Assembly (NCBI GenBank): GCA_965213685.1
Contig: CBDBZY010000012.1
Coordinates: 32,001 to 96,000, forward strand
DNA from: a bacterium
Lineage (GTDB): Bacteria > UBA8248
Reading direction: 5' to 3'
DNA: 64,000 bases
The position numbers were made by a program, and so were the translations under genes. How positions within the stretch are numbered: position 1 is the stretch's first letter; every line of letters begins with the position of its first letter. Below the pieces are notes generated by a model. The model saw only the letters and a list, made by a program, of their open reading frames with translations, was not told the DNA's origin and made no database searches. Below, piece after piece: positions 1 through 64,000 of this stretch.

Positions 1-8
1 TGAAGGCA

Positions 9-1010
9 ATGATCACGGGTCTCATGGCGGCGGCTTTTTTGAGCGCGCCGGCGTTCGCCGCGGACGAGGCGACCATGCGCGCCGCAAAGAAAGAGGGGAA
101 GGTTACCTGGTATTCTTCCATCACGCTGAACATCGCGCAGGACATCTGCAACCGCTTCAACAAGAAGAAAACGGGCGTTCAGTGCGTTCTCCACCGCGAC
201 GGATCGGGCAAGCTCTATCGTCGTTATCTGCAGGAGCGCAAGGGCGGGATTTATGTCGCCGACGTGATTCACACCTCGAACCTGGGCCATTTCCTGAACC
301 TCAAGGCCAAGAAGATCATCACGCCCTACAAGCCGGCCGGCACCGACAACTTCAACCCGAAGTTCGTGACCAAGGACAACTACTGGACGATCCTTCGCGC
401 GGGCGTGTTGATGCCCTTCTACAACACCAACAAAATCAGCGCGAAAGACGCGCCCAAGACATATGCGGATTTCCTCGACCCCAAATGGAAGGGCAAAATC
501 GTTCACTCGCACCCGAGCTATAGCGGATTCGTCACGAACGGGATGATCAACCTCGTGAACAAGTTCGGCTGGGATTATTACAAGAAGTTGGCCAAGCAGA
601 AGCCAAAGATCGTGCAATCCGCGGCTGGCGGCATTCCTCTCGTGGCGCGCGGCGAGCTCTGGCTGGGCGCGGGCACGACCTCCTATGCGCTGCTCAAGAA
701 AATCCAGGGCGGCGAGCCGCTCAAGCCCATCGTTCCTCCGGCGGGCCTGGCGCTCGTGACCTCGCCCAACGGCGTGTTCACGAAGGCGCCGAACCCCAAC
801 GCCGCGCGCGTGTTCACCGACTATCTGTTCAGCATGGAGACCATGCAGCTGCTGGCGGACTACTTCCTCTATGTGGGCAACCCCGACGTGAAGTATCCCA
901 AGGCGCTGCCGCCGCTCAAGGACATCAACCTGATGAGCATCGGCGGGACGGAGTTGAAGAAGAAGAACAAGCCGACGCGCAAGCAGTTCAAGAAGTTCTT
1001 CGGCGTATAG
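9..1010 (+). CDS. ABC transporter substrate-binding protein, Fe3+/polyamine/thiamine-type
   Basis: Signal peptide (AAAFLSAPAFA); motifs AKKEGKVTWYSS, DFLDPKWKGK, KAPNPNAARVFTDYL; first gene of an SBP-permease-ATPase operon. The true start may lie slightly upstream of the window. Confidence 0.85.
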   Translation: MITGLMAAAFLSAPAFAADEATMRAAKKEGKVTWYSSITLNIAQDICNRFNKKKTGVQCVLHRDGSGKLYRRYLQERKGGIYVADVIHTSNLGHFLNLKAKKIITPYKPAGTDNFNPKFVTKDNYWTILRAGVLMPFYNTNKISAKDAPKTYADFLDPKWKGKIVHSHPSYSGFVTNGMINLVNKFGWDYYKKLAKQKPKIVQSAAGGIPLVARGELWLGAGTTSYALLKKIQGGEPLKPIVPPAGLALVTSPNGVFTKAPNPNAARVFTDYLFSMETMQLLADYFLYVGNPDVKYPKALPPLKDINLMSIGGTELKKKNKPTRKQFKKFFGV

Positions 1011-1157
1011 GAACAGAGGGGCGGGGGCGGCTTCTTAGCGCGAAGTCGAGAGGTCGCTCCCGCTTCATTCTTGTTTTTCGGCAGACTGCGTTTTTCAAAA
1101 TGACTTGATGGAAAATGACTTGACGGGTTGTCACCGCCGGGCAGAAAAGAGGCGCAC

Positions 1158-2907
1158 ATGACGCAAGACGCACGCCCGCTTCCGCGAATGGTATCGAGCG
1201 GAGAGCCGCCTTCAGCCACCAGAAAGTTCGATTACACCGTCATCGTCTGGGTGGTGATGTTCATCCTGCTGGTCATCCTGGTGGCGAATCCCATCTTCCA
1301 GCTTTTCAAGGAGAGTTTCTTCGTCTCCGAGGACGAGACCGGCGGCTTCACCTTTCAGAATTATTTCGACGCCTTTCAAACCTCGGAATACTACAAGCCG
1401 ATATACATCACGATGATGCTCGCCCTCTCCGTGGGCGTCATATCCCTGGTGGTGGGGGCCGTGATGGCCTGGGTGGTCAGCCGGACGGACGTCCCCTATC
1501 CGAATTTGCTCCGAAACGGCATCCTGGCCTCTTTCGTGACCCCCCCCCTTTCTGGGCGCCATCGCCTGGATATTCCTGGCCGGACGCAACGAGGGGTGGC
1601 TGAACAAGCTGATACGCTGGATATTCTGGCTGAGCGACGAGTTTTACGTGTTCGACATCTTTACGATGAAGGGCGTGGTGTTCGCGATGTCGCTCTACAC
1701 GTTCCCCCTCGTCTTCATCGTCGTCCTGTCGGGCCTGAACAACATTTCCTCGGACGTGGAGGACGCGGCCAATGTGGCGGGCGGCGGCACGTTCCACACG
1801 ATGTTCAGCATCACCCTGCCGCTGGTGGCGCCCTCGCTGTTCGCCGGCTTCATCCTGGCGGCGCTGGAGGCGATGATTCTGTTCGGCATCCCCGCCGTTT
1901 TGGCGATTCCGGCCGGCCAGCACACGATGACGACCCAGCTGCGCGCCTTCATGGTCTCGGAGGACGACCTGCTCGGCCTCGCCTCCGCCTACGCGATGCC
2001 CATGCTCGTTTTGGCGATCTGCATGGTCTGGACGCGCGGCGTGGTCCTGGGCCGCCGGGGCTACGCCACCGTCGGCGGCAAGGGCGGCCAGCGGCGCCCG
2101 CAGAAGCTCGGGGTCTGGCGAATTCCGGTGTTTTTACTCTGTCTGCTCCCGCTGGTGTGCGCGATCGTGCTGCCCTCGTTCTCCCTGCTGACCACCTCGT
2201 TCATGAGAAACCTGGGCGGCGGGTTGAACTGGGCGAATTTCACCCTCTGGAACTATCATTTCATCCTGACAAACGACGCGGTGCGGGTGGCGATTTACAA
2301 TACGATTCTCCTGGCCGTCATGGCGGCGACCGGCGCCACCATCGTGGCGGCGATCTCGGCTTTCATCGCGCAGCGCCAGCTCATCAAGGGGCATCAGTAT
2401 CTGGGGTTCATGGCGACCGCGCCCATCGGGATTCCCGGCATCGTTCTGGCGGTGGGCCTTTTCGCAGCCTATACGAAGCAGCCCTTCGTGCTGTATGGAA
2501 CGCTCTGGATCATGTTCCTGGCCTATCTCACCAAATATCTGCCCCTGGCGTATCAGACGTCGAACGCGGCGCTCACGAGCATCCACCCGGAGCTGGAGGA
2601 GAGTTGCCGCATCATGGGCGCGAACCGGCTGCAGGTTTTCAAGGATGTGACGGTGCCCCTGTTCAAGACGGGGATCATCGCGTCGTGGATACTGGTGTTC
2701 ATGCCCTCGCTTCGGGAGCTGAGCGCCTCGGTTCTGCTCTGGACGACGAACACGAAGGTCATCTCGGTGGTCATCGTGGACTTTTATGAGGAAACGCTGC
2801 TGGGGCCCATATCGGCCCTGGGCGTTTTGCTGCTGCTCATCACTTTGGCGGCGATTGCGATCGGTTTCCGCTTGGTGGGGAGAGACTTCATGCGGTCGGC
2901 CGGATAG
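1158..2907 (+). CDS. ABC transporter permease (FbpB-like, two domains), one apparent +1 frameshift
   Basis: N-part in ORF 1128 frame to ...FVTPP, C-part in ORF 1648 frame; removing one C from the 9-C run at 1540-1548 restores TPPFLGAIAW. Two EAA-type loops (VEDAANVAG, LEESCRIMGA). Confidence 0.85.
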
Positions 2908-2924
2908 CGAAAGGGAGATTTGCG

Positions 2925-4004
2925 TTGGCGGTTCTAGACCTGAAAGGCCTGTTGAAGATATTTGGCACGGACGTGCGCGCGGTGGACGAGATAGACCTCC
3001 ACATCGAGCACGGGGAGCTCATCTCCCTCCTCGGCCCCTCGGGCTGCGGCAAGACGACGACGCTGCGGCTCGTGGCCGGTTTCATCGATCCGAACGCCGG
3101 CAAGATCGTGATGGACGGGGAGACCATATCGGACGGCGCCAGCGTCATTCCGCCCGAACGTCGCAACATGAGCATGATTTTCCAGAGCTACGCGATTTGG
3201 CCGCACAAGACGGTGGCCCAGAACGTGGGCTACGGGCTGAAGTTTCGGGGCATCACGGGCGCCGAGGCGGACAAGCGCGTGAAGAGCCTCCTCTCCATCG
3301 TGCAGATGGACCACCTGGGCGCACGGTATCCGGGGGAGCTTTCCGGCGGCCAGCAGCAGCGGGTGGCGCTGGCGCGCGCCCTGGTGGTGGAGCCGGCCGT
3401 GTTGCTGCTGGATGAGCCGCTCTCGAACCTGGACGCCAACCTGCGCGAGGAGATGCGGTTCGAGATCAGGCGCCTGCATGATGAGTTTCACATCACGAGC
3501 ATTTACGTGACCCACGATCAGGCCGAGGCGATGGTCACCAGCGACAGGATTTGCGTCATGAACAACGGAAAGATCGAACAACTCGGCTCGCCCTCGGAGA
3601 TATACGACGTTCCGGCGACGAAGTTCGTGGCCGAATTCGTCGGCGTGACGAACTCGATTCCGGGAAAGATCAGCGTCCCCGGTCTTTTCGAGGCCAGCGA
3701 GGGCGCGAAATTCATGATGGCCTCCGACGGCGGAACGGCGGGGGGCCTCGTCTCGATACGGCCCCACCGCATCCAGGTCCATCCCGAGGGCGCCGACGTG
3801 GGCGGCATGGACGCCCAGAACGTGATCGATGGCGAGGTGATACGCGGATATTACTTTGGCAGCACGGTGGACTATCTGGTGAGAGTGCCCGGCCTGGTGG
3901 AGCCGCTTCGGGTGATTGGCGACCCGCACGAGTTTTTCGACGTGGGCAGCAGGGTGCGGCTGACCATCGACAAGTCGGCGGTCATTCTCGTGAGCGACGA
4001 TTAG
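2925..4004 (+). CDS. ABC transporter ATP-binding protein (PotA/FbpC-like)
   Basis: GPSGCGKT Walker A, LSGGQQQR signature, LLLDEP, YVTHDQ, C-terminal TOBE-like region. Confidence 0.92.
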   Translation: MAVLDLKGLLKIFGTDVRAVDEIDLHIEHGELISLLGPSGCGKTTTLRLVAGFIDPNAGKIVMDGETISDGASVIPPERRNMSMIFQSYAIWPHKTVAQNVGYGLKFRGITGAEADKRVKSLLSIVQMDHLGARYPGELSGGQQQRVALARALVVEPAVLLLDEPLSNLDANLREEMRFEIRRLHDEFHITSIYVTHDQAEAMVTSDRICVMNNGKIEQLGSPSEIYDVPATKFVAEFVGVTNSIPGKISVPGLFEASEGAKFMMASDGGTAGGLVSIRPHRIQVHPEGADVGGMDAQNVIDGEVIRGYYFGSTVDYLVRVPGLVEPLRVIGDPHEFFDVGSRVRLTIDKSAVILVSDD

Positions 4005-4020
4005 TCGTTCTCCTCCGTTC

Positions 4021-4983
4021 ATGCAAATCGTCATTCCCGACGACAGCTTCCGGTTGTTTGAGAATTCCGAGGCACTCGAACGCCTGCGCACCCTGGGCGA
4101 CGTGCGCCACTACACCGAGAGAGCCGAAAGCGGGGAGGCGCTCCTGGAGCGTCTCCAGGATGCGGAAATCATTCTGACGACAAGGTATCAAACCGACTTC
4201 AAGACGACCGATTTGCTGGATCGCATCCCCCGCCTGAGGATGATCTCCGTGATGGGCACGCGCCCGCGCATGATCGACATGGAGCGCGCCAACGCGCGCG
4301 GCATCGTGGTGAGCACCACGCCTGCGGCGAGTGCCGCCTCGGTCGCCGAGCACACGATGATGCTGGTGCTGGCCCTCTCGAAGAGGATGCCGATCATGTT
4401 CCCCGCCATGCGAGCGGGGGGCTGGCCGCAAGACCAGGGGGTCGAGCTGGCCGGAAAGACGCTGGGGCTCATTGGCTTCGGCCACATCGCTCGCCTCGTT
4501 TGCCGCATGGCGCTCGGCTTCGGGATGCGCGTCGTCGCTTGGTCGCGCTCGATGACGCCTGCGCGCGCGGGGGCGGAGGGTGCGGAGGCGGCCTCCGTGG
4601 ATGAATGCCTGGGGGCGGATGTGGTGTCGCTCCACATCCATCTGCCGGCGGGGGCCGCGCCCTTCATGTCGAGAGAGAAATTCGCCCGGATGAAGAAAAC
4701 GGCGTACTTCATCAACACTTCGCGCGCCCGCATCGTGGATGGCGACGCCTTGCTGGACGCCTTGCGGGATGGCCGCATCGCCGGTGCCGGCCTCGACGTG
4801 TTCGAGCCCTTCGAGCCCCTGCCGGGGGATTCGCCGTACCGCTCCCTGGACAACGTCCTCATCACGCCGCATTCGGCCTGGATCACCGACGGCACGTATG
4901 CGCGATTCCGGAACGCGCCGGTGGCGAACGTCGAGGCGTTTCTCAGAGGCGCGCCCACCCACGTCGTGAGAGAGGACGCCTGA
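4021..4983 (+). CDS. D-2-hydroxyacid dehydrogenase family protein
   Basis: GLIGFGHIA NAD-binding motif, INTSRA, AGLDVF, ITPHSAW. Confidence 0.88.
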   Translation: MQIVIPDDSFRLFENSEALERLRTLGDVRHYTERAESGEALLERLQDAEIILTTRYQTDFKTTDLLDRIPRLRMISVMGTRPRMIDMERANARGIVVSTTPAASAASVAEHTMMLVLALSKRMPIMFPAMRAGGWPQDQGVELAGKTLGLIGFGHIARLVCRMALGFGMRVVAWSRSMTPARAGAEGAEAASVDECLGADVVSLHIHLPAGAAPFMSREKFARMKKTAYFINTSRARIVDGDALLDALRDGRIAGAGLDVFEPFEPLPGDSPYRSLDNVLITPHSAWITDGTYARFRNAPVANVEAFLRGAPTHVVREDA

Positions 4984-5073
4984 GCGGCGCCCGCCCGCGC
5001 GGAACCCCCGACGCGCAAACGAACCCCCCGCCCGCTGCCCGCTGCGCAGACGGCGGGAATGGGGTCGCGCGCG

Positions 5074-5754
5074 CTAATCCTTCTTGATCAGTATGTTGTT
5101 GTACAGCACCGCCGCCGCCACGCCTCCGATGATGGGCCCTATCCAGTAGACGAGATGGTTGACGCCGTCAAAACCGCCGCCGGCGAGTGCGGTGCCGAAG
5201 GTGCGCGCCGGGTTCATGGCCGCTCCCGTGAGCGGGCCGCCCATCAGGATGTCGGCGGCGACGGTCAGGCCAATCGCGAAACCGCCGACGTCAGGGCGCC
5301 TGTCGTCCACGGCGGATCCCCAGATGGCGGTCACCAGGAAAAATGTGAGGACGATCTCGATCAGGACGCCCGTCCCGAAGCTCACGTCGCTCGCGAGGGT
5401 AGGCGTCCCCAGATTCACCTTCTGCCAGACGTCGGCGTCAAAAATGACTCGCAGGAGGATGCCGGCCACGGTTCCCCCCACCAGCTGGCTGATGATGTAG
5501 GAGGCGCCCGTCCCGCCGTCGGTCTTTTTCGTCACCATGAAGCCGATGGTGACGGCCGGGTTGTAATGGGCACCCGAGACGTGCCCCAGTGCGGAAATCA
5601 TGACCGACAGGATCAAGCCGTGCGCCAGGGCGATGCCGATCAAGCCCACGGCGCCTCCCGTTTTTTGGTTCAGGATGATGGCGCCGGCGCCGATGAAGCA
5701 CAGCGCGAAGGTGCCGATGGCTTCGGCCACGCAGGCTCTTCCTGTAGGACTCAT
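5074..5754 (-). CDS. MIP family channel (aquaporin)
   Basis: Two NPA motifs (SGAHYNPAVT, AAMNPARTF), AEAIGTF, hydrophobic helices. Confidence 0.93.
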   Translation of the reverse strand: MSPTGRACVAEAIGTFALCFIGAGAIILNQKTGGAVGLIGIALAHGLILSVMISALGHVSGAHYNPAVTIGFMVTKKTDGGTGASYIISQLVGGTVAGILLRVIFDADVWQKVNLGTPTLASDVSFGTGVLIEIVLTFFLVTAIWGSAVDDRRPDVGGFAIGLTVAADILMGGPLTGAAMNPARTFGTALAGGGFDGVNHLVYWIGPIIGGVAAAVLYNNILIKKD

Positions 5755-5891
5755 TTTTCCCCTCCTTGCTCATCCGGGCGAAAGAACGTATGGCAGTCCG
5801 CGCGCTCCGTGGACTTTATATGTGGGACTCCAGCGGCCTCCAGTGAAAGGGAACGGCTCGTTTTCAAGGCGCCCCTCCCCATCATAGCAAA

Positions 5892-6851
5892 TCATGGAGC
5901 GGACACCACGTTTTGGGGCTTCCCCGAGAGGGCGGCGGCGATGTTCTCGACCGCCATCAGGAGGCCGGCCTCCGTCACCTCGGGCGTGATGCCCGCGTTG
6001 TGGGGGGAGAGAACCACGTTTTCCAGCTTTCCCAACGGGTGGTGCGGCGGCAGGGGCTCCTGGTCGAACACGTCGAGGCCCGCGGCGGCCAGGGCGCCGT
6101 TTTCCAGGGCGGATACGAGCGCCCCCTCGTCCACGATGGGGCCCCGTGCGGTGTTCACCAGGATGGTGTTTGGCCCCATGCGGGAAAACGCCTCGGCGCC
6201 GACCATGCCGACGGTATCCGCCGATTGCCGCACGTGGACGGAGACGACGTCGGCCCGCTCGTACAAATCGTCCAGCCCGACGAACCGCAGTCCCACCTCT
6301 GCGGCGAAATCATCGTCCGGATGAAACGTCCAGGCGATGAGGTGCATCCCGATTCCGGCGGCGATGCGGGCCGTCTGCCGGCCGATGGCGCCCAAGCCGA
6401 TGAGGCCGAGGGTTTTTCCGCTCAGCTGCGTCATCCGGCCACGGGGCCATTCCCCCGCCCGCATGGCGGAGTCGTTCCGGGGTATCTGGCGCGCGGCCGC
6501 CATCATGAGCGCCAGGGCATGTTCCGCCACGGAAACGGCGGCCACGCCCGGCGTGTTCGATACGATGACGTCTGCGGCCCCGGCCGCCTCCAGTGCGACG
6601 TGATCCGTGCCCGTTCCCCAGATGGACAGCACCCGGAGGCCGCGACAACGCGAGAAAAAATTCGCGTCGAACTTGCAGAAGGCCCGTATGTTGATGACGC
6701 CGTCCGCCCCGCTCACGCGGCGGAGCAATTCTTCGGGCGTCTGCGGATTCGACCCGTGAATTTCCGCATCGCCGATCTCCCGCAGGCGCGCCTCGGCGGC
6801 GCTGCCCGCGAAAACGGACGGGTAGTCGTCCGGCACAACGATTCTGCTCAC
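5892..6851 (-). CDS. D-2-hydroxyacid dehydrogenase family protein (SerA-like)
   Basis: GLIGLGAIG, VNTARG, AGLDVF, LSPHNAG. Confidence 0.88.
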   Translation of the reverse strand: MSRIVVPDDYPSVFAGSAAEARLREIGDAEIHGSNPQTPEELLRRVSGADGVINIRAFCKFDANFFSRCRGLRVLSIWGTGTDHVALEAAGAADVIVSNTPGVAAVSVAEHALALMMAAARQIPRNDSAMRAGEWPRGRMTQLSGKTLGLIGLGAIGRQTARIAAGIGMHLIAWTFHPDDDFAAEVGLRFVGLDDLYERADVVSVHVRQSADTVGMVGAEAFSRMGPNTILVNTARGPIVDEGALVSALENGALAAAGLDVFDQEPLPPHHPLGKLENVVLSPHNAGITPEVTEAGLLMAVENIAAALSGKPQNVVSAP

Positions 6852-6973
6852 GAACCCTCCCTCCTCCTTGCGCGCCAGAAAATGAACGCGCCCGACGGTT
6901 CTCTTTTGCCGTCCCTTTGTGCATCATGCGCAAGTTCGCCTGTATTCTTATGACACTGAAGGAGACAAGACAA

Positions 6974-7528
6974 GTGACGCCCCTCGACCCACGCAAAGAC
7001 AGCGCAATTCCCGGCGAGCGCACGATTGACAAGCCGGAACTGCCTCCGCAGGGCTATGCCTTCACCATGTCCGCCGACACGGAAACGATAGAGGGAAAGG
7101 GACAACTCAAGCGGGGGACGCACAGACACTTCGAGGTGTATTGCGACGAGCCGCCCCGCATCGGAGGCGAGGACTCCTACCCGCAGCCGCTTTGCTACAT
7201 CGCCATGGGGGTGGGGTTCTGACTGCTCACCCAGCTGGCGCGGTACGCGCACATGATGAAGGTGTCCTTCCGGCACGCCAGGGTGCACGTGGATTTCGAC
7301 TATTTTCTCGGCGGCTCCGTCCTCCGGGGGACGGTGCGTTCGGGCTGCTCCGAGGTGCGCACGCATTTCGAGGTGGAGTCCGACGAGGCGGCGGAGAGGA
7401 TTCTGGCGGTCATCCGGAACGCGAAGCGAGGGTGCTTTGCCGAGCAGATGGTGACGGCCGCCGTTCCGCTGAAAAGCACGGTGGCGCTGAATGGCGAGTC
7501 GGTTTCCCTGGGCGGCGCATCGGAATGA
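6974..7528 (+). CDS. OsmC/Ohr-like protein with in-frame TGA (7220-7222), probable selenocysteine
   Basis: ORFs 6917..7222 and 7253..7528 share a frame; read-through gives DEPPRIGGEDSYPQP...GVGF-U-LLTQ...AKRGCFAEQ, an OsmC-fold pattern with the first catalytic Cys coded by TGA. AAGGAG RBS precedes GTG 6974. Confidence 0.75.
7238..7250 (+). promoter_or_regulatory. Putative SECIS hairpin of the OsmC-like gene
   Basis: GCGCG-GTA-CGCGC, with a G-starting loop 20 nt after the TGA; folded by eye only. Confidence 0.5.
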
Positions 7529-7655
7529 GGCGCGCGTCCGCGATGCGACGGGCGTCACGCGGTCGCGGAGGGGATTTCAGTTCCCCGGGGCGCGCACCGG
7601 GAATGAGGCGGAAAACGCCCGGAGGCCGGGTCTCGCGTCGGCTGAAGCCTGCGCT

Positions 7656-9167
7656 CTAGGCGGGGGTTGAATTCGCCGCCACCGCGCGCCGTCCCGCAGC
7701 GGTTCCCGCCAGTCGCCCGTATACGGAGCCGAGGGTGAGCCCCGCTCCCCCCGGGTAGTTGAAGTAATAGACGCCGCCCACGAGTTCGCCCGCGGCGAAA
7801 AGCCCGGGGATGACCTCGTTTTCGGCGTTCATGACCTCGGCTTTGGGCGTCACGCGGATGCCGCCGAAGGTGAACGTGATGCCCGTGGTGACGGCGAAGC
7901 CGAGATAGGGCGGCGCGTCGATGGGCAGTGCCCAGTTCGACTTGGGCGGGTCGATGCCCTTCGTGCGTTTGCCGTCCTTGATGGTCGGGTTGTATGCGCC
8001 CGGCTGAACCGCCGCGTTGTATTCCCGAATCGTCCGGACGAAGGCGTCGACCTCGATGTCGAGCTGCTCGGCGAGTTCCTCCAGGGTGCCGGCCTCGGCC
8101 TTGGTGACCTCGCGGATGCGGTATTCGTCGCGGAGCATGTGCACCGTTTTCTGGTCGAATATCTGGAAGGCGGCCCGCTGGGGCTGCTGGAGGATGTTTC
8201 GTCCGTATTTGGCGTAGGTGTAGTTTCGGAAGTCGGCTCCCTCGTCCACGAAGCGCTTGCCCTCGATGTTCACGATGACGCCGAACGGGTAGGAGTGCTT
8301 CTGGTAGGATTCGCCCACCGTGAGGTCGCCGAAGGGCGGGGCGTTCAAATCCCAGGCGACGGCGTGGCAGCCGCTCCAGTTCCCGTAAGGCTGGGCGCCG
8401 ATGTCGAGGGCCATCCGGATGCCGTCGCCCGTGTTGTAGGGGGTGCCGCGGACTTTCGCGAGCTCCCAGCCCGGGCCGAGGTATCGGCAGCGCATCTCGG
8501 AGTTCGCCTCGAAACCGCCCGAGGCCAGCACCACCCCGTGCGCCTCGATTTCGTAAGGCCCCTCGGGGCCTTTCACCTCCACGCCCCGCACGCCGCCCAT
8601 GGGGTCCGTGAGAAGTCGGGTGGCCTTCGATGCGTAGCGGACCTCGACGCCCGCCTTGTTCGCGGCGTCGAGGAGCGAGTCGATGAGGCCGCGCCCGCCC
8701 CCGACGATTTCGAGAATCAGCCCGCCCCAGAAGCGCATCTTGCCGTCCACCTGGAAGGCCTGCCTGCCGGCGGCGAGGATGAGCCGCAATCCCTTGGACT
8801 GCATCCATTTCAGGGTCGGGAACGATTCGTGGATGAGCACGGAGGCGAGGTCGCCGTCCGTCTGGTATTCGGTCAGCATGGCGAGGTCGTCAAAGAATTT
8901 TTCGGACGTGTAGGGCTCAATCTCGATGGCTTCCTTCTCGGCGTCGGACAGATCGGGCACGAGCGAATAGATGTCCTCGATGCTGTGGAAGGCGAAGCGA
9001 AACAGCCCTCCGGAAAAAGCCGAGTTGCCGCCGCGCCACGCCTCGGGCGCCTTCTCCAGGGCCAAAACCCTCTCCGCCCCCTGGTCGCGGGCCGCGAGCG
9101 CCGCGCAGAGCGCGGCGTTGCCGCAGCCCACGACGACGACGTCGTATTTCTCTGTAGCGTTCGGCAT
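7656..9167 (-). CDS. tcuA: FAD-dependent oxidoreductase, tricarballylate dehydrogenase TcuA family
   Basis: VVVVGCGNAALCAA FAD motif, RGGNSAF, LASGGFEAN, GITFTFGG, YPGGAGL; no tcuB partner in the window. Confidence 0.78.
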   Translation of the reverse strand: MPNATEKYDVVVVGCGNAALCAALAARDQGAERVLALEKAPEAWRGGNSAFSGGLFRFAFHSIEDIYSLVPDLSDAEKEAIEIEPYTSEKFFDDLAMLTEYQTDGDLASVLIHESFPTLKWMQSKGLRLILAAGRQAFQVDGKMRFWGGLILEIVGGGRGLIDSLLDAANKAGVEVRYASKATRLLTDPMGGVRGVEVKGPEGPYEIEAHGVVLASGGFEANSEMRCRYLGPGWELAKVRGTPYNTGDGIRMALDIGAQPYGNWSGCHAVAWDLNAPPFGDLTVGESYQKHSYPFGVIVNIEGKRFVDEGADFRNYTYAKYGRNILQQPQRAAFQIFDQKTVHMLRDEYRIREVTKAEAGTLEELAEQLDIEVDAFVRTIREYNAAVQPGAYNPTIKDGKRTKGIDPPKSNWALPIDAPPYLGFAVTTGITFTFGGIRVTPKAEVMNAENEVIPGLFAAGELVGGVYYFNYPGGAGLTLGSVYGRLAGTAAGRRAVAANSTPA

Positions 9168-9378
9168 TTCTCAAAACCTCCTCGAAGCCTTTCTCTGGGG
9201 ATGGCCTATGTCTGGGTGGAGAAGCGGAAAATCGCGTCGTTTTGCAGGGGTTTTCCGTCCCGTCTGGCAAGATCGTGCGAACCCGGTTCCTGTCTAGCAT
9301 ACGGAAGCGGCCCGGTCAAAACTCCGGATGCGAGACGTCCGCGCCCATCGGCGTGGGCGGAGCGTGGTTTCTCCCTGG

Positions 9379-9407
9379 TTGACGGACGGGATGCGCTTTC
9401 GTATAAT
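9379..9407 (+). promoter_or_regulatory. Sigma70-type promoter for tcmP-DUF5131
   Basis: TTGACG (9379-9384), 17-nt spacer, TATAAT (9402-9407). Confidence 0.7.
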
Positions 9408-9482
9408 TTTCTCTTGACTGAATGGAGATGATGGCAAGGCGTGCTGGACGGCATGAACGTTTGGAGAATAGGAGTCTAGAAT

Positions 9483-10349
9483 TTGTCGGGTGGCGAAAAA
9501 CCGTTTGGCGGAGATTGGACGCGCGAGAAGCTCGATATACTGGAGAAGTATCTCGATGCGTATACGACAGCGCTGAAGAACCGGCGTTTCCGGCTCATCT
9601 ACATGGATGCGTTCGCGGGCACGGGCCGCGTAGAGCTTTCTGGTGACAAGGAGGAGAGGCGCCTGAGTAAGGAGGAGGGGCGCTTCCTGAGTGGCTCCGC
9701 AGAGCGTGCCGTCAAGGTTGACGACAAGCCTTTCGACAAGTTGATTTTCGTCGAAAAAGACTCTGCGCGGTGCGAGAAATTGAAGGGCTTGCGCGAGGCG
9801 TATCCCTGCAGAAATATCCAGATCGCAAACGAGGATGCGAATGCGTTTCTAGCCAGCTTTCAAGTAAATAGGGATGAGTGGCGCGGCGTCTTGTTCCTGG
9901 ATCCGTTCGCCACCGAGGTCGAATGGGAGACCGTCCGTAAAATTGCAGGGTTGCGCGCCCTGGACACCTGGATTCTGTTTCCCACGTCCGCTATCGCGCG
10001 GATGCTGCCAAGGTTGAGACAGCCGGACGATATCAGTGAGGAGTGGGTGAACCGCCTGAACAGATTTTTTGGTGACGAAAGCTGGCGGAAAGTGTACAAA
10101 GAGAGTCGGCAGGGGGAGCTGTTTGGTGAAAATGCGCAGACCAGGGAGCCGGGCGTCGGCGAGTTTCTCGAAATCTACAAGGACAAGCTGGCGGAATTGT
10201 TCGACAAAAGGTTTCTACGAAAATCCAGGAAGCTGTCCAACTCCAAAAATTCCCAGTTGTTCGAATTTTTGTTTTGCGTGGGCTATGATAGTAAGAAAGC
10301 AATCCGTCTCGCCAAAGAAATCGCAGAACACATCCTGAACAATCTGTAA
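9483..10349 (+). CDS. tcmP: Three-Cys-motif partner protein TcmP (SAM-dependent methyltransferase-like)
   Basis: FGGDWTREKL..L..YL, YMDAFAGTG (SAM-binding motif I-like), FVEKD, FLDPF; adjacent to a DUF5131 gene; visibly more AT-rich than the flanks. Confidence 0.8.
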   Translation: MSGGEKPFGGDWTREKLDILEKYLDAYTTALKNRRFRLIYMDAFAGTGRVELSGDKEERRLSKEEGRFLSGSAERAVKVDDKPFDKLIFVEKDSARCEKLKGLREAYPCRNIQIANEDANAFLASFQVNRDEWRGVLFLDPFATEVEWETVRKIAGLRALDTWILFPTSAIARMLPRLRQPDDISEEWVNRLNRFFGDESWRKVYKESRQGELFGENAQTREPGVGEFLEIYKDKLAELFDKRFLRKSRKLSNSKNSQLFEFLFCVGYDSKKAIRLAKEIAEHILNNL

Positions 10350-10351
10350 CC

Positions 10352-11080
10352 ATGCCCGCGCACTCTGCGATCGAATGGACCGAGGTCACCTGGAACCCCG
10401 TGACGGGCTGCACGAAGATCAGCGAGGGGTGCAAGCACTGCTACGCGGAGCGCATGGCCAGAAGGTTGCAAGCCATGGGAGTGGAGAAATACAGGGAGGG
10501 GTTCTCTGTCGCCGTTCACGAAGCCGCACTCGACGCTCCGCTGAAATGGCGGCGGCCGCGTCTCGTCTTCGTCAACTCCATGTCCGACCTGTTCCACAGG
10601 TCGGTTCCGTCAGCGTTCATCGAGGCCGTCTTCGACGTCATGAATCGGGCGTCCCGGCACACCTTTCAGGTGCTCACCAAGCGCCCGCGCCGCGCGGTCG
10701 CCCTGAACAAGAAGCTGCGCTGGTCGCCGAACATCTGGCTGGGCACGAGCATCGAGAACGAGAGGTGGCTGGAGCGGCTGGCGGTGCTTCGGGAGACCGG
10801 CGCTCAAACGAAGTTCCTGTCTCTCGAGCCCCTGCTGGGGCCCTTGCCGGGTCTGGACCTGCGCAGCGTCGACTGGGTGATCGTCGGAGGCGAGTCGGGG
10901 CCGGGAGCGAGGCCGATGGAAGCGGACTGGGTGCGGGAGATACGGGACAACTGCTTTCAGCACGACGTGCCGTTCTTCTTCAAGCAATGGGGAGGCGTAT
11001 TCAAAAAAAGGACTGGGCGGACCCTGGATGACCGCACATGGGAGCAAATGCCGGCACCGGTATCGCGGCGCAGGGAATAG
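10352..11080 (+). CDS. DUF5131 / phage Gp37-Gp68 family protein (CX6CX2C, radical-SAM-like)
   Basis: IEWTEVTWNPVTGCTKISEGCKHCYA, FVNSMSDLFH, QVLTKRP, SLEPLLG, WVIVGGESG, FFFKQWGG. Confidence 0.9.
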   Translation: MPAHSAIEWTEVTWNPVTGCTKISEGCKHCYAERMARRLQAMGVEKYREGFSVAVHEAALDAPLKWRRPRLVFVNSMSDLFHRSVPSAFIEAVFDVMNRASRHTFQVLTKRPRRAVALNKKLRWSPNIWLGTSIENERWLERLAVLRETGAQTKFLSLEPLLGPLPGLDLRSVDWVIVGGESGPGARPMEADWVREIRDNCFQHDVPFFFKQWGGVFKKRTGRTLDDRTWEQMPAPVSRRRE

Positions 11081-11118
11081 GGTTTGGTTGGTTTCCCTCC
11101 TCCGGAGCCGCTCCCCCC

Positions 11119-11805
11119 TCACCGCCTCGTCAGGACGATCGGGAAATATCCCCATTCATACGTTTTCCCCAAAGAGACGTGGCGCAGGGGGATGATCAGG
11201 GAGGGCTTCGCGCGCTCCCGGTCGGTCAGTCTCGGGTCGCCCCGAAAATACAGCTGCGTCACCAGAGGCCGGTAGTCCGGGTGGCGGATGTAAAAATGAA
11301 TGTGGGATGGCCGCCCCCAGAACCCGAAGCCGTAATGCCCCGGGTGCACGGTGCGGAGCTGATACAGTCCCCGTCGCGTCGTGCGCATCCGCGCGCGATA
11401 GAGAAAATTCTCTCTCTCGTCCATGCCGTGGTAGCGGCCGTTCGCGTCCGCCTGCCATATGTCGATGGTCGCGCCCGGAAGAGGCTTCTGCGTGTCATGC
11501 CCATAGACGTGGCCGCGGATGATCATGGGCGTGCCCGGCGCGTCGCCCGGCGCCGCGTAGCCGCGAAAAGGCGCCCCTTTTTTGTAAAACGGCCCCCAGG
11601 CATCGGAGGCGGTTGGCTCCCGCCTCTTCGGGAGTGCTCCATCCGCCGATTCGCCTTGCGCGCGCAAGATTTTTTCGAATTCCCCCAATTCCCCGTGCGC
11701 TGGCGTGGGCGCCAGCGTCTTTTGAAGCGCGAAGCCGCCCGCCCCCAGCGCCGTCAGTCCGAGCAGAGCGTTTTTGAGCAACTCCCGCCTGTCCCATTTT
11801 TTCAT
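11119..11805 (-). CDS. Tat-exported intradiol ring-cleavage dioxygenase-like protein
   Basis: DRRELLK twin-arginine signal; GPFY, IDIWQADANGRY, PGHY, RPSHIHF, LVTQLYF. Confidence 0.8.
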   Translation of the reverse strand: MKKWDRRELLKNALLGLTALGAGGFALQKTLAPTPAHGELGEFEKILRAQGESADGALPKRREPTASDAWGPFYKKGAPFRGYAAPGDAPGTPMIIRGHVYGHDTQKPLPGATIDIWQADANGRYHGMDERENFLYRARMRTTRRGLYQLRTVHPGHYGFGFWGRPSHIHFYIRHPDYRPLVTQLYFRGDPRLTDRERAKPSLIIPLRHVSLGKTYEWGYFPIVLTRR

Positions 11806-11855
11806 GGCGACCCCCTCCCTCTCGCTCTCCAAACCCCGCAGGCGGCGCGCGGGAA

Positions 11856-12242
11856 TCAGCCGCGCTGGGCCATTTCGATGCTGATGTTGTCCGGACCTTT
11901 GATGAAGGCGATCTTCACGCCCGGCCGGATCTCCCAAGGCTCGCAAATCCACTCGGCGCCCTTCTCGGTGAGCTCCTTTTGCGCTTCATCCATGTTGTCG
12001 ACCAGAAGGCCGAAGTGATCCAGCCCGTAGCGGGGCTCGGAGCCCGTCCGCACCGGGTCTTCTCCCTGCGCCCTTCCGGAGACGAGAAAGACCATGCCGT
12101 TCAAGTCCATCTGGAACGACGGGGCACCGCCCAGCTCCCTCTCCTCCAGGACGGCGGCGCCGAACATGCGGATCCAGAAGTCGCGGGCGGCGTGCGGGTC
12201 TTCGCTCCGGAAGTGCAGATGATCGTATGCGTATTTCGCCAT
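11856..12242 (-). CDS. VOC (glyoxalase/bleomycin-resistance) family protein
   Basis: DHLHF, GLDHFGLLVD, AFIKGPDNISIE. Confidence 0.85.
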   Translation of the reverse strand: MAKYAYDHLHFRSEDPHAARDFWIRMFGAAVLEERELGGAPSFQMDLNGMVFLVSGRAQGEDPVRTGSEPRYGLDHFGLLVDNMDEAQKELTEKGAEWICEPWEIRPGVKIAFIKGPDNISIEMAQRG

Positions 12243-12378
12243 GCGGCAGTCCCCCTCCAGAAGTGGCGCCAGACCATCGGGTGAAATGACGTGCGCGATT
12301 CTCGTCGGACGTGGCGCGCCTGGATTCCAAGGGTTGGGGCCGGCGGGAGCCGGCGGGCAACCGGGGAGGGATGCGGGC

Positions 12379-13020
12379 CTACCCAGGCCCTCCCTCTTCC
12401 GTCTTCATGAGTTTTTCCGCTTCGGCCATCTCGTGGAACAGCTGGCAGGTGGCCGAAAAATCCCTTTCCAGTTTATCGAAGAGTCGTCTGGTTTGCTCGG
12501 GAGAGATGACTTTTGCGAGCTGGCCGTGGACCGCCTGCCACGTGTGCGTTCCGCGCTCCCCGCGCTGGAGGGCCGTCTCCTCGCTCGCCGTGATGGCGTC
12601 GTACGCCTCGTGCTCCAGGTCGAGCAGATCCCGGAGGACGGGTTCGTAGTTCGGATCGTCGGCCTCAATGTACCGCATGAGGTAGGGGCGGAATTCGCGC
12701 GTCGTCTCCATCGCCTCCGGGTCGGACATCTCGCGCATGGTCTGGCATGTAGCGGAGAAATCCCTCTCGAGGCGGTCGAACACCTGCTCGATGTGGAAGG
12801 GGGTCAAAATATCGGTCAGCGCCGTGAAAACGACGTGCCACGTCCGGGTGCCCCTCTGCCCGCGCCCCAGGTCCGCATCCGCGCCAGCCGTAATCTCGTC
12901 ATACACCTCGTGTTCATACTCGAGCAGATCCCGGAGAACAGGCTCGTGGTTGGGATCGTTGGAGTGCAGATACCGCATGAGGTAGGGTTTGAACTTCCGT
13001 ATCTTGTGGAGTCTGGCCAT
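12379..13020 (-). CDS. Hypothetical protein made of two tandem ~98-aa homologous domains
   Basis: Both halves contain PYLMRY...DPN.EPVLRDLL..EHE.YD.ITA...RG.RGT.TW...FD.LERDFSATCQ; ATG at 13020. Confidence 0.75.
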   Translation of the reverse strand: MARLHKIRKFKPYLMRYLHSNDPNHEPVLRDLLEYEHEVYDEITAGADADLGRGQRGTRTWHVVFTALTDILTPFHIEQVFDRLERDFSATCQTMREMSDPEAMETTREFRPYLMRYIEADDPNYEPVLRDLLDLEHEAYDAITASEETALQRGERGTHTWQAVHGQLAKVISPEQTRRLFDKLERDFSATCQLFHEMAEAEKLMKTEEGGPG

Positions 13021-13267
13021 CGCGTCTTGTCCCCGTGTCGAGCAGCCGCCGGAATCTCGCGAGGATGGAGAGAATGCGCATGAGCGGGGGGAGGCGAGAC
13101 GCCCCCCGCATCCCCCTCCCCTGAACGGCCCTCTCCAGCGCACCATATCACGAATCCGGGCAGTTCCGCTACGAAATGATGCGCGACTATGGCATGCTCC
13201 CTTCGCAGCGTCTGCATCCTGGTCGCATACCGGCACGGAAAAACAAACGACACGGAGAAATACGACA

Positions 13268-14389
13268 ATGGAAGATGTGCGCGTCGAGCGAATGGCCGAG
13301 ATCATAACGGGGTATTCTGTGCGCCTGAAGCGAGGCGATGTCGTGGGCATCCGGGGCAGCACGGCGGCCGAGCCCCTGATTCGCGCGGTGTATGCCGAGT
13401 GCGTCCGGCGCGGGGCGCATCCCTATACCCATGTGGGGCTGACGGGGCTGGATGAGATTTTTTATCAATACGCCAACCGCCGGCAGTTGACCCACCTCTC
13501 GTCCATGGCGCGGTTTGAGGTGGAAAACGCGGACGTCATCATCAGCATCCTGTCCGAGACGAACACCCGGCGGCTCTCGGGCGTCGACCCCAAAAAACAG
13601 GCACTCGCGTCCAAGGCCAGGCAGCCCATCATGGAAACGTTCATGAAGCGCTCCGCCCAGTATGAGAAGACGGGGCGGGAGGGATTGCGGTGGACGCTGA
13701 CCCTGTTTCCCACGGAAGCCTACGCGCAGGACGCTGAGATGGGGATGCGGGAGTATGAGGATTTCGTCTTCGGCGCGTGTTTCGCCGACGAGCCAGACGG
13801 CATCCGCCGGTGGCGGGGGCTGAACAGGCGCCAGGCGCGGGTGATTCGCTACCTGGAAGGCCGCAAGGTGGTGGAGATCGGGGGGCCGGGCACCGACTTG
13901 CGGGTCGGCATCGCGGGGCGCCCGTTCATGAACTGCTCGGGGCATCACAATTTCCCGGATGGCGAGATTTTCACCGGGCCGGAGGAGGGGAAGATCGACG
14001 GCAAGATTCGCTATTCCTTTCCGGCCTGCCTCTCGGGGCGCGAGGTGGAGGGGGTGGAGCTGGAGTTCGAGAAGGGGGAGGTCGTGAAGGCCCGGGCGGA
14101 GAAAAATGAGGCCTTTCTGAAATCGATGATCGGCATGGACGCCGGCGCGCGCCGGGCGGGGGAGTTCGCCTTTGGCCTCAACTACGGCATCCAGCGCTTC
14201 ACCAAGAACACGCTGTTCGACGAGAAAATCGGCGGCACCCTGCACATCGCCTTGGGCAAGGGTTATCCGCAGAGCGGCTCGAAGAACGATTCCGCCCTTC
14301 ATTGGGATATGGTGTGCGACCTGCGCGAGGGGGGCGAGGTGTACGTGGACGGCAAGCTGTTCTCCCAAAACGGGGAGTTGAAGATTTAA
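13268..14389 (+). CDS. Aminopeptidase, M29 family (AmpS/AmpT-like)
   Basis: NFPDGEIFTGP, GEFAFGLN, LFDEKIGGTLHIALG, SALHWDMV. Confidence 0.9.
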   Translation: MEDVRVERMAEIITGYSVRLKRGDVVGIRGSTAAEPLIRAVYAECVRRGAHPYTHVGLTGLDEIFYQYANRRQLTHLSSMARFEVENADVIISILSETNTRRLSGVDPKKQALASKARQPIMETFMKRSAQYEKTGREGLRWTLTLFPTEAYAQDAEMGMREYEDFVFGACFADEPDGIRRWRGLNRRQARVIRYLEGRKVVEIGGPGTDLRVGIAGRPFMNCSGHHNFPDGEIFTGPEEGKIDGKIRYSFPACLSGREVEGVELEFEKGEVVKARAEKNEAFLKSMIGMDAGARRAGEFAFGLNYGIQRFTKNTLFDEKIGGTLHIALGKGYPQSGSKNDSALHWDMVCDLREGGEVYVDGKLFSQNGELKI

Positions 14390-14395
14390 TGGGCG

Positions 14396-14487
14396 GGCGG
14401 TGAATACAACCTCTTTATGCGGACGCGCTAACCCGGTGCTTGGCGATACGGGAAATTTGATAGACAGGCGGTGAATGCAACCTCTTT
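14396..14487. repeat. 21-bp direct repeat pair (one mismatch), 71-bp period, upstream of tRNA-Val
   Basis: GGCGGTGAATACAACCTCTTT (14396-14416) and GGCGGTGAATGCAACCTCTTT (14467-14487). Confidence 0.8.
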
Positions 14488-14554
14488 CGCGCCGGATCGG
14501 GAGATGGTCGCCGAAAGGCGGGGATGCTATTCTCCTGCGACTGCTTCTCTACAT

Positions 14555-14630
14555 GGGCGGGTAGCTCAGTTGGCAGAGCGGTGCCCTTACAAGGCATAGG
14601 TCGGAGGTTCGAGCCCTCTCCCGCCCACCA
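14555..14630 (+). tRNA. tRNA-Val (anticodon TAC)
   Basis: 76-nt cloverleaf: acceptor GGGCGGG/CCCGCCC, D arm GCTC/GAGC, anticodon arm GTGCC-CTTACAA-GGCAT, T loop TTCGAGC, encoded CCA. Confidence 0.97.
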
Positions 14631-14659
14631 GAGAGCAGGTGAGGCGAAGGAGCGTTTCC

Positions 14660-15427
14660 GTGGCTGAGCCGAAGGTGTATCTGTTCTGGGATAACTCGAA
14701 CATATTTATATCGGCTCGACAGGTCGTTCCGTACAAAGATCCCCGAGCGGTCGAGAACGCTCTCCGGGTCCACTTCCTGAATCTCTACAAGCTGGCTGTG
14801 GCGGGTCGTAGTTACGGCGGAGGAATGGCGGTTGGATCCGTTCCTCCCGAACAGCGTGGTCTTTGGGGGAAGATGAAAGAGGATACCGGCATTGACCTGG
14901 TGCTTTTGGAGCGCGGCGAAATTTCGGGAACGGAACAGGGCGTCGACCAAATGTTGCAGACGCACATGCTTCGCACCGCGCTGGATAATCAGGATAACCC
15001 CCAAGTAGCCGTTCTGCCTTACCGGAGATGGCGCCGGCTTCAGCGATGGCACCGGTTTCCCACGCGGATTATGGAGCGTTTATACAAAAATGGTTGGGGA
15101 GTCGAAGTTCTGGCCTGGGACGTCTCGTGCAAGAGAGAGTTGAAAGAATGGGCGGAAAAGGTTGGCGTTTACGTGAAAACTTGAAGATTACTACGATTCG
15201 GTTACCTACATGGAAGGGGGGCGTCCGGGCGAAAAGCCTGAGGTTTGACCAGAAGGCACAAGGCCACGAACAGGAGAAGCCCCAATGCTATCCGCCTCGA
15301 CGAACTTGCGAGAGAAAACGAAATTTTGAAGCAAAGGTTGGGTTCTCGTGAAAAATATAATGAGAAACAGAAAAAAGGGACAAATTGCATCAGGGCAAGC
15401 GAAGGAAAAGGCGAAACCGCTGAATAG
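14660..15427 (+). CDS. NYN (PIN-like) domain protein with several frameshifts; C-terminal extent uncertain
   Basis: LFWDNSNIF, EQGVD, TGDG (in a shifted frame near 15020), GWGVEVLAW; AT-richer than the flanks; starts 30 bp after the tRNA. Confidence 0.7.
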
Positions 15428-15526
15428 CCGCTGCCTGCAAAGGCGCCCGGCCCGGAGGCCTCCGGCCCGGGCGTCTCTGCTTATATCGGCAGACCGCTAC
15501 GGGTGCTTGTTCTTCTCCGCCGACGC

Positions 15527-17330
15527 TCATTTCGCCACCGCACCGGGCCGCCCTTTGGAGATGATCGGCAAGAGCAGGTGGCGACCGCGCACTCGGGGCC
15601 CGTGTGCAGGGTGGTGCGGCCGCCAAAAACCTCTTTCGCCCGGTCGACGGGATGGTCATGAAGAAACGGCCCCGAGCCCGCGCGAGGGCACGTAGGCTTC
15701 GACCGCCGGCCCCGGCCTGTCGAAATCCTGACCGGCGATGTTGACGGCCAGACGAAAGCCTTCGGGCAGGACGATGCACTGGGGCCAGATTTCCACGTCG
15801 AGTTCGTACATCCGCCCGGGCGTCAGCGGCTGCTTGTCGTCGTGGGTGTGGTACGGCCGCCAGGGCGTGGATTGCTCCGCGTCCAGCTTGCGGTGAGAGG
15901 CGCGCAGCCACCCCTGGGCGAGCGGCGTCTTGGGGTCTACCGTGCCCTGGAAGTAGACCTCTTGCCCCTCGGGCGAGAACGCCTGGACGGTGACGAACAA
16001 ATCGGCGTCTTTGGTGGACGAGGAGACGAACAGCTTGGCCGCCATGGGGCCCGTGATCTCGGTCCTCCTCCTGGAGCGGCGGCGTCATCAGGGTGATGCC
16101 GCGGGTCAGCGCCTCGAAGGTTTTGGAGCCATTGTCCTTCGGCGCCTGCCAGTCGAGCCTCCCCTCGCCGCCCGCGTGCAGGTACAGCTTCGTCCCACTC
16201 GGTGCCCTTGAGGGGCCATTCGTGCTCCTTGCGCAATTCCACCTCGTCCGTGAAGGGACGCCGGATGTTGAGCCATACCCGCGGCTCCTTCTCCCAGCCG
16301 TTGCGCTCTCCCTTGAGATAGTAGTCGAAGAAGCGTTTTTGCAGCTGCATCCCGTATTCGAGATAGAACCACTCCTCGTGTCTGCCGGGGTGCGCCTCGA
16401 GCCATTTCTCCTTGGATGCCGCCTGCGTGAAGGCCTCGAAGTTGCCGCGCGGGTGCAGGCCGAAGCCCGCCCAGCTCGCCGCGCTGAGGAAGGGGACGGT
16501 CACGCGCGACCAGTCCGGCGAGCGGGAGCGGTACCAGTCGTCGTCCATCTCGCGGGCCAGGAAGTTCTCCAGCGTGTCGGCCCCGGTTCTCCGCGAGCTC
16601 TTCTTTCGAGAGGGTCGCCGGGCCCGTCGAGCGCGTCTCCATCCAATGGTCGCGCGGGCCGTCGGGGTTGCCGTGCTGCACAGCCTCGACTTGGCGCGGA
16701 TACCAGATTTCCATGAACTTGTTGGAGAGAATGCCGCCGTGTCGCGCCCAGTCGCGGTAGTGGTCGGCGGCCCCCTCCCAGGGGATCATGGCCGTGAGGT
16801 GCTTGGGCTGCAACGCGGCGACCTGCCATTGGTTGATGGCGTAATAGGAGACGCCGTTCAGTCCCACCTTGCCGTTCGACCAGCTCTGGCGTCCCGCCCA
16901 TTCGATGGCGCCTGCGAAAATCCCCTGGTTTCGCGGGGGGAGAAAATGTCGAGATAGCCGGGCGAGCGTCCCGCCCCGCGCGAATCCAGGCGGGACGCAG
17001 GCGTAGCCCCACGGAACCCAAATCTCGGGGTCCACCGTCTCCCACGTCAGCCATCGGTGCTCGGAGCCGGCCAGTATGTCGGGGTTGCATCTTCACCAGG
17101 GAGTCCCAGAGCGGCTTGTAGTGCTCTGATACTTGACGCCCTTGCCGTAGGGGCCGCCGGCCATGACGACGGGCACCGGCTCCTCTGTGTCCGGCCTGTA
17201 GACGTCTACCCGCAACACCACGCCGTCGTCCATTTCGACGGGCAAGTCACGTTCGATGATCATATGCGTTCTCCCGTTTTCCAGATAAGAACGAAGCCGT
17301 CCCGAATACGGCGTTCTTCGGGCGGGTCAT
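15527..17330 (-). pseudogene. CocE/NonD family hydrolase, many frameshifts (pseudogene or sequencing errors)
   Basis: Fragments across frames: MDDGVVLRVDVYRP, WSNGKVGLNGVSYYA, AMIPWEGAAD, GLHPRGNFE, QGWLRASHRKLD, LDVEIWP. Confidence 0.8.
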
Positions 17331-17590
17331 GCTTCCGCGTGGAGGGACAGGAGAACAATTATGCGGGAGGTCGCCGTATTTTTCAATTTGGGCCCCCGCG
17401 CCTCTTCCCGTCTTCGCGCGTCCAGGGAGGGCCTCTCCCCCCCGGGCGGGACGGTGCGCGAAAGCCGCGCGCGCGTTCACTGGATGTCGATAAGCGATTA
17501 TCATCGGCGAGAGGGGGTCTCGCGTTTGCGGTTTTTGGACGCGGGGGCAGGCGCCGCGCGCTCTCATGGACGCAGAGGGGGGTGAACGAG

Positions 17591-18051
17591 ATGCCTTTGA
17601 AGAAGTACGTCGACGAAATCGATCGCCATATCGCAACCTGGATGAAACCGCTACGGCCGGTTGCTGCTCCGCGTTTCGCTCGCCGTGATTTTCATCTGGT
17701 TCGGCATCCTCAAACCCTTCGGGGCGAGTGCGGCGGCCGAACTCGTGCGCCGCACGGTCTATTGGCTTCCGCCGGATTTTTTCATCCCCCTCCTCGGCTG
17801 GTGGGAGGTGGCGATAGGCGTGGGGCTGCTTTTCCGCCCACTCATCCGCGTCGCCCTGTTCCTGCTCTTCTTGCAAATGCCGGGGCACGGCTCTGCCCCT
17901 CGTCCTCCTGCCCGAGGTCTGCTTCACCCAGGTTCCCTTCGCTCCCACGCTCGAGGGACAATACATCATCAAAAACCTCATCCTCCTGAGCGCCGCCATC
18001 GTCGTGGGCGGTGCGGTGCGCCGGGAGGAGGACGCGCATCCGCGCACCTGA
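17591..18051 (+). CDS. DoxX/YkgB-like membrane protein, frameshifted
   Basis: [17 protein letters not shown] and [11 protein letters not shown] lie in different frames. Confidence 0.7.
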
Positions 18052-18146
18052 CGGCTCGCTGAAAGGGGCGGGCAAAAAAATGCTATAGTGCTTTCCCGTT
18101 GCTATCGATATATCCGCCATCATCATTTTCTCGGACGGGAGCGATC

Positions 18147-18540
18147 ATGAATGAGCCGCGAATCACCGCGCAGGATGTGTTGAACGCCAGTGCGGGCTGT
18201 CTGCAAAAGCAGATGTACGTCTATTTCACCAGGCCGGCGAACGGCATGGGGCCGGTGATGGCGAATCTGGAGGATCACCTGGAATTCCAGGTCGCCCTGG
18301 AGCAACGGGGCGTCATGTTCGGTGCGGGTCCATTCTGGACGGATGACGAGAAGGGCTGGGAGGGGGAGGGCATGGTCATCATCCGCGCCGGCTCCCTGGG
18401 GGAGGGCGCGAAAAATCGCCGAGTCGGACCCCATGCACGCCAGCGGGGCGCGCACGTTCACGATACGCCCCTGGCTGCTGAACGAGGGCGCCGTGACGAT
18501 GCGGGTCACCTATTCGGACGGGAAGCGGGAGGTCATATGA
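18147..18540 (+). CDS. YciI family protein, one frameshift
   Basis: HLEFQ...GAGP...GMVIIRA joined to IAESDPMH...RPWLLNEG across the G run near 18397. Confidence 0.75.
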
Positions 18541-18577
18541 CGCGGCGCGGTTTTCTCCTTGAGGAGGTGGAGGAAAG

Positions 18578-19451
18578 ATGAACTGGATCCCAAGACGAGA
18601 GAAATTTCGCGCCCTGCTCTGCGGCGAGCGATGCGTTCATCCAGCGTCGGTGTATGATCCCCTCTCCGCGCGCATGGCGGAGGAAATTGGCTTCGAGGCC
18701 GGCATTTTCGCTGGCTCCACCGCTTCGCTCACCGTGCTGGGTGCGCCTGACATCACGTTGCTGACGTTGACGGAATTCGCCGAGCAAGCCCTCCGGATCA
18801 ACCGCGCGACGAACATCCCCCTGCTGGTGGACGCGGATCACGGTTATGGCAACGCGCTGAACGTGAAGAGAACGGTCGAGGAGCTGGAGACGGCGGGCCG
18901 TGGCGGCCCTCTCGATAGAGGACACGATACTCCCCCGGGCGTTCGGTGCGGCGGGGGCTGCGCAGCTCAGCAGCGTCGAGGAGGGCGTCGGCAAAATGCG
19001 CGCCGCCCTGGAGGGGCGCCAGGACCCGACTCTCGTCATCGCGGGCCGGACGAGTGCGTCGCGCCTCACGGGGACGGAGGACGCCATCGCGCGGGTGCGG
19101 GCCTACGAGGCGGCGGGCGTGGACGCCATTTTTCTGGTGGGCGTCCAGAGCCGGGAGCAGCTGGAGGCCATCTCGGCGGCGGTGACCCTTCCCATTATCC
19201 TGGGCGGCAGCAGAAAAGAGGTGCGGGGGCTGGATTATCTCTCCGGCCAGGGCGTGCGCGTCGCACTCCAGGGACATCAGCCCATCATGGCGGCGGCCCA
19301 CGCGGCCTATTCCATCTTGAAGGCGTTCCGGGACGGCGCGACGCCCGAGGAGTTGGAGAACGTGCCCTCGGCCGACTTTATGAAAAAATACATAAAAGAC
19401 GCCGACTATCGACGCCAGATGCAGGCGTTTTTGGGCGATGGAGAGGGATGA
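18578..19451 (+). CDS. Isocitrate lyase/PEP mutase family enzyme (oxaloacetate decarboxylase-like), one frameshift
   Basis: [28 protein letters not shown]; frame change near 18898. Confidence 0.85.
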
Positions 19452-19583
19452 TTCATCGCGCGCGCGTCCGACGCTTTTCGCCCGGCGCGCCGAAAGCGCC
19501 GCCTCCCGGATGACGAAAGGCGTTGGGGGTGAATATACTGCGCGGGCCATTCCCATGGAAAAGCCGCGCGCCGGGAGAATTTC

Positions 19584-20727
19584 GTGGCCATAGAGCTGGC
19601 ATGGTACATGTCTTGCGACGGGGACAGCGCGCACATCGGCCAGAAGTACGCCGACCACCCCCCGAGCTACGACACGTTCACCCGGATCGCCCAAAACGCC
19701 GAGCGCAGCGGCTTTACCACCATTCTGGTGCCGACCTCCCAGGTGAGCGGCCACTATGGGCCGCAGGCTCCCACGTGGGACAGCATCGTGAACGCGGCGG
19801 TCATCGGCCCGGCGACGAAGACGATAAAACTTCTTTTGGCGGTGCGGGTGGGAATTATCGACCCGGCCATCTGCGCCCGGATGATGGCCTCGCTCGATGA
19901 GCTCACCAACGGCCGCATTCTCTATAATATCGTGACGGGCGGCGCCGCGCTCTCGAACTATGGCGAGGAGCTGGATCACGATGCGCGCTATGAGCGGACG
20001 GACGAATATCTGCAGATCCTCGAGGGGTTGTGGACGCAGGAAAAATACTCGTTCGAGGGGAATTTCTACCGCCTGAAAGACGCCACCGTATATCCCCGGC
20101 CCGTGCAGAAGCCGAGGATCCACTATTTCATGGCGGGTGCCTCGGACGTCGCGCAGGACATCGCCATCCGGCGGGCGGAGTATTCGGTGTTCTGGGGGGA
20201 GAGCCCGGAGCAGGTGGCGGAGCGCGTCGAGCATATGAACGGGAAATGCGAGCGGGCGGGGCGCACCCGGGCGCTGAAGTATGTGACGCGCTTTCAAATC
20301 TTCGCGCGCGAGACGGAGGCGGAAGCCTTCGAGGCGGCGGAGGAGGTGATGCGCCGGGTGGACCCGGACGTCCTGGCGCATCGGGGGAAGGTGATCTCCT
20401 CGTTCGACAGCAAGGGAACCCGGGAGCAAACAGGCGCGCGCGCGCGAGGAGATGGTGGGGCCGAACCTCTGGGCGGGCATGGGCCGGATTCGCTCGGGCT
20501 CCGCCGTCGCCATCGTGGGCTCGTATGCGCAATGCGCGCAGAAGATCATCGAGATCGAGCAGGCCGGGGTGGATTTGCTGATCCTCTCCGCCTTCCCCCT
20601 CCATGGAGAGTGCGAGAACGTGGGAGAGCATGTGATTCCGCGCGTGCGCGAGATGGAAAGAGAGCTGGGCCTGGTCCATGCGGAGGACGCATCGTTTTTA
20701 TTTCCGGGCGGGCGGGCCTCCGCCTAG
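19584..20727 (+). CDS. LLM class flavin-dependent monooxygenase (SsuD-like), one frameshift
   Basis: AERSGF..ILVPT, GRILYNIVTG, HDARYERTDEYL, YPRPVQKP; C-terminus GPNLWAG...AIVGS in ORF 20452. Confidence 0.85.
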
Positions 20728-20804
20728 TTTGTCGTGGATGCCGGCCAGTGCGCATGGGCGGAAAGCCGGGTTTCCTATCCTTTCACCGATGAGGGCGAAC
20801 CTAC

Positions 20805-21984
20805 ATGGATTTTGATTTGAACGAAGAGCAGCGGGCGTGGCGGCAGAAGGCGAGAAAATTCGCGGAGGAAGAGATTGCGCCCATATCCCTGGAGCGGGAT
20901 CAGATGTCCGATCCGCGCGAGACGTTTGACTGGGAGATCATCAAGAAGGGGTCGCGGCTCGGTTTTCGCACCGCCGTCGTTCCTAGGGAGCGCGGAGGAG
21001 GCGGCATCGACTTCGCCACCCAGGCGCTGGTGATGGAGGAACTCGCGCGCGGCGACAGCGCGATATCCAAAACCTTCAGCCAGTGCTGGAAGTGGAGCCA
21101 CCTGATAGCGGCCTCTTGCACGGATGATCAGAAAGACAGGTTTCTGAAGCCGTTTCTGGAGGACGACACCTATCTCCTTGGCAAGGGAGGAACGGAGGCG
21201 GCGGCGGGTTCGGACAATCGCCTGCCCACGGACGATTCCGAGAACGGGCTGGAAGCTGCAGGCGGTGCGCGACGGCGAGGCCTGGGTGCTGAACGGACGC
21301 AAGCGCTACATCGCCAACGGAAGCGTGGGCAAGCTCTTCTTCATCGACGGCAGGACGAACCCCGACGTCCCCCTGACGGAGGGCACCACGCTTTTTCTGG
21401 TGCCGGCGGATACGCCCGGGTTCCGCGTGGGGAAGGTGTATGACAAAATCGGCTGGCGCTTTTATCAGAATGCGGAGCTGATTTTCGAGGACGCCCGCGT
21501 GCCGCACGCCAACGTGGTGGGCGAGGTGAACCGGGGGGGTGCAGGCGCGAAAGGGCGATACGTCGGAGTTCGGCGACCTGGAGGCTCTCCGCCAACGGGC
21601 TGGGCGTGTGCCAGGCGGCGGTCGACATGGCGATGGCCCATGCGCGCACGCGCTGGCAGGGCGGCCAAATACATCATCGGGCACCAGGCCATTCAGCTGA
21701 AGCTCTCCGAGATGCACATGCTCACCGAGGCGCTCCGGTCATATGTCATGCGCACCGCGTGCGACCTGGAGAAGGGCGCCGACCGCGACATGAAACACAA
21801 CGTCCTGCTGATGAACTTTGCCACGGACGTGATCCAGCGCGTCACCCACCTGAACATGGACATTCACGGGGGGGCCGGCGTCATGAAGGACGTCGGGGCG
21901 GAGAAACTGGTTCGCGACGCGGCGGTCTGGACGCACCTGGCCGGCGACGCCGTCCAGCGCATCAAGGTCATCAAACACCTGTGA
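20805..21984 (+). CDS. Acyl-CoA dehydrogenase family protein, frameshifted
   Basis: EELARGD, TEAAAGSD, WVLNGRKRYIANG, FEDARVP, IHGGAG, EKLVRDA. Confidence 0.85.
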
Positions 21985-21997
21985 GCGGGAGAGTCCC

Positions 21998-23077
21998 ATG
22001 AGCGGAGAACCGGTTTCCCTGGCCGTCATCCTGGGCGACGGCGTGGGGCATGACGTGCTGCCCGTGGCGACGGAGGTGATTCAGGCGGCGGCGGGCGCCG
22101 CGGGCGTCGAGGTGCGGCCCGAGGTGTACGACTATGGCGCGCTCCACTATCTCGAGCACGGAACCCCCCTGCCGGACGATGTGGCGGGCCTGGTGCGCTC
22201 TTTGGCGGAGGCGCACGACGCCATCCTGTTCGGCAGCGCGGGCCTCGACCCGAGGGTTCCGAAAGACGTGAATTGCCGGGAGCTCCTCCGCACCCTGCGC
22301 TTCGAGCTGGACCTGTATGTGAACCTGCGCCCATCGCCGCTGCTGCATCCGGATTTTTGTCCCCTGAAGCGGGAGGTGCCCATCGACCTGGTCGTTGTCC
22401 GCGAGAACACGGAGGGGCCGAACGTGCGGGTGGGCGGCAATTTCAAGATGGGAACGCCGGACGAAATCGCCATTCAGGAGGATATCAACACCTACAAGGG
22501 GGTCTCGCGCATCTGCCGCTATGCGTTCGCGTATGCGCGAAAGCACGGCTACCCCAAGGTGACGATGACCGACAAGCACGGCGCCCTGGTTCATGCGCAC
22601 GGCCTCTGGCAGCGCGTCTTCTGGGAAATCTCCGAGGAGTTCCCGGATGTGGAGGGGGAGCATTACTTCGTCGACACCCTCTGCCAGGACCTCTTGTACA
22701 AGCCTGAGCACTTCGGCGTCATCGTCACCAACAACATGTATGGCGATATTCTGAGCGACCTGTGCGCCGGGCTGGTGGGAGGCGTGGGGATGGCTGCCTC
22801 CGGCTGCATTCACCCGGGCCGCGTGTGCATGTTCGAGCCGGTGCACGGCACGGCGCCCGACATCGCCCTGAAGGGAATCGCGAACCCGTTTGCGGCATGC
22901 CTCACCGGAAGAATCCTGCTGAACACGCTGGGGCTGGAGGAGGCGGCGAACCTGATCTGGGAGGCCGTAGCCTCCGCCGTTCGGGAGAAGAAGGTGACGG
23001 CCGACCTGGGCGGGGCGCTGAACACCAGGCAAGTGGGCGACTATCTTTGCGCGCACATCCAGAAATCGGGCGCCTAG
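21998..23077 (+). CDS. Isocitrate/isopropylmalate/tartrate dehydrogenase family protein
   Basis: GDGVG, RENTEG, NMYGDILSDL, FEPVHGTAPDI. Confidence 0.9.
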   Translation: MSGEPVSLAVILGDGVGHDVLPVATEVIQAAAGAAGVEVRPEVYDYGALHYLEHGTPLPDDVAGLVRSLAEAHDAILFGSAGLDPRVPKDVNCRELLRTLRFELDLYVNLRPSPLLHPDFCPLKREVPIDLVVVRENTEGPNVRVGGNFKMGTPDEIAIQEDINTYKGVSRICRYAFAYARKHGYPKVTMTDKHGALVHAHGLWQRVFWEISEEFPDVEGEHYFVDTLCQDLLYKPEHFGVIVTNNMYGDILSDLCAGLVGGVGMAASGCIHPGRVCMFEPVHGTAPDIALKGIANPFAACLTGRILLNTLGLEEAANLIWEAVASAVREKKVTADLGGALNTRQVGDYLCAHIQKSGA

Positions 23078-23121
23078 CTTTGCCGATTCCCGGTTCCGTT
23101 TCTTGATGGGGGAGTCTGTTC

Positions 23122-24807
23122 ATGGGCTTTGAGGTGGGCGCGCCGGTCCATGCGGGCCAGATCGTCGTCGACGCACTCGTGAAGGAAAACGTCCAGAGGC
23201 TCTATTGCCTTCCCGGCTCCCATCTCCTGCAGTTCTACGATGCGCTGCGGGAAGCGCCCTCCATCAAACTCGTCACCTGCAAGCAGGAGCCAAACGCCTC
23301 CTTGATGGCGGACGCCTACGGGCGGCTCACGGGAGAGCCCGGCGTCTGCCTGCTCACGGCGGGCCCCGGGGGGGCGAACTCCATCGCGGGCGTGGCGCAG
23401 GCCTACGGGGCGGCGTCGCCGGTGGTGCACATCACGGGCTCCGTGCCCCTGGATGCGGCGCGCGAGGCGTTTCACGGGGTGGACGATCCGGATTTTCTGG
23501 TCGATATGTTTCAGAAGGTCACCAAGTGGAGCGTTCGCGTGAGAAGCATGGAGGCCATCTCGGGCGTCATGGCCGAAGCGTTCCGAATCGCCAGGAGCGG
23601 AAGGCCGGGGCCGGTGCACGTCGAGATTCCGCGACTCAGCGACTACAGCCCGTATCTCTTGCAGGAAGCCCCCATCGAATTGTCCGCGTACGAGCCGAAG
23701 CCCACCCGGGTCGTCTCCCCCTCGGAGGAGGACGTCGCCCAATACGCCCGAAGGTTGCTGGATGCGAAACGCCCCGTCATCTGCGCGGGCAAGGGGGTGA
23801 TGCGAAAAGGAGCGATGGGGGAGCTGGCGCGGATTGCCGGGAAATTCTCGATTCCGGTGATCTATCCCCAGGATGCGATGGGCGTCATCCCTGATGACCA
23901 TCCCTTCGCGGTGGGGCACTATTTCGCCTTTCGGAACACCGCGTTCCTGAACAGCGTCACGGCGCCGTGCGATTTGATGATGTTCATCGGCCTTCGGGCG
24001 GGGACGGCGGAGGTGGCGCACGTCGAGGGACATGCGCCTGCGCGTCGGATTTTCGTGGGCTTCGATGACGCGGAGGACGCGCACTATGGCGGGGCGGATC
24101 AGATAGTGGCGGACCCGAAAATGTTTTTGCGCGCCCTGGAGGAGCGCCTGGCGGACGAGAGCAGGCCCGTGAACGAGGGGTTGCGGGAGGAGATCGCCCG
24201 CGGCAAGGCGGATTTGAGAGCGCAGGCCGCAAACGTGATCAAGGGCCATGAGGGCGACGTTCCGATTCATCCGGCTCTCCTGATGGAGAGGCTCGCCGCC
24301 CACGTCAAGCCGGATGCCATCCTCGTCAGCGACGTGGGGAATTGCCAGATGTTCGCGCGCTATTATATGCCGCTGAGAAACCCCTTCTCCTTCATGCAGT
24401 CGGGCGTCTGGAACGCCATGTCCTTCGCACTGCCCACCGCCATCGTCGCCAAGATGGAGTATCCGCATCGCGACGTCGTCGGCCTGGTGGGCGATGGCGC
24501 TTTCCTGATGACGATCGGCGATTTCGTGACGGCGAGCGAGCTTGGGGCCAACATCGTGATGGTCGTCCTGAACGACGGCGCCTATGGCCAGATCGACCGG
24601 CAGCAGCAAAACCTCTATGGCGCGGCGTATGGCTGTGATTTCCAGAGTCCGCGCTTCGCCGAGATGGCGCGCTCTTTCGACGCCTTTGGCGTGCGCGTGG
24701 AAAACCCCGCCGATCTCGATGCGGCCATCGAGCAGGCACTCTCGGCGGGCAAGCCGGCCATTCTCGAGGTGATGACGCGCGAACAGCCCCTGCCGAACAT
24801 CTGCTGA
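23122..24807 (+). CDS. Thiamine-diphosphate-binding enzyme (acetolactate synthase-like)
   Basis: MADAYGRLTG, GRPGPVHVEIP, GDGAF...LNDGAYG ThDP motif. Confidence 0.88.
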   Translation: MGFEVGAPVHAGQIVVDALVKENVQRLYCLPGSHLLQFYDALREAPSIKLVTCKQEPNASLMADAYGRLTGEPGVCLLTAGPGGANSIAGVAQAYGAASPVVHITGSVPLDAAREAFHGVDDPDFLVDMFQKVTKWSVRVRSMEAISGVMAEAFRIARSGRPGPVHVEIPRLSDYSPYLLQEAPIELSAYEPKPTRVVSPSEEDVAQYARRLLDAKRPVICAGKGVMRKGAMGELARIAGKFSIPVIYPQDAMGVIPDDHPFAVGHYFAFRNTAFLNSVTAPCDLMMFIGLRAGTAEVAHVEGHAPARRIFVGFDDAEDAHYGGADQIVADPKMFLRALEERLADESRPVNEGLREEIARGKADLRAQAANVIKGHEGDVPIHPALLMERLAAHVKPDAILVSDVGNCQMFARYYMPLRNPFSFMQSGVWNAMSFALPTAIVAKMEYPHRDVVGLVGDGAFLMTIGDFVTASELGANIVMVVLNDGAYGQIDRQQQNLYGAAYGCDFQSPRFAEMARSFDAFGVRVENPADLDAAIEQALSAGKPAILEVMTREQPLPNIC

Positions 24808-24942
24808 GGGGAGGGCGCTGAGGGGAGGGCGGCTCCCGTGCGCCCCCGGCTGCGCGTCTTGCGGAACGCCTCGCGGGCGTCCCGGGGAGGGCGCGGCGGC
24901 GGGCGTGGAAGGGGGATTTCTCGCCCCCGCGGTCGCCCGTGT

Positions 24943-25740
24943 TCAGGACGCCTGGCGCCCCAGGGCTTCCGACAGGGCGCTGAGCAGGAACAACGCCGCC
25001 GCCGCCACGACGACCGACGGGCCCGCGGGCAGATTCCATTGCATCGAGGCCCACAGGCCGATCCCCACGGAGGAGACGCCCGCCAGAATAGCGAGTCCCG
25101 CCATCTGTTCGGGCGTTCGGGAGAATCGCCGCGCCGCCGCCGCCGGTATGATGAGCATCGAGGTGATCAGCAAAATCCCGATCAGTTTCATGGCGATGGC
25201 GATGACGAAGGCGATCAGGAGCATGAAGACGAGCCGGACGGCGAAGGTCGGGACGCCCTCGGCGCGCGCGAGTTCTTCGTGCGCCGTGATGGCGAGAAGG
25301 TCGCGCCATATCCATGCGAGTGCGCACAAGGCCGCCGCTCCGCCGGTGTATATCCACAGCAAATCCGCCGGACCTACCGCGAGGATGTCCCCGAACAGGT
25401 AGCCCATCAGGTCCACGTTGAGCGTCTCCATCGCGCTGATGGCGATGATGCCGACGGAAAGCGCCGTGTGCGCCAGAATGCCCAATAGCGTATCGGTGGA
25501 AAGTTTCCTTTGGCTTTGGAGCATGAGGAGGAAGAGCGCGAGGCTGACGCAGGAGATGAGGATGCCGAGTTGCAGATTGATTCCCAGGGAAAACCCCAGC
25601 ACTACGCCGAGCAGGGCGGTGTGGGCCAGGGAATCCCCGAAATAGGCCATCTTGCGCCAGACGATGAAACAACCGATGGGGCCTGTGACGATGGCGACGC
25701 CCACCCCGCCGAGGAGGGCGCGCAACATGAAATCCTCCAT
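24943..25740 (-). CDS. znuB: Zinc ABC transporter permease ZnuB
   Basis: GCFIVWRKMAYFGDSLAH, DLMGYLFGDILAV, EELARAEG. Confidence 0.93.
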   Translation of the reverse strand: MEDFMLRALLGGVGVAIVTGPIGCFIVWRKMAYFGDSLAHTALLGVVLGFSLGINLQLGILISCVSLALFLLMLQSQRKLSTDTLLGILAHTALSVGIIAISAMETLNVDLMGYLFGDILAVGPADLLWIYTGGAAALCALAWIWRDLLAITAHEELARAEGVPTFAVRLVFMLLIAFVIAIAMKLIGILLITSMLIIPAAAARRFSRTPEQMAGLAILAGVSSVGIGLWASMQWNLPAGPSVVVAAAALFLLSALSEALGRQAS

Positions 25741-25829
25741 CAGGAGTTTCCGGGGACGAGGTTAGGGCGGCGCGATTCGGTGGTCGGTGCGGCGCGCAAC
25801 ATGAAATCCTCCATCAGGGTTTTCCGGGG
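25717..25829. repeat. 39-bp direct repeat (28 bp exact) duplicating the znuC-stop/znuB-start junction, 35-bp unique spacer
   Basis: GGCGCGCAACATGAAATCCTCCATCAGG at 25717 and 25791, extending with two mismatches through TTTCCGGGG. Confidence 0.9.
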
Positions 25830-26602
25830 GGATGGCGGCGGACGGCGTCGGCTTCCAATGGCAGGACGTCCCCTTCCGGCCCGTGGGCGTGGTCGTGCGC
25901 GTGCCTGTAAATGGCCAGGGTCTCCGCCGCTTGCGGGCCGAACAGGGTCAGGTATTCGGGGTGTTCGCCCACCGCTTCGGGATGTCCCGAGCAGCAGATG
26001 TGCCGATTGAGGCACACCACGCGGTCGGTGAACGCCATGACGAGATGGAGGTCGTGCGAGATCATCATGATCCCGCAGCCCCTCTCGTCTCTGATCCGTA
26101 TGATGAGGCGGTAGAGTTCGGCTTGTCCGGAGATGTCCACGTTCTGGATGGGTTCATCGAGAACGAGGAGTTCCGGGTTGCGCAGCAGGGCGCGGGCGAG
26201 GAGGACGCGCTGGCGCTCCCCGCCGGAGAGACTCTGGACGGGATGCTCCAGCAGGTTTTCCGCGCCCACCTCCTCGAGGCTCTCTTCCATCCGCTTGCGC
26301 GATGGCTTTTGCGTGAGGCCGAGCAGCCTGCGCACGGTGAGGGGAAGCGAGGCGTCCATCTCGAAATTTTGGGGCACATAGCCGATGGTGAGCCCCTCCT
26401 TGCGGTGAACCTCGCCGGAATCTGGCGCAATCAGCCCGAGGAGTACCCGGACGAGGCTGGTTTTGCCCGCTCCGTTGGGGCCGATGAGGGTGAGGATTTC
26501 TTTCCGGGAAATCTGGATGTCGATGTTTTCGAGAATCGTCGTTCCGCCCAGGCGAAGGTGGAGGTTTTTGGCGGAAACGAGGAGGCCCGGCGCGTCAATC
26601 AT
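25814..26602 (-). CDS. znuC: Zinc ABC transporter ATP-binding protein ZnuC
   Basis: GPNGAGKT, LSGGERQR, HICCSGHPE, C-terminal YRHAHDHAH. Confidence 0.93.
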   Translation of the reverse strand: MIDAPGLLVSAKNLHLRLGGTTILENIDIQISRKEILTLIGPNGAGKTSLVRVLLGLIAPDSGEVHRKEGLTIGYVPQNFEMDASLPLTVRRLLGLTQKPSRKRMEESLEEVGAENLLEHPVQSLSGGERQRVLLARALLRNPELLVLDEPIQNVDISGQAELYRLIIRIRDERGCGIMMISHDLHLVMAFTDRVVCLNRHICCSGHPEAVGEHPEYLTLFGPQAAETLAIYRHAHDHAHGPEGDVLPLEADAVRRHPPGKP

Positions 26603-27083
26603 AACAACACCGGAGGCACCGCCCCCTGATTTCCACCACAAAGGTCTCGACCTGAAAGCCGGATTGGGTGGCGCCCGCCTCGATGGCTTCGCCGATTTTC
26701 TCGTTGTGCGTTTCGGACACGTTTTTACAATCGCGGCAAATGAAAAACTGTGCCTGGTGGGCGTCGGCCGGCATGGGGCAGCCCACGAATGCTTTCAGGC
26801 TCTCGATGCGGTGGATGAGGCCATGCGCCAGAAGAAAATCCAGCGCCCGATAGGCTGTGGGCGGGGCGTTGCGGCCCCCCTGGGCGTTCATGCGCTCGAG
26901 CACGTCATAGGCGCCCAGAGGCGCGCGGCTCTCCCAGACGATTTCCAGCACCCGCCGCCGGAGCGCCGTGAGCCTGACGCCGCGGCGCTCGCAAAGCGTC
27001 TCCGCCTGGCGCAGCGCGTTCTGGACGCAGGCGGCGTGGTCATGCGGATGATGCGGAACATGTTTTTTCTTTGTCGCGGTCAC
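26595..27083 (-). CDS. zur: Zinc uptake regulator Zur (Fur family)
   Basis: HDHAAC, PPTAYRALDFL, CRDC and CLRC motifs; located in the znu cluster. Confidence 0.92.
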   Translation of the reverse strand: MTATKKKHVPHHPHDHAACVQNALRQAETLCERRGVRLTALRRRVLEIVWESRAPLGAYDVLERMNAQGGRNAPPTAYRALDFLLAHGLIHRIESLKAFVGCPMPADAHQAQFFICRDCKNVSETHNEKIGEAIEAGATQSGFQVETFVVEIRGRCLRCCYD

Positions 27084-27119
27084 GGGAAAGTCCTTTGCCG
27101 TTGTGTTGCTATTCTGTTT

Positions 27120-27142
27120 GTAATGTTATAATATAACGAAAA
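27120..27142. promoter_or_regulatory. Zur box between divergent zur-znuCB and znuA
   Basis: GTAATGTTATAATATAACGAAAA contains the palindromic core GTTATA-A-TATAAC, matching the proteobacterial Zur consensus. Confidence 0.85.
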
Positions 27143-27184
27143 CTTGCTGCCGGCAACCTTCTATTCAACATCATATCATGGAGA

Positions 27185-28288
27185 TTGGCGATGAAACGCG
27201 TAGAATATCTGCTGATGGGTCTGGGTCTGGCCATCCTCTTCCACGTCCAGGGAGTGCTTGCCGCATCCGCTGCGCCTCGGGTGGTGGTTTCCATCAAGCC
27301 GCTTCACTCCCTGGTCGCAGGCGTCATGCAGGGGGTGGGCGCACCGCATCTTTTGATAAGAGGCGCCGCCTCGCCGCATACGTTTTCCCTGAAGCCGTCC
27401 GACGCGAGGGCGATAGAGGACGCGCGCCTGGTTTTCTGGGTCGGCGAGACGCTCGCTCCCGCCCTGAAGCGGCCCCTCGAGGTTCTTCCCAGGCGGGCGA
27501 AGGTCGTTGCCCTGGCGGAAATGCGAGGCATAGGCGTCAGAATGCGCAAGGTGAGAACGGGCGGCTTGTGGGAGGCCCATGCGCATGACGATGGGCACGA
27601 GGCGCACGGGCACAAAGAAGATGAACACAGGCATGGCGCGGACAAGCACAAAGAGGATGAACACGCGCACGAGTCTGACAAGCATAAAGAGGATGAACAC
27701 GGGCATGAGTCGCACAAGCACAAAGAGGCCGGGCATGATGATCACGGGGAGGAGGAGGAGCACCACAGTTGGGACGTGCACGTCTGGCTCGACCCGCTGT
27801 ATGCCGGCAGGTGGGTGGAGGTCATCGCCCGCGAACTCGGCGAGGCGGACCCGCCGAACAGGGGAAAATACGAGGCGAACGCGCGAAATCTCCAGGCCCG
27901 GATCGATGGCCTGCACCGAGAGTTGGAGGGTGTCCTCGCGCCGGTGAGGAATGCGCCCTACATCGTTTTTCACGATGCGTATCAATACCTGGAGAAGCGC
28001 TACGGGCTGAACGCCATAGGCTCGGTGTCCCTGTCGCCGGAGAAGAAGCCGGGCGCGGCGCGCCTGGTGGAGATTCGCAGGAAGATCAGGAGCTTGAAAT
28101 CGGTTTGCGTGTTCGCCGAGCCGCAGTTTCGCGGCGGGTTGACGGAGGCCATCGTCCGGGGCACGAGCGCCCGCACCGGCGTGCTGGACCCGCTCGGGGC
28201 GCACATCCCCGCCGGGGAGAGCGCGTATTTCGCCATCCTGCGCACGATGGCGAAATCTCTCAGGACGTGTCTTTTGCAGAAGAATTGA
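27185..28288 (+). CDS. znuA: Zinc ABC transporter substrate-binding protein ZnuA with long His-rich loop
   Basis: VVVSIKPLHSLV, SPHTFSLKPSD, DVHVWLDP, FHDAYQY, LDPLG. Confidence 0.93.
   Translation: MAMKRVEYLLMGLGLAILFHVQGVLAASAAPRVVVSIKPLHSLVAGVMQGVGAPHLLIRGAASPHTFSLKPSDARAIEDARLVFWVGETLAPALKRPLEVLPRRAKVVALAEMRGIGVRMRKVRTGGLWEAHAHDDGHEAHGHKEDEHRHGADKHKEDEHAHESDKHKEDEHGHESHKHKEAGHDDHGEEEEHHSWDVHVWLDPLYAGRWVEVIARELGEADPPNRGKYEANARNLQARIDGLHRELEGVLAPVRNAPYIVFHDAYQYLEKRYGLNAIGSVSLSPEKKPGAARLVEIRRKIRSLKSVCVFAEPQFRGGLTEAIVRGTSARTGVLDPLGAHIPAGESAYFAILRTMAKSLRTCLLQKN
27611..27727 (+). repeat. 36-bp coding tandem repeat (~3.3 copies) in the ZnuA His loop
   Basis: HKEDEHRHGADK / HKEDEHAHESDK / HKEDEHGHESHK / HKE. 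Confidence 0.85.
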
Positions 28289-28967
28289 CGCGGGGCGCAC
28301 GATTCGAGGGATATGGGCAGACCGCATGGAGCGGGCATTCGGCGCACTTGGGCCTGGGGCGGCAGCAGGCGTGCCCCAGGCGCACGAGCAGGGCGTGGTA
28401 TTCGTTGAACAGGGCGGCGTCGCGGGGCAGGTGGGCGGTGATCGTCTCTTGCAGGGAGAGGTAGTCTTTTCCTGCGTTTCGGGATTCCTCAAAATGCCCG
28501 AGCCTGGCGAATATCCGCTTCGTATAGGCGTCCACCACGAACACCGCCCTCCGCGCGGCGTAGAGGGCGATGGAGTCCGCCGTCTCGCGCCCGATGCCGT
28601 CGAGGGCCAGGAGTCGCTCGCGCAGCTCCTCTTCGGGCAGGCGCAGGAGGTTTTCCACCTCTCCTCCGTGATGCGCCCATAGACAGGAGACGAACCCCTT
28701 GAGTCTTCTGGCCTTCACGTTGAAAAACCGCGCGGGCCGGATGAGGCGGGCGAGGCGTTCTGTCTGCGCTTCCCGCAGCCCGCTCTCCGTGAGGAGGTTC
28801 GCTTTTTGGAGATTCGCAATCGCGCGCGCCGCGTTCGTCCACGACGTGTTTTGCACCAGGATGGCGCCGACGCAAATCTCGAGGGCCGAATCGCCAGGCC
28901 ACCAGCCTTGCGGGCCAAAGCGGGCGTAGAGGCGCTCATATACGTTCATCAGGCGCTCCCGGCTCAT
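28260..28967 (-). CDS. Endonuclease III-related HhH-GPD protein with 4Fe-4S motif
   Basis: GPQGWWP, GAILVQNTSW, GIGRETADSI, VVDAYT, CRPRPKCAECPLHAVC. Confidence 0.88.
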   Translation of the reverse strand: MSRERLMNVYERLYARFGPQGWWPGDSALEICVGAILVQNTSWTNAARAIANLQKANLLTESGLREAQTERLARLIRPARFFNVKARRLKGFVSCLWAHHGGEVENLLRLPEEELRERLLALDGIGRETADSIALYAARRAVFVVDAYTKRIFARLGHFEESRNAGKDYLSLQETITAHLPRDAALFNEYHALLVRLGHACCRPRPKCAECPLHAVCPYPSNRAPRVNSSAKDTS

Positions 28968-29176
28968 GCGTGATCGTCGGGCCACGGATTTTCTCCTGCT
29001 CCCCTCGCCTCGGCGACGTCCCTCGTGTAGATTCTTACCCTTATACGGGGGCATGGCGTTTCGCAATCATGCGTCCGCCGTTTCTGCGGGATTTTCGGGT
29101 TTCGCGGGACGGGCTGCGCCGGCGAGCCCCGCTTGCAGGCGTGGCGCGTCCGTAGGCCGGGCGCACAGGAGGCGGC

Positions 29177-30142
29177 GTGGAAAACGGAGCGAGGATTCTC
29201 GTCAACGACTGCGCGGGCGTGAAGGCGGGAGAGGACGTTCTGATCGTCACCGATTCGGAGCGTCTCGCTATCGCCCAGGCGCTTTGCGCCGAGGCGCGGG
29301 CCCGGGGCGCGCAGGCGACGATAGCCGTATGTCCGCCCAGACGCATCGACAACGAGGAGCCGCCCCGGGCCGTGGCCGAAGCGATGCGGGCGTCGAACGT
29401 GGTCTTTCTCCCCATCACCCACGCCCTCGCCCACACGCGGGCCACGCGGGAGGCGATAGGCGCGGGTGCGCGCGTCCTCTCGATGACGGCGTTCACGCCC
29501 CGGCAAATGAAGGCGGGCGGCCTCATGGCGGACTTCCGGGCGAGGAAACCGCTTTGCGACGCCCTGGCGAGGCTCTTGAGCGAGGCGCGGGAGGTCCGCG
29601 TCACGAACCCGGCGGGCACCGATCTCGCCATCGGCGTCGAGGGGCGCGTCGGCAACAGCCATTGCTGCGTGCTGGATGGCCCTGGCTTCACCGCCGTTCC
29701 CAACATCGAGGCCAACATATCCCCTCTGGACGGGACGACGGAGGGCGTGCTCCGGGTGGATGGCAGCATCCCGTATTACGGCGTGGGCGTCATCGCCGAG
29801 CCGGTTGCCTTCCGGATTGCGGGCGGGTTCGTGCGGGAAATATCGGGCGGGGAGCAGGCGGATTTCCTGTCCCGGCTCCTGGCCGCCCAAAATGACAGGT
29901 GGGTGTACAACGTCGCGCAGTTCGCGATGGGACTGAATCCGGAGTGCAGGGATTTTACCGGCGAGATGCTCAACGACGAGGGCGTGAACGGCACGGTGCA
30001 TATCGGAGTCGGAACCTCCGCCAACCTCGGGGGCGCCGTGCAGGCCAAGACCCATTTCGACGCCATCATCAGGGCGCCCTCGGTCTGGTTCGACGGGAAG
30101 CCCATCCTGGAGAATGGCGAGATGCTGATGAACCCGGAATGA
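29177..30142 (+). CDS. Aminopeptidase-like (M29-related / NicX-like fold) protein
   Basis: EEPP, GTDL, FAMGLNP, NDEGVNGTVHIGVG, THFDAII. Confidence 0.7.
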   Translation: MENGARILVNDCAGVKAGEDVLIVTDSERLAIAQALCAEARARGAQATIAVCPPRRIDNEEPPRAVAEAMRASNVVFLPITHALAHTRATREAIGAGARVLSMTAFTPRQMKAGGLMADFRARKPLCDALARLLSEAREVRVTNPAGTDLAIGVEGRVGNSHCCVLDGPGFTAVPNIEANISPLDGTTEGVLRVDGSIPYYGVGVIAEPVAFRIAGGFVREISGGEQADFLSRLLAAQNDRWVYNVAQFAMGLNPECRDFTGEMLNDEGVNGTVHIGVGTSANLGGAVQAKTHFDAIIRAPSVWFDGKPILENGEMLMNPE

Positions 30143-32230
30143 CGCGCAAGGCCTCGCGGATTCGATTGGGAATCGACATCGGGGGCACGTTCACCGACCT
30201 CGTGCTCATGGATGAAGCCAGGGGTGCGGTCCACATCGCCAAGGTCCTGACCACGCCCGACGATCCCGCTGCGGGCGCGCTTTCGGGTTTTGGCCGCATA
30301 CTGGAGTCTGCCGGCCTGACCGCCCCGGACGTCGCGAGCGTCGTTCACGCCACCACCCTCATCACCAACGCCCTGATCGAGAGGAAGGGCGCTCGCACGG
30401 GCCTCATCACGACGCAGGGGTTTTCCGACGTCATCGAGATCGCCCGCGAGAAACGCTTTGATCTGTATGATCTGCACCAGGAGACGCCCGCGCCGCTGGT
30501 TTCCCCGGAATTGCGGGCGGAGGTTCCCGAGCGCGTGCATGTGGATGGCGAGATCGCGGTGCCCGTCGACCTCGAGGCGGTGAAAAGAGAGGCGCGAAAA
30601 CTCGTGGAACGGGGGGCGGAATCCATCGCCGTCTCCTTTCTCCACGCACCCGTGAATCCGAAGAATGAGGAGGCGGCCCGGGCCGCCCTCCTGGAAGCCG
30701 TCCCCGGGGTGCCCGTTTCGATTTCCTCCGCCGTGGCGCCGGAAACGGGAGAGTATGAGCGCGCGTCCACCACGGCGGCGAACGCTTATGCGCGGCCCAT
30801 CGCCGACGCCTATCTGACGCGCTTGCTGGAGAGCTTGGGGGATTCGGGATTCGGGGGGGATCTTTTCATCATGCTCTCGAACGCGGGCTTCGCGGGGATC
30901 GACAGCGTGCGGGAGCACCCGGTGAGAATCATCGAATCAGGGCCGGCGGGCGGTGCGCTCGCGGCCGCGCAAATCGCCAAATCCCGGAAGGAGGCCCACG
31001 CCTTGGGATTTGACATGGGCGGCACCACGGCCAAGATATGCCTGATCGAAAACGGAGAGCCCGCCACGGAGAACCGCTTCGAGGTGGCGCGGACGTCGAG
31101 ATTTCAAAAAGGAAGCGGCTTGCCCATCCTCTCGCCCACCGTGGATTTGGTCGAAATCGGAGCGGGCGGCGGTAGCATCGCGCAGATGAGCGCGCTGGGG
31201 CTGCTCCAGGTCGGCCCCCCAAAGCGCGGGGGCGGCCCCGGGGCCCGTTTGCTATGGCCGGGGAGGGGAGCGCCCCACCGTCACCGACGCGAATCTGGTT
31301 TTGGGCTACCTGAACCCCGATTTTTTCCTGGGCGGTGCCATGCGCCTCGACCCGGAAAAAGCGCGGGAGGCGGTTGCCTCCCTGGGGCGGAAGCTCGATA
31401 TGCGCGTGGAGGATGCGGCGTGGGGGGTGTATGAGATCATCACCGAGCAGATGGCGAGTGCGGCGCGCGTGCACATCGCCGAGAAAGGGGGCGACCCGAG
31501 AAATTACGTCCTGATCGCCACGGGGGGCGCCGCTCCCCTGCACGCCTGCCATATGGCGAAGAAGCTCTACATTCGCCGCATCGTTTGTCCGCCGGACGTG
31601 GGCGTGGCCTCGGCCGCCGGCCTCCTGGCGGCGCGGCCGAGGGCCGACGCCGTTCGTGCCCTGGTGTCCGACGTCGACGCGGTCGACTGGGCGCGCGTCG
31701 CCGAATTGTACGGGGAGATGGCCGCCCAGGTGAGAGATTCCCTGGGAGATGCGCTCCACGGGAGCGAGGAGCGGGAGATGCCATGCGCGGCCGATATGCG
31801 CTACCGGGGGCAGACGGATACGGTGAGCGTCCCCCTCCCCGGAGAAGGGGGCGTGCCGGTTCCGGACGCCGCAGCCGTGAAGGAATTGTTCGAGCGGGCG
31901 TACGCGAGGCGGTATCTGAGAAAAATCGAGAACGTGGCGGCGGAGGTGGCTGCCTGGCGGTTGGCGATGCTGGGGCCCCGCCCGGGCGCCGTGCGCGTCC
32001 CGCCGATCGCAGATCGGGGGGATTTCGAGAAAGGGAGAAGAAAAATATACGCGGGCCCCGGAGGCGGATTCGTGGACGCGCTCGTCTACCACCGCTATTC
32101 CCTGCCCCCCGCGCGGGAATTCCCGGGCCCCGCCATCATCGAGGAGCGCGAATCCACTATCGTGATACCCGGGGACGCCCGCTTCGAGAAAGACGAGGCG
32201 GGCCACATCGTCATCCAGGTGAATCATTGA
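30139..32230 (+). CDS. Hydantoinase/oxoprolinase subunit A, frameshifted near 31215-31260
   Basis: GIDIGGTFTD, HATTLITNALIE, ESGPAGG, FDMGGTTAK, IGAGGGSIA, DMRYRGQ. Confidence 0.9.
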
Positions 32231-33787
32231 GCCCGGCGTCGTTCGACCCCATCACGCTGGAAGTGCTTTGGCGAAGGCTCATCGGCGTAGTGGATGAGGC
32301 GGCGGCCTCTCTGGTGCGCACCTCCTTCTCCACGCTGGTGCGCGAATCGAACGATTTTTCCTGCGTGCTCACCGATGATCAGGGCCACTCCCTCGTGCAG
32401 TCCTCCGCCAGCATCGCCTCGTTCATCGGCACCCTGCCGATAACGGTTCGCCATTTTCTCCGGGCGTTTCCGCCCGAGACGCTCGCACCCGGCGACATCC
32501 TGGTGACCAACGACATCTGGTACGGAACGGGTCACCTTCCCGATGTGAACATCGTCCAGCCGGTGTTTTACCGGGGGAAATGCGTCGGGTTTTCCGCCAG
32601 CACGGCCCACCTGCCGGACATCGGCGGAAAAATTCGCTCCCCGGACCCCAGGGAAGTGTATGAAGAGGGGCTCCAGATTCCCATGATGAAGATGTACAGG
32701 CGGGGCGAGCCCGACCGGACGCTCATCGATCTCATACGCTATAACGTGCGCGTGCCGCATCTGGTAATGGGCGACATCAACGCCCCAGATCACGGCGAAT
32801 CGTCTGGCGGAAAAGCGCTTGACCGCTCTGCTGGAGGAATACGGCCTGGCGGATTTGCGCGCGCTGACAAGAGAGATTCAGGGCCGATCCGAAAAAGCGA
32901 TGCGAGACGCCCTGCGTCGTCTGCCGGACGGGGAGTTCCGCTCCGAAGTCGAAACGGACGGCCTAGCGGCGCCCATTCGGGTGAAAGCGAGAATAGAGAA
33001 AACCGGGGATTCCCTGGTGATCGACTACGCCGGCTCATCGCCGCAAGTCGACCGCGCCGTGAACGTGGCCTACAACTACACGTATGCGTATTCGGTATAT
33101 CCCATCAAATGCGTCCTCTGCCCGGAGGTTCCCAACAATGAGGGGGTGCTTCCGGCCCGTTGAAGTGCGGACGGAGGAGGGGAGCATTCTGGATCCGCTT
33201 CGTCCCGCCGCGGGAGGGGGGCGGATGCTGGTGGGCCACTATCTGCCCGCGGCCGTTTTCGAGGCCCTCGCTCCCGTCATCCCGGAGCGGGTGCCCGCGG
33301 CGAGCGGCTCTCCGCTGTGGTGCGTGAACTACACGGGGCTGGACAAGCGGGGCGTCAGAACGGCGGGGCTCTTCTTTCAGAACGGGGGCACGGGCGCTAC
33401 CGCGCGCGGAGACGGCCGCGCCTGCCTGAGCTATCCCAGCAACGTCTCCCATACGCCGATCGAGGTGATCGAGCGCATCTCCCCGTTCACCCTGCTGGAG
33501 AAGACGATACTCCGGGATTCGGGCGGGGGCCGGCAAGTTTCGGGGCGGTTGCGGGCAGAGGATCGTCCTGCGGAACGATTCGCCGGCCCGCATCACGGTT
33601 TCGTTTATGGCCGAGCGCACGAAGTCGCCCGCACCGGGTCTGTTTGGCGGCGCTCCGGGTGCGCGGGGGCAGGTGCGCATCAACGACGCCGAGATCGACC
33701 CCCAAGGTCACCACCGAGATGGCACCGGGCGACCTCCTCACGCTCATCACGCCGGGCGGCGGAGGATACGGCGAGGCGGGGCGGTGA
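32227..33787 (+). CDS. Hydantoinase/oxoprolinase subunit B, several frameshifts
   Basis: DPITLEV, RTSFS, GHLPD, HLPDIGG, EEGLQIP, TPIEVIE, TPGGGGYG. Confidence 0.88.
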
Positions 33788-34236
33788 TGTCTTCGCTTGC
33801 CGAGGGGGAATGGCGCTTCATCCGGAATGCGCGCGTGGCGCGGCTGGCGACGGCCGACGGGAGGGGCGCGCCCCATCTCGTGCCCGTGGTGTTCGCCGTG
33901 GTGGACGGGAGAATATACGTTCCGGTGGACGGCAAGCCGAAGAGGAGGGTCGCGCGCCTGAAACGTCTCGAAAACATCCGGGAGAATGAAAATGTCTCGT
34001 TTCTGGTGGATCGCTATGCGGAGGATTGGGCGAACCTCGGGTTCGTGATGCTCTCGGGAAGCGCGGCTGTCATCCATGCCGAAACCGGGGACGCCTACGA
34101 AAGGGCGGCGGAGGCCCTGCGGGAGAAATACCCGCAATACCAGGGCGTCGCGCTCCATGAATGGATGATAGAAATCCGGCCGCTTCGCGCCGCCTCCTGG
34201 GGTGCGGTGCAGGCGGGGGAGCCTTCATCCACATGA
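33787..34236 (+). CDS. PPOX-class (split beta-barrel) putative F420-dependent oxidoreductase, Rv0121-like
   Basis: RVARLAT, PHLVPVVFA, VDGKPK, LKRLENI, DRYAEDW, KYPQY; ATG overlaps the upstream stop. Confidence 0.8.
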   Translation: MSSLAEGEWRFIRNARVARLATADGRGAPHLVPVVFAVVDGRIYVPVDGKPKRRVARLKRLENIRENENVSFLVDRYAEDWANLGFVMLSGSAAVIHAETGDAYERAAEALREKYPQYQGVALHEWMIEIRPLRAASWGAVQAGEPSST

Positions 34237-34282
34237 ATCTGCGCCGTCAAGGCGCCCGCGCCGGACGTTTCCGCCCCGAACC

Positions 34283-35501
34283 TTATCGCGTGCGCGGGGT
34301 CAGGCGTGGACTCTTGCCCGCCTTGCCCGCAGAGAGGACGCCTTGCTTCCCGAGTGCGAACAGACCGCTTCGCCAGGTCGGCTTCGGGGAAGGATATTTT
34401 CCCCTCCCAGGCCAGTTCGGCCAGCAGCCTTCCCGTGAGAGGGCCAAACTTGAATCCGTGGCCCGAGAAGCCGGCCCCTATCGCGATGCGCGGATTCTCG
34501 GGGTGGAGGTCGATGATGAAGTCCTCGTTCGGCGCGTTCGTGTAAAGGCAGTGCTCGGCCCCTGCGAGCGTCCATCCGGAGGAGGTGAAGAACCTCGCCA
34601 TGAAACGCTTCACGTCCTCTATCTTGTCCTGCGCGATGGAGTCCGGCGGGTCGTCGGGGTCGTCATCCACCCCGATCCGGAGGTGGCGGGCCACCTTGAT
34701 GCCCGCGCGTCCCCCAAATTCCGGCATCCCGTAGAAGAGGTGATTCTCGTCTTCTTCCATATACACCCAGACGGGAAAGCGGCCGGGTCGGTAGGCGTCC
34801 CGATCGCCATCGGGCGTGGTGAAGTATCCCACCGTCTGGCGGGCGACCGTGAGGGCGGGTCTGAGAAACGGGAGCAAATCCCGCGCCCAGGCCCCCGCCG
34901 TGACGATCAGGCGCTCGGCGCGCAGAACCCCCCGGCTCGTTTGGATGGTCACGGGGTCGGTCGCGGGGTCAATTTCGCGGACGGAGGTGTTTTCATGGAT
35001 ATGCGCCCCTCTCTTGCGGGCCAGGGCGGCGAGCGATCGGATGGTTTCTTCCGCCGAGATGACGCCGGCCGTCTTGTCAAGCAGGACGTTCTCCGCACCC
35101 GCAAGCGTGAACTGGGGATACAGCCTGCGCGCCTCTGCCGCCGAGACGAGGTCGACGTCCACGCCCTCTTTTTGCACGGCGCGCATGTAGCGCGCGAAAC
35201 GCTCGCAGGGAGGCCCCGCGAAAAGCCCGACGCCCGGGCGGACGAGCCGCCTGCCGGCGTCTTTCTCGAGCCTCGGCCATTCCTCCCGGCGCACCCATTG
35301 CATCAGGCGCACGTATTCCGGCGCGATGTAGGCGCTTCGCGTGACGCGCGCCGCGCCGTGCGAGCTGCCCCGGTTGTGCCCGATGGCGAATCGCTCCACC
35401 AGCCCCACGCGCCTGGGGCCGAGGCGCTGGAGGTGGTAGAGCGCCGAGAGTCCGTTGATTCCTCCGCCGATGACCAGAACGTCGAGGGTGTCGTCGCTCA
35501 C
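34283..35501 (-). CDS. Monomeric sarcosine oxidase / N-methyltryptophan oxidase family FAD enzyme
   Basis: VIGGGINGLS, GSSHG..R, CLYT (covalent-FAD Cys), GFSGHGFKFGP. The end is approximate: the ORF-track extension to 34095 overlaps the opposite gene and probably reflects an indel near 34370. Confidence 0.85.
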
Positions 35502-35804
35502 GGGGTCCTCTTCGCCTCATGGAAGGGCTGCCGCGCCGCCGGTTTCCCCCCTGCGCGGCGTTCCTCTCGCGTGAATGGGGCCATTTCACCCCATCGACGC
35601 GCAAATATCAACGGCGGATTGGCGCGCGGCCGGGCTTTGGAGCGGCCCGGGGAGAGGGGATCGGACGGGTCGCCCCCGGGGAGCCTTGCGGAGAAGTCCC
35701 GCCCCCCCGGGCGCTCGAGGCCGCGCCCTCGCCGTGGTAGGGTGGCGTTTCGGGAACCCGCTGGAGGCGAGAAATGACATGGACACGATGGAATGGAGGC
35801 GAAC

Positions 35805-37229
35805 ATGGGCGTTGATGAATTGAATTTTCTCTCGCTGCATCATCTCTCCCGCCTCCTGCGGGAGCGGAAAATCTCGCCCCTGGAGGTGGTGGACGCGCAC
35901 CTGCGGCAGATCGAGGCGCTCAACCCCCGGATCAACGCCTTCATCACCGTGTGCGCGGAGAGGGCGCGGGAAGACGCAGGAAGGGCGGAGGATGAAATTC
36001 AGGGCGGAAACTACCGGGGGCCGCTGCACGGCATACCCGTAGGGGTCAAGGATATCGTCGATACCGCCGGCGTCCTGACGACGCAGGGTTCGCGTTTTTT
36101 CTCGGAAAACGTTCCGGACGAGGACGCGGAGTGCGTGCGGAGGCTCAGGGAGGCGGGCGCCGTCATCATCGGCAAGTGCAACACCCACGAGTTCGCGGCC
36201 GGCTCCACCACCGTGAACCCCCATTACGGCCCATGCCGCAACCCCTGGGACACCGACAGGGTGTCGGGCGGCTCGAGCGGCGGCTCGGGGGCCGCCGTCG
36301 CCGCGTTCATGTGCCCCGCCGCCGTGGGAACCGACACGGGCGGCTCCATCCGGGGGCCGGCGGGAGCCTGTGGCGTGGCGGGACTGAAGCCCACCTACGG
36401 GCGGGTGAGCCTTCGCGGCGTGTTCCCGAACGCTCCCGGCCTCGACCATGCCGGCCCGATCGCCAGAACGGCGCGCGATTGCGGTCTCGCCCTCCAGGGC
36501 ATGGCGGGTCATGACCCGGCGGACGGGGGCTCGGCGGATCGGGAGGTGCCGGATTTCTGCGCCGCGATAGGCGAGGGCGTCGAAGGGATGCGCTTCGGGA
36601 TTTGTCGGGATTTGCACCTCTGCGAGAATGACGAATCGGTTCAAAACGGCTTCGAATATGTGCTCGAAACCATGGAGCGTCTGGGCGGGGTCGTCGTGGA
36701 GGTGCGCTATCCGCTGGCCGGCAGAATGCTCGAGGTTCGCAACGTCATCGCCGATATGGAGCTGGCGATGGTCCACCGCGAGCGCCTCGCCCTGCATCCG
36801 GAGAAGTTTGGAGCGGACGTGCGGAGCCGCATCGAGCGGGCGAGCCGCACGACGCAGGAGGATTACGAGCGTGCCTGTGCGGAGCGTCTGCCGCTCACCC
36901 GGGCGATGGAGGAGGCGTTTGATGAGGCCGACATCCTCCTCGCCCCGGGCTACCCTTGCCCCGCCGCGCCGATTGCGACGACGATGGGGCGCGTGAATGG
37001 CAAGGAACGCCCGTTTTCCGGTCTCGGCAGACCCCAGACCGGCCCGTACAATCTGTTTGGCTTCCCCGCCCTCTCCGCGCCGTCGGGCTTCAGCGCCGAG
37101 GGCCTGCCGGTGTCAGTCCAGTTCGTGGGGCCGCCCTGGGAGGAGGCGCGCGTGCTGCGGGCGGCCCATGCGTTCGAGGAGGCCGCGCCGGACATCCGGC
37201 GAAAAAAGCCGCCGATGTTCTCCGGCTGA
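35805..37229 (+). CDS. Amidase signature family protein (GatA-like)
   Basis: GPLHGIPVGVKD, GGSSGGSG, GTDTGGSIR. Confidence 0.92.
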   Translation: MGVDELNFLSLHHLSRLLRERKISPLEVVDAHLRQIEALNPRINAFITVCAERAREDAGRAEDEIQGGNYRGPLHGIPVGVKDIVDTAGVLTTQGSRFFSENVPDEDAECVRRLREAGAVIIGKCNTHEFAAGSTTVNPHYGPCRNPWDTDRVSGGSSGGSGAAVAAFMCPAAVGTDTGGSIRGPAGACGVAGLKPTYGRVSLRGVFPNAPGLDHAGPIARTARDCGLALQGMAGHDPADGGSADREVPDFCAAIGEGVEGMRFGICRDLHLCENDESVQNGFEYVLETMERLGGVVVEVRYPLAGRMLEVRNVIADMELAMVHRERLALHPEKFGADVRSRIERASRTTQEDYERACAERLPLTRAMEEAFDEADILLAPGYPCPAAPIATTMGRVNGKERPFSGLGRPQTGPYNLFGFPALSAPSGFSAEGLPVSVQFVGPPWEEARVLRAAHAFEEAAPDIRRKKPPMFSG

Positions 37230-37359
37230 CGCCGGGCTTTGGGGATCGGAGGAGGCTCCGGGAAATCGTCTAACGAAAACAGGAGGTGCGGGATGGAGAC
37301 GCGGTCGATATAATGAGAGCACGCCCGCGGTTTTCTTGCCTGCTGGAGGGGACGGGAAT

Positions 37360-38205
37360 ATGACGAGAGACGACGGCTCCCCGCTTGTTTCGGCCGCGTG
37401 GCTTTTGGAGCGTCTGCAGGAGCCTGGCTTGCGGGTCATCGAGGTTTCCTCATCGAGCGATGACGCCTCCTACCGCGAGGGGCATGTTCCGGGAGCGCAC
37501 CGGTGGTTCTGGAAGGACGCCCTCTGGCACGAGACGGACCGCGCGTTCGCCGCGCCCGGGGAGATGGCGAAGCGGCTGGGGCGCGTCGGCGTCGGCCCGG
37601 ATGCGACCGTCGTCCTGTATGGCGACCCCGTGCAGTTCGGCACCTATGCGTTCTGGGCGCTCAGGATGGCGGGGTTCCGGAATTTGCGGCTCCTCGATGG
37701 CGCGAAAAAAAAGTGGATGGCCGACGGGATGCCCATCTCGCGGGAGACGCCGGAGCCCCGGGCGGTTCCCCACGCCGCTGCGGGCGCGGGGGAGACCCTG
37801 AGCGTGGGCAGGGATGAGGTGCGCGCGAAGCTGGGCCAGCCGGGCCGGGTACTGCTCGACGTGCGCTCGCCGGAGGAATTCCGGGGGGAGCGGGTGATGC
37901 CCCCTCCGGGTTTCGACCACGGCGCGGAGCGGGCGGGGCGCATACCGGGGGCGGTTCATCTGTTTTTCCGCGAGCTGCTGCATGCGGACGACACCTACAG
38001 ACGCCCTGAGGAGCTTCGGAGCATTCTGCGCGGAGCGGGAGCCCTTCCCGATGAAATCGAACTCGTCCTCTACTGACGCCTGAGCCACCGGGCCAGTCTG
38101 GTCTGGTTCGCCATGAAGTATTTGCTGGGCTACGAAAACGTGAAAATTTATGACGGCTCATGGACGGAGTGGGGGAGCATCGTCGGTTTTCCGATTGAAA
38201 GGTGA
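37360..38205 (+). CDS. Two-domain rhodanese/sulfurtransferase (SseA/CysA-like) with in-frame TGA (38074-38076), probable selenocysteine
   Basis: GHVPGA, LLDG, DVRSPEEF, then LY-TGA-RLSHRA and the in-frame rhodanese C-terminal signature YDGSWTEW; stop at 38203-38205. Confidence 0.82.
38082..38109 (+). promoter_or_regulatory. Putative SECIS hairpin of the sulfurtransferase gene
   Basis: GAGCCA-ccg-GGCCA-GTC-TGGTC-TGGTTC stem-loop with a G-starting loop 19 nt after the TGA; folded by eye. Confidence 0.55.
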
Positions 38206-38258
38206 TGCGCGCCGCCGCGCGGGACGAATGCGGAAGCGCCTCACGGCGGAGAGTAAGA

Positions 38259-38291
38259 AAAACACCGCGGCCACGGGGGCCGCGGTGTTTT
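38259..38291. terminator. Bidirectional intrinsic terminator
   Basis: AAAACACCGCGGCC-ACGGG-GGCCGCGGTGTTTT perfect inverted repeat between convergent genes. Confidence 0.85.
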
Positions 38292-38309
38292 CGGGTTCAG
38301 AAAACGGCG

Positions 38310-38621
38310 CTAGCGCAGCACGTTGCCGGGTTTTCTCGGCGGGTCGTTCGCCGGGCGCGGCTCCACCGGCTCGTTGTTCTTGAAGTCCGGTGCGAGCTCC
38401 TCGTTGATGGCCGCCCATACGGGATCGTCATCTTCGCTTTCCAGGATGGCGTCAATCGGGCACTCCGGCTGGCAAACGCCACAGTCGATGCACTCCTCGG
38501 GATCGATGATGAGAAAGGGCTCCCCCTTGTAATCGCCCGGGTGCATACAATCCACGGGACAGACGCTCACGCACGTCGCATAGCGCTCGCCCAAGCATTT
38601 CTCCCCGATGACAAATGTCAT
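38310..38621 (-). CDS. 7Fe-type (3Fe-4S/4Fe-4S) ferredoxin, FdxA-like
   Basis: MTFVI..C...CVSVCPVDC and IDPEECIDCGVCQPECP. Confidence 0.9.
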   Translation of the reverse strand: MTFVIGEKCLGERYATCVSVCPVDCMHPGDYKGEPFLIIDPEECIDCGVCQPECPIDAILESEDDDPVWAAINEELAPDFKNNEPVEPRPANDPPRKPGNVLR

Positions 38622-38830
38622 GGATGATTCCCTCCTTCTGAAAATGAAGATTGTCGCCATTTGAATGCGCGAGAGGGCGGCCCCTGGCGATTCACGAATA
38701 TCCGACGCCGCGCCGGCTTCACCCGACGGTTGCAAACTCCACCCATGCTATCAGCTGGCGTTGAGGGAAAGCAAGCATTCCGGCGCGTAAATTTCAGATT
38801 CTCCGGATGCGCGGCGGAGGCCTGTGCGGG

Positions 38831-39736
38831 CTAGGCCGTTGGTTTCGGGGAGGCGTCAAAAATTTTCCCGAGCGCCTCCAGCATGGCCTCGACGGACTCA
38901 GGCGGCACCCCTCCGAGCGCGCCCCGGAAATCAAAGCCCTGGAGCCAGCGGAATTTCTCGAGCGAGGCGGAGCTGATGTGCGAGTCCACGCCCAGCGATT
39001 CGAGGGTCGAGACCACCCCTTCCATCTCCTGTGCCCGCCTCCCGGCGGCGATGAGGCTCGTGCCCGCCAGGCTCAGCGCCAGCTCCCGGAGCGGAAGTCC
39101 CTCCACGGTGCCGGCGATGGAGTCGAGGAGTTCCTCCACCATCCCGCAGCGCCTCGCCGCCTCGATGGTCTCGAGGAGGGTCATCATCAGGCCTTTGGTG
39201 AATATGCTGCGCACGACTTTCAGGGCGGAGGCGTCGCCCACGCGCTCGCTGAGCGCCCGGAGCCGCATTCCGTGCCTCGCCATGGCCGCGCTCAAGGGCG
39301 CGGCACCGGGGCCGGAGATCAACGTGACGACCCGGTGGCCATACACCTCCGCCGGGTCGCATATCGCCCCGTCCATCGGCTGACCCCCGTGGGCCTCGAT
39401 GATGCGCCCCATCTCCCGCTTCACCCCGGGCGTGGTGGTGTTCAAATCCACGTACACGGTATTCTCCAGAAAGGGGGAGGCGTTGCGGGCCGCTTCGAGC
39501 GCGATTTCCGGCGTCAGGAGCGAGAGGACAATATCCGCGCCCTCGAGCGCTTCTTTCATGGATTCCGTCATGCGAATCGCGGGATGGGCGGAGGCTCGCA
39601 GGTGCTCCGGTCGCCAGGGCGGCCTCTTCCACACGCGAATTTGCGCGGCGCCATCCTCCGCCAGCCCCCGGGCGATGGGCCTGCCCGCCATGCCGAATCC
39701 CAGGACGCACACGGTGGGAGAATCGGGAAGGTTCAA
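38831..39736 (-). CDS. NAD(P)-dependent oxidoreductase (3-hydroxyisobutyrate/6-phosphogluconate dehydrogenase-like)
   Basis: VLGFGMAG, YVDLNT, ASALKVVRSIFTKG, RRAQEM. Confidence 0.8.
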   Translation of the reverse strand: MNLPDSPTVCVLGFGMAGRPIARGLAEDGAAQIRVWKRPPWRPEHLRASAHPAIRMTESMKEALEGADIVLSLLTPEIALEAARNASPFLENTVYVDLNTTTPGVKREMGRIIEAHGGQPMDGAICDPAEVYGHRVVTLISGPGAAPLSAAMARHGMRLRALSERVGDASALKVVRSIFTKGLMMTLLETIEAARRCGMVEELLDSIAGTVEGLPLRELALSLAGTSLIAAGRRAQEMEGVVSTLESLGVDSHISSASLEKFRWLQGFDFRGALGGVPPESVEAMLEALGKIFDASPKPTA

Positions 39737-39865
39737 GGAGGTATCTCCATTCCGGCTCGCATGGATGGATGACGCCAGGCCATGTTCGGTGTCGGTTCGC
39801 CATTATAAAATGAAGCGCGCCGGCGAGACCAGCCCATCGCGCCGCCGCCTCCCCCCCCGGTTTCC

Positions 39866-40160
39866 GGCGGCGCGGGGCGTCACCGGCCCCCGGGACGTCT
39901 TTGAGGGGCGTTTCGGCTTTTTTCATCTGTATGACGGCGGAAGGAGCGGACGGGCGGCGCCGGGCGAGGCGCGTCAATCGGACGGGGCGCACGAATACTC
40001 CCACGACGTGCTGGCGAGGGAGCTGGGCCTGCGCTTCGAGGTGGAGAACTTGAGCTTCAAGCCATACCCGTGCTGTCGCGCCAGCCACGGGGTGCTGGGC
40101 GGTCTTTTGGAGATCATGCGCGCGGAGAAGGTCGGAGGTGCGGACGTGGAGAGGGCGCAC
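39866..40160 (+). pseudogene. Internal fragment of an MmgE/PrpD family gene
   Basis: AARGVTGPRDVFEGRFGFFHLY and FKPYPCCRASH, without the N- and C-terminal parts. Confidence 0.7.
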
Positions 40161-40311
40161 CCCCGAGCTGGAGGAGAAACTTCAAAAATGCGCGCGCTTC
40201 TCACGCAAAAGCATGGGTGAGAAGAAAACGCGCACACTCGTTCAGGAGATATATGCCCTGGATGCGCGGGAAGACGTGGGCGGGCTCATCTCCCGTCTGC
40301 CCTAGAAGCCC

Positions 40312-40773
40312 CTAGTTCGCCACCCGCAGCCTGTAATCGGGCGTCGGGTTCAGGGGGCATGAGTAATAATAGTCGCCCTCTTTCAGGGTGACGGAATAGT
40401 CCAGCGTCTTCCCCTGGACGAGGCCGCCTCCCGACACCTTCGGCAGCGTGAGGCGTCCAACGCCCGCCCCGCGCAGATAAAACCCGAGCTCATACGGCAC
40501 GTTCTGGTTCGTTACGCGGAAAACGTACGAACCGGGCTTGAGCGTGAGGGCCTTGCTGTCGGCGAGACGCTTCGCCCCGCCCCGGGAGTTGATGCTTCGG
40601 CAGTCGGCCGCTTTCTTGGGTTGAAATCCATGGTCCTTACCCTCCGGCTCGGTGAACTGGCATCCCGTTTGGGTGAGGACGATGACGGTCGGCTCGGCGC
40701 TTGCGTATGCGAGAGGGAGCGTGAATGCCACCACGAGGAAAATCATAAAAAACGCTTTGCAGATGTTTTGCAT
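40312..40773 (-). CDS. Secreted cupredoxin-like domain protein
   Basis: Signal peptide; LTLKPGSYVFRVTN, LKEGDYYYSCPLNPTP. Confidence 0.65.
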   Translation of the reverse strand: MQNICKAFFMIFLVVAFTLPLAYASAEPTVIVLTQTGCQFTEPEGKDHGFQPKKAADCRSINSRGGAKRLADSKALTLKPGSYVFRVTNQNVPYELGFYLRGAGVGRLTLPKVSGGGLVQGKTLDYSVTLKEGDYYYSCPLNPTPDYRLRVAN

Positions 40774-40935
40774 GGCGGTGCTCCTTCTCTCGGGGGGGCG
40801 TTTTCCGGATCCGAAATCCCCTCCGGCGCTTTCAAAAAAGGCCGGAGGGGATAGGATGCGGGGGTCTCAGCCGGCGGTCGCTGGATGGTTCATGGACTCC
40901 ATGAGAGACGCCCGGCTAGGTGATAGAAAGCTATC

Positions 40936-41100
40936 CTACTTTTTCTTGGGAGCGCAAGGATTCTGGGGAGCGCAAGGGTTCTCGGCGGCTGCGCCGGAAT
41001 CCTTGGCTGCACCGCCGGCGTCCTTGGCCGCCTCCGCAAGGGAGTAGCCGCTGACAGCGAAACTCAGAGCGATGGCGAGAACGAGGAGTTGCTTTTTCAT
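40936..41100 (-). CDS. 54-aa secreted peptide with NPCAP repeats (absent from the ORF track)
   Basis: MKKQLLVLAIALSFAVSGYSLAEAAKDAGGAAKDSGAAAENPCAPQNPCAPKKK; GGGAGA RBS, signal peptide, own promoter. Confidence 0.8.
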   Translation of the reverse strand: MKKQLLVLAIALSFAVSGYSLAEAAKDAGGAAKDSGAAAENPCAPQNPCAPKKK

Positions 41101-41142
41101 GGTCTTTCTCCCTGGTTAGGGTGAATAAAATGGAGTAGAAAA

Positions 41143-41202
41143 ATTATAGCAAAAAGACGCGGGAGATGAATAAAAAAATGGTAAAGAAATCGTAAAGAAA
41201 AT
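41143..41202 (-). promoter_or_regulatory. Extended -10 promoter with 11-bp-period direct repeats (OmpR-family-type operator)
   Basis: Minus-strand TGCTATAAT at 41151-41143; plus-strand ATAAAAAAATG / GTAAAGAAATC / GTAAAGAAAAT at 41170-41202. Confidence 0.65.
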
Positions 41203-41217
41203 TGCTTTTTCTCGGAG

Positions 41218-42282
41218 CTAGACGGGCAGTGCGAACCAGATGTGGATGCGCCCCGCATCGTAGGCGGCGCCCACTTCTCCGCCGTGCGCCTCGATGAGGC
41301 CCTTCACTATCGCCAGGCCGATGCCCGCGCCTCCGCTTTCTCGGGAACGGGATTTCTCCATGCGGTAGAATCGCTCGAAAATGAGGTTGACGTCCTCGCT
41401 GGACACCTCCTCGCAGGTGTTGGAAAAAAGCATCCTGGCCTGATGCGCGTCCCCCTCCGCCCGGATGCGAAAATCCCCGTGGGCGGGCGTGTATTGCCAT
41501 GCGTTCTGGATGAGGTTCCCGAGCGCCTGGAGAATCTTGTCCCTGTCCGCCAGCACCTCGGGGAGGTCATCGTCCAAATCCGCGCTCACCCGTATGTCCC
41601 TGGCCTCGAAATCATGCCGGTGGAGAGACAAAACCCGCCGCACCAGATGCGGCAGGCGAATCTTCTCCCGCTGGAGATAGGCCTTGGCGGCCTCGGCCCG
41701 GGTGAGTTGCTGAAAATCCTGCGCCAGGCGCACGAGCCGCAGAATTTCCTCCTCCAGCACGCGGAACGTCTCTTCCGTGGGCGGGATGACGCCGTCGGCC
41801 AGGCCTTCGAGGTAGCCGCGAATCGTGGTGAGCGGGGTTCTCAGCTCATGGGCGATGTCCACCAGCATGGTTTTCCGGAGGGTTTCCATTCTTTCCAGGC
41901 TGTCGGCCATCTGGTTGAACGTCAAGCCGAACTCGCCGACTTCGTCTTTCGACGCAATGTCCGCGCGCGCGGTGAAATCGCCTTGCGATACTTTTCTGGA
42001 GACATCCGCCATCGCCGAGAGCGGGCGCAGCACCCTTCTCGTCAGGAAGAAACTCAAGATCACCGCCACCGCCAGGGCGAGCAGGCTCGCCTTGATGATG
42101 TAGCGGTGCACGGCGTCCAGGAACATCTGGTGCGTGTCCGTGGGCGAGATGTGGTATTTGTGCATGAGGGTGGAGAAGTAATCGGCCGCCAGGAAATCGA
42201 TCGCCAGCCAGACGACCAGAATGACCAGCCCGATAACGGGCACGTTGATGGCCAGCAGCTTCCAGAGCAGGCGGCTTCTCAC
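41218..42282 (-). CDS. HAMP-domain sensor histidine kinase (BaeS-like)
   Basis: Two TM helices, HAMP domain, DIAHELRTPL H-box, NLIQNA, IFERFYR, GAGIGLAIV. Confidence 0.92.
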   Translation of the reverse strand: MRSRLLWKLLAINVPVIGLVILVVWLAIDFLAADYFSTLMHKYHISPTDTHQMFLDAVHRYIIKASLLALAVAVILSFFLTRRVLRPLSAMADVSRKVSQGDFTARADIASKDEVGEFGLTFNQMADSLERMETLRKTMLVDIAHELRTPLTTIRGYLEGLADGVIPPTEETFRVLEEEILRLVRLAQDFQQLTRAEAAKAYLQREKIRLPHLVRRVLSLHRHDFEARDIRVSADLDDDLPEVLADRDKILQALGNLIQNAWQYTPAHGDFRIRAEGDAHQARMLFSNTCEEVSSEDVNLIFERFYRMEKSRSRESGGAGIGLAIVKGLIEAHGGEVGAAYDAGRIHIWFALPV

Positions 42283-42283
42283 C

Positions 42284-42997
42284 TTATCGAACCGGGTGAT
42301 TTTCCGCTTCGGCGAAACGATACCCCACGCCGCGCACCGTGAGGATGAGGCGGGGGTTGGCGGGGTCGCGCTCGATTTTTTGCCTGAGTTTTCCGATGTG
42401 CACATCCACCACGCGGTGGACCACGGCGTTGGCCGTCCGGTAGAGCCTGGCGAGCAGCTCGTTGCGTGAGAAGACGCGCCCGGGCGCGCTCATCAGCGTT
42501 TGCAGAAGCAGGTATTCCGAGGGGGTGAGCGATATGGTCTCGCCGTCCCGGGTGAGCTTGCGCTTTCCGGGCTCCAGGAGCAGGTTGCCGAAGGCGAGGT
42601 CTGTCTCCTTGTCCAGGGGAGCGCGCTTCGCGCGTCGGAGTATGGCCTTGACGCGCTCGATGAGTTCTCTCGGACTGAAGGGCTTGATGACGTAATCGTC
42701 AGCACCCAGCGAGAAGCCCAGAAGCCTGTCCGCCTCCTCCTCCCTGGCCGTGAGGATGAGGATGGGCACGTCGGATTCGCCCCGAAGCTTCCGGCACACC
42801 TCCCGGCCGTCCATGGTCGGGAGCATGAGGTCGAGAACGACGAAAATCGGCCCATGGCGGCGGCTCAGCTCGACGGCCCGCTCCCCGTCATGGGCGATGA
42901 TGGCCTCGAAGCCCTCCCGGTTCAGATACTCCTCGATGAGCGACGCGATGTTTTTCTCGTCCTCCACGATGAGAACGGGGCCTTTCCCTCCCGTCAT
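42284..42997 (-). CDS. OmpR-family response regulator
   Basis: IVEDE, LDLMLP, GADDYVIKPFSPREL, TVRGVGYRF. Confidence 0.94.
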   Translation of the reverse strand: MTGGKGPVLIVEDEKNIASLIEEYLNREGFEAIIAHDGERAVELSRRHGPIFVVLDLMLPTMDGREVCRKLRGESDVPILILTAREEEADRLLGFSLGADDYVIKPFSPRELIERVKAILRRAKRAPLDKETDLAFGNLLLEPGKRKLTRDGETISLTPSEYLLLQTLMSAPGRVFSRNELLARLYRTANAVVHRVVDVHIGKLRQKIERDPANPRLILTVRGVGYRFAEAENHPVR

Positions 42998-43154
42998 CTC
43001 GCGTCCCCGCACCGGAGCCGGATCCTTAGCGCCGCCCGTGAGGCGGAATCGGGGTTCGCCGGAGATTCTCTTTTCCCTCGGGGGGCGGATGGGGCGCGGA
43101 GCGGGGCCCCTCCCCCGGACGCTCGCCGCGCCCTTGCCCGAACGTCCGCATCGC

Positions 43155-44045
43155 TCATCCCTCCAGGCCCATCAGGCGGGCGGGGTTTCGTTGCACCATC
43201 CAGCGAATCTCGTCTTCCCCGAACCCCAGCCGAAGCATCGTGGCGATGAACATGCGGAGCATCTCCGTCGGCGGGGGGTTGAGGTCGAGTTGCGCGTCCG
43301 TGCTCATCACGCATCGCTCCGGGCCGAGTGCGCGCGCGGTTTCCGCGACTTTTCGCGGGTCGAGGTCGCGCCACATCGGGAAGGCGGATATCCACGTGAA
43401 CTCGACGATGTAGCCCAGGTCCGCCACCTCCCGCAGCTGCGCCTCGCTCGCGTGGACGATGAAGATGATCGGGTGGGTGTAGATGAATTTCTCCACCCCG
43501 ATCTCCCTGGCCCGCCGCGCGAGGGCGACGCCCTCGTCCGCCGAGAGGTGGCCGGTGGCCACGGCTACGTCGGCGTCCCGGGCGATCTCCAGGATCGCCT
43601 CGGCCTCGGGCGATATTCCGCCGTCCCCGTCCAGGACGGTGAGGCCCTGCGCGGGCGGGGGCTGGCGATAGGCTTCGGCGATGCGCTTGCTGTAGGCGCC
43701 AACCCGGATGTCGTTCGCCGCAGAGTAGGTGGGCATCCAGATGACCTTGGCCCCCAGGCGCACCGCGCTTTCCGCCGCGAAGGGCGAAAGCCCGCCCACG
43801 TTGGCGTTCAGGGTGATGGAGCCGAAGGCGGTGACGCCCGGATACACCTCGTTCAGGACTCTGGCCTGGGCGAAGGTGGGCCACAGATGGCTCTTCATCA
43901 CGAAGCCCCGCATCCCGACGTCGCGCGCGAGCTCGGCCCATTCATGATCCAGCACGCGCCCGGGCTCCTCCACGAATACCTGGGGGAATATGTGGGCGTG
44001 GACGTCGATGGCGCCCTCGAGAAGGTCATCCGCCTGGGTGCGCAT
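43155..44045 (-). CDS. Amidohydrolase/PHP-fold metalloprotein (DUF6282-like)
   Basis: IDVHAH, MKSH, WMPT, ATGH, THP, STD metal-ligand pattern. Confidence 0.7.
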   Translation of the reverse strand: MRTQADDLLEGAIDVHAHIFPQVFVEEPGRVLDHEWAELARDVGMRGFVMKSHLWPTFAQARVLNEVYPGVTAFGSITLNANVGGLSPFAAESAVRLGAKVIWMPTYSAANDIRVGAYSKRIAEAYRQPPPAQGLTVLDGDGGISPEAEAILEIARDADVAVATGHLSADEGVALARRAREIGVEKFIYTHPIIFIVHASEAQLREVADLGYIVEFTWISAFPMWRDLDPRKVAETARALGPERCVMSTDAQLDLNPPPTEMLRMFIATMLRLGFGEDEIRWMVQRNPARLMGLEG

Positions 44046-44214
44046 GGGGGCAAGCCCTCCGCATGGTGGATAGAGAATGGTGGGGAATCATCCCGAAAAC
44101 GCATCATGCGGGATGAGAGGGCGCCGGGCAAGCCGGTTTTCTCCAAACCTTCCGGGTGATATTCTTTCCTCCCCGTGACGCGAGAGGCGATTTCACGCGA
44201 GGAGGACATCCCCC

Positions 44215-45345
44215 ATGCCCCAAAGCCAGAGCATCGGAACGCCGGTGCGCGAAATCGAAACGCCCGCCTTGATGATCGATCTCGACGTCATGGAGGAGAA
44301 CCTCGCCTTGATGGCCACGCGCTTGCAGGGGAGCGGCGCCAGGCTCCGCGCCCACGCCAAGACGCACAAGAGTCCTTGGATAGCGAGAAAGCAGATGGAA
44401 CTCGGCGCGGTGGGCGTGTGTTGCCAGAAGGTGAGCGAGGCGGAGGTGATGATAGCGGGCGGGGTGGAGAACGTGCTCGTGAGCAGCGAGGTGACCGCCG
44501 CATCCAAGCTCAGGCGCCTGGCCGCGCTCACGCGCCACGCCGAGTTGATGGTGGTGGTGGACCATCCCCGGGGGGTGGAGATGCTCTCCGAGGCGATGGC
44601 GGCGGCGGGAGCGACAATCGACGTGCTTGTCGATGTGGACGTGGGCCAGGGGCGGTGCGGCGTGGCGCCGGGCGCGGCGGCGGTGGAACTGGCCAGGCTC
44701 GTGGACAGGACGCGGGGGCTTGCCTTGCGGGGGATTCAGGCCTACCAGGGCGCGGCCCAGCACGTGGATGGATTCATCGAGCGGCGCGAGGCGTATGGCG
44801 AGGCGATAGCGCTCATGCGGGAGACCATCACCGCGTTCGACGCCGCGGGCCTTCCGGCGGAGGTCAGGAGCGGCGGCGGCACGGGCTCCTGGCGCTGGGA
44901 TGCGGAATCAGGCGCGCTGAACGAGCTGCAGGCGGGCAGCTATCTTTTCATGGATTCCCACTATTGCGGCATCGGGGGGGAGGGTTCGGAAACCTATGAC
45001 GATTTCCGGCCCAGCCTCTTCGTGCTGACGACCGTGGTGAGCGCGCCCGCGCCGGGTCGCGTGATCATGGACGCCGGCCACAAGGCGCTTGCCTCCGACA
45101 GCGGGCTGGCCCCTTGTCTCGAACTCGAGGGCACCACGCACGCGAGAGCCTCCGACGAGCATGGCGTCCTGGAGCTCTCCGCCTCCTCCAGGCGCCCGGA
45201 AATTGGCGAGACGCTCCTGTTCCAGCCCAGCCACTGCGACCCGACGATCAACCTCTATGACGTCTACCACGGGATTCGCGGAGGCATGGAGGAGGGCGTT
45301 CTCGAGGCGGTGGTTCCCGTGGCGGCGCGCGGCTGCGTCTGGTAA
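44215..45345 (+). CDS. DSD1-family PLP enzyme (D-threonine aldolase/D-serine dehydratase-like)
   Basis: RAHAKTHK, SGGGTG, ELQAGSYLFMD, DEHG, PSHCDPTINL. Confidence 0.9.
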   Translation: MPQSQSIGTPVREIETPALMIDLDVMEENLALMATRLQGSGARLRAHAKTHKSPWIARKQMELGAVGVCCQKVSEAEVMIAGGVENVLVSSEVTAASKLRRLAALTRHAELMVVVDHPRGVEMLSEAMAAAGATIDVLVDVDVGQGRCGVAPGAAAVELARLVDRTRGLALRGIQAYQGAAQHVDGFIERREAYGEAIALMRETITAFDAAGLPAEVRSGGGTGSWRWDAESGALNELQAGSYLFMDSHYCGIGGEGSETYDDFRPSLFVLTTVVSAPAPGRVIMDAGHKALASDSGLAPCLELEGTTHARASDEHGVLELSASSRRPEIGETLLFQPSHCDPTINLYDVYHGIRGGMEEGVLEAVVPVAARGCVW

Positions 45346-45376
45346 GGGAGGCCGCGCCTCCCGCCCATGCGCGCCC

Positions 45377-45901
45377 TTATGCGGGTTTCCCGAACGTGGC
45401 GACCCGATCCACGCGGCACTCGAACAGGACGCGCTTCTCGTCGATCACGGGGTCCCGGAGCGCATAGGGCGGGTCCTGGCCCGTGTATTTCGTCCAGATG
45501 CGGTCGAGTTGCGCGCCAGCCTTCTCGCCCCCCGGCCCGTCCTCCCGTATCTCGTTGACCACCGTGCACTTGATGCTCATCCAGTGGTAGGGGTTCTCGG
45601 GGTTCACGAGCAGGATCGTCAGCTGCGGATTTTTCCGTATCCACCCGCATTTCGCCCGGTGTGCCGCCGTGTTCACCAGAATCGTGTCGCCCTCGTAGTC
45701 GAACCACATGGGCGTCATGTTCACCCGCCCGTCCGGGCCGATGAGTCCCAGCGTAACCGTGATCGGCATGTCCAGCAGCTGTTTGTAGATGGGGTCCAGG
45801 TCCGCCAGGCCGCCGGCCCTCCTCCTCTCGCCCACGGCGAACTGGCCTTCCTGCAGTCCCTCGGACACGTCCCGGAAATGGGCAACGGTGAATCCCGCCA
45901 T
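45377..45901 (-). CDS. Pyridoxamine 5'-phosphate oxidase-like (PPOX class) protein
   Basis: TPMWF, VNTA..RAK, NPENPYHW, EKRVLF. Confidence 0.75.
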   Translation of the reverse strand: MAGFTVAHFRDVSEGLQEGQFAVGERRRAGGLADLDPIYKQLLDMPITVTLGLIGPDGRVNMTPMWFDYEGDTILVNTAAHRAKCGWIRKNPQLTILLVNPENPYHWMSIKCTVVNEIREDGPGGEKAGAQLDRIWTKYTGQDPPYALRDPVIDEKRVLFECRVDRVATFGKPA

Positions 45902-46005
45902 CGCGCGCTTCCTCCTGAAAAAAGAAAAGGGTTGCGTCAGACGCTAGCAAAGGGGGCGCGGCGTGGCAAGGGAGGCCGCACATCCGTCTATCCCGCCACG
46001 CCTCT

Positions 46006-46824
46006 CTATCTTCTCTTCCTGGGTTTCGCGTTGATGAAGGCTTCCCGAACGTAGCGGACGACCGACCAGATTTTCCTGTCGTCCAGCAGGTGGCCATACG
46101 CCTGCATATCGTCGTATTTTTTCACCTCGGTGGCGTCGATGCGACCGAGCCGGATGAGCCAGAACAGGAACGCATCGTCAAAGCGCGCCATCTGCTCCTT
46201 GCGCAGATAGTTCATCGGCGGCGGCTGAATGTGGCTGACGAATGGCTGGCCCGGGTCCTGGTCCTCGACCGGCCGGGGCCCGTTTCCCGCCCCCTTCTTG
46301 CCGTGGCAGGGGGAGCAGGCGTCCAGAAAGATTTCTCTCGTCTCCTCCGCATCCTGCGCCTGCTCTCCGCTCGTGAAGCCGCGCGCCCACTGGATGAGCC
46401 GCCGAATCTGCCCATCCTCCAGCGCCTCGCCGAACGAGGGCATGGCCGTGGGAACGCCGTTTTGTACCTTGTGGCCCTTCATCGTGTTTTTCAGGACGTT
46501 CATCTTGCCGAATTTCACGATGGCGAAGATGTAGTCATCCGTCATGCGCTTCATGTAGGGGCTGGTGAATATCTGCGGCCTCGGTCTCGTGGTTCGCCAT
46601 TTCGGGCCTTTTCCGTCGCCTTTGACCCCGTGGCAGGAGAAGCAGATTTCTTCGTATATTTCCTTGCCCAGCCAGTAGTCCCCGCCGTGAAGTTTCGCCG
46701 TCTCCGGCTGGGGGGGCACTCTCCGTGCCGCGGAGGCGGCGGGTGCGGCGAGGCTCCACGCGAGCACCAGGACGATCCAGAAGCGTCTTCTCGTTGCGCT
46801 CCGCACGATTCCGTTCTCTCTCAT
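46006..46824 (-). CDS. Exported di-heme c-type cytochrome
   Basis: Signal peptide; CFSCHG..GDG and CSPCHG..GAG; distal Met candidates AMPSF and DMQAY. Confidence 0.88.
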   Translation of the reverse strand: MRENGIVRSATRRRFWIVLVLAWSLAAPAASAARRVPPQPETAKLHGGDYWLGKEIYEEICFSCHGVKGDGKGPKWRTTRPRPQIFTSPYMKRMTDDYIFAIVKFGKMNVLKNTMKGHKVQNGVPTAMPSFGEALEDGQIRRLIQWARGFTSGEQAQDAEETREIFLDACSPCHGKKGAGNGPRPVEDQDPGQPFVSHIQPPPMNYLRKEQMARFDDAFLFWLIRLGRIDATEVKKYDDMQAYGHLLDDRKIWSVVRYVREAFINAKPRKRR

Positions 46825-46920
46825 CGGTCTGGACTTCCGGCGTCGCCCGCCTGGGGTTTTTTCGGGTTTTTCGCGCGCGCGGGCGTTTCTCGCCCCGGGG
46901 AGTCTATCAGCATCCGGCCG

Positions 46921-47343
46921 CTAGGGGAGCAGGCGCATCCCCAGAAAAGAGACGAACAGGGAGACGAAGATGGCGAGAAATCCGCAATACGAGTGAATTT
47001 GCCGCAGGTCGTCGTTTCGCAGGTCTTTTTTCAGCCGCCGGCCCAGATAGGCCGTCCCCCACAAAAGGCCCAGGGCCAGGGTGGCGAAATAGCTGTGGGC
47101 CGTCTCGTAGACGGGCGATTCGAGGGCGAAGCGCATGCCGCCTAGGCCGAGGGCGTAGCCGGCGGAAAAAAAAGCGGTGAGCCATCGTCCGCTCCGCATG
47201 TGCAGCCGGGCGATTCGCGCCGTCTCGGACCCCGCGCGCCCCCTTCGGCTCCGCCGGACCCGCAATCCGTTCGCCAGAACGAAGAGACCGAGGGAGAGCG
47301 TGGCGATTTGAAGCGCCGGATGAATGTACGCCCCGAAATTCAT
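46921..47343 (-). CDS. Small membrane protein with spaced His residues (DUF4079/cytochrome b561-like)
   Basis: Four hydrophobic segments; HP, LH, TAH and IH residues; G..LLP C-terminus. Confidence 0.6.
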   Translation of the reverse strand: MNFGAYIHPALQIATLSLGLFVLANGLRVRRSRRGRAGSETARIARLHMRSGRWLTAFFSAGYALGLGGMRFALESPVYETAHSYFATLALGLLWGTAYLGRRLKKDLRNDDLRQIHSYCGFLAIFVSLFVSFLGMRLLP

Positions 47344-47476
47344 GCGCCGCCGTTTCGGAAAATGTGGACGGGATGCGCGCCCCTCCCCGCCATGGGTATG
47401 TACCTTGTCGGGGGGCGGGACGCAAATCTATAATGGGGAGACGCGAGCCGGGCCGTCCGTTTTTCCTGGAGGGACG

Positions 47477-48271
47477 ATGAACATAGAGGATGTGCGCGCC
47501 ATCGCGCGCGGCAGCAGGGTGTTCGACCTGGGCGTTGAGCTTTTCCCGGGGATGCCCCATGTCCCGCTCCATGGCCCGTTCGGCTATTCCATGATCCGAG
47601 AACACGGCGATTTCATGTACGCGGGCGGGGCCTGCTCCGCCGTGGACACGTTTTTCTGCACCGGCCACACGGGCACGCACATCGACGCACTCGGCCATAT
47701 CGCCCAGGACATGAAGCTCCACGGCGGCGTGGACGCAGCCGCCTCCCAGAGCAAGACGGGGGGGCTGAAGACCCACGGCGTCGAGAGCGTGGCGCCCGTG
47801 GTGCGGCGCGGCGTGATGCTCGACATGGCGGCGCACCTCCGCAAGGACGTGCTCGAGGCGGGGCGTCCCGTCACGAGGGAGGAGCTCGAGGCGGCCGCCG
47901 CCGCCCAGGGGGTCCGGATTGAGGCGGGCGACGTCGTCCTGGTGCGCACCGCGCATATGCGCCACTGGCCGGGCCGGAATTATTATTTTCAAAAGGGGGG
48001 CGTGCCCGGAATCGACCTGGGCGCGGCGAGGTGGCTCTCCGAGCAGGGCGTCTTCATGGTCGGAGGCGACACCTTCGCGGTCGAGGTTCTGCCCGCCCCC
48101 TCCCTGCCGGTGCACTGCCACATGCTCGTGGAGAGGGGAATCCACCTGCTCGAGGTGGCGGTGCTGGAGGAGTTGAGCGCGTCGCGGACGTATGAGTTTC
48201 TCTTTCTCTGCCTGCCGCTCAAGATACGCGGCGGCACCGGCTCGCCCGTTCGCCCCGTGGCCATCCTGTAG
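47477..48271 (+). CDS. Cyclase family protein (kynurenine formamidase-like metal hydrolase)
   Basis: HTGTHIDALGH, GDVVLVRT, GGTGSPVRPVA. Confidence 0.9.
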   Translation: MNIEDVRAIARGSRVFDLGVELFPGMPHVPLHGPFGYSMIREHGDFMYAGGACSAVDTFFCTGHTGTHIDALGHIAQDMKLHGGVDAAASQSKTGGLKTHGVESVAPVVRRGVMLDMAAHLRKDVLEAGRPVTREELEAAAAAQGVRIEAGDVVLVRTAHMRHWPGRNYYFQKGGVPGIDLGAARWLSEQGVFMVGGDTFAVEVLPAPSLPVHCHMLVERGIHLLEVAVLEELSASRTYEFLFLCLPLKIRGGTGSPVRPVAIL

Positions 48272-48302
48272 GAACGTCCCCTTCCCGTTTTGGTGAGGCG
48301 TC

Positions 48303-49553
48303 ATGCCCCGCGTGCTGGAGGACAAGGCGAAAGCGCTTCTGGGCGATGCGGGCGTTCCCGTTCCCCGCGGCCGCTCTGCGCGTACGCCCGCCGAGGCGGA
48401 GAAGGCGGCGCGCGCGGTGGGCCGTCCCGTCATGGTGAAGGCGCTGATCCCCGCGGGAAAGCGCGGCAAGGCGGGGGCGATCCTCCCGGCGGACACGCCC
48501 GATGACGCACGGGGGGCGGCCCGGAAACTGCTGGGCGGCGTGGTGCATCATTTCCCCGTCCGGCGCGTTTTGGTGGAGGAGAGGATAGGGATCGCCCAGG
48601 AGTGGTATCTCTCGATCTCCTTCGACAGCGCGTCGCGCGGGCCGATCGTCATGTTCAGCGCGGAGGGCGGCGTGGAGGTTGAGACGATTCTGGAGCAAAG
48701 CCCCGGCGCGCTGAAGCGGCTGGAGGTCGATGTGCTGGAGGGGCTGAGCGAGGAGGCGTGCATCTCTTTTCTGCGCGCCTGCGGGGTGCACGGGGAGGCG
48801 CTGTTCCGGGCGGCGCCCATCGTCCAGGCCTGCTACGCGCTTTTTTGCCGCACCGAAGCGCGGCTCCTGGAGGTCAACCCGCTCGTCATGAGCGATGGGG
48901 AGAAGGTTCTCGCCGCCGCGTGCGTCCTCGATCTGGACGCGGACGCCCTGTTTCGGCACCCCAACCTCGGAGCGCTGCTCGACGATGGGGGTTCCGGGGA
49001 CGGCTGGCGTCCGCCCACCCCGCTGGAGGCGCGGATCGCCGGCATCGACGCCCGGGTGCCGCCGCTGGGCACGACGCGCTTCCGGGAAATCGACGGCGGG
49101 GAGATCGCCCTGCTCTGGAGCGGGGGCGGGGGCGGCCTGTATCTCCTCGATACGATGGCGCGCCTGGGCGGGAAGCCGGCGACGGCCTTTGACATTACGC
49201 CGGGCCCTCTGGAGGAGAAGTATTTCCGGATCGCCAAAGAGATTCTGCGGATGCCGCACCTCAGGGGGGCGCTCGCGGGGAGCAACATCACGAGTTTCTC
49301 GCGCGTGCAGCTCAAGGTGCGCGCCATCGTCCGGGCGGTGGAGGAGACGGGGGTCGACCTCGCCCGATTCCCCTTCGTCGTCCGCTTCGCGGGCGCGGGC
49401 GGGGAGGAGGCCAGGCGGATCGCCCGGACGTGCCCGGGCCTGCAGTATCTGGGCGCGGAGGCGACGCTCGAGGAGGCGGCCGAGCGCATCGTCGCCCAGG
49501 TCGAGGCGGTGAAGCGCGGAGAGTCCTGGGCGGACGCGGGAGGTGCGCGTTGA
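48303..49553 (+). CDS. ADP-forming acyl-CoA ligase beta subunit (SucC-like, divergent)
   Basis: ATP-grasp motifs GKRGKAG, EGGVEVE, LEVNPL, LDADALFRH; SGGGGGL where SucC has NGAGL. Confidence 0.8.
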   Translation: MPRVLEDKAKALLGDAGVPVPRGRSARTPAEAEKAARAVGRPVMVKALIPAGKRGKAGAILPADTPDDARGAARKLLGGVVHHFPVRRVLVEERIGIAQEWYLSISFDSASRGPIVMFSAEGGVEVETILEQSPGALKRLEVDVLEGLSEEACISFLRACGVHGEALFRAAPIVQACYALFCRTEARLLEVNPLVMSDGEKVLAAACVLDLDADALFRHPNLGALLDDGGSGDGWRPPTPLEARIAGIDARVPPLGTTRFREIDGGEIALLWSGGGGGLYLLDTMARLGGKPATAFDITPGPLEEKYFRIAKEILRMPHLRGALAGSNITSFSRVQLKVRAIVRAVEETGVDLARFPFVVRFAGAGGEEARRIARTCPGLQYLGAEATLEEAAERIVAQVEAVKRGESWADAGGAR

Positions 49554-50452
49554 GCATCCTGATCGACGAGAGCAGCCGCGTCGTCGTGGCCGGCATCACC
49601 GGCTGGCAGGCGCGCGCCCACACCGGTTTCATGCGGAAATACGGCACCCGGGTGGTGGCCGGCGTGGTGCCGGGGCGCGCCGGCGAGGATTGCGACGGCG
49701 TGCCTGTCTACGGCTCGTTCGCCTCCGCGATGGGCGCGCATCCCGCGGACGCCGCCGTCTTGTTCGTGCCCGCCGTCGCGGCGGCGGATTCGGCCATCGA
49801 GGCGGTCAGGGCGGGCGTTCCCCTGGTGCTCGTGTGCGCCGAGGGCCTGCCCCGACACGACGTGGCGCGGATGATCGCCCACGCCCGGCGCGCGGGTGCC
49901 CGTCTGGTGGGTCCCAACAGCCAGGGCGTCATCAGTCCCGGGCGCGCGAAGATGGGAGGCACCGGCGGCGATTTGCCCATCACGAATCTCCTGTTTCAAA
50001 GGGGGCCGGTGGGCGTGTTGAGCAGAAGCGGGGGGATGGGCAGCGAGACCTGCTGGCTTCTGAGCCGCGAGGGAATCGGCCAGAGCACCTATGTGAGCGT
50101 GGGCGGGGACGCGATGGTGGGCGCCCCGTTTTCGGAACTCCTCCCCTTGTTTGCGGAGGATCCCGAGACGGAGTGCGTCGTTTTGTTCGGCGAGCCGGGC
50201 TCGTCCGCCGAGGAGGAGGCGGCGCGCCTGATAGGAGAGGGCGGGTTCACGAAGCCGGCGGTCGCCTTCATCGCGGGGATGATTCACGAGTCCGCCCCGC
50301 GCGGGGTGAGCTTCGGCCACGCGGCGGCCATCATCGAGCGGGGCGAGGGTTCGCCGGCGCGAAAAAAGGCGCTGCTCGCAGAGGCGGGCGTCGCCGTGGT
50401 CGACGACATGCGCGAGATTCCGGCCGCCGTGCGGGACGCCATGGCCTGCTAG
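49550..50452 (+). CDS. ADP-forming acyl-CoA ligase alpha subunit (SucD-like)
   Basis: TTG start overlapping the upstream stop; GITG, GPNSQG, SRSGG, FGHAAA with the phospho-His. Confidence 0.85.
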   Translation: MSILIDESSRVVVAGITGWQARAHTGFMRKYGTRVVAGVVPGRAGEDCDGVPVYGSFASAMGAHPADAAVLFVPAVAAADSAIEAVRAGVPLVLVCAEGLPRHDVARMIAHARRAGARLVGPNSQGVISPGRAKMGGTGGDLPITNLLFQRGPVGVLSRSGGMGSETCWLLSREGIGQSTYVSVGGDAMVGAPFSELLPLFAEDPETECVVLFGEPGSSAEEEAARLIGEGGFTKPAVAFIAGMIHESAPRGVSFGHAAAIIERGEGSPARKKALLAEAGVAVVDDMREIPAAVRDAMAC

Positions 50453-50542
50453 ATTTTCTCCCCCCCAGCTGATAATCCTGTCCGGAATTTCCGCGCAACC
50501 GGACGGTTCGGTGTTGTATCCATCTCTCGGGACAAGGAGATA

Positions 50543-52228
50543 TTGCGAATGCCCAAGATGACTGGCGCCCAGGTCATGGCCGAGATGCTCAAGGGCTATG
50601 GCGTGACCCACACCTTTCTGGTTCCCGCCGTTCTCCGGCGCTCGATGGCCGAGATGGAGGAGCGCACGAACATCGCCCGCATCCAGACGCACGGCGAGAA
50701 ATCCGCCGCCTACATGGCGGACGGCTACGCGCGCGCGGGCAAGAAGCCGGGCGTCTGCATGGCGCAGGTCATCGGCGCGCTGAACCTGGCGGCGGGCTTG
50801 CGGGACGCCTATCTGGCGAAATCGCCCGTCCTCGCCTTCACGGGCGGCCGCGTGCCCCGGACGAAGTTCCGGAAGGTCTATCAGGAGGTGGACGACGTTC
50901 CCGCCTTCGAGCCGGTGACGAAGTTCAACGCCACGGTGGACGACGTCTCGCGCTTCCCGGACATGCTGCGCCAGGCCTTCCGCGCGGCGACCTCGGGCTG
51001 TCCGGGGCCCGTGCACCTGCAATTTGCCGGAAACGAGGGACAGCTCGACGTCGAGGAAGCCGAGATGGAGGTGATCATCGAGGAGGATTTCAAGGAGCTG
51101 CCCCCCTATCGGCCAGAGCCCGAGATGGCGCGCGTCCAGGCGGCGGTCGGGCTGCTGGAGAAGGCGCGGCGCCCCGTCATCGTCGCGGGCGGCGGCGTCC
51201 GCTCGTCAGGCGCCTCCAGGGAGCTCGTCGCCCTCGCGGAGAAGATGGGCATACCGGTGGCCACGTCGCTCAACGGCAAGGACAACATTCCGGGGAATCA
51301 TCCGCTCTCCGTGGGCGTGGCGGGCACCTACTCGAGAAAAAGCGCAAACCGGGTCGTGAACGCAGCGGACCTGGTTTTTTTCGTCGGCACCGAGACGGGG
51401 GGCATGACGACGCACTTTTGGGCCGTGCCGCCCATCGGCACGCCCGCCATCCAGCTGGACATCGAGCCCGAGGCGCTGGCGCGGAACTATCCCTTGCAGG
51501 CGGCGATTCTGGGCGACGCCAAGGTGAGCCTGCAAAAGATGGCGGACGCCGCGAGCGGGGAGTCCGCCGCGTCGCGGGCCGGCTGGGTGGAGAGGGCGCA
51601 AGGATTCGTCCGGGGATGGCGCGAGGAGTTTCGCGAATATCTCGCGTCCGACGCCGCGCCCATGCGCCCCGAGCGCATCTGCGAGGAGCTGACGGACTCC
51701 CTGCCGTCTGACTGCATCGTGCTGGCCGATACGGGCCACTCGGGCATGTGGATGGGCGGCATGTATGATCTCTCGCATCCGGATCAGAGCTACATGCGAA
51801 GTGCCGGGCACCTGGGCTGGGCCTTCTCGGCGGGCCTCGGTGCCAAATGCGCTGTGCCCGACAGGCCGGTTCTCGCGTTCAACGGCGATTCGGGCTTCTG
51901 GTATCACCTCTCCGAGATCGAGACCGCCGTGCGCTGGAAGATCAACGCGGTGACCCTGGTGAACAACAACGCCTCGGGGAATCAGTCCAAGCGCGGCTTC
52001 GATCGCGCCTATGGGGGGGAGCAGACCAGGCAGGCGTATGAGCTGTGGACCCTCAACGAGGTGAATTTCGCCGAAATCGCCGAAACGATGGGCGCACTCG
52101 GCATTCGGGTGGAAAAGCCCGGGGAGCTGAAGGGCGCGCTCGACCGGGCGTTCAGCGCGAACAGGCCCGTCGTGATCGACTGCGTGAGCGACATCGAGGC
52201 CATGGCGCCCCTGGCGGTGACGGAGTGA
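50543..52228 (+). CDS. Thiamine-diphosphate-binding enzyme (acetolactate synthase-like)
   Basis: EKSAAYMADGYARA, PGPVHL, GDSGF...VNNN. Confidence 0.88.
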   Translation: MRMPKMTGAQVMAEMLKGYGVTHTFLVPAVLRRSMAEMEERTNIARIQTHGEKSAAYMADGYARAGKKPGVCMAQVIGALNLAAGLRDAYLAKSPVLAFTGGRVPRTKFRKVYQEVDDVPAFEPVTKFNATVDDVSRFPDMLRQAFRAATSGCPGPVHLQFAGNEGQLDVEEAEMEVIIEEDFKELPPYRPEPEMARVQAAVGLLEKARRPVIVAGGGVRSSGASRELVALAEKMGIPVATSLNGKDNIPGNHPLSVGVAGTYSRKSANRVVNAADLVFFVGTETGGMTTHFWAVPPIGTPAIQLDIEPEALARNYPLQAAILGDAKVSLQKMADAASGESAASRAGWVERAQGFVRGWREEFREYLASDAAPMRPERICEELTDSLPSDCIVLADTGHSGMWMGGMYDLSHPDQSYMRSAGHLGWAFSAGLGAKCAVPDRPVLAFNGDSGFWYHLSEIETAVRWKINAVTLVNNNASGNQSKRGFDRAYGGEQTRQAYELWTLNEVNFAEIAETMGALGIRVEKPGELKGALDRAFSANRPVVIDCVSDIEAMAPLAVTE

Positions 52229-52375
52229 GGCGGGCGCTTCGCACCGGAGTCGACGGCGCGGCGCAGGCCGACGGATTGCCGGGGAAGCTGCGGACCTGGC
52301 CGCTTCTTGCGCAGGAGAAGGTCTGAGACGCCCGATGAATGCGCTGCGTGCGGATGCGCCCTTTCTGCGTGTTTC

Positions 52376-53230
52376 TTATGCAGGGGCGCCTGCGGAGGCC
52401 ATCGTCTTTTTCAGAAACTCCCGCGTCACGCGGATGAACTCGCCGGGAGCGTCCATATAGACGTGGTGGTGCGCGCCCCGAATCACGGCGACCTCGACGC
52501 GGGGCGCCTCCCGCCGCACCCAATCGAGAGAGTCCGCTCCCAGCCGGTCGGACAATTCGCCCGCCACCAGCAGGGCGGGCACGTTCACCTTCCGCCAGCC
52601 GGGGCGCTGGTCGGTCTCGGGACGGGCCGCGTGAAAGCGCCTGTCCGCCTTCACCGTCCACGCCCCGTCGCCGTCCGGCCGCACGGCATGGCGCGCGATG
52701 TGGGCGAGGGTCTGCGGGTCCACCCTGTCCGATGAGGGCAGGAGCCGGAATTTCTCCACGAAAAGCGATTGCGACGCCCAGGGCCTGGCGGGCCTTTTGC
52801 CGAACGCGCGCACCTCGGCGAGGATTCGGTCCGTCGTCCTCAGCGGAGAGTCCACGATGATGAGTCCCGCGACCTCGGGAGGCTCCAGGTCGAAGAGGTT
52901 GAGGGCGATGACGCCTCCCATCGAGTGGGCCATCACATAGGGTTTTCTCCCGCTCGCCTCCCTGGCCCATCGCACCCAACCGGCGACGTCGCGCAGCAGG
53001 TCCTCGAAGCGGTATGCGTCCAGCCATTCGTTGTCTCCGTGGCCTCGGTGATCCGGCGCCACCGGCCGGAGCATGTCCTTGTAGTGCGGGGCAATGTGGT
53101 CCCACCAGCGCGCGTGGGCGGCTGCGCCATGCAGCATCAGGAGGACGGGCGTTGCCCCCGCACCCCCGTGGTCCAGGGCGTGAAGCCGCACCCCGCCCCT
53201 TTCGATGAATACGCTCCTCGGTTCACCCAT
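52376..53230 (-). CDS. Alpha/beta hydrolase
   Basis: LHG, DHRGHG, AHSMGG nucleophile elbow, AHHH. Confidence 0.88.
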   Translation of the reverse strand: MGEPRSVFIERGGVRLHALDHGGAGATPVLLMLHGAAAHARWWDHIAPHYKDMLRPVAPDHRGHGDNEWLDAYRFEDLLRDVAGWVRWAREASGRKPYVMAHSMGGVIALNLFDLEPPEVAGLIIVDSPLRTTDRILAEVRAFGKRPARPWASQSLFVEKFRLLPSSDRVDPQTLAHIARHAVRPDGDGAWTVKADRRFHAARPETDQRPGWRKVNVPALLVAGELSDRLGADSLDWVRREAPRVEVAVIRGAHHHVYMDAPGEFIRVTREFLKKTMASAGAPA

Positions 53231-53372
53231 TTGCTCTCGCTCCGCGCGACGATTCAGAATTTCGGGGGGAGAATCCATGATCGGGGCGGGAATGGCAAGC
53301 CTGCCGAGCCTTCCCAAGGGAGGGGCGTTCCCCCATGGCCGGAGCCGCCCCCGGTGCGCCAGCCCGGCCGCC

Positions 53373-54455
53373 TCAGCGCGTCAGGAGGCGGACCGCCTCG
53401 GCGCCCAGGCCAACGACGACCTCCTCGCCGACGGCGAAAGCGCGGCGGCCCGGGTGGTGGGTGTCGTCGACCAGCAGCATGGCGTCGCCGACCTCTACGG
53501 CGTAGCGGAGGAGGTGGCCGAGGAACTCACGGTGTCGCACCCGACCGGCGAAGGCGATGCCCTCCGCCGTCTCGGCCGGTGCGGCGATGGTCACGTCCTG
53601 CGGTCGGAACATGGCGGTTTGGGCACCGCCCGGTGCGTGAGCACCGCCCGCCAGCGGCAAGACCATGCCGTTGGCCGCCACGAAGCGCGCTCCGTCGGCG
53701 GCTGCCTCGACCCGTCCGTCGATGAGATTTGCGGTGCCCAGGAAGTCGGCGACGAAGCGATTGACCGGCTTGTCATAGAGTTCGATGGGCAGCCCCACCT
53801 GCTGGAGGACGCCGGCGTCGAGCACCGCCATCCGATCCGAGATGGTGTTGGCCTCGTCCTGGTCGTGGGTGACGAAGATGGTGGTCAACCGGAGTTTCCG
53901 CTGCAGATCCAGAATCTCGCGGCGCATTTGCACGCGCAGGCTCGCGTCTAGGTTGGAGAGCGGCTCGTCGAGTAAAAGCACCCGGGGCTCGACGACGATG
54001 GTGCGCGCCAGCGCGACCCGTTGCTGCTGCCCGCCGGAGAGTTGCGACGGACGTCGGTCCCCCAGCTCCAGAAGCCCGACCATATCCAGTGCGGCGTCGA
54101 CCCGCTTCGGAATCTCGGCTGCCGGCATCTTGCGCTCCTCGAGGCCGAAAGCGACGTTCCTGCGCACCGTCATGTGCGGCCACAGCGCATAGGATTGAAA
54201 GACCATGCCGACGTTGCGCCGCCACGGCGGCAGGCGGGTCACGTCGTCGCCGGCGATCAAAATACGCCCGCGGGGAGCCGGGCCGAAGCCGGCGATGGCG
54301 CGCAACAAGGTCGATTTGCCGGACCCGGACGGCCCCAGGAAGGTGAACAACTCGCCTGGCTCGATGCGCAGGTCGACGTCCCGGAGCACATCGGTCGTAT
54401 CGTAGGCGAGGCTCAACCGCTCGATGACGACGCTGGCGGCGGTTTCCGACGTCAT
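53373..54455 (-). CDS. ABC transporter ATP-binding protein (FbpC/PotA-like)
   Basis: GPSGSGKS, LSGGQQQR, LLLDEPLSNLD, FVTHDQ. Confidence 0.92.
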   Translation of the reverse strand: MTSETAASVVIERLSLAYDTTDVLRDVDLRIEPGELFTFLGPSGSGKSTLLRAIAGFGPAPRGRILIAGDDVTRLPPWRRNVGMVFQSYALWPHMTVRRNVAFGLEERKMPAAEIPKRVDAALDMVGLLELGDRRPSQLSGGQQQRVALARTIVVEPRVLLLDEPLSNLDASLRVQMRREILDLQRKLRLTTIFVTHDQDEANTISDRMAVLDAGVLQQVGLPIELYDKPVNRFVADFLGTANLIDGRVEAAADGARFVAANGMVLPLAGGAHAPGGAQTAMFRPQDVTIAAPAETAEGIAFAGRVRHREFLGHLLRYAVEVGDAMLLVDDTHHPGRRAFAVGEEVVVGLGAEAVRLLTR

Positions 54456-54457
54456 GG

Positions 54458-56173
54458 TCAAACTCCCGCGACGGCAGCCATATCGGGCGTTCGCTGGATG
54501 TCTTTGCGTTGGATGATGCGATGCGAGGCGTAGGTGGCGACTCCGACGATGACCACGGCGATGACGCCGAGAGCCGCGCCGGGACCACGGCCCGCCGCCG
54601 ATTGCATGAACTCGTAGATGCCGAAGGCGAGCGGAGCGTCGGATTCCTGCGACACCAGCATGATGGTCGTCGACAACTCGACCGCCGCGGTGGCGAAGCT
54701 GGTGACGAAGCCGGCGACGATGCCGCCGGACATCAGCGGCACGACGATGCGATAAATGGTGCGGCCCTTGGTCGCCCCCAGGTTCTCGGCCGCCTCTTCG
54801 AGCATCACGCTGATCTGTTGCAGGGTCGCGACGCAGGCGCGCAGGGCGTAGGGCAGCCGCCGGATGGAGAGGGCGACGACGATGATCACCCACCAGGACG
54901 CCAGGGGCTTGTCGATGATCGGCACGTTAAACTCATAGAAGGTGCGCAGGTAGCCGATGCCCAGAACCACGCCGGGAACCGCCACCGCCCCCATGGCGGC
55001 GTAGTCGAGCCATTGGCGGCCGACGAGCCGGGTGCGCCAGACGACGTAGGCGATCGCCGTGCCGAAGACGACGTCAACGGCGGCGGCGAGGCCCGCGTAG
55101 ATGAGCGTGTTGGTGATGAACTCGGAGGAAGTCGAGAGCACCCGCAGATAGTGCGCGAGGGTGTAGGCGTCGGGCAACACGCTGAACGACCAGACCGTGC
55201 CGAAGGACAGGATGAGGAGGCCAAAGTGCGGCGACAGCACCACCAGCAGGATGAAGATGACGACGCCGTTGCAGGCGACCTTCTCCCAGGGCCGCAGGTC
55301 GCGTTTCATCAGCCCTCCCCCGCCCTTCTGCACAGTGGCGTAATCCTTGCCCCGCAGCACCAGAAACGAGGTCCACAGCGACAGGAGAGAGAATACGACC
55401 AGGATTACCGAGATCACGTAGCCCATCGGGTCCGAGATGCCGATGGAGGAGATGCGCAGGTAGGCCTGCGGTGCCAGCATGTTGTTGATGTTAAGCAACA
55501 GGGGCGTGCCGATGTCGTCGAACACTTTCAGGAATACCAGGGATGCGCCGGCGACGTAGCCGGGCATGGCCAGCGGAAACACGATGCGGCGGAACAGGCG
55601 CGTGCCGCTGGCGCCCAGGTTCTGGGCCGACTCCTCCATCGCCCGGTCGATGTTGTGGAGCGAGGCCGAGAGATTGATGAGGATGAACGGGAAGTAGTGG
55701 ATGCTTTCGACCAGGATGACGCCGTTGAGCCCTTCCATGAACGGGATGGTGAAGCCGAACCACTCGTCCAACAGCAGGTTGAGCGATCCGTTCTCGCCGA
55801 GTAGCAGGAGCATCGCCACGGCGCCGACGAAGGGCGGCATGATCAGCGGGAGAACGCCGAGGGTCTGAATCAGGAGGGTGCCGCCGAAGTGGAAGCGGGT
55901 CGTGAAATAGGCGAGCGGTATGGCGAAGCACGACGCCACCACCACCGACATGCAGGCGACATAGAGCGAATTGATGAAGGATTCCTGAAACAGGCTGGTG
56001 CGGAAGAAGTCGAAAAAGTTGATCAGCGTCAGCGCGCCCGTGTTGGGATCCTGGAACGCGACGTAGATCACCTTGATGACCGGCACGACCAGGAAAGCGA
56101 ACAAAAAGAGGCCGACGAGCATAGCCACCGCCGCCGGCCCCCACTGGCCGCGCGCCATCGCGTCCAGAGACAT
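54458..56173 (-). CDS. ABC transporter permease (FbpB-like)
   Basis: IMPPFVGA, MEESAQNLGA, LEEAAENLGA; many TM helices. Confidence 0.9.
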   Translation of the reverse strand: MSLDAMARGQWGPAAVAMLVGLFLFAFLVVPVIKVIYVAFQDPNTGALTLINFFDFFRTSLFQESFINSLYVACMSVVVASCFAIPLAYFTTRFHFGGTLLIQTLGVLPLIMPPFVGAVAMLLLLGENGSLNLLLDEWFGFTIPFMEGLNGVILVESIHYFPFILINLSASLHNIDRAMEESAQNLGASGTRLFRRIVFPLAMPGYVAGASLVFLKVFDDIGTPLLLNINNMLAPQAYLRISSIGISDPMGYVISVILVVFSLLSLWTSFLVLRGKDYATVQKGGGGLMKRDLRPWEKVACNGVVIFILLVVLSPHFGLLILSFGTVWSFSVLPDAYTLAHYLRVLSTSSEFITNTLIYAGLAAAVDVVFGTAIAYVVWRTRLVGRQWLDYAAMGAVAVPGVVLGIGYLRTFYEFNVPIIDKPLASWWVIIVVALSIRRLPYALRACVATLQQISVMLEEAAENLGATKGRTIYRIVVPLMSGGIVAGFVTSFATAAVELSTTIMLVSQESDAPLAFGIYEFMQSAAGRGPGAALGVIAVVIVGVATYASHRIIQRKDIQRTPDMAAVAGV

Positions 56174-56212
56174 TCTTCCCCTCTTTCTCTCTCCCCGCGC
56201 CCGCAACGCGGG

Positions 56213-57565
56213 TTAGAGCATGGACGCCGCCCTCTCGGCCAGCGCCTTGGCCTTGGCGTAGTTGGCCTTGACCTGGGTGTCCCAGCCCTGCTCGACCTCG
56301 GCCTGGCGGCCGGTCACCTTGGTGGTCGCCTTCTTGCGCTTCTTCCTGAATATCCGGTTGAAGTCTTTCTGGCTCGCCCGGGCGGCGTCAATGGGCACTT
56401 TGGCGACCAGCGCCTTGGCCTGGGCGAGCAGTTTCCGCGCCTCGGCGTGGGGCTTCTTGCCGTCCATCTTCGCCTCGGCGTCCTGGATCGCCTTGGTCGC
56501 CGCGCGCAGATCCCTGAGGCGGTAAGTGACCATCACGTCGAACAGGGAGTTGATCACGTTGTAACGGCTCTTCGAGAGTTGGAGGTCAAACTTGACCGCG
56601 GCGCCGATGGATTTGTCCTTGAACGGGTTGGGAAAGTCGGCGGGCGCTTTGGCGTAGCTCGCCGGATTGACGGGCAGGCGCCGGATCTTCGGGTCGAGCA
56701 GTACCTCCTGGCCTTCGGGCGACAGGAGGAATTCGATGAAGGCCGCTGCCGCCTTCGGATGCGGCGCGTTGCTCACGATGGCGATGTTCGCCGGCACCAG
56801 GGTCGTCACCGGCGGGTAGATGAACTTGACCGGGAACCCCGAAGCCTCCGACGACAGGCCGAAAAAATCAATCACGATGCCCAGGCCGAACTGTCCCGAG
56901 TTGACGCCGTCGGGCACGCCGAAGCTGCGCTCGGTGACGGTCTTGAAGTTGCCCGCGATGGCTTTCCACATCGCCCAGCCCTCGGCCCATCCTTTTCCCT
57001 GCAACAGGGTCTCAACGGTCAGATGGGTGGTGCCGGAGCGCGACGGCGCGCTCATGCCGACGTGGCCGTGATAGACGGGTTTGGCCAGGTCGGCCCAGGT
57101 CGTGGGCACCGGCAACTTCTTGGCCTTGAGGTAGCGGGTGTTCCACATGATGCCGTAGCCGGACGCCGCGAACCCCTTGTAGTAACCCTCCGGGTCGTTG
57201 ATCGGGAAAGCGCCCACCTTCTGGGGGATGCCGGCGACCTTGACCTCGTATTTCTGCAGAAGGCCGTCGCCCTTCAGCACCTCGAAAGCGTCGGGGGCGG
57301 AAGCCCAGAACATGTCCGACTTGTTGTTGCCAGCCGTCTCCTGCAGATACTTGATGCCGGCCGTGGTCTTCTTCTTCAGCATCTCGACCTTGACGCCGGG
57401 ATGCTTCTTCTCGAAAGCCGCCTTGACCGTGGTCGTGGTATCCGGCGGGTAGGACGTGACGATGACGAGTTTGTTCTCCAGTGCGCTCGCACCGAACGGC
57501 ACCGCCAGGAAGGACAAGGCAAGGCCGACGGCAACGGTGCGGAAAGTCGTTCTCATAATAGCCAT
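56213..57565 (-). CDS. ABC transporter substrate-binding protein
   Basis: Signal peptide; VIVTSYP, PSRSGTTH, APHPKAAAAFIEFLLSPEGQ. Confidence 0.88.
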   Translation of the reverse strand: MAIMRTTFRTVAVGLALSFLAVPFGASALENKLVIVTSYPPDTTTTVKAAFEKKHPGVKVEMLKKKTTAGIKYLQETAGNNKSDMFWASAPDAFEVLKGDGLLQKYEVKVAGIPQKVGAFPINDPEGYYKGFAASGYGIMWNTRYLKAKKLPVPTTWADLAKPVYHGHVGMSAPSRSGTTHLTVETLLQGKGWAEGWAMWKAIAGNFKTVTERSFGVPDGVNSGQFGLGIVIDFFGLSSEASGFPVKFIYPPVTTLVPANIAIVSNAPHPKAAAAFIEFLLSPEGQEVLLDPKIRRLPVNPASYAKAPADFPNPFKDKSIGAAVKFDLQLSKSRYNVINSLFDVMVTYRLRDLRAATKAIQDAEAKMDGKKPHAEARKLLAQAKALVAKVPIDAARASQKDFNRIFRKKRKKATTKVTGRQAEVEQGWDTQVKANYAKAKALAERAASML

Positions 57566-57785
57566 TGTCTCTGTTCTCCTCCTCGTTTTCTTGTCTGGCG
57601 GGTTCGTCGTCATGACGTGCCGGTTGCGCCCGGCGGGTCGAACGTTCCAGTCAACCGTCAATATGATGAAGAACGTCCAGGCTGTCAAATGCGCGGCGTC
57701 CCCGGAAAGTCGGGCGAGCGGTCGAGGCGTAGGCGCGCGACCGGGGAGGGATGCGCGATGGGCGGGCGGGCGCCTTCAGCGCCCG

Positions 57786-58145
57786 TCAGCCGTCCCCGTC
57801 CTCGGGTGCGGCCCCGCGCTTCTCGAGATATTCCCCGTACTCGTCGTGCGTGGTCTCGGGACAAAGGTCGGGGCCGCGCTTGTAGGCGGCCCGGGAGATG
57901 AGGTGCGCGGCGACGGGGGCGGTCAGGAACAGGAAGCAGACGGCGAGTACGGCCTGCGTCGTGACGGTGGGGCTCTGAAAGACGAGGCTGGTGCCGAGGA
58001 GGATGCCGCCCATGCCGAAGGTGGTGGCCTTGGTGGCGGCGTGCATCCGGCAGTAGACGTCCGGCAGGCGCAGAAGCCCGATGCTCGCGACCAGCATGAA
58101 GAACGCGCCGATCAGCAGCAGGGCGGCGGCGAGGGCGTCACTCAA
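57786..58145 (-). CDS. mrpG: Mrp Na+/H+ antiporter subunit G
   Basis: RLPDVYCRMHAATKATT, FLTAPVAAH. Confidence 0.92.
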   Translation of the reverse strand: MSDALAAALLLIGAFFMLVASIGLLRLPDVYCRMHAATKATTFGMGGILLGTSLVFQSPTVTTQAVLAVCFLFLTAPVAAHLISRAAYKRGPDLCPETTHDEYGEYLEKRGAAPEDGDG

Positions 58146-58407
58146 TGATTCTCCCCCTCTCGAGAAACTTCGCGTAGACCGTGGCGCCCACGAAGCTCAG
58201 GATCGCCAGGGCGAGCACGGCGATGATGAAGAGCTTGTTGCCCGTCTGGATCGCGTAGAGGGCGATGACGCCCAGCACGTTCGTGGCGATGGCGTCGGCC
58301 GCCACGACACGGTCGGACGTCGTGGGTCCCTTGACGAGGCGGGCGAACGCCAGGATGAGGGAGAGGCCCAACATGATCAGGCTGGCCTGGACGGCCCACG
58401 AAATCAT
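58138..58407 (-). CDS. mrpF: Mrp antiporter subunit F
   Basis: RLVKGPT..DRVVAAD. Confidence 0.92.
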   Translation of the reverse strand: MISWAVQASLIMLGLSLILAFARLVKGPTTSDRVVAADAIATNVLGVIALYAIQTGNKLFIIAVLALAILSFVGATVYAKFLERGRIIE

Positions 58408-58877
58408 TCCACGGCCCCCACGATGGGCTGCTCCAGTCCCTTGCGGATGCTGGCGATCACCTCGTCGGGGTGGTCGATGTCCAGCGTATGGACGAAAATC
58501 GTCTCATGATCCTCCGACACGTCCACGCTCAGCGTCCCGGGCGTGAGGGTGATGGAGTTGGCCAGCATCGTCACCCCCAGGGGCGTCTTGCAGGCCGTCT
58601 TGTAGGGGATGATGCCCGGGCGAATCGCTATCCTGGGCGCCAGCACGATTTTCAGCACCTGGAGATTGGCGACGAGCAGCTCCCAGGTAAAGCTTCTCAG
58701 ATACCGGAAATAGCTGCCGATGCGGAAAAACGTTCTGTCCTGGTAGTAGGATTTCTTCAGGAAACGGATGATGAGGATGGCCATGACGAGGCCGACGAAG
58801 AAATGCCCGGGCGTGGCGCTGCCGTGCAGGAGTATCCATATGGCGGCGATGGTGAATGCGAGCGTGGCGAGCGGCAT
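58404..58877 (-). CDS. mrpE: Mrp antiporter subunit E
   Basis: ANSITLTPGTL, VHTLD. Confidence 0.92.
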   Translation of the reverse strand: MPLATLAFTIAAIWILLHGSATPGHFFVGLVMAILIIRFLKKSYYQDRTFFRIGSYFRYLRSFTWELLVANLQVLKIVLAPRIAIRPGIIPYKTACKTPLGVTMLANSITLTPGTLSVDVSEDHETIFVHTLDIDHPDEVIASIRKGLEQPIVGAVE

Positions 58878-58892
58878 ACTGCGGGCCTCCCC

Positions 58893-60369
58893 TTATCCGG
58901 TTCTCTGCATGGCGGCGATGTATAGCTCAGGCCTCGTGATCTGGGCGGCCACGAGCTGCGCCCACTCAAAGAGCCAGAAGGCGCCCAGGCCGAAGAGAAT
59001 CGCGAAAGCGGAGAGGAAGGCGACGGCCCCGTAGAGGCCCGCGCCCGCCGCGCCGACCTCGCCGCCGCCCGTTCCCCAGGCGTAGCGCTGATACGTCGTG
59101 AAGTTATAGTAGAGCGATATGACGCCGAATCCCAGGGCGACGCCCGTCGCGAGGGTCGCGCCCTGGGCGAATCCCGCCTGGAGCACGAAGAGCTTGGCGA
59201 AGAAGCCCGTGAATGGCGGAAAGCCCGCGAGGGACAGGAATCCCACCAGCATCAGGAGGCTGGCGAAGGGCGCCTTGCCCATCATCCCGCCCATCCGCTC
59301 GAGGTCCACCGTGCCGGTCAGCTTCTGGTTGAGGCCGGCTCCGAGCAGCATCGCGCTTTTGAGATATGCGTGGCCCACGATGTAGAAGACCGCCGCCGCG
59401 AGTCCCGCCTGCGAGAGGAGGGCGACGCCGAAGATGATGTAGCCGAGCTGGTTGATGGTGCTGTAGGCGAGAATGCGCTTCAGGCTGGTCTGGGGCAGGG
59501 TGCCGAGGGCGCCCATGGCGATGGTGCACAGCCCCATGAGGATGAGGCCTGGCTGGAGCTGCAGGAACGCGGCCGGGAAGATGAGCGTGGCGCAGCGGAT
59601 GATGGCGTAGATGCCCACCTTGACGAGGACGCCCGCGAGGATGGCGCTGATGGGGGTGGGCGATATCGAATGCGCCGAGGGGAGCCACAGGTGCATGGGG
59701 AAGATCGCCGCCTTGACGCTGAACACGAAGACGAAGACGAGGGCGGTCACCACGAGGAGGGGCGAGGGGCCGAGGAGCCGGATTTTCACGGCGAGGTCCG
59801 CCATGTTCACCGTGCCGGTCTGGGCGTAGAGAAAGGCGACGCCGAGCAGGAAAAAGGCGGACGCGATGAGGTTCAGGCAGGTGTATTTGAACGCCGTCTC
59901 GAGCTGGTCGAGGTTGTGGTAGAAGCCGAGCAGCGCGTAGGTGGCCATGAGCATGACCTCGAAGAAGACGAACAGGTTGAACAGGTCGCCCGTGATGAAG
60001 CAGCCTTGTATCCCCATCAGCAGGAAATGCAGCAGCGGATGGAACGCCTCTTTGCGCTGCTCCTCCGAGAGGTAGCTTCTGGCGAAGACGGCGCACGCGC
60101 CCACGATGGACGCCGAGAGGCACAGGAGCGTGGCGGTGAGCCTGTCGGCGGCCAGGACGATGGCGTAGGGGAAGGGCCAAAGTCCCATCCTGTGCGTGAA
60201 TATCGCGCCCCTCCGCCGTCGCGCTCAAAAGCGCGGCGGCCAGTACCAGGTTCACCAGCAGCGAGAGGATGCTCACCGATTCCTGGAGGCCGCGGCTTCT
60301 GCGCACCATGAAGAGCGCCGTGCCCGTGGCCAGCGGCCAGATGACGAACAGGGGGAAGATGGCGCTCAT
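58893..60369 (-). CDS. mrpD: Mrp antiporter subunit D, one frameshift near 60205
   Basis: TGDLFNLFVFFEVML, HLWLP.AH, KVGIY, GFPPFTGF; N-terminus in the ORF 59104..60369 frame. Confidence 0.9.
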
Positions 60370-60716
60370 CCTCTCAGCCTCCGGATCTCGTCGATGTCGT
60401 CCGTCCGGAACTTGCGGTAGGCGAAAAACGCCAGGACGAGCAAGAACGCCGTCACCGCGAAGCTGATCACGATGGCGGTCAGCACCATGGCCTGGGGCAG
60501 GGGGTCCACGTAGGCGAGGGGATCGATCGGGCCTCCCTCCTTGGGAACGATGGGCGCCCTGCCGTCTCCCACCCAGCCGGAGGCGACTATCATGAGGTTC
60601 GTGGCGTGGCTGAGCACCGCCATGCCGAGCACCACCTGGATGATTTTGCGCTGCATGATGAGATAGGAGGCGACCGTGACCAGCACCCCTATCGTCATCG
60701 CCATGATCCAGAGCAC
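60366..60716 (-). CDS. mrpC: Mrp antiporter subunit C
   Basis: LSHATNL, DPLPQAMVLTAIVISF. Confidence 0.92.
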   Translation of the reverse strand: MLWIMAMTIGVLVTVASYLIMQRKIIQVVLGMAVLSHATNLMIVASGWVGDGRAPIVPKEGGPIDPLAYVDPLPQAMVLTAIVISFAVTAFLLVLAFFAYRKFRTDDIDEIRRLRG

Positions 60717-60730
60717 TTTGGTTTCTTCCC

Positions 60731-61156
60731 CTATCGGTTTGTCGGACGCTGTCCGCACAGGTTCGTGAATATCGACATCGCCACGCCGACCACCACCCCG
60801 TACACCCCGACGTCGAACAGAAAAGCGGTGAACAGCTCGACGTCGCCGACGAACGGCAGCGCGAAGTGGTACACCGCGCTTTTCAGATACGCCCCCTTGA
60901 TGTAGCCCCATGCGCCCGTGATGGTGGAGAGAGCCAGCCCGAGGAGGAAGATGTTCTCATAGGGCCAGTTGAACCGCCGCCAGCCCTCCTCGGCGTCCAC
61001 CGCCACCCATTGGAGCACGATGCCCACCGACGTCATCAGTCCCGCGATGAAGCCGCCCCCCGGCTGGTTGTGGCCGTAGATGAGCAGAAAAAAGGAGAAC
61101 AGCAGCGTGAGGTGCAGGACGACGGGGGCGGTCGTTTGCAGAATCAGTGATCCCAT
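60731..61156 (-). CDS. mrpB: Mrp antiporter subunit B
   Basis: GHNQPGGGFIAGL, FDVGVY. Confidence 0.92.
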   Translation of the reverse strand: MGSLILQTTAPVVLHLTLLFSFFLLIYGHNQPGGGFIAGLMTSVGIVLQWVAVDAEEGWRRFNWPYENIFLLGLALSTITGAWGYIKGAYLKSAVYHFALPFVGDVELFTAFLFDVGVYGVVVGVAMSIFTNLCGQRPTNR

Positions 61157-63489
61157 TTGGCGTCTCCCGCCAGCCGAACGATGGCGTAGATGGCGATTCC
61201 CGCGATGACCAGCACGGTGATCTCGCCCAGGGTGTCGTATCCGCGGTAATCGACGATGATCGCGTTGACCACGTTCTTGAAGCCGGCCACCGGCTTGCTC
61301 GTGCGCATGAAGTAGTCCGCGATGGTCCGGAACTGGTGCGTGTTCATGACGGCGGCCATGCCGAGTGCCGCGCATGCGCCCAGGGCGACCGCGATTCCCC
61401 AGTCCCGCATTTTTCGGGCGGGAGAGAGGCGGGCGGGCTGCAGCTCGGGCAGGTAGTGGAAAACGAGCAGGAACAGCACCACGGAGGCCGATTCGATCAT
61501 GATTTGGGTCAGCGCCAGATCCGGAGCCTTCAGGAGCAGATACAGCCCGGAGATGGAGTAGCCCATGGTGCCCAGGGCGAGAATCGCCGGGATTCTCCGC
61601 CGGAAGAGCGCGGTGGCGAGCGCCGCGCCCATCGTCATCAGCGAGATGACGACGAGGAGGAGCGACGCGCCCGCGAACGTTCCGGGGAAGACGTCCTCCC
61701 CCCATTTCATCGACGAGACGGCATACAGGATGACGGCGGTGGGCACCACCAGCATCCAGCGCATGTATCTTCGGAGGTTTCCGTCCTGGATGAGGAGGAG
61801 CACCTCCCAGGTGCCGTGGCGCAGCCAGTCGATGAAGCCGTTATACGCCTTCTCGGGGGTGGGCGCGTTCCCCCATGCGCGGGCGATCGCGTCGAGGGCG
61901 GCCCGCACGCGGGCGAAGCGGAGGTAGAGCCCCACCCCCAGCGCCATGGTGACGATCGACATGATCAGGGGCGCGTTCACCCCGTGCCAAAGCCCCAGGT
62001 GGAGTTCGAGGCGCTCGCCGCCGCCCAGCGTGGCCGCAGCGGCGGGCGCTACGACGGCGTTTTCGATGACGCCCGGCGCCAGGCCGAACAGGAGCGCCAG
62101 GAGCACCAGGATGGCGGGCGCCGCGAGCATCCCCCAGGGCGGGTCGTGGGGATGCCTGGGCGCTTCTCCCTCGGCCGCCTTCCAGTAGGGCTCCCCCAGA
62201 AACCGCAGGTGGTAGAGTGCCGTGAACACGCCCGCGAAAAGGGTGAGCCAGGGCCAGAACCAGCCCCAGCTCCCGGGGCCTCCGGGGCGGAGACTCGCCT
62301 CGTAGAGCATTTCCTTGGTGATGAAGCCGCCCAGGGGCGGGACGCCGATCAGGCTGAGGGCGGCGAGGAGCGCGAGGATGTGGGTCCGGGGCATCAGCCT
62401 TCGCAGGTTTCCCAGGAGCCTGACGTCCCGCGTGCCCGCCTCGTGATCGATGATGCCGACCGTCATGAACATCGCCGCCTTGGCGGCCGCGTGGTTATAG
62501 AGGTGAAGGGTGGCGCCGACGATGGCCCCCCTGCCGCCATAGCCCAGGAAGGTGACGATGAGTCCCAGCTGGCTGATCGTCCCATACGCCAGGATGGCCT
62601 TGAGGTCGTGGGCGCGCAGGGAGAGCAGGCCGCCGGCGATCATCGTCGTCATGCCGAGGCCGGTGACGACGTAGCCCCAGGCCGGGTGGGCGCCCAGAAT
62701 CGGATAAAAGCGCGAGAGCAGGTAGATGCCCGCCTTCACCATGGTGGCCGAATGGAGAAAGGCGCTGATGGGCGTGGGCGCCTCCATGGCGTTCGGCAGC
62801 CAGATGTGGAAGGGCCACTGCGCGCTCTTGGTGGCCGCGCCGAGGATGATCAGCACGAAAACGCCCAGGGATACGTGCCGGGCGGGCTCCGGTGCCAGCA
62901 CCAGTTGGGAGAGGCGCCATTCGCCCGTCGCGTCGCCGAGGAGCAGGAAGCCTCCCAGCATGGCGAGGCCTCCGCTTCCGGTGATGAGAATCGCCTTGGT
63001 GGCGCCGTAGTTGGACGCCTTTTTCTCTGACCAGAAGCCGATCAGGAAAAACGAGGTGATGCTCGTCAGCTCCCAGAAGATGAAGAGCGAGATGAGATGG
63101 TTCGAGAAGACCACGCCCAGCATCGAGCCCATGAAGGCGATCAGAAAAGCGTAATAGCGCCCGAGTGCCTCGCCCGCGTGGAGGTACCAGTGCGAATACA
63201 GGACGATGAGCGCGCCCACGCCGGCGACCAGAAAGCCCCACATCAGGCTCAGGCCGTCCACCATGAAGGATATTTCCACGTTGGCCGCCGGCACCCAGGG
63301 GATGACGCGCGTGATGGTCCTCTGCCCCGCCGCCGCCCATTCCCGGTAAAGCCCGCAGAGTGCCCACGCGCTCACGAGGGGCGCCGCCATGGCGAACCAG
63401 GCGGCGCCCTTGCGGAACCGGTTCGCGAGGAGGGGAACGACGAGGGCGGCGAGGAACGGGAAGAAAACGATGATGAGGGTATTGTCCAA
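61144..63489 (-). CDS. mrpA: Mrp antiporter subunit A
   Basis: FWELTSITSF, TKSAQWPFHIWLPNAMEAPTP, APDLALTQ, NVVNAIIVDYRGYDTLGE; start at TTG 63489 or ATG 63519. Confidence 0.93.
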   Translation of the reverse strand: MDNTLIIVFFPFLAALVVPLLANRFRKGAAWFAMAAPLVSAWALCGLYREWAAAGQRTITRVIPWVPAANVEISFMVDGLSLMWGFLVAGVGALIVLYSHWYLHAGEALGRYYAFLIAFMGSMLGVVFSNHLISLFIFWELTSITSFFLIGFWSEKKASNYGATKAILITGSGGLAMLGGFLLLGDATGEWRLSQLVLAPEPARHVSLGVFVLIILGAATKSAQWPFHIWLPNAMEAPTPISAFLHSATMVKAGIYLLSRFYPILGAHPAWGYVVTGLGMTTMIAGGLLSLRAHDLKAILAYGTISQLGLIVTFLGYGGRGAIVGATLHLYNHAAAKAAMFMTVGIIDHEAGTRDVRLLGNLRRLMPRTHILALLAALSLIGVPPLGGFITKEMLYEASLRPGGPGSWGWFWPWLTLFAGVFTALYHLRFLGEPYWKAAEGEAPRHPHDPPWGMLAAPAILVLLALLFGLAPGVIENAVVAPAAAATLGGGERLELHLGLWHGVNAPLIMSIVTMALGVGLYLRFARVRAALDAIARAWGNAPTPEKAYNGFIDWLRHGTWEVLLLIQDGNLRRYMRWMLVVPTAVILYAVSSMKWGEDVFPGTFAGASLLLVVISLMTMGAALATALFRRRIPAILALGTMGYSISGLYLLLKAPDLALTQIMIESASVVLFLLVFHYLPELQPARLSPARKMRDWGIAVALGACAALGMAAVMNTHQFRTIADYFMRTSKPVAGFKNVVNAIIVDYRGYDTLGEITVLVIAGIAIYAIVRLAGDAKWDH

Positions 63490-63742
63490 GGCGCGACCCT
63501 TCGAGGGTGGTTCTCGCATATGAAAAGCAGGTCTTGAAAAATAATGGCATAATTGATGAAATCGGACAAGAAAAGAACAGCCTCGCTTCCTGGACGCGCC
63601 GTCTGCGGCGAGGGATGGCGCGCGCGTGCGGCCGTCTCCGGCGGGATGGCGTTGCGGACCGAGGAGCCGGAACGGGGGGGAGGAGAGGCGCGTCCCGCAT
63701 GTTCCGGTTCTTTCCGTTGTGCCATAGGGGGGTGCTCAGTCC

Positions 63743-64000
63743 TTGGGGGAGACGACCTACCGCCTCTACGCCCTGTGCCAGGGGACGCGCGCGTGCGACG
63801 CCTCCTGGCTGCTGTATCTGAGCGAGTCGGGGCGCGTGCGGGAGCTGCCCTATTTCTTCTGGCTGCTGGTGCCCGAGGCCGGAGGTGCGCCCATCGCCGT
63901 GGACACCGGCTTCAGCGAGGCGGCCCAGAAGGCGCGCAATCCCGTCTATGCGGGCTACCGCCAGCAGCGGGAGCTTCTGGGACATTTCGGCGTCAAGCCG
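63743..64000 (+). CDS. N-terminal part of a metallo-beta-lactamase-fold protein (AHL-lactonase-like), truncated by the window end
   Basis: Open frame LGETTYRLYAL...PYFFWLL...IAVDTGF...LLGHFGVKP; the HxHxDH motif is not reached. Confidence 0.65.
   Translation, partial: MGETTYRLYALCQGTRACDASWLLYLSESGRVRELPYFFWLLVPEAGGAPIAVDTGFSEAAQKARNPVYAGYRQQRELLGHFGVKP

Follow-up and report, generated by a model that had tools for sequence, protein, structure and literature searches.

Does a TGA codon that falls in the middle of a rhodanese gene end the protein, mark a defective sequence or encode selenocysteine (Sec)? The gene in question lies in a 64,000-nt stretch of DNA from a bacterium of the UBA8248 lineage (the whole stretch is called the window below), and its TGA stands where the catalytic cysteine of the enzyme would be expected. 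The original prediction, made from the sequence, took the gene to code for a Sec-dependent sulfur/selenium transferase that gene callers would truncate. The Sec machinery of the genome, the pairing of TGA with Cys codons among relatives and independent contigs all support this reading, and the comparative evidence leaves us highly confident that the locus is a genuine selenoprotein gene.

Gene structure and the position of the TGA codon

Re-reading of the sequence gave the same coordinates for the gene and its TGA as the original prediction (Table 1). The frame opens with ATG at 37360, passes through the in-frame TGA at 38074-38076 (codon 239) and ends with another TGA at 38203-38205, while the table 11 ORF list closes it at 38076. 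With the internal TGA translated as U, the product has 281 residues and reads ...LVLY-U-RLSHRASLVW...YDGSWTEWG.... The start is kept as M-T in 20/20 orthologues, and the GGAGG in front of it presumably works as a ribosome-binding signal. Window positions equal positions on contig C12 of the organism's own assembly (labelled G000) minus 32000.

Table 1. Features of the rhodanese locus (window positions)
Feature	Position	Strand	Basis
Amidase gene, 130-nt gap upstream of the rhodanese gene	35793..37229	+	PF01425, 391.5 bits
Shine-Dalgarno-like GGAGG	37345..37349	+	sequence reading; 10 nt before ATG
Predicted complete selenoprotein CDS, 281 residues plus stop, through TGA codon 239	37360..38205	+	translation
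N-terminal rhodanese domain	37390..37722	+	PF00581 at C12:69390-69722; no Cys at loop position
C-terminal, putatively catalytic rhodanese domain with one TGA inside	37813..38175	+	PF00581 at C12:69813-70175
UGA, predicted to be read as selenocysteine U239, at the catalytic Cys position	38074..38076	+	homologue and structure-sequence alignment
Active-site loop codons R-L-S-H-R-A directly after the predicted Sec	38077..38094	+	translation, alignments
30-nt block, invariant including synonymous sites	38086..38115	+	20-orthologue alignment
SECIS-type hairpin, 9-bp stem and GUC loop	38087..38107	+	RNA fold; identical in 22/22 Sec forms
True stop codon TGA	38203..38205	+	20/20 orthologues end there
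Strong, terminator-like GC hairpin and following U tract, separating the two convergent genes (rhodanese, ferredoxin)	38263..38291	.	fold
Convergent 4Fe-4S ferredoxin-like gene, downstream	38310..38735	-	annotation of window

PF00581 matches the product with 107 bits (cut-off 22.2) in two stretches of a single chain of about 280 residues, the arrangement of a tandem rhodanese. Lacking a Cys at the loop position, the N-terminal domain is probably non-catalytic. The C-terminal domain has its nucleophile at the start of the loop, with the predicted Sec in place of Cys. The best solved relative is 1uar_A ('Rhodanese', E 1.2e-63, residues 8-280), whose loop Cys (...YCRIAERS...) is aligned to U239, as is the loop Cys of 8k55_A. 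The Cys of YCRLSHR falls into the U239 column in 9/9 full-length homologues of 60-67% identity as well, so that the TGA does occupy the active site, as had been claimed. Alignment with 1uar_A, 8k55_A, 3aax_A and 3hwi_A is full-length (residues 8-280, E 1.2e-63 to 5.6e-54). In these solved rhodaneses, as here, the loop has an R at its sixth position and is followed by YDGSWTEWG; it starts with Y-C-R in them, the Cys being replaced by UGA in our gene, and their loop residues I-A/G-E differ from the L-S-H found here.

No NCBIfam model reaches its cut-off with this protein. Three assignments were considered and rejected on their scores: 3-mercaptopyruvate sulfurtransferase (NF008557, 88.3 bits against an equivalog cut-off of 250), the ExtH rhodanese of a selenite/tellurite reduction operon (NF040901, 54.7 bits against 200, the match covering just residues 211-276 against a 430-position profile) and the rhodanese_LYCAU (seleno)protein (NF041203, 39.8 bits against 115).

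Reliability of the TGA codon

Contigs of runs X1 and X3 match positions 37300-38300 with zero differences; both runs belong to one study, which is possibly the source of the assembly itself. Positions 37891-38089, including the TGA, are also covered with zero differences by a 199-nt contig from a separate study (run X5), which provides independent support for 38074-38076. An assembly error at the TGA is excluded: the X5 contig agrees with the assembly, and the same codon is found in 21/21 sequences from the genus (see below), in line with the initial view that the TGA is unlikely to be an error.

Other genes of the assembly look damaged. The hydantoinase B gene is split over two overlapping frames (window positions 31585-33138 and 33084-33986, + strand), and selD lies in three frame-shifted pieces (G000:C31:101342-102000). 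Both breaks look like assembly indel errors, which is how such defects had been described at the outset.

Distribution of TGA and Cys forms

Twenty of the 22 same-genus genomes hold a full-length match (73-80% identity) with exactly one TGA. In one more genome (G003) the gene is split across two contigs, with the TGA on the second piece, and a genome of 79% completeness (G017) holds only a 36-residue end fragment; the TGA is thus present in 21/22 genomes of the genus. LY-TGA-RLSHR is found at the same codon in 21/21 sequences read (the gene itself and 20 relatives). In a phylum sample of 51 genomes TGA forms are confined to this genus (g1), and the full-length matches outside it are free of stops. 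One of these assemblies has, at a contig edge, an incomplete second copy of the Cys-form gene with an internal TAG (G044:C363:3-767).

Eighty loci from other species include 15 with TGA (all 74-84% identical and belonging to the genus) and 39 with Cys, the remaining 26 being so distant or truncated that the motif search could not place them; these 80 loci alone sample the spread outside the phylum, so rarer TGA forms elsewhere may be missed. Altogether an in-frame UGA stands against Cys at the same column in 22 TGA forms and 45 Cys forms, and the homologues show TGA or Cys at exactly that column, the very pairing that had been proposed as a check.

In a quick maximum-likelihood tree of 60 rows (seven truncated rows, L093, L107, L111, L116, L117, L119 and L125, were omitted) the 21 Sec forms make one clade with SH-aLRT 100, nested among Cys forms. 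The Cys forms around this clade come from MAGs labelled Nitrospinota and Chloroflexota. Judging by the alignment and the tree, Cys is the ancestral residue at site 239. Since the Sec forms are a single clade nested among Cys forms, the tree points to one change from Cys to Sec, roughly when the genus arose. The restriction of such a switch to one genus appears to be new.

Translation beyond the TGA codon

A codon alignment of 20 orthologues gives dN/dS of 0.18 upstream of the TGA and of 0.056 (pS 0.46) in the 29 codons beyond the frozen block around the hairpin (see below). Variable sites downstream of the TGA fall 29, 9 and 5 times on codon positions 3, 1 and 2, respectively, and the ORF list offers no start codon for a separate ORF there. 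The gene thus shows what a selenoprotein gene should, a UGA kept from species to species and a frame that stays under purifying selection beyond it. As far as substitution patterns can tell, a pseudogene and a real stop are ruled out, because dN/dS of the tail is low and its substitutions are mainly at third positions.

A hairpin after the UGA

Bacterial SECIS elements (E. coli fdhF, bSECISearch) are hairpins located in the coding sequence just after the UGA, with the upper stem about 10-11 nt on and a small apical loop that opens with G. Compared with this general description, the hairpin that follows codon 239 is similar in place, spacing and the loop-start G (here G-U), but it has no bulged U and its stem is made of active-site-loop codons. 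The 5' arm (38087-38095) and the 3' arm (38099-38107) enclose the loop GUC (38096-38098); the stem starts 10 nt and the loop 19 nt after the UGA. The original prediction had a two-tier hairpin with a G-starting loop 19 nt downstream, of which the upper 9-bp stem and the loop position hold, whereas the lower tier is not conserved: its first position, 38082, is C in 8/20 orthologues and A in one more.

Folding energy was dropped as evidence, as it does not separate the region from dinucleotide shuffles at 66 nt (z +0.37) or 40 nt (z -0.65; at 27 nt z is -2.24). The hairpin is significant because it is conserved, not because of its energy. No invariant run in the codon alignment of 846 nt is longer than the 30-nt block that contains it (the runner-up has 14 nt), and the third positions of this block are variable in 0/10 cases against 202/239 upstream. 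The chance of all eight degenerate third positions being fixed would be about 0.15^8 = 3e-7, a figure that assumes independent sites, which related sequences do not have. Being invariant, the hairpin offers no covariation. The G and U of the loop come from an AGU Ser codon, which is AGT in 22/22 Sec forms and accounts for only 3.4% of Ser codons in the long ORFs of the organism. Geometry, frozen synonymous sites, the rare AGT and likeness to the hairpins of 17 other genes (described below) together suit a SECIS element. Rfam gave no SECIS-type match for the locus, only weak chance matches on the terminator-like hairpin further downstream.

At the loop codon the 45 Cys forms have ACN or TCN, with one AGC, and G-U at loop positions 1-2 occurs in 0/45 of them. 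In the same register they encode 3-9 of the nine stem pairs. All nine pairs are present, with unchanged spacing from the Cys codon, in the Cys form of a Dehalococcoidia MAG (L117), and three more Cys forms (L096, L099, L100) resemble it in already encoding 8-9 of the nine. On this comparison it is mostly the conserved peptide H-R-A-S/T-L-V/A-W that dictates the stem. As the stem pre-exists in Cys forms, the stem alone is no proof of a SECIS element; taken as a sign of Sec, as it had been, the hairpin retains its value through conservation at the nucleotide level but is not diagnostic alone.

Sec machinery and the mixed assembly

All four components of the Sec machinery that had been listed for checking (selA, selB, selD and tRNA-Sec) were found in the genome. 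selA (501.6 bits) and selB, recognised through its winged-helix domain (77.6 bits), are about 2.7 kb apart on contig C5, and tRNA-Sec is on C44 (78.6 bits, cut-off 47). The fragmented selD on C31 is probably broken by assembly indels. The contigs of all four have about 65% GC, as does the contig of the window. selA and tRNA-Sec are also present in 5/5 closed genomes of the genus.

The assembly combines two classes of contigs. The 49 high-GC contigs (about 61-69% GC, 3.07 Mb) have 99% of their length in stop-free stretches of 150 or more codons, and the 22 low-GC contigs (33-54% GC, 4.90 Mb) have 26-56%, both shares being taken from sampled contigs. The low-GC contigs look non-bacterial and are possibly host DNA; no rhodanese-domain (PF00581) matches were found on them. 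Both the contig of the window and every contig with Sec machinery fall into the high-GC class.

Further candidate selenoprotein genes

The high-GC contigs were scanned for in-frame TGA codons that are flanked on either side by coding signal and have a hairpin nearby. The scan produced 26 candidates (e.g., C5:79288-79929, C13:34317-34856 and C3:339900-341549), 20 of which were run against NCBIfam (loci L156-L175); the strict composition filter of the same scan missed the rhodanese gene itself. Seventeen of the 20 match (seleno)protein families, six of them above the curated cut-off. They include six UGSC proteins (five above cut-off), five AhpD/YciW-related and two deiodinase-family proteins, and one each of OsmC-related, peroxiredoxin/SelL-related, PrdB/selenoprotein-B-like and CUAEP-tail radical SAM proteins, the last with 652.6 bits and above cut-off. 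The other three candidates are two adjacent gene pairs and one without a match. Formate dehydrogenase (PF00384) matches in the genome have no internal stop. Judged by these family matches, the organism is rich in selenoproteins, with at least 17 further candidate genes.

In the hairpins of the candidates, a stem of 6-10 bp begins 9-15 nt past the UGA, and the loop, 3-5 nt long, in most cases opens with G-U or G-G-U (GUG, GUA, GUC, GGUC and GGC are among the loops). The hairpin of the rhodanese gene fits this set, although the common geometry is partly built in, as the scan accepted only hairpins whose loop has G within its first two positions.

The genome holds a second two-domain rhodanese gene (C36:122116-122898, L031), whose product is 33% identical to the first and which also has a TGA at the catalytic position (Y-U-QTGYR). 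This TGA is kept in 21/21 sequences read, including one from a sister genus, and is followed after 11 nt by a 6-bp stem with a GGC loop.

Genomic neighbourhood

The amidase gene is found upstream in 18/19 loci of the genus and is missing from the flanks of all Cys-form loci examined. The ferredoxin-like neighbour is also kept beside Cys forms in other genera (L091, L104, L106 and L118 by tblastn). Neither of the two points to a specific sulfur or selenium pathway, and a functional link to the amidase was rejected as unsupported beyond genus-level synteny. The GC hairpin that separates the convergent genes (-27.8 kcal/mol and z -5.5 when 38250-38300 is folded) presumably terminates transcription; a scan for consensus promoters and terminators did not call it and found no promoter. 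None of the RNA runs is listed as containing this stretch.

Proposed function and alternative readings

Taken together, alignments and genome content make it very probable that the gene codes for a cytoplasmic two-domain rhodanese of the thiosulfate-sulfurtransferase type, in which the catalytic Cys has been replaced by Sec. We propose that SelB carrying Sec-tRNA(Sec) would bind the 9-bp GUC-loop hairpin 10 nt after the UGA, that Sec would be put in at codon 239 and that the ribosome would then finish the last 42 residues, which comprise the rest of the active-site loop and YDGSWTEWG. Binding by SelB is proposed because the geometry of the hairpin is common to the other selenoprotein genes of the genome. 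In the finished enzyme, the selenolate nucleophile would sit in a loop rich in Arg and His and carry sulfane sulfur or selenium as an Se-S or Se-Se intermediate from an anionic donor to an acceptor. This chemistry is suggested because it is the chemistry of the family.

If the TGA were a real stop, the gene would yield just 238 residues, lacking the active-site loop, and something else, for example a small ORF or an RNA element, would have to account for the conservation downstream. Exactly such products are given by gene callers (entries of 215-239 residues ending in LVLY). We nevertheless hold this to be very unlikely, as the frame is kept over the 42 codons that follow the TGA, with dN/dS of 0.056 over 29 of them and third-position substitutions dominating; they encode the rest of the catalytic domain, which can be aligned residue by residue to solved enzymes, no start codon is available for a separate ORF, and a rhodanese cut before its catalytic loop would probably be inactive. 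A pseudogene or an assembly error, a thought invited by the frameshifted look of hydantoinase B (two frames) and selD (three pieces), is barely conceivable given the TGA in 21/21 sequences, the agreement of the second-study contig and purifying selection on both sides of the TGA; besides, there is no frameshift, only a substitution, and it affects precisely the codon at which Cys is switched to Sec.

It is also unlikely that recoding of UGA 239 yields something other than Sec, or Sec in part only, i.e., that near-cognate Cys or Trp is inserted there, or that Cys is inserted via the Sec machinery when selenium is scarce, leading to a mixed product. The UGA is followed by C, which is a weak termination context, and the ancestral residue at site 239 is Cys, both of which would suit such recoding. 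Against it stand the frozen G-U-loop hairpin, spaced as in 17 other family-supported selenoprotein genes, the complete Sec machinery of the genome and the retention of TGA in 21/21 sequences, even though TGC is just one mutation away. Insertion of Sec at codon 239 thus remains our preferred reading.

Relation to known Sec rhodaneses and significance

Rhodanese sulfurtransferases with Sec have appeared in catalogues since the mid-2000s, so the kind is already known, as the original prediction rightly stated. Excerpts of the Sargasso Sea study give three rhodanese-related sulfurtransferase selenoproteins of COG2897 (PMC1088965), and those of the GOS study have a COG2897 row and a cd01449 row, the latter with, as we read it, 8 Sec sequences and 3,367 Cys homologues (PMC2398784). 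An excerpt of a 2026 review distinguishes five Sec-containing rhodanese-like forms with the motifs UxxS, UxxG, CxU, UxxG and UxxxxU (PMC13188914). In the excerpts of these three papers no biochemistry is reported for any Sec rhodanese.

As in the Sec rhodaneses listed in these excerpts, which include the two-domain COG2897/cd01449 type, the Sec of our gene would lie in the catalytic rhodanese loop. Its U-x-x-S is the motif of form 1 in the excerpted review, and the U-x-x-G of the paralogue on C36 is the motif of forms 2 and 4 (PMC13188914). The model NF041203, 'rhodanese-related (seleno)protein' (form 3), matches weakly over residues 226-280; it is a 126-position single-domain profile, with the motif CxU in the excerpted review, whereas the Sec predicted here replaces the Cys itself. 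The switch described here differs in being limited to one genus, with the nearest relatives all having Cys.

In the excerpted description of BSepDB, three UBA8248 MAGs are among the ten bacteria richest in selenoproteins, with 48-54 genes each, and are labelled Nitrospinota, Nitrospinaceae or Nitrospinae (PMC13326102). Relatives of our gene bear the same NCBI labels as these MAGs, and the gene itself may already be catalogued in that database.

Truncation by gene callers, which had been anticipated, is a fact in the public record. The entry for the gene has 215 residues, those from the same genus have 237-239, three of them end at ...LVLY, and every public entry seen for the gene and its orthologues stops before the catalytic loop. 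With the entries truncated and no NCBIfam cut-off reached, the gene is mis-annotated genus-wide as a short or inactive rhodanese. As an observation, the truncation of the public entries appears to be new.

A proto-SECIS encoded by an active-site peptide also appears to be new. We tentatively speculate that the peptide H-R-A-S/T-L-V/A-W alone encodes most of a SECIS element at the right distance, so that TGC to TGA together with a change of the Thr/Ser codon from ACN/UCN to AGU, by which the loop gains G-U, might suffice for a selenoprotein. This could possibly explain the repeated origin of Sec in rhodaneses. Where an organism makes dozens of selenoproteins, the Sec enzyme might be a carrier of selenium (perselenide) and not just of sulfur.

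The locus is a clean and recent case, with Sec in one genus (21/21 sequences read) against Cys in all sister genera and in 45 homologues that are more distant. It offers naturally paired Sec and Cys enzymes in which the advantage of selenium to a sulfurtransferase could be studied, and the Cys forms that encode most of the hairpin give a testable model of the birth of a SECIS element inside a coding sequence.
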